The notes under the pieces: model-generated
What the model was told of the DNA's origin: nothing
The model's database searches: none
The model's input: the letters and a program-made list of their open reading frames with translations, nothing else
Assembly (NCBI GenBank): GCA_026400755.1
Contig: JAPLOM010000008.1
Coordinates: 12,806 to 76,805, forward strand
Direction of reading: 5' to 3'
From: Alphaproteobacteria bacterium
GTDB taxonomy: Bacteria > Pseudomonadota > Alphaproteobacteria > CADEGL01
Length of the DNA stretch: 64,000 bases
Part shown: positions 1 through 64,000 of the stretch, piece after piece
Position numbering within the stretch: position 1 is the first letter of the stretch
Layout of the letters: each line of letters starts with the position of its first letter
Made by a program: the position numbers and the translations under genes

Positions 1-315
1 TGCGCGCAGGAGCAGCGCGGACCAGAATCCGTTCGCGAGCAGCGCGAATGCCGCCAACGCGACGGCGCCGAGCACAGCCGACGCCATATAGACGCGGCGC
101 GCATCCATCCGATCCGTAAGCCCGGCCAGGATCGGCACCGCGACGGCGTAACCGCCGTAATAGATGCCGCTGATCCAACCGGCCTCGGTGTTCGACAGGC
201 CCCAGACGTCGAAGAAGAGCGGCACCAAGGCAGGAAACGTGCCGACGCCGGCCAGGCTGAAAATATGCGCAAGACACGCGGCCGCGACGAGCTGTCTGCC
301 CCCGAGATTACGCAT
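1..315 (-). CDS. MFS-type transporter, N-terminal part (C-terminus lies beyond window start)
   Basis: Reverse-strand translation from ATG at 315-313 gives MRNLGGRQLVAAACLAHIFSLAGVGTFPALVPLFFDVWGLSNTEAGWISGIYYGGYAVAVPILAGLTDRMDARRVYMASAVLGAVALAAFALL. Hydrophobic helices and the G-x-x-x-D-R motif typical of MFS TM2-3 loop. No stop within the window. Confidence 0.55.
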   Translation of the reverse strand, partial: MRNLGGRQLVAAACLAHIFSLAGVGTFPALVPLFFDVWGLSNTEAGWISGIYYGGYAVAVPILAGLTDRMDARRVYMASAVLGAVALAAFALLANGFWSALLLRA

Positions 316-318
316 AGC

Positions 319-615
319 TCACGACCATCGGCGCCACCACCAGGCGCGGATTCGTCCGCCGCGTTCGTCCAGATGCGATTCCATGCGTTCGAGACGCGGG
401 CGCAATTGCGGGAAGCGGCGGAGAAGCCAGTCCCGCTTGCAGCGCGCCCATTCCGATTCGCTGGAGAGAAGCCATAGGCCGATGGCGATGAAAAGGATGC
501 CCTGAAGGAACGGCAGCACGAGGCCCGCGACGCCGAGGACGAGGAAAATCCATCCGAGGATCAGCTTGAACCAATTGGCGCGATGGGGCGCGCCGCTCTT
601 CCGATCCTTGGTCAC
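319..615 (-). CDS. small inner-membrane protein, YbaN/DUF454-like
   Basis: 98 aa. The LILGWIFLVLGVAGLVLPFLQGILFIAIGLWLLS segment resembles the YbaN two-helix core. Sits directly downstream of lpdA on the same strand. Confidence 0.5.
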   Translation of the reverse strand: MTKDRKSGAPHRANWFKLILGWIFLVLGVAGLVLPFLQGILFIAIGLWLLSSESEWARCKRDWLLRRFPQLRPRLERMESHLDERGGRIRAWWWRRWS

Positions 616-677
616 TCGTTCACTCTAAGCCAGGCTTCGGGCGCGGGCGAACCGCAAAGGGCGCAATGCGCTACGGC

Positions 678-2084
<1,407 letters not shown>

Positions 2085-2102
2085 GGCCCGAACCTTTCGC
2101 CG

Positions 2103-3320
2103 TCACATGTCCAGCAGGATGCGCTGGGGATCTTCAAGACATTCCTTAATGCGCACCAAGACGCTGACGGCCTCGCGCCCATCGACGATGCGGTGATCGT
2201 AGGAAAGCGCCAGGTACATCATCGGGCGAATCTCGATCTTACCGCCGATCACGACGGGCCGTTCCTGGATCTTGTGCATGCCCAGGATGCCCGACTGCGG
2301 CGGATTGAGGATCGGCGTCGACAGAAGCGAGCCGTACACGCCGCCGTTCGAGATGGTGAAGGTGCCGCCGGTCAGGTCTTCGATTGTCAGCTTGCCGTCG
2401 CGCGCCTTCTGCCCAAGGCCCGCGCTCGTCTTCTCGATCTCGGCGAAGGACAGACGATCCGCGTCACGCAGAACCGGCACGACCAGGCCCTGCGGCGTGC
2501 CGACGGCGACACCGATGTCGTAGTAGTTCTTGTAGACGATGTCGTCGCCGTCGATCTCGCCGTTGGCGGCCGGGAATTCGCGCAGCGCCACGATCGACGC
2601 CTTGACGAAGAACGACATGAAGCCCAGGCGCACGCCGTGCTTCTTCTCGAACGTCTCGCGGTAATGCAGGCGCGCCTCGTTCACCTTCGTCATGTCCACC
2701 TCGTTGAAGGTGGTCAGCATGGCGGCGGTGTTCTGGGCCTGCTTCAGCCGCTCGGCAATACGCTTGCGCAGGCGCGTCATGCGCACGCGTTCTTCGCGCG
2801 CGGCCTGCGGGCGCGGACCCGACGGGGCGGCGGGAGCCTGGGGTGCGGGCGCTTTCGCGCTGCTTTCAAGACTGGCCAGCACGTCGCCCTTGGTCAGGCG
2901 GCCGTCTTTACCCGTGGCCGGAATCGCTTTCGGATCGAGCTTGTTCTCTTCGACCAGCCGCTCGACGGAGGGCGCGAGCTTCGCACCTTCAGCCTGCTTC
3001 GCCGCAACGGCGGGCGCGGCGGGCTTGGGCGCTTCGGCCTTCGCGGGTTCCGCCTTGGCGGTCGCGGGCTTGGCGACAGCTCCGCCTTCGCCGATCGAAC
3101 CCAACAGCGCGCCGATGGCGACGTTCTCGCCCTCGGGCACCTTGATTTCGGCCAGCGTGCCGGCAGCCTTGGCATTGATCTCGACCGTGACCTTGTCGGT
3201 CTCCAGCTCGACCAGCGGCTCGTCCATCTCGACGCGCTCGCCGACCTTCTTGAACCAGCGCGCGACCGTGGCTTCCTTCACGGATTCGCCGAGCGTGGGA
3301 ACGGTGATGTCCGTCGCCAT
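2103..3320 (-). CDS. sucB: 2-oxoglutarate dehydrogenase E2 dihydrolipoyl succinyltransferase
   Basis: 405 aa. Lipoyl domain (ETDKVTVEI), Ala/Pro-rich linker, and a catalytic domain ending [11 protein letters not shown]. Confidence 0.95.
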
Positions 3321-3363
3321 CGTTTTCTCTCCACATGCGACCGCGCCTGAGAGCGGCGCGGCG

Positions 3364-6210
3364 TCAGAACGTCAAAGCTTCTTTCACCAGCGCCTGCTGC
3401 TCCTGCGCATGGCGCTTGGCGCTGCCCGTCGCGGGCGAGGCCGCCTCGGCGCGCCCGATATAGCGCGGACGCTTCGACTTCGTGCCGCCCTCGGCCAAGA
3501 CGGTTTCGAGGCGCGGCTCGACGAAGGTCCAGGCGCCCATGTTCTTGGGCTCTTCCTGGCACCAGACCACTTCGGCGTTGGGAAAGCGCTTCAATTCGTT
3601 GGCCAGGACCTGGCCCGGGAACGGATAGAGCTGCTCGACGCGTAGGAGATAGGCCTGCTTCGCGCCTATCTGTTCGCGCGTCTCGAACAAATCGTAGAAG
3701 ACCTTGCCCGAGCACAGAACGACCCGCTTGATATCCTTGTCGGGCAAGGGATCACCACGATCCACCAGGATGCGGTGGAAGGTCTTGCCCGGCCCCATGG
3801 ACTCAAGCTTCGACACCGCGAGCTTGTGACGCAGCAGCGACTTGGGCGTCATCACGATCAAGGGCTTGCGGAAGTCGCGCCGGATCTGGCGGCGCAACGC
3901 ATGAAAATAGTTTGCCGGCGAGGTGATGTTGACCACCTGCATATTGTCTTCAGCGCAGAGCTGCAGATAGCGCTCGAGTCGCGCAGAGGAGTGTTCCGGT
4001 CCCTGCCCTTCGTGACCGTGCGGCAGCAGCATGACTAGGCCCGACATCCGCAGCCACTTTGATTCACCGGACGAGATGAACTGGTCGATGATGACCTGGG
4101 CGCCGTTGGCAAAATCGCCGAACTGCGCTTCCCAAAGGACCAACGCCTTGGGTTCGGCCAGGCTGTAGCCGTATTCGAAGCCCAGCACGGAGCCCTCGGC
4201 GAGTGGGCTGTCGATGATTTCGATCGGCGCCTGGCCGTCCTTGATGTGCGCGATGGAGACGTATTTGTCCTCGTTCATCTGGTCGATCAGCACGGCGTGG
4301 CGCTGGGAGAAAGTGCCACGGCCGCTGTCCTGGCCGGAAAGGCGCACGGGCGTGCCTTCGGCGCAAAGCGTGCCGAACGCCAGCGCCTCGGCGGTCGCCC
4401 AATCGATACCCTCGCCCGTTTCGATCGCCTTGAGGCGGCCTTGCACGATGCGCACGACCTTGCGGTTGGCATCGAAGCCCTCGGGGATCGTGCAGATCTT
4501 GCGGCCAATGGCGCGCAGCTCGTCGAGCGGCACGGCCGTCTCGCCGCGCCGGTCGTCGGCCGAAGCCAAACGCATGCCGGTCCATGCGCCCTCCAGCCAG
4601 TCGGCCTTGTTGGGCTTGTAGGTCTTGGCGATCTCGAAGGCCTTGTCCAATTCCGAGAAGCGCTCGGTGACCAGCCCTTCGGCGGCGGCCTCGTCGACCA
4701 CGCCTTCCTGCACCAGCCGCTTGGCATAGATCTGCCGCGTGGTCGGCTGAGCCGCGATCTTCCGGTACATGATCGGCTGCGTGAAGCTCGGCTCGTCGCC
4801 TTCGTTGTGGCCGTGGCGGCGATAGCAGAACAGGTCGATCACCACGTCCTTGTGAAACTTCTGGCGAAAATCGGTGGCCAGACGCGTGGCGCGCAAGACC
4901 GCTTCCGGGTCGTCGCCATTGACGTGGAAGATCGGCGCCTGGATCGCCTTGGCGATGTCCGAGCAATAGGACGAGGAACGGCCGGCCGACGGCGAGGTGG
5001 TGAAGCCGATCTGGTTGTTGATGATCAGATGGATCGTGCCGCCGGTGCGGTAGCCCTTGAGGTCGGAATAGCCCAGCACCTCGGCCACCAGACCTTGGCC
5101 CGCGAAAGCCGCATCGCCATGGATCAGCAGACCCATGACGCGCTCGCGCGCCATGTCGCCCTTCTGTGTCTGCTTGGCGCGCACGCGGCCCATGACGACA
5201 GGGTCCGCGGCCTCCAGATGCGAAGGATTGGCCTGAAGCGAGAGGTGCATCTTCCGGCCCAGGATCTCGCGGTCGGACGAGGTGCCAAGATGGTATTTCA
5301 CGTCGCCCGATCCCTGGACATCCTCGGGATTGGCGGAGTGGCCTTCGAACTCCGAGAAGATGGCCTGGAACGGCTTGCGCATCACGTTGGCCAGCACGTT
5401 CAGACGGCCGCGATGGGCCATGCCCAAGACGACCTCTTCCACGCCGTGCTGCGCCGCGCGCTCGAGCACGGCTTCCAGCGCCGGAATGCTCGATTCGCCG
5501 CCGTCGAGGCCAAACCGCTTGGTGCCGGTGTAACGCTTGTCGAGAAACTGTTCGAAGGTTTCCGCGACGGTCAGCTTTTTCAGGATCCACTTCTTCTCGT
5601 CGGCCGAGAGCGGCGGATCGTAGGGCGCGGCTTCCACGCGCTCCTGAATCCAATCCTTCTGCTCGGGATCCTGCATATGCATGTATTCGATGCCGATCGT
5701 GCCGCAATAGGCGGCGCGCAGCCGCGCGATCAGTTCGCGCAGAGTGGCGGTTTCCACGCCGACGGCGTCAAAGACGAAGATCGGGCGGTCATAGTCGGCG
5801 TCGGTGAAGCCGAGTGTGCGCGGGTGAAGCTCGAGATGCTCTTGCTTGGCTTCGAGGCCGAGCGGATCGAGCGTCGCTTCCAGATGGCCGCGCACGCGGT
5901 AGGAGCGGATCAGGATGCGCGCGCGAATCGAATCGAGACAAGCCGCGCGCAGCTGGTCGGCGGAAACTCCACCTTTGGCGGCGGCCGGCGCGGCGGCGCC
6001 ATTCTTGGCCCCGATGACGGCGCTGTCGCGCGGCGCCCAACTGGCGCCGCGGCTGTCGAGAAGAAGTGTGCGGGAATCGTCGTCCAGGCTCTTAAAAAAA
6101 TCCGCCCAACTCGAATCCACCGAGCGCGGATCGTTCAGATAGCGCCCGTAAAGCTCCGCGATGAAAATCGCGTTGGCGCTGTTCAGCAGCGAGTCGCGAT
6201 CTAGCGCCAT
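3364..6210 (-). CDS. sucA: 2-oxoglutarate dehydrogenase E1 component
   Basis: 948 aa. Typical SucA N-terminus [25 protein letters not shown], ThDP-binding region, and SucA-specific length. Confidence 0.95.
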
Positions 6211-6250
6211 CGTCGTGCGTCCATGCGAATGGAGGAACGGCGCATGCGGC

Positions 6251-7126
6251 TCAGCCCTTCAGCGCCTCGACCATGGTGGCGCCGAGCGCCGCCGGCGAAT
6301 CGGCGACCTTGATGCCCGCGGAACGCATGGCCTCGATCTTGTCGTCCGCGCCGCCCTTGCCGCCCGCGATGATCGCGCCGGCATGGCCCATGCGGCGGCC
6401 CGGCGGCGCCGTGCGGCCGGCGATGAAGCCGACGACCGGCTTCTTGCGCTTGCTGGCCTTCAGGAACGCGGCCGCGTCTTCCTCGGCCGCGCCGCCGATC
6501 TCGCCGATCATGACGATGCCCTTGGTCTCGTCGTCGCCCAGAAACAACTCCAGACAATCGATGAAGTTCATGCCGCCCACGGGATCGCCGCCGATGCCGA
6601 TGCACGTGGTCTGGCCCAGGCCCGCGGCCGTCGTCTGGCCAACCGCTTCATAGGTGAGCGTGCCGGAGCGCGAGACGATGCCGATCTTGCCACGCAGATG
6701 GATGTGGCCCGGCATGATGCCGATCTTGCACTCATCGGGCGTGATGACGCCGGGGCAGTTGGGGCCGACCAAGCGCGAGCCCGAATTGGCCAAGGCGCGC
6801 TTCACGCGCACCATATCGATGATGGGAATACCCTCGGTGATACAGACGATCAGCGGCAGCTTGGCGTCCAGCGCCTCCAAGATCGCATCGGCTGCGAAGG
6901 GCGCCGGCACGTAGATCACGCTGGCCGTAGCCCCCGTCTTCTTCGCCGCCTCCGCGACGGTATCGAAGACAGGCAGGTTCAGATGCTTGGTGCCGCCTTT
7001 ACCGGGCGTCACGCCGCCGACCATCTTGGTGCCGTAGGCGATGGCCTGCTCGGAATGGAACGTGCCCTGGGCGCCGGTGAAACCCTGGCAGATGACCTTG
7101 GTGTTCTTGTCGATCAGAACCGACAT
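6251..7126 (-). CDS. sucD: succinyl-CoA synthetase alpha subunit
   Basis: The true start is the internal ATG ([24 protein letters not shown]) at 7126-7124, overlapping the sucC stop as TGATG. The 5' extension in the ORF track is an Arg-rich artefact. CoA-binding and His-loop motifs are present. Confidence 0.93.
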
Positions 7127-8295
7127 CAGGCGGCCTCCTTCACGGCCTTCACGACCTTTTCGGCGGCATCCGCCAGGTCGTCCGCGGCCAGGATCTTGAG
7201 GCCCGATTCGGCCAGGATCTTCTTGCCCTGCTCCATGTTCGTGCCCACGAGGCGCACGACCAGCGGCACCTTGAGCGCCAACTCGCGCGCGGCGGCCACC
7301 ACGCCGTCGGCGATCACGTCGCAACGGACGATGCCGCCGAAGATGTTGACCAGGATGCCTTTCACGTTCTTGTCGCTGAGGATCAGCTTGAACGCGACCG
7401 TGACGCGCTCCTTGGTGGCGCCACCACCCACGTCCAGGAAGTTCGCGGGCTCGCCGCCATAGAGCTTGATGATGTCCATCGTCGCCATGGCCAAGCCGGC
7501 GCCGTTGACCATGCAGCCGATGCTGCCGTCGAGCTTCACATAGTTGAGGTTGTGCTTACCGGCCTCGAGTTCGGTCGGATCGATCTCGTTCTCATCGGCC
7601 AGCGCCTCGATGTCCTTGTGGCGATAAAGCGCGTTGTCGTCGAAGTTCATCTTAGCGTCGAGCGCGATGACCTCGCCCTTGCCGGTGATGACGAGCGGGT
7701 TCACCTCGAGCAGGCTGGCGTCCAGCTCCACATAGGCGCGGTAGAGCGCGTGCAGGAACTTGGTCGCCGACTTCACCTGGTCGCCTTCGAGGCCGAGCGC
7801 ATAGGCGATGCGGCGCGCGTGGAAGGGCTGCATGCCGACGGCCGGGTCGATGGCCACGCGGGTGATCTTCTCCGGCGTCTTGGCCGCCACCTCTTCGATG
7901 TCCATGCCGCCTTCGGTCGAAGCCATGAAGGTGATGCGGCTGGTCTGGCGGTCGAGGAGCACGCCGAGATAGAGCTCGCGCTTGATGTCGCAGCCTTCCT
8001 CGACATAGACGCGCTTGACGATGCGGCCCTGCGGACCCGTCTGGTGCGTGACCAGGTTCATACCCAACATTTTCTTGGCCGCGGCGGCGACGTCGTCGAC
8101 CGACTTCACCACCTTCACGCCGCCCGCCTTGCCGCGACCGCCGGCATGGATCTGGGCCTTCACGACCCAGACCGGGCCGCCCAGTTCCTTGGCCGCCGCG
8201 ACGGCCTCTTCGGCGGTGAACGCCGCACGGCCCTTGGGAACCGCGACGCCGAAGCGCGCCAGCAGTTCCTTCGCCTGATGCTCATGGATATTCAT
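7126..8295 (-). CDS. sucC: succinyl-CoA synthetase beta subunit
   Basis: 389 aa. [25 protein letters not shown]-grasp N-terminus. Translationally coupled to sucD. Confidence 0.95.
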
Positions 8296-8344
8296 GCGGT
8301 CTCGCTATGACGATGTGTCGTGGATCGGCGAAGAGTGCGCGGCG

Positions 8345-9538
<1,194 letters not shown>

Positions 9539-9565
9539 CTATGACGACAGCGTGACGCTCGCGCC

Positions 9566-11083
9566 ATGACGCCGATCGAATTCCTGTACCGGGGCGCCCG
9601 GCGCGACCCTGGCGCGGTCGCGGTGACCTTTCACGGCGAGAGCCTGACCTACGCTGAGCTGATCCGGCGAGTCGATGCGCTGGCCGCCGCCTTCCGTGCG
9701 ATCGACCCCACGCCCCAGTCGCGGGTGGGCGTCTGCGGCTTCAACACGCCGGAGCACCTGATCGCACTTTTGGCCACGCTCGCCGCGGGCAAGGTATGGG
9801 TAGCCCTGAACCCCATGAACGGCCGGGCCGAGCTCGATTCTTTCATCGCGGCCACCCGATCTTCCATCATCGTGGCCGACCAGGATTGCGTGGACCGCTT
9901 CACGCCCGGCGAGGCCAAGGTGATCCTCGGCCGCCAGAACGGCGCGCCCAAGGATGGCGACGCGCGGCTTCACGATCTGATCACACGTCACGACGGTGAG
10001 GCGCTGACCCATCCCGACCTCGCGCCCGACGATCTGATCGCGCTCAAATTCACCGGCGGCTCGACGGGCAAGCCCAAGGGCGTGATGCAAACCGTGCGGG
10101 TGTGGAACACGGTGATCGCGAACCAGCTTCTCTGCGTCGGCTTCGATTCGTCGACGCGCCATCTCATCGCGTCGCCCATCACCCATGGTTCGGGAACGTA
10201 TGTGCTGCCGACGCTCTCGCAAGGCGGGCGGATTGTGCTGATCGAACGGGCACGCGCCGCCGACGTGCTGGATACGTTCGAGCAGGGTGCAACGGGCTCA
10301 TTCCTGCCGCCGACCGTGATCTACAACCTTCTGGCAGAGCCTGGCGTGACCGAGCGACGCTATCCCGGCTTGAAACACCTTATCTATGCGGGCGCGCCCA
10401 TGCGCGTGGATCAGATCCGTGCCGCGCGACGCGTCTTCGGCCCCGTGCTGGAGACGACCTTCGGACAAACGGAATCGCCCCAGATCATCTCGTTCCAGCG
10501 CGCTACGGATTTCGACGACGACGCCAACCTGGAATCCGTCGGCCGCGCTGCGCCGCTCAACCGCGTCGAGATCATGGACGAAGAAGGCCGCATCCTACCG
10601 CCCGAGACGGAAGGCGAGATCGTGGTGAAGGGCGACATCGTGATGAAGGGCTACCTCGATCTGCCCGAGGAAACCGCGAAGACCATCGTGGACGGCTGGT
10701 TGCACACAGGCGACATTGGCGTGATCGACGGGCGCGGATACCTGTTCATCAGGGGCCGCCGCCGCGAGGTCATCATCAGCGGCGGCTTCAACGTTTATCC
10801 CGCCGACGTGGAGGGGGCGTTGGGCCGCCATCCGTCGGTGAAGGAATGCGTGGCCTTCGGCGTCGAGGACGAAAAATGGGGCGAACGCGTCGAAGCCGCC
10901 ATCGAGCTGCACGACGGCGCGCCGGCCGACATCGCCGCACTTTCGGCTTTCGTGCGCGAGCAGCTCGGCCCGATCAAAACGCCGAAAGCGATCCACACCG
11001 TCGCCGCCCTGCCGCGCAGTCCGGTGGGCAAGGTTTTGCGCGGCGAAGCCAAGGCCATGATCCATGGCGCGCCCACGCGCTAG
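9566..11083 (+). CDS. AMP-dependent synthetase/ligase (acyl-CoA synthetase family)
   Basis: 505 aa. AMP-binding motif LKFTGGSTGKPKGV, a linker-region GD, and a C-terminal PRSPVGKVLR lysine motif. Confidence 0.85.
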   Translation: MTPIEFLYRGARRDPGAVAVTFHGESLTYAELIRRVDALAAAFRAIDPTPQSRVGVCGFNTPEHLIALLATLAAGKVWVALNPMNGRAELDSFIAATRSSIIVADQDCVDRFTPGEAKVILGRQNGAPKDGDARLHDLITRHDGEALTHPDLAPDDLIALKFTGGSTGKPKGVMQTVRVWNTVIANQLLCVGFDSSTRHLIASPITHGSGTYVLPTLSQGGRIVLIERARAADVLDTFEQGATGSFLPPTVIYNLLAEPGVTERRYPGLKHLIYAGAPMRVDQIRAARRVFGPVLETTFGQTESPQIISFQRATDFDDDANLESVGRAAPLNRVEIMDEEGRILPPETEGEIVVKGDIVMKGYLDLPEETAKTIVDGWLHTGDIGVIDGRGYLFIRGRRREVIISGGFNVYPADVEGALGRHPSVKECVAFGVEDEKWGERVEAAIELHDGAPADIAALSAFVREQLGPIKTPKAIHTVAALPRSPVGKVLRGEAKAMIHGAPTR

Positions 11084-11119
11084 ATTTCACCGAACGCGAA
11101 GATCCGAGAAAGGAACACC

Positions 11120-11878
11120 ATGCCCGCCACGCCCGAGACGCGCCTGTGCCACTACACCAACGACGCCATCCATGTGCGCGACAAGAACCTGGTCGAGGAT
11201 CTGATCGGCAAGGTCGACTTCACCGAAGGCCTCTACTTTTTGATCTTCGGTCGGATGCCTTCGCGCGCCGAACGGCGCATCGTGGACGCCGTGCTGGTCA
11301 CGCTGATGGAGCACGGCATGACGCCGTCGGCCATCGCCGCGCGCATGGTCTATGGCAGCGGGCCAGAGGCATTGCAGGCGGGCGTGGCGGCAGGCCTGTT
11401 GGCCGTGGCCAGCCAGTTCGTCGGCACCATGGAGCCGGCCGCCAACAATCTGCGCGCCCTCGTCGCGGCGGGCGACGGGATGCCGGACGCGGCGCGGCGC
11501 ATGGCCGACGAATACCGCGCGGCGAAAAAGCCCATGCCCGGCTTCGGCCACCATCTGCACAAGCCGGACGATCCGCGCACGCCTAAGCTCTTGGCGTTGG
11601 CCGAAGCCGAAGGCGTGCCGGGCAAGCACATCAAGGCGTTGCGCACGCTCTCCGCCGAGGTCGACCGCGCGGCGGGCCGGCACATTACGGTGAACGCCAC
11701 GGGCGCTATCGCCGCGATCCTGTCCGAAATCGGTGTCGAGCCCGAGATCATGCGCGGCCTGGCGGTGATCAGCCGCTCCGCCGGCCTGGTCGCCCATATC
11801 CGCGAGGAGCAGAAGAGCCCTTCCATGCGCACGATCTGGGAAACGGTCGAGGAGGCCGTGCCCTATCGGCGGGATTGA
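11120..11878 (+). CDS. citryl-CoA lyase / citrate-synthase-family small protein
   Basis: 252 aa, corresponding to the C-terminal catalytic domain of citrate synthase. The GFGHHLHKPDDPR segment matches the citrate-synthase GFGHRVYK-DPR signature. Lies 36 nt after the ligase. Confidence 0.7.
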   Translation: MPATPETRLCHYTNDAIHVRDKNLVEDLIGKVDFTEGLYFLIFGRMPSRAERRIVDAVLVTLMEHGMTPSAIAARMVYGSGPEALQAGVAAGLLAVASQFVGTMEPAANNLRALVAAGDGMPDAARRMADEYRAAKKPMPGFGHHLHKPDDPRTPKLLALAEAEGVPGKHIKALRTLSAEVDRAAGRHITVNATGAIAAILSEIGVEPEIMRGLAVISRSAGLVAHIREEQKSPSMRTIWETVEEAVPYRRD

Positions 11879-11933
11879 CGTTGGCTAGAACGAAATTCGT
11901 ACGTGGGAACGGGGATAAATCGCTGCGATGCGA

Positions 11934-12098
11934 CCCTCTCCGGCCGCTCTTGCGGAGGGTTCAACTCGCTTCGCGAGTTGAAGGTGCGAGCGTGAGCGAG
12001 GGGGTGAGGTAAGTGTCTCAGGCGGTGCCACCTCACCCTCCCGATCATTCCGTGACCGGGCCCCTCCCTCTCCCCCGCAAGCGGCGGAGAGGGATAAT
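11934..12098. repeat. three related imperfect palindromes (CCCTC...GAGGG family) in a convergent intergenic spacer
   Basis: The three units are accctctccg...cggagggtt, then gggggtgaggt...acctcaccctccc, then ccctctcccccgc...gcggcggagaggg. They lie between the stop of the citryl-CoA-lyase-like gene and the stop of the SDR gene. Confidence 0.5.
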
Positions 12099-12121
12099 TC
12101 TTCAGCGACCCCTGATTCGCC

Positions 12122-12856
12122 CTAGCGCCCGCCCGAGACGCGCAGGATCGAGCCGGTGACGTAGGACGCCTTCTCGGACAGAAGGAACAGCACCGTCTCC
12201 GCGACCTCCTCGACCGTGCCCGCGCGCTGCATGGGAATGTTGGGAATGATCTTGGCCTTGCGGCCTTCGTAGTGGATATCCGTCTCGATATAGCCGGGGC
12301 TGACGGCGTTCACGCGCACGCCCTCCAGCGCCATTTCCTTGGACAGGCCGTAGGTCAGCGTGTCCATGGCGGCCTTGGACGCAGCGTAGTGAATGTACTC
12401 GTTGGCGCTGCCGAGCGTGGTGGCCGCCGAGGCGATGTTGACGATGGCGCCGCCCGCGCCGCCGAAACGCTTGGCCATGCGGCGCACGGCTTCGCGCGCG
12501 CAGAACAGCGGGCCTGTCGCGTTGACATCGAAACTGCGCGCGATGTCGGCGAAGGTAGAGTCCTCCAGCCGTCCGACCGAGGCGATGATGCCGGCGTTGT
12601 TCACGAACGCCGTCAGTCGCCCCAACTCACGGTCGACCGTCTCGAACAGGCGCAGGATATCGGCTTCGCGGCTGACGTCGGCCTGTATCGCGATGGCGCG
12701 CCGCCCTTGGCGCTTGACGTCGGCCACGACCGCCTCAGCCTCCGCCTTACTCTTGTTGTAGTTGACCGCCACGTCGTAACCGTCGCGGCCGGCCATGCGC
12801 GCGATGCCCGCACCGATGCCGCGGCTGCCACCTGTCACGAGAAGAATCTTGCTCAT
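12122..12856 (-). CDS. SDR-family oxidoreductase
   Basis: Start at MSKILLVTGGSRGIGAGIA (ATG 12856-12854). Rossmann TGGSRGIG motif and NNAG motif. Overlaps the upstream RraA-like stop as ATGA. Confidence 0.85.
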   Translation of the reverse strand: MSKILLVTGGSRGIGAGIARMAGRDGYDVAVNYNKSKAEAEAVVADVKRQGRRAIAIQADVSREADILRLFETVDRELGRLTAFVNNAGIIASVGRLEDSTFADIARSFDVNATGPLFCAREAVRRMAKRFGGAGGAIVNIASAATTLGSANEYIHYAASKAAMDTLTYGLSKEMALEGVRVNAVSPGYIETDIHYEGRKAKIIPNIPMQRAGTVEEVAETVLFLLSEKASYVTGSILRVSGGR

Positions 12857-13575
12857 AGCTCGGGCTCCCCATCCGCCAGCCACTTCTTATATTCCGCCGT
12901 GGTCGCGTCGTTGGGCGGATAGGTGCCAACCAAGGGCGCACCTTTGCGGATTTTCATGGTCAGGAACCGCTCCTTGCGCTCCTGCTCCCAGCCCTCGGCA
13001 GCCACCTCGTCGGCCAGATGGCGCGGCAGGCAGACGATACCGTCGCCGTCGCCCACGATCAGGTCGCCCGGATAGACGGAGACGCCCGCGCAAGCGATGG
13101 GCACGTTCATATCGACCGCGTGGTGGATAGCCAGGTTGAGCGGCGCGGACGGCGCGCGGCAGAAGACGGGGAAATCCAGCTCGGCGATCTCAGGCGTGTC
13201 GCGCAAGCCGCCGTCGGTCACGACCCCCGCCGCGCCACGCACCATCAGGCGCGTCATCAGGATGCCGCCGCCGGATGCCGCGCGCGCGTCGTTGCGGCAA
13301 TCCATCACCAGCACATGGCCCGGCGGCACAGCCTCGATCGCCGCGCGCTGCGGATGCTTCGGGTCCTGGAACACTTCGATCCGGTCCAGATCCTCGCGCG
13401 CGGGGATGTAGCGCAGGGTGAATGCTTCGCCCACCAGGCGCGCCGCGCGCGGATTGACCGGACGCAGGCCGGTCAGGAAGACATTGCGCAAGCCCCGCTT
13501 GAACAACGCCGTCGTGAGCGTCGGCGTGCCCACGTCCTTGAGCAGCGTCTTGGTCTTTTCGCCGAGTGGCGCCAT
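12853..13575 (-). CDS. RraA/MenG-family protein (putative 4-hydroxy-2-oxoacid aldolase / oxaloacetate decarboxylase class)
   Basis: 240 aa. The GDLIVGDGDGIV and VVTDGGLRD segments are characteristic of the RraA-like fold. Confidence 0.75.
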   Translation of the reverse strand: MAPLGEKTKTLLKDVGTPTLTTALFKRGLRNVFLTGLRPVNPRAARLVGEAFTLRYIPAREDLDRIEVFQDPKHPQRAAIEAVPPGHVLVMDCRNDARAASGGGILMTRLMVRGAAGVVTDGGLRDTPEIAELDFPVFCRAPSAPLNLAIHHAVDMNVPIACAGVSVYPGDLIVGDGDGIVCLPRHLADEVAAEGWEQERKERFLTMKIRKGAPLVGTYPPNDATTAEYKKWLADGEPEL

Positions 13576-13636
13576 GCGCGTATCCCCTTTTCCAAACCCG
13601 GCGCCGATCCCAACCGATCACACGGGCGCGCGCAAG

Positions 13637-14539
13637 TCAGGTGCCGGCCGCGCCCATCAGCCAGTCACGGAAGACGCGCACCTTGCGCAGTTCCGCCTTG
13701 TGCGGCGGACACACCAGATAATAGGCGAACTCGATCGGCAGGATGCGGTCGAACGGACGCACCAGGCGCCCGGCCTTGAGATCGGCCTCGGCCAGGGCGC
13801 TTTTCGCCAACGCCACACCGCGGCCCGACACGGCGGCCTCGATCACCAGGCTGGACTGGTTGAAGCGCAGGCCGCGATTCCAATCCACCTCGGCCACGCC
13901 CGACGCGCGCAACCACATGCGCCAATCCGGACAACTGGGGTCGTTGTCCGGGCTCATGTCGTGGATCAGCGTGTGATGGCGCAGGCTCTCGGGCGTTGTA
14001 ATCGCGTGCTCGCCCTCGAGAAGTTGCGGGCTGCAGACCGGCAAGACCGTTTCGGTCATCACACGCTCGACCGAAAGCCCCTCGTAGCGTCCGCCGCCAT
14101 AGCGGATGGCCAGGTCAACCTCGCCGCTCGAGAAATCGACCACCTGCATCGACGCCGCGATATGGACGTCGATCTCGGGGTGGGCGGCCTGGAACGTGTC
14201 GAGGCGCGGCACCAGCCATTTCGAGGCAAAGGAAGGCGCCACGCTGACGGTCAAGACGCCGGCATCCTCCAGATGCGACAGGCGCGCCATGGCCTCGGTC
14301 AGCCGGTCGAAGCCGTCGCGCACGCCGGGCAGGCACGTCTGCCCGGCCTCGGTCAGCATCAGCGCGCGGTGCAAGCGCCAGAACAGCGCCACGCCCAGGT
14401 GATCCTCCAACAACTTCACCTGCTGGCCGATGGCGGCCGGGGTGACGTGCAGCTCCGCCGCCGCTTTGGTGAAGCTCAGATGGCGGGCGGCGGCCTCGAA
14501 GGCACGCAGGGCGTTGAGGGGCGGAAGCGGTCGGGCCAT
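13637..14539 (-). CDS. LysR-family transcriptional regulator (GcvA-like)
   Basis: Start at MARPLPPLNALRAFEAAARHLSFTKAA (ATG 14539-14537). N-terminal wHTH. Divergent from the ABC transporter operon. Confidence 0.85.
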   Translation of the reverse strand: MARPLPPLNALRAFEAAARHLSFTKAAAELHVTPAAIGQQVKLLEDHLGVALFWRLHRALMLTEAGQTCLPGVRDGFDRLTEAMARLSHLEDAGVLTVSVAPSFASKWLVPRLDTFQAAHPEIDVHIAASMQVVDFSSGEVDLAIRYGGGRYEGLSVERVMTETVLPVCSPQLLEGEHAITTPESLRHHTLIHDMSPDNDPSCPDWRMWLRASGVAEVDWNRGLRFNQSSLVIEAAVSGRGVALAKSALAEADLKAGRLVRPFDRILPIEFAYYLVCPPHKAELRKVRVFRDWLMGAAGT

Positions 14540-14811
14540 AGGGGTATGATAAAGAATTTCTAAGTCGAATCGCAAGAAACTCTCGTTTGTCCGGCCTGTA
14601 TAGCAGGACTACTTCTCAGCCTGACGCAAAAGCAGGGCTTTCCCGAGACATGTCCGCGACCAGCACCCCTTCCTTCGACCCGCGCGCCCTGCGCCACGGC
14701 GGCGTGACGGCGATGTGTCGAGACATGGTTTTCGCGGCCTGAGGCCGCGCGCGCCGGCCGGGCGTTCCGGCTCCAAGGAATTCACCGTCTTTAAGAGGAG
14801 CATGGAGCACC

Positions 14812-15792
14812 ATGCGTAACGTTCTGAAATCCCTCGCCCGCGCGGCCCTGGCCGCCACTGCCGTGTTGGCCCTCACGGCCGGCGCTCATGCTGAGACGAA
14901 GAAGATCCGACTCGACTATGCCTACTACAACCCGGTCAGCCTGGTGCTGAAGGAGAAGGGCTGGGTCGAGGAAGAGTTCGCCAAGGACGGCGTCACCGTC
15001 GAATGGGTGTTGAGTCAGGGCAGCAACAAGTCGCTCGAATATCTGAACGGCCGCAGCATCGATTTCGGCCCGACCGCCGGCGCCGCCGCGCTGATCGCGC
15101 GCGCGAACAGCATCCCGATCAAGAGCATCTACGTCTTTTCCAAGCCGGAATGGACGGCGTTGGTGACCCAGAAGGATTCGCCGATCAAGACGGTGCAGGA
15201 TCTGAAGGGCAAGCGCGTCGCGGTTACTCGCGGCACCGATCCCTACATCTTCCTGCTGCGCGCGCTCGACCTGAACAACATGACCGACAAGGACATCAAG
15301 GTCGTGCTGCTCCAGCATCCCGACGGCAAGACCGCGCTGGAACGCGGCGATGTCGACGCGTGGGCGGGCCTGGACCCGTTCATGGCCCAGGTCGAGGTCG
15401 AGAGCGGCGCGCGCCTGTTCTTCCGCGACGCCGACCTCAACACTTACGGCGTACTGAACGTGCGCGAGGACTTCCTGGCCGAGAATCCGGCCACCACGAG
15501 CCGCGTGCTGGCCGTCTACGAGCGCGGCCGCAAGTATGCCGTGGCCAACCCGGCCGAGCTGCGCGCGATCCTGGCCAAGGCCGCGAAGCTGAGCGACCCG
15601 GTCGCGGCCAAGCAGTTGGAGCGCACCGATCTGACCAAGCCAGCGATCGGTGAGGCTCAGCGCGAGGGCATCCTGGCCGCGGGCGTCGTGCTGCAGAAGA
15701 CAGGCGTCATCGCGCCGGACGCGGACGTGAAGGCGCTGACCAACGCCTTGATCGACACGCGCTTCTCGGCGCAAGTCGCGTCGGGTAAGTGA
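14812..15792 (+). CDS. ABC transporter substrate-binding protein, NitT/TauT (SsuA/TauA-like) family
   Basis: 326 aa. Signal peptide MRNVLKSLARAALAATAVLALTAGAHA. NMT1/SsuA-like periplasmic-binding-fold sequence. Confidence 0.8.
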   Translation: MRNVLKSLARAALAATAVLALTAGAHAETKKIRLDYAYYNPVSLVLKEKGWVEEEFAKDGVTVEWVLSQGSNKSLEYLNGRSIDFGPTAGAAALIARANSIPIKSIYVFSKPEWTALVTQKDSPIKTVQDLKGKRVAVTRGTDPYIFLLRALDLNNMTDKDIKVVLLQHPDGKTALERGDVDAWAGLDPFMAQVEVESGARLFFRDADLNTYGVLNVREDFLAENPATTSRVLAVYERGRKYAVANPAELRAILAKAAKLSDPVAAKQLERTDLTKPAIGEAQREGILAAGVVLQKTGVIAPDADVKALTNALIDTRFSAQVASGK

Positions 15793-15794
15793 CG

Positions 15795-16685
15795 ATGATC
15801 ATGCTGACCAGCGAAGCAGCGGCGGTGGCCGATCTGGCCTACCGCGCGCCCGCCGAGGCGACGCCGCGCATCGCGCGCCGCGGCGCCCGGCGTCCGTCCG
15901 TGGGCAAGAGCCTCGGCCTCGTCCTGCCAACGATTCTGCTGGTCGCATGGGAAATGTTGTGCCGTACCGGCATCGCCGCGCCGAATCTTCTGCCCGCGCC
16001 GTCCGCGGTGCTCGGTCTGCTCTGGGCACTGATCGCCTCGGGCGAAATCTGGGGCCACGCCTCGATCACGCTGTTCCGCGTTTTCGCAGGCTTTGGCCTG
16101 GGCGCGCTGGTTGCCACCCTGCTCGGTGCGCTGACCGGCTATTCCACTACCTATCGCCGTCTGTTCGATCCGTTGCTCCAGGGCCTGCGTAATATTCCGT
16201 CGTTGGCCTGGGTGCCGTTGTTCGTGTTGTGGCTCGGCATCTTCGAAGCCTCGAAGATCGCGCTGGTCGCGGTCGGCGTGTTCTTCCCCGTCTATTTGAA
16301 CCTGATGGGCGGCATCCAGAGCGTCGATCGCAAGCTGGTGGAAGTGGGCCGCATGTACCGCCTTCGCGGCTTCGGCCTGGTCCGCCGCGTGCTGGTGCCC
16401 GCGACCTTGCCGGCCTATTTCGTCGGCCTGCGTTCAGGCCTGGGCCTGGGTTGGATGTTCGTTTTGGCTGCCGAGTTCATGGGCGCCAGCGAAGGCCTGG
16501 GCTTCCTTCTGATCGACGGGCAGATGACCAGCCGGCCGGCCGCGATCATCGCGGGCATCCTGTTGTTCGCGGTGTTCGGCAAAGCGACTGACTGGCTGCT
16601 GGTGCGCGCGGGGCGGCCGTTCTTGGCTTGGCAGGACAGTTTCGAAGCGCAAACGGAAAGGGACGCCAATGCTGCGCGTGCGTGA
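15795..16685 (+). CDS. ABC transporter permease (SsuC/TauC-like)
   Basis: Multi-TM protein with a BPD-transport region (EAA-like loop). The ORF track starts at GTG 15789, the first ATG is at 15795, and the start is ambiguous. Overlaps the SBP stop. Confidence 0.8.
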   Translation: MIMLTSEAAAVADLAYRAPAEATPRIARRGARRPSVGKSLGLVLPTILLVAWEMLCRTGIAAPNLLPAPSAVLGLLWALIASGEIWGHASITLFRVFAGFGLGALVATLLGALTGYSTTYRRLFDPLLQGLRNIPSLAWVPLFVLWLGIFEASKIALVAVGVFFPVYLNLMGGIQSVDRKLVEVGRMYRLRGFGLVRRVLVPATLPAYFVGLRSGLGLGWMFVLAAEFMGASEGLGFLLIDGQMTSRPAAIIAGILLFAVFGKATDWLLVRAGRPFLAWQDSFEAQTERDANAARA

Positions 16686-17400
16686 CCTTTCCAAGCGGTT
16701 CGAGTCGGGCGTCACGGCGCTGGAGCGAGTCGGCTTTACCCTTGAGCGCGGCGAGATCCTAGCCGTGGTCGGCACCTCGGGCTGCGGCAAGAGCACGCTT
16801 CTCCGTCTGATCGCGGGCCTCGACCGCCCAAGCGCGGGCAATATCTCCATCGACAACCAGGACGTGGACGGGCCCAACCCCTTGGTCGGCTTCGTCTTTC
16901 AGGAGCCGCGGCTGATGCCGTGGCTCAAGATTCGCGACAACGTGACCTTCGGCCTGTCGGGCCTGGGCGCGCAAGAGAAGAACGCCCGCGCATTACGCGC
17001 GCTGGAGGAGGTCGGCCTGGCCGATTTTGCCGAGGCGCTGCCGCAGCAATTGTCGGGCGGCATGGCCCAGCGCGTAGCCATCGCGCGCGCGCTGGTGACA
17101 GAACCCAGCGTCCTTCTACTGGATGAGCCGTTCAGCGCGCTGGACGCCTTCACGCGCCTTAACCTGCAGGATCACCTGCTGTCCATCTGGCGCCGGCACC
17201 GCCCGACCATGGTGCTGGTGACCCACGACATCGAAGAGGCTCTTGCCTTGGCCGACCGGGTCGTCATCATGCGCGGTGCACCGGGGCGCATCCACCGGAC
17301 CATCGAGCTAAGGGAAGACCGGCCGCGCAAGCGCACGGCCACGGAGTTCCAGACGCTCAAGGAAGAGATCCTGGACGCGCTCCACCTGGTTCCCGCTTAA
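16669..17400 (+). CDS. ABC transporter ATP-binding protein (SsuB/TauB-like)
   Basis: Walker A GTSGCGKST, ABC signature LSGGMAQRVAIARAL, and Walker B LLLDEP. Overlaps the permease end. Confidence 0.9.
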   Translation: MLRVRDLSKRFESGVTALERVGFTLERGEILAVVGTSGCGKSTLLRLIAGLDRPSAGNISIDNQDVDGPNPLVGFVFQEPRLMPWLKIRDNVTFGLSGLGAQEKNARALRALEEVGLADFAEALPQQLSGGMAQRVAIARALVTEPSVLLLDEPFSALDAFTRLNLQDHLLSIWRRHRPTMVLVTHDIEEALALADRVVIMRGAPGRIHRTIELREDRPRKRTATEFQTLKEEILDALHLVPA

Positions 17401-17412
17401 GCGAGAGATTTC

Positions 17413-17922
17413 ATGGACAGCGAGAAGCTGCGCGCCACGCAGGCGCCGATCAAGGACCGTTACAAGCAGACGCCGGACGCCGCGCGCATCACGCTGAAGG
17501 CATCGGGCGCCCTGGACGATCAGGAGATCGCGTGCAATGTCGAGACCGGCAAGGCGCTGGTCGCCGCGGGCCTCCATCCCGGCACGGGCGGCAGCGGCGC
17601 CTTTGCCTGCTCGGGCGACATGCTGCTGCAGGCGCTCGTGGCCTGCGCGGGCGTGACGTTGAAGGCGGTTGCGACCGCCCTCGGCATCGAAGTGCGCAAC
17701 GCCAAGGTGCTGGCCGAAGGCGATCTGGATTTCCGCGGCACGCTGGGCGTGGCCAAGGACGCGCCGGTCGGCTTCTCGGACATCCGCCTGCGCTTCGAGC
17801 TGGAATCCGACGCGGCGCCGGACCAGCTCGACCGTCTCCTGGCCCTCACCGAGCGCTATTGCGTCGTCTACCAGACCCTGCGCAACCCCGCGCGCGTCAC
17901 GGTCGGCATCCGCACGAACTAG
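17413..17922 (+). CDS. OsmC/Ohr-family peroxiredoxin-like protein
   Basis: 169 aa with two conserved Cys (GAFACSGD and ERYCVV) at the positions typical of OsmC. Lies 12 nt after the ABC ATPase. Confidence 0.75.
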   Translation: MDSEKLRATQAPIKDRYKQTPDAARITLKASGALDDQEIACNVETGKALVAAGLHPGTGGSGAFACSGDMLLQALVACAGVTLKAVATALGIEVRNAKVLAEGDLDFRGTLGVAKDAPVGFSDIRLRFELESDAAPDQLDRLLALTERYCVVYQTLRNPARVTVGIRTN

Positions 17923-17952
17923 CGTTTCGCTGGAACGGAACCTTTAAAACAG

Positions 17953-17985
17953 AAACGGCGGCCGTAAGGCCGCCGTTTTACGTTT
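17953..17985. terminator. bidirectional intrinsic terminator between convergent osmC-like and sdhB
   Basis: A-run, then aaacggcggcc-gtaa-ggccgccgtttt, then T-run. Perfect 9-bp GC stem with a tetraloop. Confidence 0.75.
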
Positions 17986-18002
17986 GCGCGCGGCGCCGGC
18001 GC

Positions 18003-18782
18003 TCAGGTGCGGCGCTCGACCATCAGCTTCTTGATCTCGGCGATGGCCTTGGCCGGATTCAAGCTCTTCGGGCAAGTCTTGGTGCAGTTCATGATGGTGT
18101 GGCAGCGATAGAGGCGGAACGGATCTTCCAGCGCATCCAAACGCTCGCCCGCCGCTTCGTCGCGCGAATCGGCGAGCCAGCGATAGGCCTGCAGAAGAAC
18201 TGCGGGGCCGAGGTAACGGTCGCCGTTCCACCAATAGCTGGGGCAGCTGGTCGAGCAGCAGAAGCACAGGATGCATTCCCACAGACCGTCGAGCTTGGCG
18301 CGCTCTTCCACGCTCTGCGGCCGCTCGCGCTCGGGCGCGGGGCTGTCCGACTTCAGCCATGGCTCGATCGAGCGGTACTGGGCATAAGGTGCATCCAGGT
18401 CCGGCACCAGGTCCTTGATCACCGGCATATGGGGCAACGGGTAGATCTTCACGTCGCCCTTCATGTCCGCGCAGTATTTCGTGCAGGCCAGCGTGTTGGT
18501 GCCGTCGATGTTCATCGCGCAACTTCCGCACACGCCCTCGCGGCACGAGCGGCGAAAGGTCAGCGTCGAATCCATCTCGTTCTTGATCTTGATCAAGGCG
18601 TCCAGAACCATGGGCCCGCAGTGGTCCATGTCGACCTCGTAGGTGTCGAGGCGCGGGTTGTCGCCCTTGTCCGGATCCCACCGATAGACCTTGAACTTCT
18701 TGATGTTCTTCGCCCCGGCGGGCGCCTTGTGCGTCTCGCCCGTCTGGACCTTGGAGTTCCGGGGCAGGGTGAATTCGACCAT
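18003..18782 (-). CDS. sdhB: succinate dehydrogenase iron-sulfur subunit
   Basis: 259 aa. 2Fe-2S motif [11 protein letters not shown] and 4Fe-4S/3Fe-4S Cys clusters ([23 protein letters not shown]). Confidence 0.95.
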
Positions 18783-18813
18783 CGCTTCGTCCTTCGCGTA
18801 TCCCGCCGGCGCC

Positions 18814-20604
18814 CTAGTACACGCGCTTCTTCGGCGGGATCGGTTCGATCTCGTTGCTGAGTGGCTGCATGTGCACGGGCCGGTAGTCGATGCGCGTCTT
18901 GCCCGTATCGTCGCACCAGGCCAGCGTGTGCTTCATCCACTCGTGGTCATTGCGGTCCGGGAAATCCTCGCGCGCGTGGGCGCCGCGGCTTTCCGTGCGC
19001 GTCACCGCCGAGTTCATGGTGGTGACGGCCTGATAGAGGAGGTTTTCCAGCTCAAGGGTCTCGACCAGGTCGCTGTTCCAGATCAGCGAGCGGTCCTTGA
19101 CGCGCAAGGCTGCGCGCTTGGCCCAGGTCTGAGCCAGCTTGTTGGAGCCTTCCTTCAGCGTCTCGCCGGTGCGGAAGACCGCGCAGTCACGCTGCATGAT
19201 TTGCTGCATCTCGGTGCGCAGCGCAGCCGTCGGCACCTCGCCGTTCAGGTTGCGGATGCGATCGAAATAATCGAGCGCCTTGTCCGTCACACTTTGCGGC
19301 AGCGGCTTGTGCTTCTCGCCCTTGCGCACGGTCTCGCCGCAGCGAATGGCCGCCGCACGGCCGAACACCACGAGATCGAGGAGAGAGTTGGAGCCCAAAC
19401 GGTTCGCGCCGTGGACGGAGACGCAAGCCGCCTCGCCCACCGCCATCAGGCCAGGTACGACCGCGTCGGGATTGCCGTCCTTCAAGTGCACGACCTCGCC
19501 ATAGCGGTTGGTCGGCACGCCGCCCATGTTGTAGTGGCAGGTGGGCTGCACCGGTATCGGCTCCTTCGTGGTGTCCACGCCCGCGAAGATGCGCGCCGTC
19601 TCGGAGATACCCGGCAGGCGCTCATGGATGATCTTCGGGTCCAGATGCTCGATGTGGAGATCGACATAATCCTTGTTGGGGCCGCAGCCGCGCCCCTCGC
19701 GGATCTCGATCGTCATCGCGCGGCTGACCACGTCGCGGCTGGCCAGGTCCTTGGCGTGCGGCGCATAGCGCTCCATGAAGCGCTCGCCGTTCGAGTTCGT
19801 TAGGTAGCCGCCTTCGCCACGCACGCCTTCGGTGATCAGGCAGCCCGCGCCATAGAGGCCGGTCGGATGGAACTGGACGAACTCCATGTCCTGGACCGGC
19901 AGACCGGCGCGCAGCGCCATGCCGTTGCCGTCGCCCGTACAGGTGTGGGCGCCCGTGCAGGAGAAATAGACGCGCCCGTAGCCGCCCGTGGCCAGGATGG
20001 TGGTATGGGCGCGGAAGCGGTGGATGGTGCCGTCGCACAGGTTCCACGCGATCGCGCCGCGGCACGAGCCGTCGTCGTCCATCAACAGGTCGGTCGCGAA
20101 ATACTCGATGAAGAACTCGGCGTTATGCTTCAGCGCCTGCTGGTAGAGCGTGTGCAGGATGGCGTGGCCGGTGCGGTCGGCCGCCGCGCAGGTGCGCTGG
20201 GCGGTGCCTTCGCCGTAATGGGTGGTCATGCCGCCGAAGGCGCGCTGGTAGATCTTACCCTCGGGCGTGCGCGAGAAGGGCACGCCGTAATGCTCCAGCT
20301 CGATCACCGCGGGCACGGCCTCGCGCACCATGTATTCGATCGCGTCCTGGTCGCCGAGCCAGTCGGAGCCCTTGACCGTGTCGTACATGTGCCAGCGCCA
20401 ATCGTCCTCGCCCATGTTGCCGAGCGAGGCGCTCATACCGCCCTGGGCCGCGACTGTGTGGCTGCGCGTCGGGAAAACCTTGGAGATGCAGGCCGTCTTC
20501 AGCCCCTGCTGGGCCAGGCCAAAGGTGGCGCGCAAGCCCGAGCCGCCAGCGCCGATGACAATGACGTCGTACTCGTGGTCGACGATGGGATAGGCCTTGG
20601 GCAT
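18814..20604 (-). CDS. sdhA: succinate dehydrogenase flavoprotein subunit
   Basis: 596 aa. FAD motif [13 protein letters not shown] and covalent-FAD His region [10 protein letters not shown]. Confidence 0.95.
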
Positions 20605-20611
20605 TTGCGGG

Positions 20612-21007
20612 CTAGCCTCCGAAGGCGATCTTGAGCACCGCGAAGACCGCGGCGAAGCCGAGGGCCACGGCGCCGAGCTTGACGAGGACGAGGCTCCCCA
20701 CGCGCAAGGCGGGCTGGTGGATATAGTCCTCGATCACGACCTGCAGCCCGAGCTGGGCGTGATGGAAGGTCGCGACGACGAGCAGGATCATGAGGATCGC
20801 CGGCATCGGACGGGCCAGCCACGCCGCGACCTCTTCATAGGGTGCGCCGGCCAGCATGACGATCGAGACCACGAACCAGATGGTCAGCGGGATGAGTGCC
20901 ACGGCGGTCAGGCGTTGGGCCCAGAAGTGGGCCGTGCCGTCATGGGCCGAGCCCAGATAGCGGACGCGCGACAGGACCGATTGGCGGGAATGGGATGGAT
21001 CGGCCAT
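20612..21007 (-). CDS. sdhD: succinate dehydrogenase hydrophobic membrane anchor subunit
   Basis: The real start is the internal ATG (MADPSHSRQ...) at 21007-21005, overlapping the sdhC stop as TGATG. About 131 aa with 3 TM helices. The upstream part of the track ORF is an artefact. Confidence 0.8.
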
Positions 21008-21420
21008 CACAACGCCCCCATCGCGGCATAGGCCGCGATCCAGGTCGCGACGGTGACCAGGATGGAGACGGCCACGACCGTCCAGCCGGTGGCATAGGCC
21101 GTCTTGATCTCGAAGCCCAGGCCCAGGTCCCAGCCCAGATGCCGGATGCCGTTGAACAGATGATAGAAGAGCGCGTAGGACCAGCCGAACAGGAGCAGGC
21201 GGCCGAGCCAAGAGCCCAGGCATGCGCGCGCCGTCTCGTAGCTCTCCGGCCCCGATGCTGCAGCCAGCAACCACCACACCAGCAGCAAAGTGCCGACCGC
21301 CAGCGCCACACCCGTGATGCGATGCACGATCGACATCGCCATGGTCAGCTGCCAGCGATAGACCTGGAGATGAGGTGAAAGGGGCCGTTGATGGCTGCTC
21401 ATCGCGTCATTCTCTCCCAA
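21007..21420 (-). CDS. sdhC: succinate dehydrogenase cytochrome b556 subunit
   Basis: The RPLSPHLQVYRWQLTMAMSIVHRITG segment is the SdhC signature. The start may be the downstream Met (MSSHQ..., 21402). Confidence 0.82.
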   Translation of the reverse strand: MGENDAMSSHQRPLSPHLQVYRWQLTMAMSIVHRITGVALAVGTLLLVWWLLAAASGPESYETARACLGSWLGRLLLFGWSYALFYHLFNGIRHLGWDLGLGFEIKTAYATGWTVVAVSILVTVATWIAAYAAMGAL

Positions 21421-21823
21421 GTGAGCGGCCGCGCGGGCGACGCGCCCGTCCCCAGACGCTTGCCCTGCCGAAATCCCAAAGTCCCGCGCAAGTCCCTCTT
21501 GGCGGCCGTGATTATGGCCCGCGACCCTGCTTAGTCAACGACCGAGGCTTGAAATGCGCGCATCTTCACACCAGATATTGCGCATGATGTTCGCGTCCAA
21601 ACACAGCCGCACCTTGCGCTCGGGCCGCCTGCACGCAGGCACGATAGCCCCGGAACCGGACGCCTAACATTTCGCGCCCCGGTTCAACCCGGGGCTTTCA
21701 CCCAAGCCGCAATCCACAAAACGGCCACTTCGAGAGAAGCGGCCGCATGACCACGCCGCGTTCTCCGTTGTCGGAGCGCGCGGTGGGGACGGCGCCCTTC
21801 GGCGCACAAAGGAGAAGAAGACC

Positions 21824-22252
21824 ATGGAACAGCAGATCGAAACCGCACCCGCCGCCCCGCCCATCGCCGTCACGCGAGAGGACCATGACCGCTTGGCCGA
21901 TCTGGCCGCGGCCGCGTCCAACCGCCTGCACGAGGTCGCCGACCATCTGTCGGCCGAGCTGGCGCGCGCGCGGATCGTCGAGAAGGCGGCGCCGACGCTG
22001 GTCACCATGGGCGCGCATGTCTCGTTCCGCGACGAGGACAGCGGCGAGGTGCGCGACGTCACCCTGGTCTATCCCAAGGATCAGGATCTGGCACAGGGCA
22101 GCCTGTCGGTCCTGACGCCAGTCGGCACGGCTCTGCTCGGCCTCACCGCGGGTCAGTCCATCCCCTGGAGGACTCGCGACGGGCGTTGGAAGACGCTGAC
22201 CGTGGTCAATGCCGCCCATCCGGCGGCAGCGTCCACGGGAGCGGAGGCCTGA
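21824..22252 (+). CDS. rnk: nucleoside diphosphate kinase regulator (GreA/GreB C-terminal domain family)
   Basis: 142 aa. The VTMGAHVSFRDEDSGEVRDVTLVYP...LSVLTPVGTALLGLTAGQSIPW segment parallels E. coli Rnk almost position for position. Confidence 0.82.
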   Translation: MEQQIETAPAAPPIAVTREDHDRLADLAAAASNRLHEVADHLSAELARARIVEKAAPTLVTMGAHVSFRDEDSGEVRDVTLVYPKDQDLAQGSLSVLTPVGTALLGLTAGQSIPWRTRDGRWKTLTVVNAAHPAAASTGAEA

Positions 22253-22257
22253 GCGCT

Positions 22258-22292
22258 CCCCGCCCGCCCGATCCCCTGACGGGCGGGCGGGG
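22258..22292 (+). terminator. 13-bp perfect GC hairpin immediately after the rnk stop (U-tract-less terminator-like)
   Basis: ccccgcccgcccg-atcccctga-cgggcgggcgggg, starting 6 nt after the TGA. Confidence 0.6.
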
Positions 22293-23461
22293 ATTGCCGT
22301 CCGTGGTGCATCGGTGAACGCGAATCGCCAGCGGTGGTGAATGCGGCACGCGCTGTGAATCGTTCGGTGGATAACGTGTGCGTCGATTGTTGGCACCGTC
22401 TCTTTCATGCACAAGAAAATCGCGCGAAGAGCAGGTATTCGCCTTGAGCGCTTCAACAAAAGCAAAATACCGTGAAGTCGGTACGCGAAAGTGTCGGAGC
22501 AAGCATCTTTCGCCGAATCGCGGCACAGGCCTTCGGGTCCGCCGCGCGCCGACGGAAGACGCAAGCCCGGGAACCGCTCTCCGCGTTCACGCGCGAAGGA
22601 CGGTTCGGAGGATGGTCCGCACGCCGCAAGGCTGCGGGGCGTTCGCCGGGTGGTCCGGTTCCGATGCGATCTGGGTTCTGTTGCCGGGACCGCGGCGGGT
22701 TTCTTCGGAAACTCCCGCATGGCCGGCGGCGCGGTGGGCTCCGTCCGTGGAGCACGCCGAAGGAACCCGGCGGTTGGTCTTCCTCGTGAAGCACCACCGC
22801 TTGGTTCGGATCTCGCGATCCGGCACGGTGCCCTTCGGGGCCTGTCCGTGCGCGATGTCGGCCGGCTTGCCGGCGCGGACATCGAACGGATCGCCACCCG
22901 CCATCCCTCACAGGATGCGGATGCCGGGTTCCGGACACGGGGCGCGGACTCGGGTTCGCCTTTCGGGGCGCATCCGGTTTCGGCGGCGACCCTCCTCCGC
23001 GGGATTCGCCACCGGGCCCCGGCGCATGGTGTGAGGTCGATCGGGCGTTCGACCCGGTGAATCGAGTCCGTGAGCCTGGCGCTTCCTTGTGAAGCGGCGG
23101 GCAAGGCCAAGCGGTCCTGCTCGGGGGAAGCGCGGCCCGGTCTCGAGAGTCGGCGAACCCTTGCGGGACGCGCCGATGGTTTCACCGGGATTGGGATTGC
23201 GTCGGGGGTCGGGCCGGTTGGAGAGGCACGGGGCCGGTGGCGCTGTTCTTTCGCAGAGCGCGCGCCACGCGGGACGTCCGTCGAAGCTGCCTCACCGCTG
23301 TCGCGGCCCGGAGCCTTCACCGGCTCCAGAGGCGTCGGGAACGTGCCCTTGGGCACTTGCGCTGGCTTCGCGGCTGGGCGCACCCGACGCCTCTTGCTTT
23401 ATCACAAGCGATTCCCGGTCGCAACCAACTCTTGTGGTTTGACCCTCTGCGGCAACGATAT
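22293..23461 (+). other. ORF-free, hairpin-dense 1.17 kb region; candidate structured ncRNA locus (strand assignment tentative)
   Basis: No six-frame ORF has protein-like composition. Plus strand shows G>C and T>>A skew. Many perfect stems and C(UUCG)G-like loops. Lies between the 3' ends of two convergent genes. Confidence 0.4.
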
Positions 23462-24334
23462 CTAGGTGTTTTCCAGCGCTCGGATCGCGGCCGCCAACGC
23501 AACCAAACGTTCGGCCTCCACGACATGCAGGTTCTCGATCAGCCTGCCGTCCACCACCACCACGCCCTGCCCCTTGCGGGCCGCCTGGGCGTGGGCAGCG
23601 ATGATCTTCTCGGCGAAGGCGATCTCTTCCGCGCGCGGCGCGAAGGCTTCGTTGGCGGCGGCGATGGTCTTGGGATGGATCAGCGTCTTGCCGTCGAAGC
23701 CCAGCTCGGCGCCCTGCCGGCAGGCGGCGGCGAAACCCTCGGCGTCGTCGAGATCGAGATGGACGCCGTCGAGGATGGCGAGCCCGTGGGCACGCGCCGC
23801 GAGGACGCACAACTCCAAGCTCACGATCAGCGGCAAACGACCCGGCACATGCCGGGCGTGCAGATCCTTGGCAAGATCGGAGGTGCCCATGACGAAACCG
23901 GCCAAGCGCGCGTGGGCAGCGGCGATCTCGGCCGCGCGCAGGACGCCGCGCGGCGTTTCGATCATGCACCAGAGGCGAAGCGACTCCGGCGCGCCATTCC
24001 GCGTCAGCAGATCGGCCGCCTCGCGCACCGTCGCCGCGCTTTCGACCTTGGGCAGCAGCACCGCATCGGCGCGGCGGCGCGCGATGGCGGCGACATCGTC
24101 GCGGCCCCATGGGGTCTCGAGGCCATTCACGCGCACGATCAGCTCGCGCGAACCGTATCCGCCCGCCGTCAACGCCTCCGTCACCTGGTGTCGCGCGGCT
24201 TCCTTCGCATCGGGCGCCACGGCGTCTTCCAGATCGAGGATCAGCATGTCGGCCGGCAAGCCGCGCGCCTTTTCCAGCGCGCGGGCGTTGGAGCCCGGCA
24301 TGTAAAGGGCGCTGCGGCGCGGTCGAACGTCCAT
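23462..24334 (-). CDS. CitE-like CoA-ester lyase (HpcH/HpaI aldolase family; citrate lyase beta / malyl-CoA lyase-thioesterase-like)
   Basis: 290 aa. MLILDLEDAV N-terminal motif and the metal-binding E/D pattern of CitE-family proteins. Confidence 0.8.
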   Translation of the reverse strand: MDVRPRRSALYMPGSNARALEKARGLPADMLILDLEDAVAPDAKEAARHQVTEALTAGGYGSRELIVRVNGLETPWGRDDVAAIARRRADAVLLPKVESAATVREAADLLTRNGAPESLRLWCMIETPRGVLRAAEIAAAHARLAGFVMGTSDLAKDLHARHVPGRLPLIVSLELCVLAARAHGLAILDGVHLDLDDAEGFAAACRQGAELGFDGKTLIHPKTIAAANEAFAPRAEEIAFAEKIIAAHAQAARKGQGVVVVDGRLIENLHVVEAERLVALAAAIRALENT

Positions 24335-24404
24335 GGCGATGCTCCGGCTGGCGGGACGCGGCGACTATAAAGGCCGATCCCCCTGTGGCAAGCTGACGCT
24401 ACGC

Positions 24405-25250
24405 ATGAACGTCCTTTCCATCCAATCCTCGGTCGCCTACGGCCATGTGGGCAACGCGGCGGCCACGCTGCCGTTGCAGCGCATGGGCTTCGAGGTTTGG
24501 CCGGTCAACACCGTCACCCTCTCGAACCATCCTGCCCATGGCGGTTTTCGTGGCCGCTTCGCCAAAGCCGCAGAGCTGCGCGCGCTGATCCAGGGCATCG
24601 GAGAGCGCGGCGTCTTCGCGCGATGCAACGCCGTTCTATCCGGCTATCTGGGTGAGGCGGCGAACGGGCCGGTCGTGCTAGAGGCCGTGGCCGCGGTGAA
24701 GCGCGCGAATCCCAATGCGCTCTATTGCTGCGATCCGGTGATGGGCGAGAAGGATCGCGGCGTCTATGTGCGCGCGGGCATTCCAGAGTTCTTCCGCGAT
24801 CATGCGCTATCGGCTTCCGACATCGTCATCCCGAACCTGTTCGAGTTGGAGTTCCTGTCCGGCCGGCCGGCCGAGGACATCCCGTCCGTGCGCGCCGCGG
24901 CGCGGGCCTTGCTCGCGCGCGGGCCGCGTCTTGTCATCGTCTCGGGTCTGCGCGGGGAAAACGGTTCCATCGCCGTGCTGGCCGAGACGAAAGATGGCGC
25001 TTGGTTGGCCGAGACGCCCACACTCGACGTGGCCGCGCATGGCGCGGGCGACGCCTTCGCCGCCATGTTCCTCGGCCACTACCTGAAGCGCCCGAGCGTA
25101 GGCGCCGCACTGGGCCGCGCGATCTCCGCGCAATACGCGCTGATGCAAACCACGGCGCGCGCCAAGGGCAAGGGCGACCTCGCATTGATCGCGGCCCAGG
25201 ACGCCATTCTCGCGCCAAAGACGCTGTTCAAAGCCAAGCGCCTGCGTTAG
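24405..25250 (+). CDS. pdxY: pyridoxal kinase (PdxK/PdxY family)
   Basis: Start at MNVLSIQSSVAYGHVGN (ATG 24405). Ribokinase-like fold with the HGAGDAFAAMFLGH anion-hole motif. The first 24 codons of the track ORF are treated as artefact. Confidence 0.8.
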   Translation: MNVLSIQSSVAYGHVGNAAATLPLQRMGFEVWPVNTVTLSNHPAHGGFRGRFAKAAELRALIQGIGERGVFARCNAVLSGYLGEAANGPVVLEAVAAVKRANPNALYCCDPVMGEKDRGVYVRAGIPEFFRDHALSASDIVIPNLFELEFLSGRPAEDIPSVRAAARALLARGPRLVIVSGLRGENGSIAVLAETKDGAWLAETPTLDVAAHGAGDAFAAMFLGHYLKRPSVGAALGRAISAQYALMQTTARAKGKGDLALIAAQDAILAPKTLFKAKRLR

Positions 25251-25311
25251 ACAGGGGTTAACCCCGCAAAAGATGGGGAACGGAGACGGCAACGGGGACG
25301 TTTAGCCGGAA

Positions 25312-25953
25312 ATGATCGGTTCGCTGTTCGGTACCGGCATCATCATCGGATTCGCCATCGCGGCACCGGTGGGCCCGGTGGGAGTGATTTGCGCGCAGCG
25401 CACGATCGCGCGTGGGCCTTTGGCGGGCTTGGTTTCCGGCCTGGGCGCGGCGGTTGCCGATTCCATCTTCGGTATGTTCGCCGCCTTTGGCCTTTCCATC
25501 GTCGCGCAATGGATCGTCCAGCATCAGGTCTGGGTACGCGGCGTGGGCGGCATCTTCCTCCTGGTGCTGGGCGTGCGGCTTTTGCTCCACAAGCATTTGC
25601 GGTCGGAGATGAAGCCCGCGCAAAGCGGCAACGGCTTCGGCTATTTCGCCTCGACCTTCATCCTGACCATGACCAACCCGATCACGATCATTTCGTTCGC
25701 CGGTATCTTCGCGGCGTTCGGCGTGATCGAGCGCGTCACGACGCTGGCCGAAGGTTGGATCTTGGTCTCCGGCGTCTTCGTGGGCTCTTGCCTGTGGTGG
25801 GTGATGATCGCCATCGCGGCGGGACTGTTCCGCCGCGCGCTCAGCATGGACGGGTTGCGCTATGTCGACCTGGTGTCGGCGGCCATCATGCTGGCCTTCG
25901 GAAGCTATGCGCTGATCAGCGCCATTCCGGGCTTCCGCGCGCTTCTCGGCTAG
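25312..25953 (+). CDS. LysE/RhtB-family amino-acid exporter
   Basis: 213 aa, about 6 TM helices, LysE-type N-terminus (GPVGVICA...). Confidence 0.78.
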   Translation: MIGSLFGTGIIIGFAIAAPVGPVGVICAQRTIARGPLAGLVSGLGAAVADSIFGMFAAFGLSIVAQWIVQHQVWVRGVGGIFLLVLGVRLLLHKHLRSEMKPAQSGNGFGYFASTFILTMTNPITIISFAGIFAAFGVIERVTTLAEGWILVSGVFVGSCLWWVMIAIAAGLFRRALSMDGLRYVDLVSAAIMLAFGSYALISAIPGFRALLG

Positions 25954-25962
25954 TTAAACAAG

Positions 25963-25991
25963 AAGGGCGCCGCCCGCGGGCGACGCCCTTT
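25963..25991. terminator. bidirectional terminator-like hairpin between convergent lysE-family gene and asd
   Basis: aagggcgccgcccgcgggcgacgcccttt, a near-perfect inverted repeat followed by TTT. Confidence 0.55.
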
Positions 25992-26010
25992 CCCATTCCA
26001 TCCGGCCGGA

Positions 26011-27033
26011 TCAGGCCGCCGTGCGCATGTAAGACTTGTCCAGCACCTCGGCGATCTGGATCGCATTGAGCGCCGCGCCCTTGCGCAGATTGTCCGCGAC
26101 CACCCATAGGGTCAGGCCGTTCTCGATCGTCGCGTCCTCGCGGATGCGGCTGATGAAGACGTTGTCCTCGCCTGCACTCTCGGCGGGGGTGACATAGCCG
26201 TCGTCCCGGCGATGGTCGATCACGGTGATGCCCGGCGCCCGGCGGAGCGCGGCGCGGGCGTCGTCGGCCGACAACGGCTTCTCGAACTCGATGTTGATGG
26301 CCTCGGCATGGCCGACGAAGACCGGCACGCGCACACAGGTTGCCGTCAGCTTGATTTTAGGATCGAGGATCTTCTTGGTCTCGACCATCATCTTCCATTC
26401 TTCCTTGGTGGAGCCGTCGTCCATAAAGACATCGATATGCGGGATCACGTTGAAGGCGATCTGCTTCGTAAACTGTTCGCGCTTCATGGCATCGTTCACA
26501 TAGATGCCGCGGGTCTGGCTGAACAGCTCATCCATGGCCTCGCGCCCGGCGCCCGAGACCGACTGGTAGGTCGACACCACCACGCGCTTGATGCGCGCGA
26601 TGTCGTGCAGCGGCTTCAGCGCCACCACCAACTGGATGGTCGAGCAGTTGGGATTGGCGATGATGTTCCGCTTGGTGTAGCCGGCGATCGCGTGCGGATT
26701 CACCTCGGGAACGATCAGCGGCACGTCCGGGTCCATGCGGAACTGCGAGGTGTTGTCGATGACGACGCAGCCGGCCGAGCCTGCCTTGGGCGCATAGATG
26801 GCCGAAACCTTGGCACCCGGCGAGAACAGGCCGATGTGGGTGCCCCGGAAGTCGTACTTGTCCAGCGCCTGGACGACCAGATCGTCATCGCCGAAGGACA
26901 CTTTCTTGCCGGCGGATTCGGCGGAGGCCAGGGCCACGACGTCCGTCACCGGGAACTTTCGCTCGGAGAGCGTTTTCAGCATCTCCTGACCGACTGCTCC
27001 GGTGGCGCCGACGACTGCGACCTTATAGGCCAT
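26011..27033 (-). CDS. asd: aspartate-semialdehyde dehydrogenase
   Basis: 340 aa. MAYKVAVVGATGAVGQEM NAD(P)-binding N-terminus and an active-site Cys region (NCSTI). Confidence 0.95.
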   Translation of the reverse strand: MAYKVAVVGATGAVGQEMLKTLSERKFPVTDVVALASAESAGKKVSFGDDDLVVQALDKYDFRGTHIGLFSPGAKVSAIYAPKAGSAGCVVIDNTSQFRMDPDVPLIVPEVNPHAIAGYTKRNIIANPNCSTIQLVVALKPLHDIARIKRVVVSTYQSVSGAGREAMDELFSQTRGIYVNDAMKREQFTKQIAFNVIPHIDVFMDDGSTKEEWKMMVETKKILDPKIKLTATCVRVPVFVGHAEAINIEFEKPLSADDARAALRRAPGITVIDHRRDDGYVTPAESAGEDNVFISRIREDATIENGLTLWVVADNLRKGAALNAIQIAEVLDKSYMRTAA

Positions 27034-27169
27034 GACACCTCTTCCTTTGTTCCGAACGCCCGGAAAATACCGAAGTTTCGCGCTTCAATTACGCAGGCTT
27101 TAGGGCGTTTTCAAGCGGAGTCCACGGATTCCGCCCCGATTCGCGGCAAAATCCGTCGGAACTTCCGTC

Positions 27170-28282
27170 TCAGCCGACCAGCTTGGCCAATTCTTTGCGC
27201 ACGGCCTCGCCCATTTCCTTGGTCGACACCTTGGTCTTGCCCGGCTGCATGATGTCGGCCGTGCGGTAGCCCGCGGCCAGCACATTGGTGATGGCCTTCT
27301 CGATCATGGAAGCCTCGGCATCCTGGTCGAAGGAATAGCGCAGCATCATGGCGAAGGAGAGCAGCGTGGCCAGCGGATTGGCCAGGCCCTTGCCCGCGAT
27401 GTCGGGGGCCGAGCCGTGGACCGGCTCGTACAGCGCCTTGCGGCGGCCCTGCTTGTCGGGCGCGCCGAGCGAGGCGGACGGCAGCATGCCGAGCGAGCCC
27501 GTCAGCATGGCGGCCTCGTCCGACAGCATATCGCCGAACAGATTGTCTGTGACGATCACATCGAACTGGCGCGGGTTGCGCACCAGCTGCATGGCCATGT
27601 TGTCGGCATACATATGGGACAGCTCGACGTCCTTGTATTCCTGATCGTGGAGCTTCTGGACCTCTTCGCGCCACAACACGCCGGCTTCCATCACGTTGGC
27701 CTTCTCGGCGGAACAGACCTTGTTGCCGCGCTTGCGGGCCAAGTCGAAGGCCACGCGCGCCACGCGCAGGATCTCGCTGGTCGTATAGACGTGCGTGTTG
27801 ATGCCGCGGCGTTCGCCGTTCGGCAGCGTCTCGACACCGCGGGGCGAACCGAAATACATGCCGCCAGTGAGTTCGCGGATGATCATGATGTCCAAGCCCT
27901 TCACGATCTCGGGCTTAAGCGTCGAGGCATCGACCAGCGCGTCGAAAACCAGCGCCGGACGCAAATTCGCGAACAGCTCCATCTCCTTGCGCAGGCGCAG
28001 AAGGCCGCGCTCGGGCTTTTGCGCGAAGGGCAGCGAATCCCACTTGGGACCACCGACGGCGCCCAGCAGCACCGCATCCACGCCCATGGCATCGGCCATG
28101 GTGTTGTCCGTCAGCGGAACGCCGTGCTTGTCGATGGCGCTGCCGCCCACCAGACCTTCGGAAACGTCGAACGCGACCGTGCGCTTGGCGGCGAGCCAAT
28201 CGATGACGTTGCGGACCTCGCCCATCACCTCGGGTCCGATCCCGTCGCCGGGCAGCATCAAGAGTTTCCGGTTCGCGGCCAT
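27170..28282 (-). CDS. leuB: 3-isopropylmalate dehydrogenase
   Basis: Start at [19 protein letters not shown] (ATG 28282-28280). Isocitrate/IPM dehydrogenase signature [20 protein letters not shown]. Confidence 0.93.
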
Positions 28283-28320
28283 GGCGTTCCCCGTCGTGCG
28301 TGTTGGTGGTGGAGCGGTGG

Positions 28321-28941
28321 TCAGGCCCGGGCGGTGTGGAGCCAGGGCTGATTGGATTTCTGCTTGCTTTCGAAGCCGTCGATCTCGGCGCCCTTCTGCA
28401 GCGTGAGGCCGATATCGTCGAGGCCGTTCAGGAGACAATGCTTGCGGAACGGCTCGACGTCGAACTTGATCGTGCCGCCGTCGGGGCCCTTGATCTCCTG
28501 CTTCTCCAGGTCGATCGAGACGACCGCGTTGGCGCCGCGTTTGGCGTCGTCCATCAAGAGGTCGACCTGCTCCTTCGGCAGCCTGATGGGCAACACGCCG
28601 TTCTTGAAGCAGTTGTTGTAGAAAATGTCGGCGAAGGACGTGGAGATCACGCAGCGGATGCCGAAATCGAGCAACGCCCAGGGCGCGTGCTCGCGGCTGG
28701 AGCCGCAGCCGAAATTGTCGCCCGCGACCAGGATCTGCGCCTTGCGATAGGCCGGCTGGTTCAAAACAAAATCCGGCTTCTCTGACCCGTCCGGGTTGTA
28801 GCGGACGTCGTTGAACACGCTCTTGCCGAGGCCCGTGCGCTTGATGGTCTTCAAGAAGCGCGCCGGGATGATGCGATCGGTGTCGATATTGGGCGTCGGC
28901 ATGGGGGCAGCAACGCCGGTAAGGGTGGTGAATTTCTGCAT
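28321..28941 (-). CDS. leuD: 3-isopropylmalate dehydratase small subunit
   Basis: Start at [14 protein letters not shown] (ATG 28941-28939). Aconitase swivel-domain sequence. Confidence 0.93.
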
Positions 28942-28955
28942 GGCTCGCGCTTCCC

Positions 28956-30368
28956 TCAGCTCATGAATTCGCGCACGTCGGCGAAGCGGCCCTTGATGGC
29001 AGCGGCCGCTGCCATGGCCGGGCTCAGAAGATGGGTGCGCCCGCCGGGCCCCTGGCGGCCTTCGAAATTTCGGTTGGAGGTCGAGGCGCAACGCTCGCCG
29101 GGCTTCAGCTTGTCAGCGTTCATGGCCAGGCACATGGAACAGCTGGGCTCGCGCCAGTCGAAGCCGGCCTCGATGAGGATGCGGTCCAGGCCTTCTTCTT
29201 CCGCCTGCTGCTTCACCAATCCCGAACCGGGCACGACCAGCGCGCGGATGCCTGCGGCAACCTTGCGGCCCTTGGCGATCGCAGCGACCGCACGCATGTC
29301 TTCGATACGGCCGTTGGTGCACGAGCCGATGAAGACCGTGTCGATCTTCACATCCTGCATCGCCATGCCGGCCTTGAGGCCCATGTAGGAAAGCTGGCGC
29401 TCCATCGAGGCGCGCTTGTCGGCATCCTCGACGGTGGATGGATCGGGCACGTGGCCGGTGATCGGCACGACGTCCTCGGGGCTGGTGCCCCAGGTCAAAA
29501 CAGGCGGGATCTCGGCGGCGCGCAGGGTGATTTCCTTGTCGTAGATCGCACCGGGATCGGAGGGCAGCGTGCGCCAATAGGTGACGGCCTGTTCCCAAGC
29601 CCCTGCTTTGGGCGCCATCGGGCGGCCCTTGATGTATTCGAACGTCACGTCGTCCGGCGCGATCAGGCCGGCGCGCGCCCCGCCTTCGATCGACATGTTG
29701 CAGACGGTCATGCGGCCTTCCATCGAAAGCGCGCGCACGGCCTCGCCCGCATACTCGATGACGTGGCCGGTGCCGCCCGCGGTGCCGATGGTGCCGATGA
29801 TGGCCAGGACCATGTCCTTGGCGCCGACGCCCGGCGACAGCGCGCCGTCGACCGTGACGCGCATGTTCTTGGCCGGCCTTTGGATCAGCGTCTGGGTGGC
29901 CAGCACATGCTCGACCTCGGAGGTGCCGATGCCGAAGGCCAGCGAGCCGAACGCGCCATGGGTCGAGGTATGGCTGTCGCCGCACACGATGGTCATGCCG
30001 GGCAGAGTGAAGCCCTGCTCCGGCCCGATGATGTGGACGATGCCCTGGCGGATGTCGTTCATCCCGATGATGGGAACGCCGAACTCCGCGCAGTTTTTCT
30101 CCAGCGTCTCGATCTGCAGCGCCGATTCGGGATCGTCGATGCCCTGGGACCGGGGCGTCGTCGGCACGTTGTGGTCGGGCACGGCCAGCGTCGCGTCCGG
30201 ACGGCGCACCTTGCGGCCCGCCGTACGCAGGCCCTCGAGGGCCTGCGGGCTGGTCACCTCGTGGACGAGGTGGCGGTCGATATAGAGCAGGCACGTGCCA
30301 TCGTCGCGCTTGTCGACGAGATGGTTGTCCCAAACTTTATCGAACAACGTCCGCGGCTTGGTCATCAC
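28956..30368 (-). CDS. leuC: 3-isopropylmalate dehydratase large subunit
   Basis: 470 aa. Aconitase-family 4Fe-4S ligand cysteines (GSCTNGR, CSMC). Confidence 0.95.
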
Positions 30369-30406
30369 GCCAATCCTTGATCCCGATTCATCAATCCAAT
30401 GAAGCG

Positions 30407-30940
30407 TTAGCGGCGGTCGGTCCGCTCGCGCTTCTTCTCCTTGGGCTTCTTGTCAGCCTTCGGCTTCTTCTCGGCCTTGGCCGCGACGGCCTGGGCCGCG
30501 CCCTGGGGCAGGGCCTCGGCGGCCACTTCGCCCTTGGCGAACGCTTCGCTCGCGGTCGCGGCACCATCGCCGCTCTGCACGATGCCGATGCGCTCGGCGA
30601 TGCGCGCGCTCTTACCCGTGCGGCCGCGGAGGAAATAGAGCTTCGCGCGGCGCACGCGGCCACGGCGCATCACCTCGATCTCGGCGATGCGGGGACTGTA
30701 GAGCGGAAACACGCGCTCGACGCCCTCGCCGTAGCTGATCTTGCGCACGGTGAACGACGAGTTGAGGCCCGCGTTCCGGCGCGCGATGCACACGCCCTCG
30801 AACGCCTGGACGCGTTCGCGCGTGCCTTCGACAACCTTTACCTTGACCCGCAGCGTGTCGCCAGCGCGGAACTCCGGCACCGCGCGGGCGGCCGTCAGCT
30901 TCTGGACCTGCTCATGCTCGAGCTGTTGGACGATGTTCAT
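30407..30940 (-). CDS. rplS: 50S ribosomal protein L19 with Lys/Ala-rich C-terminal extension
   Basis: L19 core [31 protein letters not shown], plus a roughly 50-aa [16 protein letters not shown] tail. Confidence 0.9.
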
Positions 30941-30943
30941 GGT

Positions 30944-31702
30944 TCAACCCTTTCCTTCGCCGGCTCCGATCGAGCCGGGTTCGCGGCCCTTGCGGGCCAT
31001 GCTGTAGCGCAGCCACAAATCGGGTCTGCGCGCCTTCGTCACTTCCTCGGCCTGGGCCTGGCGCCAAGCCCGGACCCGTTCGTGGTGCCCGCTCAACAGA
31101 ACGTCCGGCACCGTTAGGCCCTGCCAGTCCTGCGGCCGCGTGAAATGCGGATACTCCAACAGGCCCGACGAAAAACTTTCTTCCTCCAGCGACTCCACCG
31201 CGCCCAGCACGCCCGGCAAAAGCCGCACGCAGGCATCCAGCAGGCAGGCCGCCGCGGGCTCGCCGCCCGACAGCACGAAATCGCCGACGCTCACCTCTTC
31301 TATGCCGCGCGCGTCGAGCACGCGCTGGTCCACGCCCTCGTACCGTCCGCACAGAAGAACCGGCCCCGGCCCGTCGGCCAGCGCGCGCACGCGCGCCTGG
31401 TCCAGCGCCGCCCCACGGGGCGACAGATAGATCACCGGTGCCTCGGACAGTCCCGCGTCCGCGCGCCGCCGTGCCACGAAATCGAGCGCGGCATCCACGA
31501 CGTCGGGCCGCATCACAAGTCCCGGCCCGCCGCCAAACGGCGCATCGTCGACAGTGCCGTGTTTATTGCCCGCGAAGGCCCGGATGTCCACCGTTTCAAG
31601 GGCCCAGAGCTCGCTCGCCAGCGCCCGGCCGGGCATGGAAATGCCCAACGGTCCCGGGAACATTTCGGGGAACAGCGTGAGGACGGTGGCGGTCCAGATC
31701 AT
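30944..31702 (-). CDS. trmD: tRNA (guanine37-N1)-methyltransferase
   Basis: 252 aa. The [15 protein letters not shown]... and SPRG... segments are the SPOUT knot motifs. Confidence 0.93.
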
Positions 31703-32250
31703 GCCGCACCTCCCTTCTTCCGCGCTGGCTTGGGCGCGTCGAGGAAGCCCGGCGGCGGCTCGACCACGAGCTTGCCCGCGGACAGGTCGACCACGGGCAC
31801 GACGGCATCGGTGAACGGCAGCATGACGCTGGTGACGGAATTCTCGCCGATTTCCAGCACCTCGCCCGCGCCGAAATCGTGGACCGCGAGAACACGGCCC
31901 AAGGGCGCGCCGTCCTGCTTCTCCACCGGCAACCCGACCAGATCGGAGACATAGAACTCGTTCTCCGATTCCGTCTTAGGCAGCATGCCGCGCGCGATAA
32001 AAAGGCGCGTGCCCCGAAGCGCCTCGGCCGCGTCGCGGTCGGCGACGCCGGGAATGCGCGCAATGGCCTGGCCGCGCGCGGTGCCCGCGAGCGTCAACCG
32101 GAACGAACGCGCGCCGGCCTCGTCCGTGACGGGGCCGTAGGCGGCGATCGCCTCGGGCTGGGCCGTGAACGTCTTGATGCGCACGGCGCCCCTTACGCCA
32201 TGCGCACCCGAGATCACGCCCAGGCACACCATTTTCGCGCGCTCCGTCAT
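31699..32250 (-). CDS. rimM: ribosome maturation factor RimM
   Basis: The [20 protein letters not shown]-terminus and PRC-barrel C-terminus. 4-nt overlap with trmD. The start may be the 7th codon. Confidence 0.88.
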
Positions 32251-32262
32251 CGCACCCCGTTC

Positions 32263-32688
32263 TTAGGCCTCGGCCTCGGCGGCAGGCGCCTCGGCCGGTG
32301 TGGCCGGAGCCGCAGGTGCCGCCGGTGCTGCGGCGGCGGCTTCCGCCGCTGCCTTGGCTGCTTCGATCGCCTTCAGACGCTCCTGCGCCTTGGCCTTCGG
32401 CAGATGCGCCTTGGTGGTCTTGTTGATCACGGGCTTCTCAGCCAGGCCAGCCGCATGCAGGAAATGCGCGACGCGGTCGCTGGGCAGGGCGCCCACGCTC
32501 AGCCAATGCTTGGCGCGCTCGGCGTCGAGGATGACGCGCTGCGGATTGTCGCGCGTCAGCATCGGGTTGTAGGTGCCGATCTTCTCGATGAAGCGGCCGT
32601 CGCGCGGGCTGCGCGAATCGGCCACGACGATGCGGTAGAAGGGGCGCTTCTTGGCGCCGATTCGGGTCATACGGATTTTGAGCGACAT
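32263..32688 (-). CDS. rpsP: 30S ribosomal protein S16 with Ala/Pro-rich C-terminal extension
   Basis: S16 core [35 protein letters not shown], plus an [22 protein letters not shown] tail. Confidence 0.93.
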
Positions 32689-32769
32689 GTCTTTGTAATT
32701 CTCCTGTTTCTCGCGGTGTCGGTTGTCTCTTGGTTTCGATTCGCCGGTAAAAATCTCGGGTAAAAAATC

Positions 32770-34146
32770 TCAGCGCATGGGGAAGCCGGGCGGACGGCCA
32801 CCGCCGCCCATGCCGGGCAGACCAGCGCGCATCAGCCCCTTCTGGCCCAGCTTGGTCACGCGCTTCATCATCTTCTGCGTCTCGAAGAACTGCTTGAGCA
32901 GACGGTTCACCTCCTGCACGGAGGTGCCGGAGCCCGACGCGATACGCTGGCGGCGCGAGGCCTTGATGATCTCGGGCCGCTTGCGCTCGCCCTTGGTCAT
33001 CGAGGAGATGATGGCTTCGTGGCGCTTCAGCATGTTCTCGTCGACGTTGGCTTGGGCCAGCTGCTTCTTCACCTTGGCGACGCCCGGCAGCATGCCGAGC
33101 AGGCCTTCGAGCCCGCCCATCTTGCGCATCTGACGGAACTGCTTGGCCATGTCGTCCAGGTCGAACTGACCCTTCTCGATCTTGGCGGCCAGACGCTTGG
33201 CGTCCTCTTCCTCGATCGTCTCGGACGCCTTCTCGACCAGGCTGACCACGTCGCCCATGCCGAGGATGCGGCCAGCGATGCGGTCGGGATGAAAGACTTC
33301 CAGCGCGTCCAGCTTTTCGCCGGAGCCGATCAGCTTGATCGGACAGCCCGTGACGCTGCGCATGGAAAGGGCCGCGCCACCGCGCGCGTCGCCGTCGACG
33401 CGGGTCAGCACGATGCCCGTGAGCCTCAAGCGCGCATGGAAACTCTGCGCAACGTTGACCGCGTCCTGACCGGTCATGGCGTCGGCGACCAACAGCGTCT
33501 CGATCGGCTGCACGGCCGCGTGGACCGCTTCGGCCTCCGCCATCATCGCGTCGTCGATATGCAGGCGGCCCGCGCTGTCCAACAGCACGACGTCATAGGC
33601 TTCCAACAGGCCGGTCTGAATCGCGCGCTTGGCGATGGCCACGGGCGGCTCGCCCGGCACGATGGACAGCGTCGCAACACTGGCCTGCACGCCGAGCACG
33701 GCCAGCTGCTCTTGCGCGGCCGGACGGCGCACGTCGAGCGAGGCCATCAAGACTTTCTTCTTCTGGCGTTGGCTCAACCACAGACCGAGCTTGGCGGTGG
33801 TGGTGGTCTTGCCCGAACCCTGCAGACCGACCATGAAAATCGGTACCGGCGGGTTGGCGGCCAGGTTGATGGGCACACTGGCGCCGCCCAACATCTCGAC
33901 CAAATGGTCGTGGACGACCTTGATGACCATCTGGCCGGGCGTGACGCTTTTCAGCACGTCCTGGCCCACGGCCTTATCGCGCACGGAAGCCAGGAAATCC
34001 TTGACCACCGGCAAGGCGACGTCGGCTTCGAGCAGCGCCACGCGCACTTCGCGCAGCGCCGTATCCACGTCGCCCTCGCTCAGGGCGCCGCGCCGCGTCA
34101 GCTTGTCGAACACCGCGCCAAGGCGCGTGGTCAGGTTCTCGAACAT
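32770..34146 (-). CDS. ffh: signal recognition particle protein
   Basis: Start at MFENLTTRLG (ATG 34146-34144). NG domain GLQGSGKTTT and DTAGR motifs. Met-rich M domain. Confidence 0.93.
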   Translation of the reverse strand: MFENLTTRLGAVFDKLTRRGALSEGDVDTALREVRVALLEADVALPVVKDFLASVRDKAVGQDVLKSVTPGQMVIKVVHDHLVEMLGGASVPINLAANPPVPIFMVGLQGSGKTTTTAKLGLWLSQRQKKKVLMASLDVRRPAAQEQLAVLGVQASVATLSIVPGEPPVAIAKRAIQTGLLEAYDVVLLDSAGRLHIDDAMMAEAEAVHAAVQPIETLLVADAMTGQDAVNVAQSFHARLRLTGIVLTRVDGDARGGAALSMRSVTGCPIKLIGSGEKLDALEVFHPDRIAGRILGMGDVVSLVEKASETIEEEDAKRLAAKIEKGQFDLDDMAKQFRQMRKMGGLEGLLGMLPGVAKVKKQLAQANVDENMLKRHEAIISSMTKGERKRPEIIKASRRQRIASGSGTSVQEVNRLLKQFFETQKMMKRVTKLGQKGLMRAGLPGMGGGGRPPGFPMR

Positions 34147-34303
34147 CGTCCTACGCCAAACTCCACGAATGCCCAAAACGCCGTAACGCCAGTGCGCGAA
34201 ACTCGCGGACTGGCGGACCCCGATCGGAGCAAAGCACCGAAATTGCTTTGGGCGGCGGGACCTTAGGCGGGCGGGTTGAGGGAGTCAACCAGCCCCGGGG
34301 AGG

Positions 34304-35026
34304 CTAGTTGGGCTTACAGCCCCCGACCGAGCCTGGCCCGCAACGCTTGCCGTCGGACCAGATGGCCCCGATGAAGGAGGCCCCCTCCAGAGTGGCTCCG
34401 GTCAAATCGGCCTTTTTCAGGGAGGTCCCGCCCAGATTGGCGCCGGTGAGGTTGGCCCCGACCAATTTGGCGCCCGCCAAGTCCGCGCCCGACAGGTCGG
34501 CACCGGTCAGGTCGGCACCCGAAAGGTCGGCACCCGCCAGGTTGGCCTGCACCATGGTCGCGCCGGCCAGATCGACCTTGGTCAGGACGGCCTTGCTCAA
34601 ATCCACCTGATCGAGGACGGCCAGGCGAAGGCGCGCATCGGCCATCTGGGCGCCGGGCGCGCGGCTTTTCAAAAGCGTCACGCGTTCCATATCCGCGCGG
34701 GCAAAGCCGGCACCCGAAAGATTCGCGCCGGAAAACGCCCCGCCGCGCAGCTTGGCATCGTCCATCACCGCGCCCGTGAGGTCGGAATCGTAGAAGCTGG
34801 CCGAGAACATCTCGGCGCGGCGGAAATCGGCATGCATCAGGTTCGCGCGCGTGAAGACGCTGTCCTGCAACCGTGCACCCGCGAGATGGGCGTTCGCCAG
34901 CTTCGCGCCGGTCTTGTCGCATTTGCGCCAGTCGACTCCGTCGGCGGCCGCGTCCTTGCAGGCGGCGAACGCCGGAATCGCGAAAAGCGCGAACACCACC
35001 ACGGCAACGATCACACCGGCGCGCAT
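34304..35026 (-). CDS. secreted pentapeptide-repeat protein (paralog B)
   Basis: 240 aa. Signal peptide MRAGVIVAVVVFALFAIPAFA. A(D/N)LxG pentapeptide repeats throughout. A Cys pair near the N-terminus (CKDAAADGVDWRKC) and the C-terminus (CGPGSVGGC). Confidence 0.8.
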   Translation of the reverse strand: MRAGVIVAVVVFALFAIPAFAACKDAAADGVDWRKCDKTGAKLANAHLAGARLQDSVFTRANLMHADFRRAEMFSASFYDSDLTGAVMDDAKLRGGAFSGANLSGAGFARADMERVTLLKSRAPGAQMADARLRLAVLDQVDLSKAVLTKVDLAGATMVQANLAGADLSGADLTGADLSGADLAGAKLVGANLTGANLGGTSLKKADLTGATLEGASFIGAIWSDGKRCGPGSVGGCKPN

Positions 35027-35029
35027 GCG

Positions 35030-35581
35030 CTACTCCTCTTCCTCGATGCAGCGACCGACCGAGCCGGTCGCGCAGATACGGCCGTTCGTCCAGCGCGCGC
35101 GGGTCAAAACGGCAGCGTCCAGCCGTGCGCCGTCGAGCTTGGCATCCTTGAAGTCTGCACCCACCAGATACGCGCCCGTGAGGTCAACGCCGCGCAGATC
35201 CGCGCGCATGAAACTGGCGCCCGGCAAGTTGGTGCCGTCGAGCGAGGCATCGGTCAGCACCGCGTCCATGAAATCCGCGCCCCCCATGAAAGCCGCGGAA
35301 AGATTGGCGTTCTGAAGCTTCGCGGATTTGAAGCTGGTGTTCTGCATGGTCGCGCCGCTGAGGTCCGCGCCCACGAGATCGGCCCCGGCCAGATTGGTGC
35401 CGGCCATCTTGGCATGCTTGAAATTGGCGTCGGCCAGATGCGCACCCGCCAGGGACGCGCGCGACTTGAGACAGAGATTCCAATCAACGCCGGGGGCCGG
35501 CGGATCGTCGCATCCCGCGCGCACGGGCGACGCGCCAAACGTCATCGCCAGCAGAACCAGGGCGAGTCCACGACGGGACAT
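35030..35581 (-). CDS. secreted pentapeptide-repeat protein (paralog A)
   Basis: 183 aa. Signal peptide MSRRGLALVLLAMTFGASPVRA. Same architecture as paralog B: CDDPPAPGVDWNLC near the N-terminus and CATGSVGRC near the C-terminus. Confidence 0.8.
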   Translation of the reverse strand: MSRRGLALVLLAMTFGASPVRAGCDDPPAPGVDWNLCLKSRASLAGAHLADANFKHAKMAGTNLAGADLVGADLSGATMQNTSFKSAKLQNANLSAAFMGGADFMDAVLTDASLDGTNLPGASFMRADLRGVDLTGAYLVGADFKDAKLDGARLDAAVLTRARWTNGRICATGSVGRCIEEEE

Positions 35582-35585
35582 GGTC

Positions 35586-36230
35586 TTATTGAATGGGTGC
35601 GTCGGAAGACGAATGGCGGTGGCGGTGATAATGGCGGCGCGCTTTCGCGCGGTTGCCGCACACCTTCATCTCGCACCAACGCCGGGTGCGATTCTTGGTC
35701 TGGTCGAGGAACAGCCAGCCGCAGCGCTCGCCGCCGCATTCGCGCACCCGCGGCAATTCCGTGCCGGTCAGAAGTTCGGCCGCCGACCGCGCGATCGGCC
35801 ACAGCATGGAATCGAGCGCCTCGGCGCCGTCCTGCCAGCGCCAGACAAAGCCGTCGCCGGTCTGCACGATGCTGCCATGCTCGACCGCGCGGGCCAGCGC
35901 CGCATAGACGACCGCGAGGTCGGTCGGATTGGCCGTGCGGCCGTGGGCCACATCGACGAAGACGCGATGGCTGGCGTCGCGCAGTTCGCGCGCGCGCGAC
36001 ACGGTGCGCTCGGTCTCCGGCCCGCGCCGCGCCGCCTTGCCCATGAGCGACTGGCCGACGCGCTCGTCCAACAGGTTCGCGCGCGCCGCCCAGGCCACCA
36101 GGTCGGCATAGTCGACCAGATGGTCGCGCTCGCCGGCCGCACCGCGGCCGCTGATCGTGTTGGCGAAGTCGAGGACCAGCCGGCCCCCGAGGAATTTCGC
36201 ACCCGATGCTCTGACTGTTTCAATGGTCAT
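35586..36230 (-). CDS. ABATE-domain / CGNR zinc-finger protein
   Basis: 214 aa. C-terminal RRWCEMKVCGNRAKARRHYHRH matches the zf-CGNR C-x2-C...C-G-N-R motif. Lies 4 nt upstream of pentapeptide paralog A. Confidence 0.75.
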   Translation of the reverse strand: MTIETVRASGAKFLGGRLVLDFANTISGRGAAGERDHLVDYADLVAWAARANLLDERVGQSLMGKAARRGPETERTVSRARELRDASHRVFVDVAHGRTANPTDLAVVYAALARAVEHGSIVQTGDGFVWRWQDGAEALDSMLWPIARSAAELLTGTELPRVRECGGERCGWLFLDQTKNRTRRWCEMKVCGNRAKARRHYHRHRHSSSDAPIQ

Positions 36231-36340
36231 GGACGGTTAGATTAACCGTCAAAAATACATTTGCAAGTCAGAACCGGGGCACCATCAAGCGCTGGGAAAA
36301 AGCCCAGAGATTCAATGATTTCGGCGGTGAATCGAAGAGT

Positions 36341-37483
36341 TTAGGGGCGGAAATGCTTGCTGAGGGCCAGCCCCTGGCGCTGGTAGGACGAGCCGATCGA
36401 GGGGCCATAGAGCTTTTCCGGCACTGCCAGCAGGCGCTCGAACACCAGCCGTCCGACCACCTGCCCATCCTCTAGCAGGAACGGCACGTCGTGGGAGCGC
36501 ACTTCCAGCACGCCCTTGGCGCGGCCCTGCCCGTCCTCGGAATGGCCGAAGCCGGGGTCGAAGAAGCCAGCATAGTGGACGCGGAATTCACCGACGAGGG
36601 TATCGTACGCCACCATCTCGGCCGCGTGGTCCGGCGGCACGCTGACCGTCTCCTTCGACGCCAGGATGTAGAACTCGTCCGGGTCGAGAATCAGGTCACG
36701 CCGCGCGGTGACGTGGATGCGCTCCCAGTATTCGTCGGTCGCGTAATGGGCGATGCGGTCGAAGTCGATGACGTCCGTGTGCTTCTTGGCACGGTAGCCG
36801 ACAAGGCCCCCGTCGTTCTCACCCGACAGGTCGACCGACATGGGCAGTGAGCCTTTGCCCAGCGAATCGCGGTCCAGCTCCACGTCCAGCAGCTTGGCTT
36901 CGTCCATCAGCCGTTCCAGCGCGGCCTTGCTGGCCACGGGCGCACCGCGGCGCAGGCGAAGTTGGTTGAGGCGCGAGCCCGTCCGCACCACCACGCTGAA
37001 CGCGCAGGGCGAAATCTCGGCATAGAGAGGCCCGCGATAGCCGCGCCGGATGCGCTCGAACTCCGTCGAGTTGTCGGTGATGACACGGGTGAAGATGTTG
37101 AGCCGGCCGGTGGAGCTCTTGGGATTGCACAGGCCGGAGATGTCGCTTTTGAGCTGCAGATGCTCCTGCAGCGGCACGATATAGACGTTGCCGCGTTCCA
37201 GGATCGCGCCGTCGTTCAGGTCGATGCGCGTGGCGCCCAACTGATCGAGCCGCTGCTGCACGGTCGCGTTGCGCCCGGGCAGGAAGCTGGAGCGCACGCG
37301 ATAGGCCACATCGCCCAGGCGCAGATCGACACTGGCCGGTTGGATCTGGGCGTCCGCGATCTCGGCCGTCGCGCACACGTCGCCGACACGGACCAACTGG
37401 CGGATCGCCTGGAACGGCAGGATTCCGGTGGTGTGCTGGGCCGCCTGATCGGGCGGGAAGAGGTTGCTGGAGGCTTGGGCCAT
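36341..37483 (-). CDS. dcd: 2'-deoxycytidine 5'-triphosphate deaminase, long proteobacterial form (DCD family)
   Basis: 380 aa with a duplicated dCTP-deaminase/dUTPase-like beta-barrel. Family assignment is from overall pattern, not a short motif. Confidence 0.6.
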   Translation of the reverse strand: MAQASSNLFPPDQAAQHTTGILPFQAIRQLVRVGDVCATAEIADAQIQPASVDLRLGDVAYRVRSSFLPGRNATVQQRLDQLGATRIDLNDGAILERGNVYIVPLQEHLQLKSDISGLCNPKSSTGRLNIFTRVITDNSTEFERIRRGYRGPLYAEISPCAFSVVVRTGSRLNQLRLRRGAPVASKAALERLMDEAKLLDVELDRDSLGKGSLPMSVDLSGENDGGLVGYRAKKHTDVIDFDRIAHYATDEYWERIHVTARRDLILDPDEFYILASKETVSVPPDHAAEMVAYDTLVGEFRVHYAGFFDPGFGHSEDGQGRAKGVLEVRSHDVPFLLEDGQVVGRLVFERLLAVPEKLYGPSIGSSYQRQGLALSKHFRP

Positions 37484-37744
37484 CAGGTTCGGACGATATC
37501 AAATGGTGTCGGTTTGACAACGACTTGGGACAACGCGGTTGTCCCCAACCACGGCCGCGCGCAACCGATTGCGCGTGGGGAGCTTCGTTGGGTTATCCCC
37601 GTCTTTAGGACGGGATGACGGAGAGAACTTGGGGATAAAATGTGCGAATCCGCTGCGCGGCCTTCCTTGTCAGCCGGCCCGAAACCACATTATCTATAAC
37701 CTTCTATCATTCGATCGCCCGTCCAGTGCCGCGAGGACAAGACC

Positions 37745-38710
37745 ATGGCTCATGCGCTGCTCGAAGGCTCCTTCGTCGCCCTCCTGACCCCGTTCAACCA
37801 GGACGAGTCGGTCGACTATGACGGCTTCCGCACGCTGTTGGAGTTCCAGCACGGGCACGGGTCGAGCGCGGTCCTCTTGATGGGTTCGACGGGCGAGGCC
37901 TCGATGCTGACGCCCGAGGAAAAGGCGCAGATCGTTTCGCGCACGCTGAAGATGCGCCAAGGCAAGATGCAGCTTTGGTACGGCTGCACCGGCAACAACA
38001 CGGCGTCTTCAGTCAAGCAGGTGAAGCACGCGTCGGCCGAGGGCGCCGACGGCGTGGTCATCACCATTCCGTCCTACGTCGTGCCGTCGGAAGAAGAGTC
38101 CGTGCGTTTCTTCCTGGACGTGGCCGATGCCTCGACCATCCCCGTCGGCGTCTACAACAACCCGACGCGCGTGAAGACGGATTTGTCGGCCGCCGCCATG
38201 ATGCGCATCGCCGACCATCCGAACATCGTGCTGCTGAAGGAGGCGACGTCGCGCGGCGACCAGATCGCGCGCATCGCCGCGGCCAAGAAGCACCTGTCGA
38301 TCATGTGCTGCGATTCGCCCAACCTGGGCCTGACCATGCAGGTCATGTCGCTGGGCGGCCACGGCACGGCCAACATGGGCGGCAACATCATCCCGCGCGA
38401 GATGGCCACCATCTCGACGCCGTGGAAGACGATGCAGGACATCGAGCGGTTCCGCGAAACCTATCTGCGCGTCCTGCCGCTGCTGCACTTCCACTATTCG
38501 GCGATCAATCCGGTCGCGGTGAAGTCGCTGGCCCGGGCGCTGGGCCTGCCGGCCGGTCCGTTCCGCAAACCGCTGCTCGGCCTGCCCGAGGACAAGCTGA
38601 AGGCAGGCATCGAGATCGTCCGCGAGCTGGGCATCGCCCAGCAGTACGGCTACAGCCTGGACGGTAAGGGCCGCGTCATCTCCGTGCCCCGCCGCACCGC
38701 CGCCGAATAG
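37745..38710 (+). CDS. DapA-family lyase (4-hydroxy-tetrahydrodipicolinate synthase / N-acetylneuraminate-lyase superfamily paralog)
   Basis: 321 aa. GSTGE motif and a Schiff-base Lys context (NIVLLKEAT). Confidence 0.78.
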   Translation: MAHALLEGSFVALLTPFNQDESVDYDGFRTLLEFQHGHGSSAVLLMGSTGEASMLTPEEKAQIVSRTLKMRQGKMQLWYGCTGNNTASSVKQVKHASAEGADGVVITIPSYVVPSEEESVRFFLDVADASTIPVGVYNNPTRVKTDLSAAAMMRIADHPNIVLLKEATSRGDQIARIAAAKKHLSIMCCDSPNLGLTMQVMSLGGHGTANMGGNIIPREMATISTPWKTMQDIERFRETYLRVLPLLHFHYSAINPVAVKSLARALGLPAGPFRKPLLGLPEDKLKAGIEIVRELGIAQQYGYSLDGKGRVISVPRRTAAE

Positions 38711-38734
38711 GCGTTCCGGCCGCGCTTTGCGATC

Positions 38735-38770
38735 GAGCGGCGGGCGAAAGCCCGCCGCTCGGCGTTTGTG
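38735..38770 (+). terminator. terminator-like hairpin after dapA-like gene
   Basis: gagcggcgggc-gaaa-gcccgccgctc, a perfect 11-bp stem with a GAAA loop, followed by ggcgtttgtg. Confidence 0.5.
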
Positions 38771-38820
38771 GGTCCAATTCCCTTGGACTCCCGCTTCGGG
38801 AAGGCCATATAAACCCCGTC

Positions 38821-39678
38821 ATGGCTGCACTTCCGTTCATCAAGATGCACGGGCTTGGCAACGACTTCGTCGTGCTGGACGCGCGCGCGCGCGACGTGGC
38901 GCTGACGGGCGGCCAAGCGTCTTCCATCGCCGACCGGCACACAGGTGTGGGCTGCGACCAGATCATCACCGTCGGCGCCGCGCGCAACGCGGGCGCCGAT
39001 GCCTTCATGCGCATCCAGAACGCCGACGGCAGCGAGGTTGAGGCTTGCGGCAACGCGACGCGTTGCGTGGCCGACATGCTGATGCGCGAACGCGGCACGG
39101 ACCGCGCGGTGATCGAAACCGTCGTGGGCCTGTTGCCCGCGACACGCGCATCGGGCGGCCGCATCGCAGTCGACATGGGGTCGGCGCGTCTCGACTGGCG
39201 CGAGATTCCCTTGGCCGAGGCATGCGACACGCTGCGTGTGCCCATCGCCCATGGCGCCTTGAAAGAGCCCGTCGCGGTCAGCATGGGCAATCCCCACGCT
39301 GTCTTCATCGTGCCTGATGCCGAGAGGGCGCCGGTCGCCGAAGCAGGCCCCATCCTCGAACATCACCGCATGTTCCCCCAGCGCGCGAACATCGAGTTCG
39401 TCCAGGTGCTGGATCGCGGCCGCGTGCGCATGCGCGTGTGGGAACGCGGCGTCGGCATCACCCAGGCCTGTGGCTCAGGCGCCTGTGCCGCCGCGGTCGC
39501 CGCCATCCGCCGCGGCCTGACCGATCGCAAGGTGCAGGTCATCCTGGACGGCGGCACGCTGGAACTGGAATGGCGCGAGGACGGTCACGTCGTCATGACC
39601 GGACCGGTCGCTACCAGCTTCACCGGCGAATTGCCTGCAAGCCTGATCGGCGGCGGCCGCACGGAGGCCGCGGCATGA
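38821..39678 (+). CDS. dapF: diaminopimelate epimerase
   Basis: 285 aa. FIKMHGLGNDFVV N-terminus and catalytic Cys motifs (GNATRC, ACGSGACA). Confidence 0.93.
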   Translation: MAALPFIKMHGLGNDFVVLDARARDVALTGGQASSIADRHTGVGCDQIITVGAARNAGADAFMRIQNADGSEVEACGNATRCVADMLMRERGTDRAVIETVVGLLPATRASGGRIAVDMGSARLDWREIPLAEACDTLRVPIAHGALKEPVAVSMGNPHAVFIVPDAERAPVAEAGPILEHHRMFPQRANIEFVQVLDRGRVRMRVWERGVGITQACGSGACAAAVAAIRRGLTDRKVQVILDGGTLELEWREDGHVVMTGPVATSFTGELPASLIGGGRTEAAA

Positions 39679-40916
39679 GCGGCCCCGAGATCGTCACCTT
39701 CGGCTGCCGTTTGAACACCTATGAATCAGAAGTGATCCGCACGCTGGCCCACGGCCAGGACGATACGGTCGTGGTCAACACCTGCGCCGTCACGGCCGAA
39801 GCCGAGCGCCAAGCGCGCCAGACGATCCGCAAGCTGCGGCGCGAACGGCCCGAGGCCCGCATCATCGTCACCGGCTGCGCCGCGCAAATAGACCCCGCGC
39901 GCTTCGCCGCCATGCCCGAGGTGGACCGCGTCGTCGGCAACGCCGAGAAGATGGAAGCGCGCAGCTATGCCCGCGAGGGTGAGGCACGCGTGTCGGTCGC
40001 CGACATCATGACGGTGAAGGAAAGCGCAGGCCATCTGCTCGACGGGTTCGGCGCGCGCACGCGCGCCTTCGTCGAAGTCCAGAACGGCTGCGACCACCGC
40101 TGCACCTTCTGCATCATCCCCTATGGGCGCGGGCCAAGCCGCTCCGTCCCCATGGGCCGCATCGCCGAGCAGGTGCGCCTGCTGGCCGCCTCAGGCGTGC
40201 GCGAAGTGGTTTTGACCGGCGTGGATCTGACCTCCTACGGCACCGATCTTCCGGGCGCGCCTTCGCTCGGTCAGATGGTGCGCCGCCTGCTGGCCACGGT
40301 GCCGGAGCTGGAGCGGCTGCGCCTGTCCTCCCTCGACATGGTCGAGATCGACGAGGAACTGGTGCGCCTGATCGTTGAGGAGAAGCGCATTGCGCCGCAT
40401 CTGCACCTGTCGTTGCAGGCGGGCGACGACCTGATCTTGAAGCGCATGAAGCGCCGGCACGGGCGCGACGACGCCATCCGCTTCTGCACGCGTATCCGCG
40501 CCGCGCGGCCCGAGGTGGCGTTTGGCGCCGATTTCATCGCGGGCTTTCCGACCGAAACCGATGCCATGTTCGCCAACACGCTAGCGCTGGTCGAGGAATG
40601 CGGCCTGTCCTATCTCCACGTCTTTCCCTATTCGGCGCGCAAGGGCACGCCCGCGGCCAGGATGCCGCAAGTGCCCAAGCAGGCGCGGATGGAGCGCGCG
40701 CGCCGTCTGCGCGAGGCCGGTGCTGCGTCGCTGGATCGTCATCTGGCACGCCGCGTGGGCAGCGAAGCGCGGGTGCTGGTGGAGAACGCCCGCTTCGGCC
40801 GCGATGCCGACTACGCGCCCGTGCGTCTCGACGGCGACGCGCCGGTGGGCGCCATCGCCACCGCGCGCGTGGCCCGCGTCGAGGGTGGCGAATTGCACGC
40901 CCATCTGACGGCGTAA
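39675..40916 (+). CDS. mtaB: tRNA (N6-threonylcarbamoyladenosine) methylthiotransferase, MiaB-like radical SAM
   Basis: Start at MSGPEIVTFGCRLN (ATG 39675), overlapping the dapF stop as ATGA. UPF0004 N-domain Cys triad, radical-SAM CDHRCTFC, and a TRAM-like C-terminus. Confidence 0.85.
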   Translation: MSGPEIVTFGCRLNTYESEVIRTLAHGQDDTVVVNTCAVTAEAERQARQTIRKLRRERPEARIIVTGCAAQIDPARFAAMPEVDRVVGNAEKMEARSYAREGEARVSVADIMTVKESAGHLLDGFGARTRAFVEVQNGCDHRCTFCIIPYGRGPSRSVPMGRIAEQVRLLAASGVREVVLTGVDLTSYGTDLPGAPSLGQMVRRLLATVPELERLRLSSLDMVEIDEELVRLIVEEKRIAPHLHLSLQAGDDLILKRMKRRHGRDDAIRFCTRIRAARPEVAFGADFIAGFPTETDAMFANTLALVEECGLSYLHVFPYSARKGTPAARMPQVPKQARMERARRLREAGAASLDRHLARRVGSEARVLVENARFGRDADYAPVRLDGDAPVGAIATARVARVEGGELHAHLTA

Positions 40917-40922
40917 TTTTCC

Positions 40923-41861
40923 ATGGCCAGTGACGGCGAGAAACGCGGCTTCTTCGGCCGCCTGAAGGCCGGGCTTTCCCGTTCCTCCTCGCGCCTGACG
41001 CAAGGCATCTCCGGGATCTTCACCGGCCGCAAGCTCGACCAGGCCATGCTGGACGAGTTGGAGGAGCTATTGATCGCGGCCGACCTCGGCCCCGCCACCG
41101 CCGCCACGGTGGCCAAGGAATTCGGCCGCACCCGCTTCGGCAAGGACATCGGCGAGACCGAGGTGCGCGAGGCCCTGGCCGAGGAGATCGCTAAGATCCT
41201 GGCCCCCGTGGCCGTACCGCTTTCCATCGACCCCGCGCGCAAGCCGCATGTCGTTCTGGTGGTGGGCGTCAACGGCACGGGCAAGACCACGACCATCGGC
41301 AAGCTCGCCAAGCAGCTTCGCGACGAAGGCCGCATGGTCATGTTGTGCGCGGGCGACACGTTCCGCGCCGCGGCCATCGAACAGCTTAAGATCTGGGGCG
41401 AACGAACGGGCGCCGCGGTGATCGCGCGCGAGCCGGGCTCGAGCGCCGCCGGCCTGGTCTACGACGCAATGGTGGAAGCCAAGGCCAAGGGCGCGGACGT
41501 TCTGGTCATCGACACGGCCGGACGGCTCCACAACAAGGCCGATCTCATGGCCGAGTTGGACAAAGTGATCCGCGTCATCCGCAAGCTCGATCCCGAAGCG
41601 CCGCACTCGACGCTTCTGACCCTCGACGCGACCACCGGCCAGAACGCCCACGCGCAGGTCGAGATTTTCCAGAAGACGGCGCCCATCACCGGCCTGATCG
41701 TCACCAAGCTCGACGGCACCGCACGGGGCGGCGTGCTGGTGGCCCTCGCCGACCGATTCAAGATGCCGGTGAACGCCATCGGCGTCGGCGAGGGCGTCGA
41801 CGATCTGCGCCCCTTCGATCCGAAGGATTTCGCGCGCGGGCTGATGGGGCTCGAAGACTAA
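40923..41861 (+). CDS. ftsY: signal recognition particle receptor
   Basis: 312 aa, short-N-domain form. NG domain GVNGTGKTTT and DTAGR. Lies 6 nt after mtaB. Confidence 0.93.
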   Translation: MASDGEKRGFFGRLKAGLSRSSSRLTQGISGIFTGRKLDQAMLDELEELLIAADLGPATAATVAKEFGRTRFGKDIGETEVREALAEEIAKILAPVAVPLSIDPARKPHVVLVVGVNGTGKTTTIGKLAKQLRDEGRMVMLCAGDTFRAAAIEQLKIWGERTGAAVIAREPGSSAAGLVYDAMVEAKAKGADVLVIDTAGRLHNKADLMAELDKVIRVIRKLDPEAPHSTLLTLDATTGQNAHAQVEIFQKTAPITGLIVTKLDGTARGGVLVALADRFKMPVNAIGVGEGVDDLRPFDPKDFARGLMGLED

Positions 41862-41865
41862 ATCT

Positions 41866-42273
41866 TCACCCGTGCATCTTCGCGCCCTTGGTGATTTTGT
41901 CGACGATCTTCTTGTCATCGCGGAGGGCCAGTCCGACGACCTTCATCGCGTCCGGCGCGTATTGCTTCACTGTCGCGCGGTTGGCTTCGTCGTGCCCCGT
42001 CTTGAACATGTCCTCGATGTAGAGCGACAGGCGCACGCCGCGCTCCATCGCGCGGCCATAGACGGTGGCGATGGTCGACGCATCGGCGCCGAGCACGATG
42101 ACCGGCTGGATCAGGAGCGAGTTGTAGACGTTGCCCGCCGCATCCTCGTAGGGCACGCCGATGATGCTGGGGTTGGCGCCGGCGATGCCGCCCATCAGGA
42201 ATGCCGTGACATTCAGCTTCTGCCAGACGGCGAGGTCGTCGCGCAGGACGACCGCGATCTTGGTGTCGAACAT
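41866..42273 (-). CDS. hypothetical protein (possibly DUF2000-like)
   Basis: 135 aa, no diagnostic motif recognised. ORF is compact and codon usage is consistent. Confidence 0.45.
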   Translation of the reverse strand: MFDTKIAVVLRDDLAVWQKLNVTAFLMGGIAGANPSIIGVPYEDAAGNVYNSLLIQPVIVLGADASTIATVYGRAMERGVRLSLYIEDMFKTGHDEANRATVKQYAPDAMKVVGLALRDDKKIVDKITKGAKMHG

Positions 42274-42315
42274 GGTTCTATTCCATCGGCTGCGAAAACG
42301 AGTGGTCGTTGAAAC

Positions 42316-42741
42316 TTAGCGCGGGAGTTTAACCGAGCCGTCGGGCGCGATCGTGAAGGCGGGATTCCAGGCGACCTCCCATGTATGGCCATCGGGATCG
42401 GCGAAATAGCCGATATAGCCGCCCCAGTCCGTTGCCATGCCGCGCTTGAGTACGCGGGCACCGGCATCTTCCGCCTCCTTGAGCAAGGCATCGACGTCAT
42501 CTTTCACGCGGACATTATGGGCGATGGCGAAACCGCCGAAGCCGCGCGTGCCATCCTTCACGTCCATGTCGGCCGCCAGGGACGCGCGACTCCAGAGCGA
42601 GAGGATGATGCCACCCAACTGGAAGAACGCGACCTCGTCGCCGCCCATCTTGGACGCGGTCCAGCCAAGCCGTTCGTAGAAGCGGCGGCTGCGCGCGATG
42701 TCGTCAACGCCCAGGGTGATGAGGCTGAGACGCTGTTCCAT
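42316..42741 (-). CDS. VOC-family (glyoxalase/bleomycin-resistance fold) protein
   Basis: 141 aa. The LSLITLGVDDIARSRRFYERLGW segment is a typical VOC first beta-alpha-beta module. Confidence 0.78.
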   Translation of the reverse strand: MEQRLSLITLGVDDIARSRRFYERLGWTASKMGGDEVAFFQLGGIILSLWSRASLAADMDVKDGTRGFGGFAIAHNVRVKDDVDALLKEAEDAGARVLKRGMATDWGGYIGYFADPDGHTWEVAWNPAFTIAPDGSVKLPR

Positions 42742-42773
42742 GACGGTCCTCCATCCACGAGTAGCGGCGCATG

Positions 42774-43649
42774 TCAGGCATAACGACGCCAGGAGTGCTG
42801 AGGTTCATAGCCCAGCATGCGCTTCGCCTTGCCGTGGTCGAACAGCGTCTCGTGCTCGCCGAGAGCGCGCGTGATTTTCACGCCGGGAAAGATTTCGGCC
42901 AGCAGGTCCTTTGTGGGGATTTCCTTGGCCGTGTCGGCGGCGGAGATGATGAAGCTATCGGCGCCCTTCACATCCGCTTCGAGCGCCAAGCGGCAGGCCT
43001 GCGCCACGTCGCGCGTGTCCACATAGGCCCACAGCGAGGCCTTGCGGTCGTGCGGATCGCGCGCCAGCGCCGGGAAAGCGCGATAGTCGTCCGTATCGTT
43101 GACGTGGCAGAGGCGCAGGGCGGCGAACGACGTGCCGGGATTCCAGCGCGCCATCTGCCGGATCTCCTCCTCGCCCAAAACCTTGGTCAGCGCGTAGCCC
43201 GTCTCGGCACGCAAGGGATGCGCCTCGGTCACCGGCGCGAAGTCCGGCGGGATGCGCAGGTATGGCACGCCGTGGACGGTTTCGCTGGAGGCCCACACGA
43301 CGCGGGACACACCGAGCAATGTCGCGGCGGAGAACACGTTGTGCGCGGTCAGCATGTTGGTGCGGTAGGTCACGGCCTCCGGCGCCGAACCCTGGTCCGG
43401 GATGGCGGCTAGATGAACGACCGCATCAGCCATGGCGAAGGGACGCCGCCGCTCGATGATGCCCGCGGCCGCCTTGAGCGCGTCGACGGCTTGGCCGAAA
43501 TCCTCCAGATTCACCTTCAGGAACGGGCAGGCACGCTCGGGCGGCGCCACCGCGTCCACGTTCAAGACGCGATAACCATGATCCACCAGCTCTCGCACCA
43601 CGGCCCGGCCCGCCTTGCCGCTGCCGCCCGTCACGACGACGTTTTTCAT
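42774..43649 (-). CDS. NAD-dependent epimerase/dehydratase-family protein
   Basis: Start at MKNVVVTGGSGKAGRAVVREL (ATG 43649-43647). Rossmann TGGSGxxG and a YxxxK region. Confidence 0.75.
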   Translation of the reverse strand: MKNVVVTGGSGKAGRAVVRELVDHGYRVLNVDAVAPPERACPFLKVNLEDFGQAVDALKAAAGIIERRRPFAMADAVVHLAAIPDQGSAPEAVTYRTNMLTAHNVFSAATLLGVSRVVWASSETVHGVPYLRIPPDFAPVTEAHPLRAETGYALTKVLGEEEIRQMARWNPGTSFAALRLCHVNDTDDYRAFPALARDPHDRKASLWAYVDTRDVAQACRLALEADVKGADSFIISAADTAKEIPTKDLLAEIFPGVKITRALGEHETLFDHGKAKRMLGYEPQHSWRRYA

Positions 43650-43786
43650 GCCCGCCCCCGCTGCCATCGGACGACGATCATAATGCCTGCCGCCGGCCGC
43701 TCCCATGGCCTGGACAAGCTTTCGCCACCCGGCCACCATCGCGCCTCTTCGCCGGGATCCCGGCGCGGCATCCTCCGCGGAGCTCC

Positions 43787-44647
43787 ATGATCCTCCAGGC
43801 CCACGTCGTCGGCATCGTCATGGTGGCGGCCGTCGTGCACGCGACGTGGAACGCGCTGGCCAAGGCCTCGCACGACAAGTTGCACATGTATCTTGTCTCG
43901 AATGTCGCGGCAGGCCTGATCGGCGCCGTGGCGCTCCTGTTCCTGCCACCGCCCGACCGTTCGGCCTGGCTGATCCTGGCCGTCTCCGGGCCGATGCAGG
44001 TGGTCTACACCGCGCTTCTGTATAGCGCCTACCGGGTCGGCGACCTGAGCCAGGTCTATCCGATCATCCGCGGCCTCTCGCCCATGTTGGTGGCGCTGGG
44101 CGCTTTGGTCTTCGCGGACGAGGCGCTGTCACACCAACAATATGTGGGCATCATCATCGTCTGCGTGGGCATGGCGTCGCTGGCCTTCGGCCATCGGGGG
44201 CCGGGCATGAAACGCGATTGGCGTCCCCTGGCCTATTGCGTGATGTGCGCCGCGATGATCGCGACCTACACGGTGATGGACGGCATCGGCGTGCGCCGCT
44301 CGGGCAGCCCGTTCGCCTATGCCTGCTGGCTGTTCGTCGCCTATGGCGTGGGCGCCGCTTGCTGCTACCCCTTCCTGTCGCGCTGGCGCGTGCCGGTGCA
44401 GGTGGCACGGCGCACGGGCCGCGCGATTTTGGTGGGCGTGGGCGTGGTGACCGCCTACGGCTTGGTCATTTATGCCTTGAGTCTGGGTGCCATGGCGCCC
44501 ATATCAGCCCTGCGCGAAACCAGCGTCTTCATGGCGGCCGTGATCGGCGCGGTCTTCCTGGGCGAACCTTTCGGGCGACGGCGCATCGTAGCCGCCGCCA
44601 TCGTCACCGTCGGCCTTCTCATCCTCAACATCCCGTTTTTCGAATGA
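43787..44647 (+). CDS. DMT-superfamily (EamA-like) transporter
   Basis: 286 aa, about 10 TM helices in two EamA halves. Confidence 0.78.
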   Translation: MILQAHVVGIVMVAAVVHATWNALAKASHDKLHMYLVSNVAAGLIGAVALLFLPPPDRSAWLILAVSGPMQVVYTALLYSAYRVGDLSQVYPIIRGLSPMLVALGALVFADEALSHQQYVGIIIVCVGMASLAFGHRGPGMKRDWRPLAYCVMCAAMIATYTVMDGIGVRRSGSPFAYACWLFVAYGVGAACCYPFLSRWRVPVQVARRTGRAILVGVGVVTAYGLVIYALSLGAMAPISALRETSVFMAAVIGAVFLGEPFGRRRIVAAAIVTVGLLILNIPFFE

Positions 44648-45213
44648 CCCCACGCAAAGCCCCTCCCCTGGTGAAGCTCCTGATCGACGTGGGACCGTTG
44701 GTCGTGTTTTTCATCGTCTATTCGCGTGCGGGTCTGATGACCGCGACGGGCGTGCTGATCGGCGCCACGCTGGCGGCACTTGCCGCCTCCTATGCCATCG
44801 AGCGGCGCATCGCGCTGATGCCGCTGATCAGCGCGGGACTCGTGGCCGTGTTCGGCGGCCTGACCCTATGGCTGGCGGACGAGACCTTCATCAAGATGAA
44901 GCCGACCATCGTCTATCTCCTGTTCGCGGCAGCGCTGCTGGGCGGCTTGGCGCTGGGCCGGCCGTTCCTCAAACCGCTGTTCCAGATGGCGTTCCATCTG
45001 ACCGACCAGGGCTGGCGCATCCTGACTTTGCGCTGGGGTCTCTTCTTCATCGCCATGGCGATACTGAACGAGATCATCTGGCGCAACTTCTCGACCGACA
45101 TATGGGTCGAGCTCAAAGTGTTCGGCTTCCTGCCGCTCACGATGCTGTTCGCGCTGGCGCAGATTCCGCTCGTGCGCGCGCGGTCGCTGCCGGCCGAACC
45201 TAGCGCTTCTTGA
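44644..45213 (+). CDS. yciB: intracellular septation protein A (YciB/IspZ)
   Basis: ATG at 44644 overlaps the EamA stop (ATGA). The LVVFFIVY...TFIKMKPTIVYLLFAAALL...VFGFLPLTMLFALAQ segment parallels E. coli YciB. Confidence 0.82.
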   Translation: MTPRKAPPLVKLLIDVGPLVVFFIVYSRAGLMTATGVLIGATLAALAASYAIERRIALMPLISAGLVAVFGGLTLWLADETFIKMKPTIVYLLFAAALLGGLALGRPFLKPLFQMAFHLTDQGWRILTLRWGLFFIAMAILNEIIWRNFSTDIWVELKVFGFLPLTMLFALAQIPLVRARSLPAEPSAS

Positions 45214-45754
45214 GATAATCCGCGCTTTCGCCGGGCGGGTTGCCGCGCGGCGGGAAGTCTGACTGTCCACGCAACTCGTTGTGGTGCGTGAGCGCCCAGC
45301 GCACGGTCGGGAAGGCCAGGTCGTCCCACGGGATGTCGTCCCAGCGGAACAGCTCGGCCTCCAGCGTCTCGGGCCCAGGATTCAGGTCCGCCGAAGGCAG
45401 GCGCGCGCGATAGATGAGCTGGACCTGGCTGAGCCGCGGGATTGTATAGACCGCGAGCAGATGGTCGATCTCGATCTCGACGCCGGCCTCTTCGCGCGCT
45501 TCGCGGCAAGCGCCCGCAGCAGTCGTCTCGTGCAGCTCCAGATAGCCGGCGGGGAAGACCCAAAACCCCTTGCGCGGGTTGATGGCGCGCCGGCACAAGA
45601 GGATACGCTCCTCCCACGTACAGACGGCGCCCACCACGATCTTCGGATTGTCGTATTCGACATAGCCGCAGTCGGGGCAGACGAGACGCTCGTGCGTGTC
45701 GCCGTCGGGAATCGTCTTGAGCCAAGCGTCCTTGGCGGGGCCGGGACCAGACAT
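45200..45754 (-). CDS. NUDIX hydrolase with N-terminal zinc ribbon
   Basis: 184 aa. CPDCGYVEYDNP ribbon. Nudix box GYLELHETTAAGACREAREEAGV. Confidence 0.8.
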   Translation of the reverse strand: MSGPGPAKDAWLKTIPDGDTHERLVCPDCGYVEYDNPKIVVGAVCTWEERILLCRRAINPRKGFWVFPAGYLELHETTAAGACREAREEAGVEIEIDHLLAVYTIPRLSQVQLIYRARLPSADLNPGPETLEAELFRWDDIPWDDLAFPTVRWALTHHNELRGQSDFPPRGNPPGESADYLKKR

Positions 45755-45795
45755 AAGGCGAATCTGGCCCCGCGCGCCCCGCGCGGCAAGACCGC

Positions 45796-46671
45796 TCAGC
45801 CCGCGAAGCGCGGTTCAGGCAGGCCAGTGACGCCGGGCTCGAAGGCGAAGATGGCACCGGCCAAAGGCTCCTTCGCGAGCTCTGCATCGTCGAGCCCGTC
45901 GCGCGCGGAGGTGACATAGAGCGTGCGCAGATCGGCGCCACCGAAGCTGCAACTCGTGGGCTTGGTGACCGGCAGCATGACCGTGCGGTCGATGCGACCC
46001 TCAGGCGCATAGCGCACCACGCGCGAGCCGCCCCAGTTCACACTCCAGATAAAGCCCTCGGCATCGACGGTCAGGCCGTCGGGATAGCCCGTCTCCTCGG
46101 GCACGTCGGCCAGCGTGCGGCGGTTCGCGACCGCGCCGGTGTTGAGATCGTAGTCGTAGGCCCAGACGCATTGGGCGCGCGTGTCGGTGTAGTACATCGT
46201 GCGGTTGTCCGGCGACCAGCCGATGCCGTTGGAGGTGCGGATGCCCGTCTCCATCTTGCGCAGCGACAGATCGGGATCGAGCCGGTAGAGCGAGCCCAGC
46301 GGCTGGCGCGGTAAGCCGGCGAAATGCATCGAGCCCGCGAAGAAGCGGCCGCGCCGGTCGCACTTGCCGTCGTTGAAGCGATTCTCGGATCCGGCCTCGG
46401 GCTCCGTGATCGCATGTATCGCACCAGTCGCAAAGTCGAGCGCATGGAAGCCCCGGCGCAGCGCCAGGATCGCGCCGCCCTTCTGGCGCAAGGCGAAGGA
46501 GCCAATCAGGTCCGGCACCGCCCAGCTCTTCGTCCCGCCCGTGGCGGGATCGAAGCGCTTCATCGCCGGCTCCATGCTGTCGACCCAATAGAGAACTTGC
46601 TCGCGTGGGCACCAGACCGGTCCCTCGCCGAGCTGCGCCTTCGCATCCAAGGCCACGCGAATTTCACTCAT
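45796..46671 (-). CDS. SMP-30/gluconolactonase/LRE-family protein
   Basis: 291 aa, six-bladed propeller signature (GEGPVW, DxxG, NG.GWSPD). Confidence 0.8.
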   Translation of the reverse strand: MSEIRVALDAKAQLGEGPVWCPREQVLYWVDSMEPAMKRFDPATGGTKSWAVPDLIGSFALRQKGGAILALRRGFHALDFATGAIHAITEPEAGSENRFNDGKCDRRGRFFAGSMHFAGLPRQPLGSLYRLDPDLSLRKMETGIRTSNGIGWSPDNRTMYYTDTRAQCVWAYDYDLNTGAVANRRTLADVPEETGYPDGLTVDAEGFIWSVNWGGSRVVRYAPEGRIDRTVMLPVTKPTSCSFGGADLRTLYVTSARDGLDDAELAKEPLAGAIFAFEPGVTGLPEPRFAG

Positions 46672-46761
46672 GCTTCCCTTCTAACCCATGCACCGCGCGG
46701 GCAGAAGCGTTGCGGCGTTGTCGGTCGCGGGAGGGAGGTGGATATGCTTTGATCCCGCGCG

Positions 46762-47679
46762 ATGTCGCCCCCCGCCCCGCTCACCTCCTCCGAACGCATC
46801 CTGGCCAACACCGGCATGGCGGCCTCCATCATCCTGTGGGGCTCCATGTTCCCGGCACTGCAGGTCCTGCTGCGCCATTGGGACCCGATCACCCTCACGG
46901 CCACGCGCATCTCGCTCGGCGGCCTCGTGATGCTGGCGTTCCTGGCCTGGCGCGAGGGGCGCGCCGCCTTCCGCAACCTGCCCTGGGGCATGCTGTGGCT
47001 CGTCGGCGGCGTCTGCATGACGGGCTACACCAGCTTCATGACCATCGGTATCTCGCTGTCGGGCGCCATCTCCGGCGCGCTGATCAGCGCGCTGAGCCCC
47101 GTGCTAGCCTCGCTGGTGGCGAGCCTCGTCTACGGTGAAAAGCTCGCGCGCGCGACGCGTTGGGCAGCGGGCGCGGCCTCGATCGGCGGCATCCTAGTGG
47201 CGTTGGGTGCGCCCGGCGGCAAGCTGGAGTTCCTGGGCGGCGAGGCGATGATGCTGGTCTCCATCGCCATGTGGACCTTCTACCAGTTCGGCTGCCAGAA
47301 ACATCTGGCGCAGCTGACGCGCACGCAGACCACGACCTTCACCATCGTGACCGCGTCCTGCGTCCTGTGGCTGGCCGTGCCGCTGTCGAACCTGCTGTTC
47401 GATCACGGCTTGCGCGCGGATGTCGAGCCCGCGTCCCTGGCCCTGGTGTTCTATGCCTCGATGGTCTCCAGCGGCTTCACGATCCTGTTCTGGAACTATG
47501 CGGTCACCAAGTTGGGCGTGGCTGTAGCAGCCGTCTGCTACAGCCTGATCCCGGTCGTCTCGCTGGGCCTGACCGTGGTCGTGATCGGGAGTTTCCCGAC
47601 GACGCTGCAGCTTGTCGGCGGCGCCGTGATCGTGGCCAGTTGCATCGCGGCTCAGATCGCGCAACTTCGCCGGCGCTGA
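46762..47679 (+). CDS. DMT-superfamily (EamA-like) transporter, tandem paralog 1
   Basis: 305 aa with two EamA domains. Paralogous to the next gene; N-termini align residue by residue. Confidence 0.8.
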   Translation: MSPPAPLTSSERILANTGMAASIILWGSMFPALQVLLRHWDPITLTATRISLGGLVMLAFLAWREGRAAFRNLPWGMLWLVGGVCMTGYTSFMTIGISLSGAISGALISALSPVLASLVASLVYGEKLARATRWAAGAASIGGILVALGAPGGKLEFLGGEAMMLVSIAMWTFYQFGCQKHLAQLTRTQTTTFTIVTASCVLWLAVPLSNLLFDHGLRADVEPASLALVFYASMVSSGFTILFWNYAVTKLGVAVAAVCYSLIPVVSLGLTVVVIGSFPTTLQLVGGAVIVASCIAAQIAQLRRR

Positions 47680-47707
47680 CGCGGCCCATCGTCCGCGTCG
47701 GGCGGAT

Positions 47708-48670
47708 ATGCTTCAATCACGCGGCATGGTCGATCCCGCCGCCACGACATCTCGTGAACGCGTCCTCGCCAACGCCGGCGTGTGGATCACGATCCTGGCG
47801 TGGAGCTCGATTTTTCCCGGCTTGCAGATCGTCCTGCGTGGCTGGCACCCGCTGGCCCTCGCACCCGCGCGTGTCGGCTTCGCCGCGCTGATCATGCTGG
47901 TCTATCTGGCCTGCACGGAAGGCGCACGCGGCTTCTCGCGCGGACTGCCGTGGACGCGGCTGTTCCTGCTCGGCGGCATCGGGATCAGCGGATACATGAC
48001 CTTGATGTCGTTCGGGCTGGTTTACGCGGGCGCCGTCTCGGCCGCCATCATCAGCACGCTGACGCCCGCGGTCGCCGCGCTGATGGCACGCTTCGTCTAT
48101 GGCGAGCGGCTGACCTCGACGACACGCTGGGCCGCCACGGCCGCGGTGCTGGGCGGCGTGATCGTGGCGCTGGGCGGACCGCGCCACGATGCGGATTTCC
48201 TGGGCGGCGAACTTCTCCTGTTCGCAGCCGTGGTCGTCTGGGGCTGGTACCAGTTCGGGTGCCAAAAACATCTGCTGCACCTGACACAAGGGCAGGTAAC
48301 GACCTACACCTCGCTGACCGCGACAATCGCCTGCATCGCCGTCGCTTTGGCCGTCCAATACGGTTTCGGCCAGACGCTGGCCATGGATCTGTCCGCGCAA
48401 TCCCTTCTTCTCGTCGCCTATCTGTCGATGGCGGCGGGAGGCTTCACGCTTCTGCTCTGGCACTATGCGATCCGGCGGCTCGGCGTGACGGTCACCGCGA
48501 TCTGCTACAACACGACGCCGGTGCTTTCGCTGTGCCTGACCGCGATCCTGATCGGCGAACGGCCGACGCCGCTGCAAGCGGTGGGCGGCGCTATCATCGT
48601 GGGCAGCGCCCTGTTCGCCCAAGTGCGCGCCGAGCGCGACCGGCGCCGCGCTAGCGGAACATCTGCTTGA
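47708..48670 (+). CDS. DMT-superfamily (EamA-like) transporter, tandem paralog 2
   Basis: 320 aa. The duplicated 5' leader (ggatatgcttyratc) is also present. Confidence 0.8.
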   Translation: MLQSRGMVDPAATTSRERVLANAGVWITILAWSSIFPGLQIVLRGWHPLALAPARVGFAALIMLVYLACTEGARGFSRGLPWTRLFLLGGIGISGYMTLMSFGLVYAGAVSAAIISTLTPAVAALMARFVYGERLTSTTRWAATAAVLGGVIVALGGPRHDADFLGGELLLFAAVVVWGWYQFGCQKHLLHLTQGQVTTYTSLTATIACIAVALAVQYGFGQTLAMDLSAQSLLLVAYLSMAAGGFTLLLWHYAIRRLGVTVTAICYNTTPVLSLCLTAILIGERPTPLQAVGGAIIVGSALFAQVRAERDRRRASGTSA

Positions 48671-49376
48671 TGGCGTCCATCTTCTCGAAACCGCGCCGCG
48701 TCTCCATCGACATGTCTTTGCTGCACACGTTGTCGAAACCCGACTGACGGATGCTGGCGCGCGTCACCTTCAACTGTTCGTTGAAGGTCTTGTCGTATTG
48801 CGAGCTGAAATAGTCGATGTCGGCGGTCCCGTAACCGACCTGGTACAGAAAGTCGTAAAGGCTGCGGATGTCCGAAGCCGCGAAGGACGCGCTGCCCGCG
48901 CAGGCCGCGGGCACGGCGGTGACGGTGGCGACCTCGCGCAGCATGTCGACCACACGGCCGCGGTTGGTCTTCAGCCGCGTTTCGGAAATCGTCGAGCCCT
49001 GCTTCTGGGTCTGCTGGCCCGCGGCCTGGCCCTGGAGCGCCTGGAAGTTCAACTCGGGCAGCTTGGCCATGGCCTGCTTGGGCAGCTCGCAGTTGTACCA
49101 TTGCAGGATTTGCAGCGCGATCAGCTGATGCAACAGCGCGTTGTTCAGATAGGCTTGGCGAAGTTGGGCCAGTGCCATGTCGGCGTCGATCACGCCGCTG
49201 TTCTGCTCGACGGTCGCGATGCCCTGGCGATACTGCGTGAGCGCGTTCTCGCAGATCTGCGCGCCGTCGCCGCTGCGCGCGGCGCGCGCCTCAGGCGCCG
49301 AGGCCAAAAGGATCGCCACCAACGCGCAGAGAGACGCGGCGAAACGAGCCAGAAACGCGGTCCAGTGGCCTGCCAT
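48651..49376 (-). CDS. hypothetical secreted protein
   Basis: 241 aa. Signal peptide MAGHWTAFLARFAASLCALVAILLASAPEARA. Gln-rich middle section. No recognised domain. Confidence 0.45.
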   Translation of the reverse strand: MAGHWTAFLARFAASLCALVAILLASAPEARAARSGDGAQICENALTQYRQGIATVEQNSGVIDADMALAQLRQAYLNNALLHQLIALQILQWYNCELPKQAMAKLPELNFQALQGQAAGQQTQKQGSTISETRLKTNRGRVVDMLREVATVTAVPAACAGSASFAASDIRSLYDFLYQVGYGTADIDYFSSQYDKTFNEQLKVTRASIRQSGFDNVCSKDMSMETRRGFEKMDAIKQMFR

Positions 49377-49416
49377 AGGATGAAGCCGTAGCCCGCCCCG
49401 CGCCGCCGCGCAAGCG

Positions 49417-50652
49417 TCAGGGGGCGTAGCGCACGCGCCAGATGACAGAGGCGTAGTCGTCGGCGATCAAGAGGCTGCCGTCCTTGGCCACCGCCAGGCC
49501 CGCGGGCCGGCCGCGGACCACCGCCGGGTCCTTGCCGCCCAGCCAAAAGCCGGAGGCGAAGATCTCATAATAGTCGGCGGGCTTCTTGTTCTTGAAGGGC
49601 ACGCGCACCACGGCATAGCCCTGGGGCTGCGCCGCGTTCCACGATCCGTGCAGAGCCACGAAGGCGTCGCCTCGATACTCCGGCGGAAACTGGTCGCCAT
49701 TGTAGAAGACGAGGCCCAGCGGCGCGGAATGAGAGCGGAACAGCATGTCGGGCACGATGGCCTTGGCCACCAGGTCGGGACGCTTCTCGGCCAGCTTGGG
49801 CTGCGGATGCGTGCCGATATAGGAGTAGGGCCAGCCGTAGAACCCGTCGCGCCTCACCTTGGTCAGGTAATCGGGCACCAGCCCGTCGCCCAACCCGTCG
49901 CGTTCGTTGACCGCGACATACAAGTCGTTGGTGCCGGGGTAGAAGGCGATGCCGACCGGATTGCGCAGGCCGCTGGCGAAGGTGCGCTGGCCGCTGCCGT
50001 CGGTGGCGAATTCCTGAACCGTCGCGCGCGGCGCAGGTTCTTCCTCCACGTTGCCGCGCGAGCCGATCGCGACATAGACGTGCTTGCCGTCTGGACTGAA
50101 GGCGATATTCCGCGTCCAGTGCCCGCCGGACGGGCCGAAGGCGCCTTCTGGCGTGATTCGCTGAGGCTTGCCGCGCGCTTCGGTGTCGCCCGGCTCATAC
50201 GGAATCCGCCAAAGGCCGCGCGCGTCCGCCACATAGAAGAAACCAGACCGCGCAGCCATGCCGTGAGGTTGGTCGAACCCATCGGCGAAAACCGTTTCGG
50301 TTTCGGCCCGACCATCGCCATCCACGTCGCGCAGCAGCCAGATCTTGCCGCTGCGCAATTGCGTCGCGAAGACGTCGCCGTTGGGCGCGACCTCGAGCCA
50401 GCGCACCTGCGTGACCTGGTCGGCGAAAACCTCGCCCACGAACCCCTTAGGCACGATGAGATTGCTTCCGGCCAGCGTCTGGTGAAGCCGGGGCGGATTG
50501 GAGGCGCTGGGCGTCGCATAGGGGGCGGGCATGTCCTGGGCGCGGACTTCGATGCGCGTGCCGGGCTGCTCCTCGACCGCGACAGCATCACCGAACGAGC
50601 CGAGCCAGGCCGCCACCAGGGCCGCGGGAACGAAGATCGCACCGTGCTTCAT
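49417..50652 (-). CDS. PQQ-dependent soluble sugar (aldose) dehydrogenase, YliI/sGDH-like
   Basis: 411 aa. Signal peptide. Beta-propeller with the GLRNPVGIAF and HGSWN motifs of sGDH-family enzymes. Confidence 0.8.
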   Translation of the reverse strand: MKHGAIFVPAALVAAWLGSFGDAVAVEEQPGTRIEVRAQDMPAPYATPSASNPPRLHQTLAGSNLIVPKGFVGEVFADQVTQVRWLEVAPNGDVFATQLRSGKIWLLRDVDGDGRAETETVFADGFDQPHGMAARSGFFYVADARGLWRIPYEPGDTEARGKPQRITPEGAFGPSGGHWTRNIAFSPDGKHVYVAIGSRGNVEEEPAPRATVQEFATDGSGQRTFASGLRNPVGIAFYPGTNDLYVAVNERDGLGDGLVPDYLTKVRRDGFYGWPYSYIGTHPQPKLAEKRPDLVAKAIVPDMLFRSHSAPLGLVFYNGDQFPPEYRGDAFVALHGSWNAAQPQGYAVVRVPFKNKKPADYYEIFASGFWLGGKDPAVVRGRPAGLAVAKDGSLLIADDYASVIWRVRYAP

Positions 50653-50722
50653 CGGGAATCACCGGTTGCCGTCACCGAGCCCTTATCCTACCCGACCGTG
50701 GCGACAAAAAGGCGGGCCGGTC

Positions 50723-51925
50723 TCAGCTCCGTTTCACCGTCAGGGCGGCGACGCCAGGCAAAGTTTTACCCTCGAGCCATTCGAGGAACGCGCCGCCCGC
50801 AGTCGAGACATAACTGAAATCCTCGCCCACGCCCGCATGCGCCAGGGCCGCGACCGTGTCGCCGCCGCCCGCGACCGACAGAAGCGCGCCGCTTTTGGTC
50901 AGCTTGGCCGCATGGCGCGCGACCGCGTTGGTGCCCGCATCGAACGGCGCGGTTTCGAAGGCGCCGAGTGGGCCGTTCCAGACCAAGGTCTTGGCGCGCT
51001 CCAATTCCGCGTTCACGCGCGCGACCGTGGCCGGGCCCACATCCAGGATCATCATGTCGGCGGGCGTGGCGGCCACCGGCACGATACGGGTCTCGACGCC
51101 GGGCTTGAGCGCCGATGCCACCACCGCATCCTCCGGCAACAGGATCGCGCAGCCGGCGGCCTTGGCCGTTACCTCGATTTCGCGCGCGGTCTCGGCCATG
51201 TCGCGTTCGCACAGCGACTTGCCGACCTCGATGCCGCGCGCGTTCAGGAACGTGTTGGCCATGCCGCCGCCGATCACCAGCGCATTCACCCTCTTCACCA
51301 GGTTGCCCAGCAGGTCGAGCTTGGTCGAGACCTTGGCACCGCCGACGATGGCAACCACGGGGCGCTTCGGCGCCTCGAGCGCGCGGCCGAGATGCTCCAG
51401 CTCTTCCTGCATCAGCCGCCCGGCCGCATTGGGCAGAAGCTTGGCGATGGCTTCGGTCGAGGCATGCGCGCGGTGCGCAGCGGAAAAAGCGTCGTTGATG
51501 TAAAGATCGCCGAGCTTGGCCAGTGCGGCGGCGAAGGCCATGTCGTTGGCTTCCTCGCCCTTGTGGAAGCGCAGATTCTCCAGCACCAGCACGTCACCGT
51601 CTTTCAACGCCGCGACCGCTTCCTCGGCCGCGGGCCCGATGCAGTCCTCGGCGAAGGCGACCGTGCGGCCGCCCAACGCTTTGCCCAGCGCCGCCGCGAT
51701 GGGACGCAGCGACAACGCCGCGTCACGTCCCTTGGGCCGGCCGAAATGCGACACCACGACGACGCGTGCACCCTTCTCCGCCAACTCGCGCAAGGTCGGC
51801 GCCAGACGGTCGAGGCGCGTCGTGTCGGTCACCTTGCCGTCGGCCACGGGCACGTTCAGATCGGCGCGCACGACGACGCGGCGGCCGCGAACGGATAGAT
51901 CGTCGATGGTGCGGAAATCGGGCAT
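50723..51925 (-). CDS. pgk: phosphoglycerate kinase
   Basis: 400 aa from [26 protein letters not shown] (ATG 51925-51923). The track's 890-aa ORF continues upstream only because of a missing stop and overlaps fprA antisense. Confidence 0.95.
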
Positions 51926-52069
51926 GGGCTCGCTCGCTGTCTTTGGGCGCGGTCGGAACCAAGCACAGGACAGGACGATTTTCAATCGACCGGCGCGATT
52001 GCGGCCCGCCGGGAAAGCCTTTCTAATGGCGGAAGACTGCGACAGAAGACCACGCCGGCGGGGGGAGCG

Positions 52070-53380
52070 ATGACCATCACCGTGGCGATCGTGGGCTCGG
52101 GGCCGAGCGGATTCTACACCGCCGCGTCTTTGCTCGAGTCCGGCGCCGACATCCAGATCGATATCATTGAGCGTCTGCCGACGCCGTTCGGACTGATCCG
52201 CGGCGGTGTGGCACCCGACCATCAGACCACCAAGCGCGTGATGAAGTCCTACGAACGCACCGCGCTGGCCGCGTCCGTGCGCTATTACGGCAACGTCCTG
52301 GTCGGACGCGACGTGAGTCTGGACGAGCTGCGCGAGACCTACGATGCGGTCGTGCTGGCCGTGGGCGCACCCTTCGACCGGCCATTGGGCATCCCGGGCG
52401 AAGACAAGAAGGGCGTCTATGGCTCGGCCGCCTTCGTCGGCTGGTACAACGGCCATCCGGATTTCCGCGACCTGGAGCCCACCCTCGACACCACGGGCGT
52501 CGCCATCATCGGCAACGGCAACGTGGCCATCGACTGCGCGCGCGTGTTGGTGAAGACGCGCAAGGAGATGTCGACCTCGGACCTCTCCGATCATGCCGCG
52601 GAGGCGATCGAGAAATCGCCCATCACCGACGTCTATATGTTCGGCCGGCGCGGTCCGGTCGAAGCCAAGTTCACCAATGTCGAACTGCGCGAGATGGGCG
52701 AGCTGGAGGACTGCCATGCGGTGGTCGATCCGGCGCAACTGCCCGACACGGTCACGGGCGAGATGTCCGACCGCGACCGGCGCCTGCGCGAAAAGAATCT
52801 GGCGACGCTCAAGGAATTCGTCGCGATTCCGCCTGGCGCCCGCAAGAAGCGCGTCCACTTCGCCTTCTACGCCAAGCCAATCGAGATCCTGGGCGGCGCC
52901 AAGGTCGAGGGGCTGAAGCTGGAACGCACCACGGTCAAGGACGGCCGCGCGGTCGACACGGGCGAATTCTTCGAAGTGAAGTGCGGCTTGGTCATTGCCG
53001 CCATCGGCTATACGGGCGAGCCCTTGGAGGGTGCGCCGTTCGACGCCAAACAGGGCGTCGTGACGAACCAGGAAGGGCGCATCGAGCGCGGCCTTTATGC
53101 CGCGGGCTGGATCCGGCGCGGACCCACGGGCGTCATCGGCACCAACAAACCCGACGGCGACATGGTCGCCGAGCACATCGTCAAGGAGCTGGCGCCGGGC
53201 GGGAAGCCGGGCCGGGCGGCCTTCGAAGCGCTTCTTGCCAAGAAGGGCATCATGCCCGTCACCTATCCCGACTGGAAGATGATCGAGGCGGCCGAGACCG
53301 CCGCCGCCTCGCCGGGTGCCCCCCGGCGGAAGTTCGCCCGCGTCACCGAGATGTTGAGCCTCCTGGGCCGGCCCGGCTGA
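52070..53380 (+). CDS. fprA: NADPH:ferredoxin/adrenodoxin reductase (FprA-type)
   Basis: 436 aa. FAD motif [14 protein letters not shown] and NADPH motif [17 protein letters not shown]. AdR/FprA-like two-dinucleotide-fold architecture. Confidence 0.82.
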
Positions 53381-53546
53381 GGGGAAAGACCCCAAAGATC
53401 CTAAGGAAGAGACCAGTGGACCCGCCGGGAGAGACGACCTAGTTTCTTAGGTCCGGCCGCATTTTAGGACGATGGCCGGCCTGGCGAGGCCACGGGCGTC
53501 ACGGCCCGCGATGAAGACGCGAAACAGAGCGACGGTACCCCCGATC

Positions 53547-55415
53547 ATGGCGACAGCGACCGCAGAAAAATTCACCTCTTCGCATCGCGAGAAACTGGAA
53601 TCCGTCGTCGTGCGGTTCGCGGGCGACTCGGGCGATGGCATGCAGCTGACCGGCAGCCAGTTCACCGATGCTACGGCCCTGGCCGGCAACGACCTGGCCA
53701 CCTTCCCCGACTTCCCGGCCGAGATCCGCGCGCCCACGGGCACGACCTATGGCGTCTCCGCCTTCCAGATCAATTTCGGCTCGCACACGATCGAGACGGC
53801 GGGCGACGATGTCGACGTTCTGGTGGCGATGAACCCGGCCGCGCTCAAGGTCAATCTGGGCGACGTGCGCCCGGGCGGCACGGTCATCGTCGATGTCGGC
53901 GAATTCAGCGCAAAGAACCTGCAGAAAGCGGGTTATGCGCAGAACCCGCTGGAAGACAGCTCGCTGTCCAAAGTGCGCCTGATCAAGATCGACATGTCCA
54001 GGCTGACGCTCGAGGCCGTGAAGCCCGCGGGCGTCTCGAATAAGGACGGTCTGCGCTGCAAGAACATGTGGTCGCTGGGCCTGGTCTATTGGATGTACGG
54101 CCGCGACCGCGGCGCCACCGTCGAGTGGCTGCAGAAAAAGTTCGGCAAGCGCCCCGAGATCGCCGCCGCCAACGTAGCCGCCGTGAACGCCGGCCACGCA
54201 TACGGCGAGACGGCCGAGATGCAGGACCTGGTGCCGGCCTATGTCGTGCCGCCGGCCGTCATCGAGCCGGGCCTCTACCGCAACGTCACGGGCACCGAAG
54301 CGCTGGCCTGGGGCCTGATCGCGGGCACGGAACGCGCGAACCTCAAGATGTCGTTCTGCTCCTACCCGATCACGCCGGCCTCCGCACTCCTTCATGTGCT
54401 GGCCAACCTGAAGCAGTTCGACATCACGACCTTCCAGGCCGAGGACGAGATCGCCGCCATCTGCGCGGCCATCGGCGCCTCATACGCTGGCGCGCTCGGC
54501 ATCACCTCTAGCTCCGGTCCGGGCGTCGCGCTGAAGACCGAGGCCATGGGCCTGGCCATCGCGACCGAGCTGCCGCTGGTGATCGTGAATTCCCAGCGCG
54601 CCGGCCCCTCGACCGGCCTGCCGACCAAGACCGAGCAGTCGGACCTGTATCAGGCCGTCTTCGGCCGCAACGCGGACAGCCCGCTGGCCGTGCTGGCCAC
54701 CCGCTCGCCGGGCGATTGCTTCGAGACGGCGATCGAGGCCGTGCGCATCGCCGTCAAGTACATGACGCCGGTGATCCTGTTGACCGATGGCTATCTGGCC
54801 AATGCGTCGGAGCCATGGCGCGTTCCGGACTTGGACGCAATCAAGCCGTTCCCGGTTTCCTTCCGCAAGGACCCGGAAGGGTTCCATCCCTTCCTGCGCG
54901 ATGACCAGACGCTGGCGCGCGTGTGGGCCGTGCCGGGCACGCCGGGGCTCGAGCATCGCATCGGCGGCATCGAGCGCGACTACAACTCGGGACACATCTC
55001 CTACGATCCGGCCAACCACCAGCGCATGACCGACGTGCGCGCGAACAAGATCCTCAACATCGCGAACGACATTCCGCTGCAGGCGGTCGAGCAGGGTCCA
55101 GACAGCGGCAAGGTCGCGATCGTGGGCTGGGGCTCAACCTACGGGCCCATCAACCGCGCCGTGGCCAACTTCCTGGCCCAGGGCAAGTCGGTCAGCCATA
55201 TCCATCTGCGCCACATCTGGCCGCTGCCCAAGAATCTGGGCGTGCTGCTGCGCCGCTTCGAAAAGGTGATCGTGCCCGAGATGAACAAAGGCCAGCTCGT
55301 CACGCTTCTGCGCGCCGAGTACCTGGTGCCGGCCGAGGGCGTGAACAAGGTGAACGGCAAGCCTTTCAAGATCGGCGAGATCGAAGACGCGATCCGCGCT
55401 CGACTGGAGACCTGA
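53547..55415 (+). CDS. korA: 2-oxoglutarate:ferredoxin oxidoreductase alpha subunit
   Basis: VVIRFAGDSGDGMQLTG is the KorA N-terminal signature. Fused gamma/alpha-type domains. Start taken at MATATAEKF (ATG 53547); an alternative Met is at 53511. Confidence 0.88.
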   Translation: MATATAEKFTSSHREKLESVVVRFAGDSGDGMQLTGSQFTDATALAGNDLATFPDFPAEIRAPTGTTYGVSAFQINFGSHTIETAGDDVDVLVAMNPAALKVNLGDVRPGGTVIVDVGEFSAKNLQKAGYAQNPLEDSSLSKVRLIKIDMSRLTLEAVKPAGVSNKDGLRCKNMWSLGLVYWMYGRDRGATVEWLQKKFGKRPEIAAANVAAVNAGHAYGETAEMQDLVPAYVVPPAVIEPGLYRNVTGTEALAWGLIAGTERANLKMSFCSYPITPASALLHVLANLKQFDITTFQAEDEIAAICAAIGASYAGALGITSSSGPGVALKTEAMGLAIATELPLVIVNSQRAGPSTGLPTKTEQSDLYQAVFGRNADSPLAVLATRSPGDCFETAIEAVRIAVKYMTPVILLTDGYLANASEPWRVPDLDAIKPFPVSFRKDPEGFHPFLRDDQTLARVWAVPGTPGLEHRIGGIERDYNSGHISYDPANHQRMTDVRANKILNIANDIPLQAVEQGPDSGKVAIVGWGSTYGPINRAVANFLAQGKSVSHIHLRHIWPLPKNLGVLLRRFEKVIVPEMNKGQLVTLLRAEYLVPAEGVNKVNGKPFKIGEIEDAIRARLET

Positions 55416-55416
55416 C

Positions 55417-56445
55417 ATGAACGTCGCGACCCCGCCAGAGAAGCTCAAGCCCGAAGATTTCGAATCCGACCAGGAACTGCGCTGGTGCCCGGGCTGCGGC
55501 GACTACGCGATCATCAAGTCGGTGCGCAAGGCGCTGGCCGACATCGGCACGCCCAAGGAGAAGACGGTGTTCGTCTCCGGCATCGGCTGTGCCGCGCGCT
55601 TTCCCTATTACATCTCGACCTACGGCTTCCACACGATCCACGGCCGCTCGCCCGCGGTCGCCACGGGCGTCAAGCTGACGAATCCGGAGCTGGATGTCTG
55701 GGTCGTGGGCGGCGACGGCGACATGCTGTCGATCGGCGGCAACCACTTGCTGCACGCGCTGCGCCGCAACGTCGACCTCAACATCCTTCTCTTCAACAAC
55801 GAGATCTACGGCCTGACCAAGGGCCAGTACTCGCCCACCTCCCGCGTCGGCACGCGCTCGCCCTCGACCCCCTTGGGTTCGGTGGATACGCCGGTTTCGG
55901 CCGCGCGTTTCGCGCTGGGCGCCGGCGCACGCTTCGTCGCGCGCGGCATCGACACGCAGCAGAAGGTCTTGCCCGAGACGCTCAAGCGCGCCCACGCGCA
56001 CAAGGGCGCGTCCTTCGTCGAGATCTTCCAGAATTGCATCGTCTACAACGACGGCGTCTTCGACCATTTCACGGCCAAGCCCGTGGCGGCCGACATGCAG
56101 ATCTTCGTGGAGCACGGCAAGCCGCTGTTGTTCGGCAAGGACGGCAAACGCGGCCTGCGCCTCAAGCCCGGCGCGCTGGAAATGGAAATGGTCACGATCG
56201 GCGAGAACGGCGTCACCGAAGCCGACATCTTGGTCCATGACGAGCGCAGCCTGACTCTGGCCAACTGGCTGGCGGCCATGGAGGCCCCCTTCCCCGTCGC
56301 CATCGGCGTGATCTATTGCAGCCCCACGCCGCAATCCTTCGACGCCGCGGTACATGCCCAGGCCGCCGCCGTGCGCGAGAAGACGCCCAAGGGCGATCTG
56401 AAGGCGCTGCTGCGCCGTGGCCATACCTGGCAGGTCGACGCGTAA
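55417..56445 (+). CDS. korB: 2-oxoglutarate:ferredoxin oxidoreductase beta subunit
   Basis: 342 aa. ThDP-binding WCPGCGDY and GDGD...NN motifs. Starts 1 nt after the korA stop. Confidence 0.9.
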   Translation: MNVATPPEKLKPEDFESDQELRWCPGCGDYAIIKSVRKALADIGTPKEKTVFVSGIGCAARFPYYISTYGFHTIHGRSPAVATGVKLTNPELDVWVVGGDGDMLSIGGNHLLHALRRNVDLNILLFNNEIYGLTKGQYSPTSRVGTRSPSTPLGSVDTPVSAARFALGAGARFVARGIDTQQKVLPETLKRAHAHKGASFVEIFQNCIVYNDGVFDHFTAKPVAADMQIFVEHGKPLLFGKDGKRGLRLKPGALEMEMVTIGENGVTEADILVHDERSLTLANWLAAMEAPFPVAIGVIYCSPTPQSFDAAVHAQAAAVREKTPKGDLKALLRRGHTWQVDA

Positions 56446-56470
56446 CGACACCCGTTCGCGGGTCAAGGAA

Positions 56471-56494
56471 AAGGCGCCGAGAGGCGCCTTTTTC
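56471..56494 (+). terminator. rho-independent terminator after korB
   Basis: aaggcgcc-gaga-ggcgcc followed by ttttt. Confidence 0.75.
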
Positions 56495-56564
56495 ATGCCG
56501 GCACGAAAGGCTTTCGCGCGGCCCCGAAGCTCCATAACCTCGTCGCCGCAACGGGGGAGTTTCC

Positions 56565-58871
56565 ATGAGCGATACGCTGCCCAGCCACGCCCAGGCCGTC
56601 ATCGTGGGCGGCGGCATCGCTGGCGCGAACCTGGCCTATCACCTGGCCAAGCGCGGCTGGCGCGACGTCGTGATCCTGGAGCGCCAGCAGCTTTCCAGCG
56701 GCACCACCTGGCATTCGGCCGGCAACGTGACGCGCCTCGTCACCGGCCTCAACACCATGCGGCACCACGCCTATGCCGGCGATCTGTACAGCCGGCTGGA
56801 AGCCGAGACGGGCCAGCATGTGGGCTGGCGCGAATGCGGCCGCGTCATCCTGGCGCGCACCGAGGCGCGCGTGGCCGAGTTGCACCGCCTGAAGACCACG
56901 GGCCGGGCGCTCGGCATCGACATGCACATCATCTCGCCGCGCGAGGTTGAGGAGAAAGTTCCCGTCATACAGGCCAAGGACGCGATCGGCGCCATCTGGT
57001 GCCCGAGCGACGGGCGGGTCAACGCGACCGACCTCCTGGCCGCGCTGATCAAGAGCGCCAGGCAGGGCGGCCTGCGCGTGTTCGAGAACACGGGCGTCAC
57101 CGGCTTTCGCACCAAGGGCGGACGCGTCACGGGCGTCGTCACGGACAAGGGCGAGATCGCGACCGAAGTGGTCATCAACTGCGCCGGTCTATGGGGCCGG
57201 CAAATCGGCGCCATGGCGGGCGTGACCGTGCCGCTCTACGCCGTCGAACATTTCTATCTTCTGACCAAGCCCATTCCCGGCGTGAAGCCGGACATGCCGA
57301 CCTTCCGCGATCCCGACGGGCTGATCTATGGCCGCGAGGACGTGGGCGGACTTCTTGCCGGCTGTTTCGACAAGAACGCCAAGGCCCTGCCGTTGGAACG
57401 CATCCCGACCGACTTCTCCTTCAGCCTGTTGAACGAGGATTGGGACCAGTTCGAGCCCTATATGGAAACGGCGATCAAGCGCATCCCGGCGCTGGAGACG
57501 GCCGAGGTGCGCATGCTGCTGAACGGGCCCGAGAGCTTCACACCCGACGGCAATCCGATCGTGGGCGAGGCGCCGGGCTTGCGCGGTTATTTCGTCATGG
57601 CGGGTATGAACTCGGCGGGCGTCACCTCGACCGCCAGCATCGGCCGCGCGTTGGCCGATTGGATCGTCGAAGGACACCCTTGCGAGGACCTGAGCGACCT
57701 CGATCTGCGCCGCTTCGGCGATTTCCACGGCGGCGAAGCCTTCCTCAAGACGCGCGTGTCGGAAATCCCGAGCTTCCATTTCTTCATCCACGACGCCGGC
57801 CACGACTTCCAGAACGGGCGCGACATGCGCCTGAGCCCCCTGCACGGCCGCCTGGCCGCACGGGGCGCGCATTCCAGTTCCGCCTTTGGCTGGGAACGGC
57901 CAACCTGGTTCGGCGAGAACGGCAAGACCCATGCGGAGGCAACGGCCACCGAATGCCATGCCGCGGCCAATGGCGTGGCGCTGTTCGATCGCACCAGCCT
58001 GGGCAAGGCGCTGGTGCAAGGGCCGGATGCTGGCGCGCTGCTGCAAAGCTTGTGCGCCAACGACGTGTCGCTTGCGCCCGGCGAAGCGCGGGCGACCGCG
58101 TTCCTCGACGCGCGCGGCCATGTCGCGGCGCTGCCCGTGATCGTTCGGCTCGACGGCGATTCGTGGCTGGTCTTGAGCGCGGCCGAACAAACCACGCGCG
58201 ACCGCGATTGGATCGCGCGCCACGCGCCCGCCACGGCGCGCGTGGCGGTGAGCGACGCCAGCGCGGCCTGGGGCGCCCTGGGTCTGCGTGGACCGGCCGC
58301 GGGCAAGCTGTTGGCTTCGCTTGGCGGCGAGCCGCGTAACTCCGGTCCCGTCGAGCTCGGCTATGCGCCCGTGCGCGCCGTGAAGGACGCGTTCGGCGAC
58401 GACTGGTTGCTGCTGACCCCAACCGAATTCGCAGCGGGGCTCTACGATTCGATCGTGGCCGCCGACCTTGCGCCTGTCCTGGCCGGCTCCTTGGCCAGCG
58501 AAGCGCTGCGCCTGGCCGATGGCAGACCCGCCTGGGGCCTGGACGTGACCGACCAGACTCATGCGCTGTCGGCATCGCTCGGCGATCTGGTCGATGCGAA
58601 GAAACGCGAGACGTTCCTGGGCAGCAGCGCGCTGGTCGTGGCGAAGCCGCCGGCCACCATCCGCCGCACGTTCACCGTCGCGGGCGACGGCGCGCGGCCG
58701 CAAGCCGCTGCGCCGATCCTTTTGCGCAACAAGGTGATCGGCACCGTGACCTCGGCGGCCTGGGCGCCCCATCTCGACCGGATGCTGGTGATGGCCCAGG
58801 TGCCGGCCCGCGCGGGCGCGGGCCTGGTGGTCGACGCCGAAGGCCAAGAGCGCGCGCTCGAGCCGCGATGA
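56565..58871 (+). CDS. FAD-dependent oxidoreductase fused to GcvT-like aminomethyltransferase domain (dimethylglycine/sarcosine dehydrogenase family)
   Basis: 768 aa. DAO-type FAD motif VIVGGGIAGANLAY. C-terminal folate-binding GcvT-like half. Confidence 0.8.
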   Translation: MSDTLPSHAQAVIVGGGIAGANLAYHLAKRGWRDVVILERQQLSSGTTWHSAGNVTRLVTGLNTMRHHAYAGDLYSRLEAETGQHVGWRECGRVILARTEARVAELHRLKTTGRALGIDMHIISPREVEEKVPVIQAKDAIGAIWCPSDGRVNATDLLAALIKSARQGGLRVFENTGVTGFRTKGGRVTGVVTDKGEIATEVVINCAGLWGRQIGAMAGVTVPLYAVEHFYLLTKPIPGVKPDMPTFRDPDGLIYGREDVGGLLAGCFDKNAKALPLERIPTDFSFSLLNEDWDQFEPYMETAIKRIPALETAEVRMLLNGPESFTPDGNPIVGEAPGLRGYFVMAGMNSAGVTSTASIGRALADWIVEGHPCEDLSDLDLRRFGDFHGGEAFLKTRVSEIPSFHFFIHDAGHDFQNGRDMRLSPLHGRLAARGAHSSSAFGWERPTWFGENGKTHAEATATECHAAANGVALFDRTSLGKALVQGPDAGALLQSLCANDVSLAPGEARATAFLDARGHVAALPVIVRLDGDSWLVLSAAEQTTRDRDWIARHAPATARVAVSDASAAWGALGLRGPAAGKLLASLGGEPRNSGPVELGYAPVRAVKDAFGDDWLLLTPTEFAAGLYDSIVAADLAPVLAGSLASEALRLADGRPAWGLDVTDQTHALSASLGDLVDAKKRETFLGSSALVVAKPPATIRRTFTVAGDGARPQAAAPILLRNKVIGTVTSAAWAPHLDRMLVMAQVPARAGAGLVVDAEGQERALEPR

Positions 58872-59764
58872 CAGCGAGCCAAGCCACGGCCGCGGACCTG
58901 CGTCCCTCGACGCCCTTGTGGGCAGCGGGCTTCGTTCTGTTGGCCGGGTTCCTGTGGAGCCTGCAGGGCCTGACCATCCGCCTGTTGGAGGTGGCGACCA
59001 GCGAGCAGATCATCTTCTGGCGCAACCTGTCGCAATGCGGCGCGCTGGTCGTGTTCATCGCCATCCGCAACAAGGGCGACGTGGTGGGCGCGATCCGGCG
59101 CGCGGGCAGGCTCGGCGTCCTGGGCGGCACGTTCCAGACCGTCTCCAGCGTGACCGTCGTGTTCGCCTTCGCCTACACGACGGTCGCCAACGTCAACTTC
59201 ATCCTCTCGACCTCGCCCTTCATGGCGGGCTTCCTGGCCTGGGTGTTCCTGCGCGAGCGCCTGGCCAAGCGCACCATCATCGCCATGGCGGTGGCGCTGG
59301 CCGGCGTCGGCATCATGATGCTGGACGGGCTGACGGGCGGACATCTGATCGGCAACGGGCTCGTGGTCATCACGACGCTGTGCTTCTCGGCGCTCGCCGT
59401 CATCCTGCGCACCAACCGCCATGTCGACATGCTGCCCACCATCTTCTGGGGCGCGGGCTTCGGCACCATCGCGGGGTTCATTCTTTCGGGCGCCGACATC
59501 GACCTGCCGATGCATGACATCCTGTTGTGCGTGGTGATGGGCGCCATCCAGATCGGCCTGGGCCAGGCGCTGTTCATCCTGGCCTCGCGCCACGTGCCCG
59601 CCGCCCTGCTCGCATTTCTCTCCCTGTCCGAGATCGTGCTGGGGCCAATCTGGGCGTGGCTGGGCGTCAACGAAGTGCCGAGCGAGCTGACCCTCGTCGG
59701 CGGCGGCGTGGTGATCGCGGCCCTGGTCTGGCAGGCTTGGATGGGCGCGCGGCGAATGCGCTGA
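58868..59764 (+). CDS. DMT-superfamily (EamA-like) transporter
   Basis: 298 aa, 10 TM helices. ATGA overlap with the DMGDH-like gene. Confidence 0.78.
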   Translation: MTASQATAADLRPSTPLWAAGFVLLAGFLWSLQGLTIRLLEVATSEQIIFWRNLSQCGALVVFIAIRNKGDVVGAIRRAGRLGVLGGTFQTVSSVTVVFAFAYTTVANVNFILSTSPFMAGFLAWVFLRERLAKRTIIAMAVALAGVGIMMLDGLTGGHLIGNGLVVITTLCFSALAVILRTNRHVDMLPTIFWGAGFGTIAGFILSGADIDLPMHDILLCVVMGAIQIGLGQALFILASRHVPAALLAFLSLSEIVLGPIWAWLGVNEVPSELTLVGGGVVIAALVWQAWMGARRMR

Positions 59765-59774
59765 GGAGGCACCG

Positions 59775-60245
59775 ATGATCGACTTCCGCACCGACACAGC
59801 GGCCACCCATATCGGCAAGGAGCTGTTCGTCTCCGACTGGACACCGATCACACAGAAGCAGGTGACCGGCTTCGCCGAGGCCACGCTGGATCTCGATTGG
59901 ATGCATGTCGACGTCGAGCGCTCGAAGCGCGAAAGCCCCTATCAGGGCACGATCGTCCAGGGCTTCCTGATGCAGTCGCTGGTGATTTATTTCAACCACA
60001 AGGCCGGCCTCGTGCCGACGGACACGGAATACGGCCTCAACTACGGCATGGAGAAGGTACGCTTCCTCCTGCCCGTGCCGACGGGCTCGCGCGTGCGCGA
60101 CCGCATCGTCTTGACCGATTTCCATGAACGCTCGCCCGGCCGCTTCATGCAGCGCTCGACCCACACGCTGGAGCTGGAAGGGCACGACAAGCCCGCCATG
60201 GTGGCCGACTGGCTGGTGCTCTGGTTCCAGACGCTGAACGCGTAA
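59775..60245 (+). CDS. MaoC-like (hot-dog fold) dehydratase
   Basis: 156 aa. The GTIVQGFLMQSLV region is typical of MaoC/R-hydratase hot-dog proteins. Confidence 0.72.
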   Translation: MIDFRTDTAATHIGKELFVSDWTPITQKQVTGFAEATLDLDWMHVDVERSKRESPYQGTIVQGFLMQSLVIYFNHKAGLVPTDTEYGLNYGMEKVRFLLPVPTGSRVRDRIVLTDFHERSPGRFMQRSTHTLELEGHDKPAMVADWLVLWFQTLNA

Positions 60246-60248
60246 CGC

Positions 60249-61139
60249 CTAAGCGCTTTTGCGCGCGGCGTTCGCCGTCACGGCGGAGAGGTGGTTGAGA
60301 CGCAAGGTCAGGCAGAAGGCCGCCCCGCCCGCCATGCGGAACGCCTCCAGCGGTACCACCATGGCTTCATAGCCGCGCTCGGCCAGACGCGCGCGCAGAT
60401 CGTCGCCGCAAGCGCTCATGATCACCTTGTTACCGATGGCGACCGCGTTGGCGGCGAAGCCTGCGGCGTCCTCGGTACCCACTTCGATCAGCTTGTCGCG
60501 GCCCGCCTCCTCGCGCAGGCGGCCATAGGAAGCCGCGCTCAAGGCCGGCGAATGGCACAGGATCTCGCCGCCCGGCAGCGGGCAGAGGCAGACATCCATG
60601 TGATAGAAGCGCTGGCTGACCAACTCCAGCGGCACCACGGGCACGCCGAAGAACTCCGCCGTGTGCGCCGCGGCCGACAGCGACGAGCGTGGGCCATGCC
60701 CGGCCCAGAACAGGCCGCGCGAGACGTCCCAGATGCAGTCGCCCGCACCTTCCTGGGTCATGCCCTGGGGCAGCATCTCGGCATGGTCGAGCAAGCCGCG
60801 CGCGACGAGGCCGCGGAAATACGCCAGGAAATGCGCCTCCTCGCCCTGGCGCTCGGGCCAGCGGAAGCGCGCGACCAGCGCCTTGCGGTCGAGTACCACG
60901 GCCGCATTCGCCGTGAACACCATGTCCGGCAGGCCGGGCTCGGGCTTTACCAGGTCGATCTCGGCGCCGGCCGCGGCAAGCGCGTTCTTGAAGCCCTGCC
61001 ATTCGGCGCGCGCTTGGACCTTGAGCGCCTCGGCGCCCTGGCCCCAGCGGCCCGGGTCCATCCACGGGTTGATCGCATAGATCACCGCGAAATGATCGGG
61101 CGGGCACAAGGCGAGGCGAGGGGCGGTTGTCTTGGTCAC
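60249..61139 (-). CDS. amidinotransferase/DDAH-superfamily hydrolase (CtlX-like citrulline-utilisation hydrolase or dimethylarginine dimethylaminohydrolase)
   Basis: About 296 aa, from GTG 61139-61137 (VTKTTAPRLALCPPDHF). GTGA overlap with the rocD stop. C-terminal catalytic Cys context (AFCLTL). The longer track ORF (to 61376) would overlap rocD by 240 nt and is rejected. Confidence 0.6.
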   Translation of the reverse strand: MTKTTAPRLALCPPDHFAVIYAINPWMDPGRWGQGAEALKVQARAEWQGFKNALAAAGAEIDLVKPEPGLPDMVFTANAAVVLDRKALVARFRWPERQGEEAHFLAYFRGLVARGLLDHAEMLPQGMTQEGAGDCIWDVSRGLFWAGHGPRSSLSAAAHTAEFFGVPVVPLELVSQRFYHMDVCLCPLPGGEILCHSPALSAASYGRLREEAGRDKLIEVGTEDAAGFAANAVAIGNKVIMSACGDDLRARLAERGYEAMVVPLEAFRMAGGAAFCLTLRLNHLSAVTANAARKSA

Positions 61140-62383
61140 GTGCGGGTCTCCATCACGGCGGGGTCGACGCGCGCGGGGCGGCTTGCGCCGATCTCGCGCA
61201 GGGTTTCGGCGAAGCGATCCACGGCCCAGTCGATCTCCGCGCGCGTGACCACGAAGGGCGGCGCGAAGCGAACGACGGTGTCGTGGGTCTCCTTGGACAG
61301 AACGCTCTTGGTCATCAACAGTTCGCAGACTTGGCGCGCCGAGGCGAAGGACGGCTCGATCTCGACGCCAACCCACAGGCCGCGCCCGCGCACCGAACGG
61401 ACGCCCGGTGCGTCGACCGCGCGCAGCCGCTCGATCAGATAGGCGCCCAACTCCGCGCTGCGTTCGACCAGCTTCTCGTCCTCAAGCACCTTCAGCGCCT
61501 CCAAGGCGACCGCGGCGGCGAGCGGATTGCCGCCGAAGGTCGAGCCGTGGCTGCCGGGTTCGAACAATTCCATCACGTCCCGGCGCGCGAGGAAGGCGGA
61601 GACCGGCAGCAAGCCGCCGCCCAGCGCCTTGCCCACGATCAGCCCATCGGGGCGGACGCCCTCGTGCTCGAAGGCGAACATCTTGCCCGTGCGTCCCAGG
61701 CCCGACTGAATCTCGTCGAGGATAAGCAAAACATTATGACGGTCGCATGCGCGGCGCAGCGCGCGCAGCCAACCCTCGGGCGGCACCACCACGCCGGCCT
61801 CGCCCTGGATCGGCTCGACCAGCACGGCGCAGGTGTTGGGCCCAAGCGCCTTCTCGAACGCGACCGCGTCGCCGAACGGCGCCTCGCGGAAACCCGGCGT
61901 GAAGGGGCCGAAATCGGCCCGGTAATCGGCGTCGGACGAGAAGCCCACGATGGTCGTGGTGCGGCCGTGAAAATTACCGCTGGCGACCACGATCTCGGCA
62001 CGGCCGGGTGCTATGCCCTTGACGCGGTAGCCCCAGCGCCGCGCGGCCTTGATCGCCGTCTCGACGGCCTCGGCGCCCGTGTTCATGGGTAGAGCCATGT
62101 CCATGCCGGAGACCTGACACAGTTTCTCGAGGAACGGGCCCAGGAGACCCGTGCGGAAGGCGCGCGAGGTCATGGCCAGACGCGACGCCTGCTCGGTCAA
62201 GACGCGCACAAGGCGCGGATGGGCATGGCCGTGGCTGACCGCCGAATAGGCGCTCATCATGTCGAGATAGCGTTTGCCATCCTCGTCCACGAGCCAGGCG
62301 CCGCGCCCTTCCGCAAGCGTGACCGGCAGCGGTGCATAATTGCGCGCGCAGTATTGGGCTTCGAGATCGCGATTGTCGGTCAT
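61136..62383 (-). CDS. rocD: ornithine--oxo-acid aminotransferase (class III PLP aminotransferase)
   Basis: 415 aa. YCARNYAPLPV N-terminus. PLP-Lys context (TGKMFAFEHEGVRPDGLIVGKALGGG). RBS GGAAGGGAGAAG. Confidence 0.88.
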   Translation of the reverse strand: MTDNRDLEAQYCARNYAPLPVTLAEGRGAWLVDEDGKRYLDMMSAYSAVSHGHAHPRLVRVLTEQASRLAMTSRAFRTGLLGPFLEKLCQVSGMDMALPMNTGAEAVETAIKAARRWGYRVKGIAPGRAEIVVASGNFHGRTTTIVGFSSDADYRADFGPFTPGFREAPFGDAVAFEKALGPNTCAVLVEPIQGEAGVVVPPEGWLRALRRACDRHNVLLILDEIQSGLGRTGKMFAFEHEGVRPDGLIVGKALGGGLLPVSAFLARRDVMELFEPGSHGSTFGGNPLAAAVALEALKVLEDEKLVERSAELGAYLIERLRAVDAPGVRSVRGRGLWVGVEIEPSFASARQVCELLMTKSVLSKETHDTVVRFAPPFVVTRAEIDWAVDRFAETLREIGASRPARVDPAVMETRT

Positions 62384-62498
62384 GGTACTTCTCCCTTCCT
62401 CTTAAAATGGGAAGAAAGTAGCCGCTTTTGGTGCCGATTTGGCGCGGCAGGGCAGGCAAATGTGCGGCAGCGCACAAGCGCCACCGCACAAGATGCCG

Positions 62499-62987
62499 CT
62501 AGCGCTTCGCCAACTTGTCGAGCGGATAGCCCGCGAACTGCTTCACCGGCTCGATGACGACGTAGCTGAAATACTGGCCGATCGCGAGGCGGCCCTGGAT
62601 CAGCTTTTCGCTCAACGCCTGATAACTGGCGATATCCGCGCAGACGAACTTCAACAGATAGTCGAAGCCGCCGCCCATCTTATGGGCCTCGACGATCTCC
62701 GGCACCGCGCGGATGGCTTTCTCGAAGCGGGTGAAGCTGTCACGCCCGTGGCCGCGCAAGGTCACCTGCGCGAAAACGGTGACGTGCTCGCCGAGCCGCG
62801 CCAGGTCGATCTCGGCGCCGTAGCGGCGGATATAGCCGGCCTGCTCCAGCCGCTTCAGCCGCTCCAGGCACGGCGACGGCGTCAGGCCCACGGCGTCGGC
62901 CAGCTTCACGTTCGGGATGCGCCCGTCGAGCTGGAGGGTGGACAGGATCCGGAGGTCGATCCGGTCGAGCTTGTGGTTACGCGCCAT
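62499..62987 (-). CDS. Lrp/AsnC-family transcriptional regulator
   Basis: Start at MARNHKLDRIDLRILSTLQLDGR (ATG 62987-62985). HTH plus RAM domain. Confidence 0.88.
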   Translation of the reverse strand: MARNHKLDRIDLRILSTLQLDGRIPNVKLADAVGLTPSPCLERLKRLEQAGYIRRYGAEIDLARLGEHVTVFAQVTLRGHGRDSFTRFEKAIRAVPEIVEAHKMGGGFDYLLKFVCADIASYQALSEKLIQGRLAIGQYFSYVVIEPVKQFAGYPLDKLAKR

Positions 62988-63053
62988 GGGACTTGCCCTT
63001 TCTGTTCCGTCGCGCCGGTACACGGCGCGGCGGAAGCCGCGGGGTGTCCAGCC

Positions 63054-63539
63054 TTAAGTGGAATACGCCTTTTGGGGAAAACCGATGCTGCGCCCGGCTT
63101 GCGCCGGTCGCGGCAGGTTCGCCTGGGCGACGGACATCGTTTCGAGACGCGCGACGATCTCGGCCGGATAGGGCACGGAACGCCGCTCGGCCAGACTGAC
63201 GTGGAGGTACATCACTTCGTTGGTGGCCGCGAGATAGCCTTTGTCGACGTTATGCATCGAGAAAAACGCGCGCGTGCGCTTCGGGTCATAGCCCAGAAGC
63301 TGGCCGGTGAAGCGCAGCGTGTCGCCCTCGACCACCTCGCGCAGGAAGTTGATATGCGATTCCAGCGCGAACTGGGCGTGGTTGGTGCGTGCGCGGTAAG
63401 GGCCGGACAGATCGAGATGCTGGAAGAAGTCGCTGGCCGCGTATTCGAACGCCAGCTGGTAATAGCCAATGTTCATGTGACCGCTGTAGTCGATCCACGC
63501 GGGGGGCACGATCTGGTCTTTGCATTCGAAAAGCGACAT
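63054..63539 (-). CDS. hot-dog fold thioesterase (4HBT/YbgC-like)
   Basis: Start at MSLFECKDQIVPPAWIDYSGHMNIGYYQLAFE (ATG 63539-63537), about 161 aa. The first 36 codons of the track ORF are treated as artefact. Confidence 0.65.
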   Translation of the reverse strand: MSLFECKDQIVPPAWIDYSGHMNIGYYQLAFEYAASDFFQHLDLSGPYRARTNHAQFALESHINFLREVVEGDTLRFTGQLLGYDPKRTRAFFSMHNVDKGYLAATNEVMYLHVSLAERRSVPYPAEIVARLETMSVAQANLPRPAQAGRSIGFPQKAYST

Positions 63540-63646
63540 GGCGGCGCACTCTAAGAGAGCGGCCGCCGCGCCGTAAAGCGGAGTCTGGGTTGTGAGGGCC
63601 CCGCATCCCGGCCAGTATGGCGGTCCCACGAAAATGGAAGCCGCCA

Positions 63647-64000
63647 TGACCGCTCAAACCCGCGCCGACATTCCCGTTCTTGCCGACGATCCGGTGCGCA
63701 ACCACCCGACGCGCGGCGAGCAGCTGGACATCCTGACCACGCTGGCGACCGCTTGGACCAAGGACGGCGACGCCGTGCTCGACCTGGGCGTGGGGGTCGG
63801 CTACGTCGCGCGCATGCTCTTGGAAAAGCGGCCGGGCGTGCGCCTGGTGGGCGTGGACCTCAAGCCCGAATCCCTGGCCAAAGCGCGCGAGACGCTGGCG
63901 CCCCTGTCGCCCGGCATTACGTTGGTCGAAGGCGATCTGGGCGCGATCGAGAACCTGTCCGTGCCCGCCGGCCCCTATGCCTGCGCCTTCACCATCCTGA
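63647..64000 (+). CDS. class I SAM-dependent methyltransferase (5' part; continues past window end)
   Basis: VLDLGVGVGYVARMLL is SAM-binding motif I. No stop before position 64000. Confidence 0.65.

Follow-up and report, generated by a model that had tools for sequence, protein, structure and literature searches.

The spacer between rnk and the citE-like gene

Within the window, the whole 64-kb stretch of DNA that was analysed, two genes point towards each other across a spacer of 1209 nt.

21824-22252, plus strand: rnk, with Pfam domains Rnk_N and GreA_GreB
22253-23461: the rnk-citE-like spacer
23462-24334, minus strand: HpcH/HpaI citrate-lyase-like gene (citE-like), convergent to rnk

The initial annotation had found no protein-coding frame here, and composition, substitutions and indels all agree with it. 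Specifically, the codon-phase GC amplitude is flat throughout the spacer, mostly 0.00-0.14 with a local maximum of 0.26 at 22720-22930, and reaches 0.4-0.5 in both flanking genes. Variable columns are distributed over the three codon phases as 54/53/58 in the spacer, 19/13/41 in rnk and 145/25/44 in citE, so that three-periodic substitution is absent from the spacer, and the spacer indels among relatives are of 1-2 nt and break any frame. No stop-free frame is conserved across the aligned genomes, no relative that was found carries a conserved ORF, and the called ORFs overlying the spacer contain no Pfam domain. By a crude measure, the longest non-periodic stretch of the window spans about 22081-23520 and all others are at most 510 nt, which roughly bears out the earlier remark that spacers elsewhere are short. 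A 22-codon ORF from an invariant ATG at 22407 was considered and rejected because frame-shifting indels in two homologues (L005 and L016) alter it. In public assemblies, gene callers have placed spurious ORFs of 100-310 codons over the RNA region.

The base counts reported earlier are exact (G25 C17 T13 A5 for 22621-22680; G24 C18 T13 A5 for 22921-22980), and the spacer as a whole has G/C and T/A ratios of 1.12 and 1.28. The low-GC patch noted at 22321-22500 is likewise real, with 53.9% GC.

Conservation and base-pairing of the plus strand

The spacer is kept in every syntenic relative found (9/9 genomes, 82-100% identity) and is better conserved than the genes that flank it. Its identity to three relatives is 91.5-93.0%, with 88.6-92.7% for rnk and 83.5-89.1% for citE, and purifying selection on the spacer is stronger than on its neighbours. 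Positions 23300-23399 are 100% invariant in four genomes. A metagenome scan with an invariant 22-mer from the element returned 0 matches.

On the plus strand, the RNAalifold consensus of nine full-length homologues contains 380 pairs, with 98.0% of cells paired. In this fold, derived from the same alignment in which covariation was counted, 27 pairs carry double compensatory changes, where shuffles give 13.1±2.3 (0/500) and slid controls 2-10; a second count gave 35 such pairs against 11.2±3.4 in column-shuffled alignments. Because all nine homologues are close relatives (82-100% identity), the independent substitution events behind these counts are limited, and many core helices are invariant among them. 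Watson-Crick and G·U pairing alternate at 108 pairs. The consensus energy is -519.6 kcal/mol, compared with -410.5±11.0 for column shuffles (z = -9.9). Base-pairing is thereby shown to be preserved by selection on the plus strand, covariation support is strong, and conservation exceeds that of the adjoining genes.

The direction of reading follows from the same comparison. The minus-strand consensus energy (-406.0) is at the level of the shuffles, and the plus strand holds 422 G·U cells against 21 A·C cells, in agreement with the proposed left-to-right transcript. The energy of the single sequence is also below that of dinucleotide-shuffled controls, as the initial annotation would have it, but it fails to discriminate the strands (z = -4.2 on plus, -4.7 on minus). 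With both strands at about -4 to -5, this score is uninformative on strand, so that it is the comparative data which establish the strand and show the fold to be real.

Ends and architecture of the predicted RNA

The upstream side of the element comprises an rnk-proximal hairpin, a nearly invariant block and the predicted transcript itself.

22257-22293, plus strand: inverted repeat forming the rnk 3' hairpin, a 14-bp perfect G+C stem with a 9-nt loop, followed by UUGCC
22352-22413, no strand assigned: conserved upstream block, nearly invariant in nine homologues; candidate promoter and regulator-binding DNA
22354-22362: TGTGAATCG, in the upstream block
22366-22398: three direct repeats phased by 11 bp, GTGGATAACG, TGTGCGTCGAT and TGTTGGCACCG, in the upstream block
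22403-22408: -10-like TTTCAT, in the upstream block
22415-23403, plus strand: predicted RNA transcript of ~990 nt, with its probable 5' end just after the block and its 3' end at the terminator

The rnk 3' hairpin is the upstream boundary and lies outside the RNA; in one homologue (L012) its stem is rebuilt with different bases. The upstream block may be a promoter. A phased TGTG array with TGTGGATAA also precedes the RNA-like elements of two outgroup loci (L018 and L023), and a third, L027, has TGTGAATAA there. Conservation and this analogy suggest an RNA start near 22415; the first helix to show compensatory changes is helix 4, from 22422. A sigma-70 consensus scan of the spacer found no site. 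A sigma-54 promoter at 22391 (TGGCAC-N5-CTTTCA) was dismissed, as the -12 GC is missing and the sequence reads TCGCAC in three relatives. The first of the phased repeats (GTGGATAACG) resembles a DnaA box. The RNA, first estimated at ~1170 nt, thus probably runs from about 22415 to about 23403, or ~990 nt.

Its consensus fold comprises three domains and a putative terminator, all on the plus strand.

22422-22645, plus strand: 5' domain, local helices 4-12
22452-22468, plus strand: A-rich linker of the 5' domain
22483-22494, plus strand: GAAA-capped hairpin of the 5' domain
22495-22569, plus strand: UUCG-capped arm of the 5' domain
22571-22606, plus strand: further element of the 5' domain
22610-22644, plus strand: GCAA-capped arm of the 5' domain
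22646-23221, plus strand: central domain of ~575 nt, closed by 22646-22672 with 23194-23221
22769-22800 with 23022-23049, plus strand: nested long-range helix of the central domain
22804-22810 with 22930-22936, plus strand: nested long-range helix of the central domain
23050-23061 with 23181-23193, plus strand: nested long-range helix of the central domain
22895-22923, plus strand: dispensable hairpin (helix 27), strongly covarying, missing in L012 and L015
22985-23010, plus strand: hairpin with the 8-nt loop UCCUCCGC (loop 22993-23000), the loop invariant in nine homologues
23223-23327, plus strand: 3' domain, helices 37-40 and the hairpin GGAGCC-UUCACC-GGCUCC (23310-23327)
23328-23403, plus strand: putative branched terminator, a perfect inverted repeat whose 12-bp stem AGAGGCGUCGGG/CCCGACGCCUCU encloses two small hairpins
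23395-23403, plus strand: U-rich tail UGCUUUAUC, directly after the terminator stem
23404-23436, plus strand: tail past the terminator, conserved in nine homologues, with a small hairpin (23420-23424/23432-23436)

Double changes affect four of the nine pairs of helix 4 and four of the twelve of helix 27 (ATCC/GGAT to GCCC/GGGC), and in helices 10 and 11 twelve pairs vary on one side and remain paired. Five hairpin loops are YUCG and two are GNRA; tetraloop variation is confined to the UNCG class (UUCG, CUCG, UACG). Most helices that had been picked out by eye are present: gcggc/gccgc at 22520-22545 with its UUCG loop, cccttcgggg at 22831-22840 and the perfect 12-bp helix 23328-23339/23383-23394 are as described, and cggatc/gatccg and ggagcc/ggctcc are present with coordinates 1-2 nt off (correctly 22807-22822 and 23310-23327). 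The cacaag...cttgtg hairpin at the 3' edge did not hold up, since A-U becomes A·C in three of nine homologues; the hairpin 23420-23424/23432-23436 fits instead, and a G-U to G-C change at 23421/23435 preserves its pair.

At the 3' end, a scan for terminators matched 23376-23392, and the G+C-rich 12-bp stem closes a three-way junction followed only by UGCUUUAUC. This U tract is degenerate in the nine-homologue clade, and conservation persists for 33 nt beyond the terminator. For the segment 23404-23436, candidate roles are a tail made by read-through, the citE 3' end, or a sequence that pairs with 22352-22369. RNAalifold does pair 22352-22369 with 23403-23419 (92% paired, 2 double changes); the transcript would then be longer, at odds with the proposed ends.

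The 3' module recurs outside the clade. Four outgroup loci (L018, L027, L021, L023) have no rnk beside sdhC and carry a GC-rich, ORF-free stretch divergently upstream of it, at whose end stand the same hairpin and, ahead of a run of U, the stem GAGGCGUCGGG...CCCGACGCCUC; in L025 the same RNA and 3' module lie on a contig that ends before any sdhC. L021, L023 and L025 were chosen by a metagenome scan with a pattern that fixes the terminator stem itself, which gave six loci, the other three (L020, L022, L024) appearing unrelated. The outgroup tails are U7-U8, or UUUUAUC in L027, where a U-A pair of the stem has become U·G, which pairs on the plus strand only. Across lineages, the hairpin at 23310-23327 is GGAGCC/GGCUCC, GGAACC/GGUUCC or, with a G·U pair, GGAGCC/GGUUCC. 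The L023/L025 pair folds at -234, against -197±7 for shuffles and -203 for the minus strand. The outgroup versions are much shorter: they measure ~520-690 nt, with a possible version of ~110 nt in L026. When the RNA bodies are aligned between lineages (MAFFT, short-word blastn, nhmmer), detectable sharing is limited to the upstream block and the 3' module, and a covariance model built on the core segment 22936-23036 matched L018 at the expected place with E = 0.34, within noise. The RNA may be the enlarged member of a broader group of RNAs whose genes lie upstream of the succinate dehydrogenase operon, in divergent orientation. The 'X' protein of one outgroup locus is an artefact ORF on the strand opposite an RNA-like region.

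Readings of the locus and comparison with known RNAs

The element is non-coding, longer than 200 nt, represented by nine homologues and folded into many helices with covariation above controls, as is characteristic of large structured bacterial non-coding RNAs, and every refutation test that could be run supported the earlier interpretation of such an RNA read from left to right. Our preferred reading, which we hold with good though not full confidence, is that the spacer encodes a stand-alone plus-strand RNA of ~990 nt, with a conserved regulatory block at its 5' side and a branched terminator at its 3' end. Transcription would start just 3' of the block, near 22415, and end at the branched intrinsic terminator 23328-23403. 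The transcript would fold into a 5' domain of local hairpins, a central domain of ~575 nt and a 3' domain ending in a hairpin and the terminator stem, with many arms capped by stable UNCG and GNRA tetraloops. Because both neighbouring genes point into it, the RNA would have its own promoter rather than being a cis-regulatory leader. It would act in trans as a folded RNA; scaffolding of, or partnership with, protein or RNA is the likeliest mode, and contact may be made through the invariant 3' module and through unpaired segments that do not vary, among them the UCCUCCGC loop. A bolder version, which we regard as speculative and rather improbable, is that of an integrated machine of ~1 kb (a ribozyme, a self-assembling particle or the core of an RNP) that expanded in this lineage from a much smaller RNA, encoded divergently upstream of the sdh operon in several alphaproteobacterial lineages, and links central carbon or respiratory metabolism to RNA activity.

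An unlikely alternative is that the RNA is a long 3' untranslated region of rnk, produced by read-through past the rnk hairpin and perhaps processed. The RNA indeed lies directly downstream of rnk in the same orientation, the hairpin is followed by UUGCC rather than a U tract, and the spacer has no canonical promoter. However, the outgroup RNA-like elements with the same 3' module adjoin sdhC without rnk, which argues that the RNA is independent of rnk; conservation within the spacer is lowest in the 58 nt after the rnk hairpin (22294-22351), where L012 has a 16-nt insertion ~40 nt 3' of the hairpin; and the structured part is preceded by a conserved block like that found 5' of the outgroup RNAs.

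We give somewhat less credence still to several separate small RNAs and terminator hairpins in place of one large RNA. Most helices are local, long-range pairing lacks support in the 5' domain, and the much shorter outgroup versions, down to the possible ~110 nt of L026, indicate that parts are dispensable. Against this stand the long-range helices, which comprise 66 pairs with spans up to 575 nt, are 99.0% paired, and show double changes in 6 pairs (2.2±1.2 in shuffles, 1/500; 0-4 in slid controls) and one-sided variation with retained pairing in 25. Moreover, conservation is uniform along the full length, and the internal terminator-like sites at 22677-22699 and 22755-22772 are weak-tailed and lie within covarying helices.

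That the region works as DNA, as a replication origin, protein-binding palindromes or REP/MITE-like repeats, is very improbable. Its many inverted repeats, the DnaA-box-like site in the phased repeats (22366-22398) and the AT-rich ~120 nt at the corresponding place in L018 would suit such an element. Pair conservation is nevertheless strand-specific, in the excess of G·U over A·C cells as in the shuffle-level energy of the minus strand, which argues against DNA palindromes, as these would yield no strand bias. The element also has no second copy in the window, no match in plasmid and phage collections and no tandem or dispersed repeats, its direct repeats being at chance level. For oriC specifically, DnaA-box matches number 3 in the window against 2.7 expected, with one 1-mismatch box in the spacer, GC nowhere in the window falls below 54%, which leaves no AT-rich element, and cumulative GC skew shows no switch. 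Least credible of all is a pseudogene in decay or a spacer evolving neutrally, for instance a remnant of a mesaconyl-CoA hydratase gene such as the mch of similar length (1053 nt) that follows the citE homologue in L018, ahead of the sdhC-upstream region; it is already contradicted by the spacer being more conserved than its functional neighbours, by the lack of codon-phase signal in composition and substitutions, by the compensatory substitutions, and by tblastn of the L018 Mch (best E = 0.79) and of outgroup neighbour proteins (best E 0.015, to the artefact ORF, not significant).

The predicted RNA could not be assigned to a catalogued family, as the initial annotation had also concluded by eye. 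Rfam 15 (4227 models) was searched at gathering and permissive thresholds over the window and 10 related loci, its models including RNase P, tmRNA, 6S, SRP, riboswitches, group I and II introns, OLE, GOLLD, ROOL, HEARO, raiA and alphaproteobacterial sRNAs. At the gathering score the whole 64-kb window gave no match; permissively (E up to 10), 22150-23600 gave noise, the best score, 21.8 bits (E 0.064), going to the rnk hairpin with a CRISPR repeat model. Searches of eight homologous and outgroup loci returned only two unrelated tRNAs, permissive searches of the outgroup RNAs nothing relevant, and ARAGORN 0 tRNA or tmRNA genes in the window. A group II intron, ORF-less and circularly permuted forms included, was rejected: the permissive search (4227 families, E up to 10) gave no intron family, the element is intergenic between complete genes, and on inspection a domain V would need a longer hairpin than the 6 bp of 23310-23327. 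Literature searches turned up neither an RNA located upstream of sdhC nor a large RNA that matches.

To our knowledge, large bacterial RNAs with an intricate fold make up very few classes once the ribosome, RNase P, tmRNA and self-splicing introns are set aside; OLE, GOLLD, ROOL, HEARO and raiA are examples. Those studied include membrane RNA-protein complexes, nuclease guide RNAs and RNA-only cages. OLE RNA (RF01071) is a large, multi-domain non-coding RNA of ~600 nt that works in an RNA-protein complex, and it was recognised as a stand-alone gene by conservation and covariation while its biochemical function long stayed obscure (PMC9723947). The element shares with OLE its large size, its multiple domains, its putative stand-alone gene and the nature of its support, but has no sequence or structure match to it, is longer (~990 nt), belongs to Alphaproteobacteria and has no evident partner gene, lying instead between rnk (or sdhC) and unrelated genes. 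OLE occurs in Firmicutes beside partner protein genes. GOLLD (RF01998) and ROOL (RF03087) are ornate RNAs of ~600-800 nt that form RNA-only multimeric assemblies (PMC12286853). The element resembles these in being very large and ornate with many covarying helices, and differs in giving no Rfam match, in its fixed chromosomal position, and in having no phage or plasmid match and no tRNA nearby. GOLLD and ROOL are often found in prophages or near tRNA genes, and GOLLD, at ~800 nt, is smaller than the ~1 kb RNA proposed here. The raiA motif RNA is a large structured non-coding RNA with a phenotype and a biochemical mechanism that is not known (PMC10861870). It, too, was defined by comparative analysis, but is ~200 nt against ~990 nt and gives no match. 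raiA is widespread in Firmicutes and Actinobacteria.

Matching no catalogued family, the element thus appears to be a rare new large bacterial RNA of a small group of uncultured alphaproteobacteria. We know of no such large RNA class described in the phylum; a new one of ~990 nt would be unusual for its size. Both the apparent link to the region upstream of sdhCDAB and the size range of the putative relatives, ~110 to ~1000 nt, offer a way into its function and evolution.

A further lead comes from the UCCUCCGC loop, which by sequence resembles an anti-Shine-Dalgarno motif and may have a functional role. In the cuckoo/CcsR/alpha-r14 sRNAs, a C/U-rich anti-SD-like motif, CCUCCUCCC, is displayed in a hairpin loop (PMC4615179). 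The element is like them in having an anti-SD-like loop, a putative stand-alone gene with a candidate intrinsic terminator and an alphaproteobacterial host. Cuckoo RNAs are small arrays of repeated hairpins, each with the motif. Membership in this family was rejected, as the element has a single UCCUCCGC loop in a non-repetitive structure of ~990 nt, no tandem CCUCCUCCC hairpins and no Rfam match. In L012, three mismatches in the stem below the loop can, by eye, be re-paired through a shift of register.

A conserved spacer without coding signal

The new comparisons confirm what the initial annotation had observed from sequence alone between rnk and a citE-like gene, and support its interpretation as a structured non-coding RNA through conservation, plus-strand covariation and the lack of coding signal. 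Specifically, the spacer is best read, on comparative sequence grounds, as a new, unusually large candidate RNA (predicted at ~990 nt, 22415-23403) of no catalogued family.

Features of the region (window positions)
21824-22252, plus strand: rnk, with Pfam domains Rnk_N and GreA_GreB
22253-23461: spacer of 1209 nt, on which rnk and the citE-like gene converge
22257-22293: rnk 3' hairpin, after the rnk stop; perfect 14 bp, without a U tract
22352-22421: conserved upstream block, nearly invariant across homologues
22354-22398: motif TGTGAATCG, then three 11-bp-phased direct repeats, (G/T)GTGGATAACG, TGTGCGTCGAT and TGTTGGCACCG
22895-22923, plus strand: dispensable arm, heavily covarying and missing from two genomes
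22993-23000, plus strand: invariant hairpin loop UCCUCCGC
23310-23327, plus strand: 3' hairpin, directly before the 12-bp stem
23328-23339/23383-23394, plus strand: 12-bp stem enclosing two small hairpins, then UGCUUUAUC
23462-24334, minus strand: citrate-lyase-beta-like HpcH/HpaI gene (citE-like)

Exact-protein look-ups, one genome-contig scan and homologues of both flanking proteins yielded nine full-length spacer copies, all from uncultured alphaproteobacterial assemblies and all in identical gene order: sdhCDAB (reverse), rnk (forward), spacer, citE-like (reverse), pdxK-like, lysE. The copies are 82-93% identical to the window (99.9-100% within the same organism), and this clade is set off by a gap in protein identity, at least 79% inside against at most 59% elsewhere for the rnk family and at most 74% for the citE family. 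Aligned over 4.5 kb with three relatives, the spacer reaches 91.5-93.0% identity, rnk 88.6-92.7% and citE 83.5-89.1%, and 23300-23399 shows no variation. The region is non-coding yet under selection.

The claim that no frame here has protein-like composition holds. Codon-phase GC amplitude is 0.4-0.5 in both flanking genes and mostly 0.00-0.14 in the spacer (local maximum 0.26). By this crude measure no other non-periodic stretch in the 64-kb window is as long, the rest reaching at most 510 nt. Variable columns fall evenly by phase in the spacer (54/53/58), the corresponding counts being 19/13/41 for rnk and 145/25/44 for citE; in the alignment with three relatives, all spacer indels measure 1-2 nt, and the genomes have no open frame in common. 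The base counts first reported are exact, with G>C (1.12) and T>A (1.28) on the plus strand. An Rfam search returned no relevant match, in line with the first reading, and tRNA, tmRNA, a repetitive or mobile element and an origin of replication were likewise rejected. Literature searches turned up neither an RNA described upstream of sdhC nor a large RNA that matches this one. In public assemblies, called ORFs of 105-310 codons without a Pfam domain overlie the RNA region in seven related loci (L001, L012, L015, L016, L017, L018, L027), mostly on the opposite strand; they probably arose as miscalls on non-coding sequence rich in GC.

A plus-strand consensus fold

RNAalifold, applied to nine sequences (alignment A2, window 22340-23450), gave a plus-strand consensus of 380 pairs at -519.6 kcal/mol, against -406.0 for the reverse complement. 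Sixty column-shuffled alignments with gap and conservation classes kept gave -410.5±11.0 (native z = -9.9), which places the minus strand at noise level; on the same count, double-change pairs numbered 35 natively and 11.2±3.4 after shuffling. Standard pairs occupy 98.0% of pair cells counted on the alignment. The compensatory substitutions sought as a check appear in 27 pairs whose two partners have both changed, where within-pair shuffles give 13.1±2.3 (0/500) and 2-10 when partners are slid by 1-3 columns (paired cells then fall to 36-44%), in homologues that are close relatives and on a structure predicted from the alignment also used for counting. Many core helices are invariant and thus uninformative for covariation, and single-sequence folding z-scores did not separate the strands.

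The alignment has 422 G·U cells to 21 A·C cells, and 108 pairs switch between Watson-Crick and G·U. Hairpin loops comprise five YUCG, varying within the UNCG class only, one GAAA, one GCAA and the invariant UCCUCCGC. Consensus fold, compensatory changes and G·U bias all agree with a transcript folded as read from left to right, as originally proposed, and show that selection maintains plus-strand base-pairing over a ~1 kb non-coding region. The individual hairpins listed at the outset exist within 1-2 nt, except that cacaag...cttgtg at the 3' edge is broken in three genomes.

Boundaries and related loci beside sdhC

At the upstream end, L012, a homologue of the syntenic clade, rebuilds the rnk 3' hairpin with other bases, which marks this stem as selected for its structure; the best, spurious Rfam match (CRISPR-DR9, 21.8 bits) falls on it. 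After 58 weakly conserved nt follows the conserved block, whose first repeat is DnaA-box-like, most relatives carrying the consensus TGTGGATAA and the window GGTGGATAA, with 1 mismatch. The block contains a -10-like TTTCAT; a promoter scan found no consensus promoter in the spacer. We infer an RNA start near 22415; helices with compensatory changes begin at 22422. From their sequence, the phased repeats look like a putative array of sites bound by DnaA or a response regulator. An 11-bp spacing is typical of OmpR/PhoB-family sites. The region's best promoter-like site, TTGACT-16-CATAAT (21511-21538, minus strand), lies upstream of sdhC, and its -35 (AAGTCAA on the plus strand) is kept beside sdhC in outgroup loci.

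Downstream of the 12-bp stem, sequence conservation continues to 23436, and RNAalifold additionally pairs 22352-22369 with 23403-23419, weakly supported. Across the citE stop codon, CAACGATATCTAG (23451-23464) is kept in 8/9 homologues, all except L012, in contrast to the 15 preceding nt, which vary.

The citE outgroup L018 lacks rnk and reads citE, mch, a 1.4-kb stretch, sdhCD; a 303-codon ORF called within the stretch lacks any Pfam domain. Read divergently from sdhC, this 1.4 kb carries a phased TGTG/TGTGGATAA array, an AT-rich patch and ~690 nt of GC-rich sequence, ending in a 3' module (hairpin plus terminator stem) of GGAGC...GCUCC and GGAGGCGUCGGGA...UCCCGACGCCUCC, then U7, which the clade nhmmer profile matches at E = 0.004. 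Its relative L027 has an identical layout, with a stem change from U-A to U·G that pairs on the RNA strand only, and L026 has just a short (~110 nt) element bearing the terminator. Scanning metagenomes with the stem pattern gave three further loci, L021, L023 and L025, with RNAs of ~520-590 nt and a covarying 3' hairpin (GGAACC/GGUUCC). There, sdhC lies divergently upstream in L021 (Pfam-confirmed) and L023 (confirmed by the protein's N-terminal residues), the L025 contig stopping short of that region; the downstream genes are unrelated to one another and to citE. In the L023/L025 pair (79% identical), the fold beats shuffles solely on the RNA strand.

RNA bodies are not alignable between lineages, and a covariance model of a core segment had no significant outgroup match. 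Support for a wider family thus comes from common position, upstream block and 3' module, and not from the RNA body; the upstream block, with a similar phased TGTG array, is common to L018, L023 and L027, L021 having only a degenerate repeat. As the scan pattern fixed the terminator stem, this evidence is partly circular, L018 and L027 having been found independently of it.

Two further features of the outgroup lie near the RNA locus. phoU and a phoB-like response-regulator gene stand close to it, directly upstream of citE-mch (L018 218-1623, L026 3508-4895, L027 262-1667). A second conserved non-coding block of ~330 nt sits between the RNA terminator and the following gene in L018 (6938-7290, minus strand), L027 and L026, with common motifs GTTTTGAGTCGACTTTT and CTTCGGGGATGCGCCGG and a terminal hairpin GGGAGGCGCC-GGCAAAC-GGCGCCTCCC; it has no counterpart in the window and may represent a further RNA.

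Alternative readings and possible function

Since both neighbouring genes end at the spacer, the RNA is probably not a leader for either, as the initial annotation had argued. Derivation from the rnk 3' UTR is unlikely, because outgroup loci without rnk suggest that the RNA is independent of that gene. Several separate small RNAs would be somewhat less probable still: in the long-range helices (66 pairs, 99.0% paired) covariation is seen at 6 pairs, where shuffles give 2.2±1.2 (1/500) and sliding the partners gives 0-4, so that at least 22646-23221 forms one fold. A DNA-level element is very improbable, as neither DNA palindromes nor an opposite-strand RNA would yield the G·U over A·C asymmetry. 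A pseudogene, lacking codon-phase signal in composition or substitutions, was rejected as scarcely credible.

The large structured RNA would be independently transcribed, end at the terminator and, once folded, act in trans. Other large bacterial RNAs suggest, by analogy, that its most likely role is that of a scaffold or a partner of proteins or RNAs, with the invariant unpaired segments and the cross-lineage 3' module as the most plausible interaction surfaces. In kind it would belong with OLE, GOLLD and ROOL, to which it is unrelated. Its lasting position beside the control region of sdhCDAB suggests a connection with central or respiratory metabolism, or may simply reflect a shared regulatory region.

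The loop UCCUCCGC (22993-23000) resembles the anti-Shine-Dalgarno motif CCUCCUCCC of alphaproteobacterial cuckoo/CcsR sRNAs. Quick inspection of the sdhC ribosome-binding site (GGGAGAG) gave no convincing match. CCUCC-like C-rich runs are present in the outgroup RNAs too.
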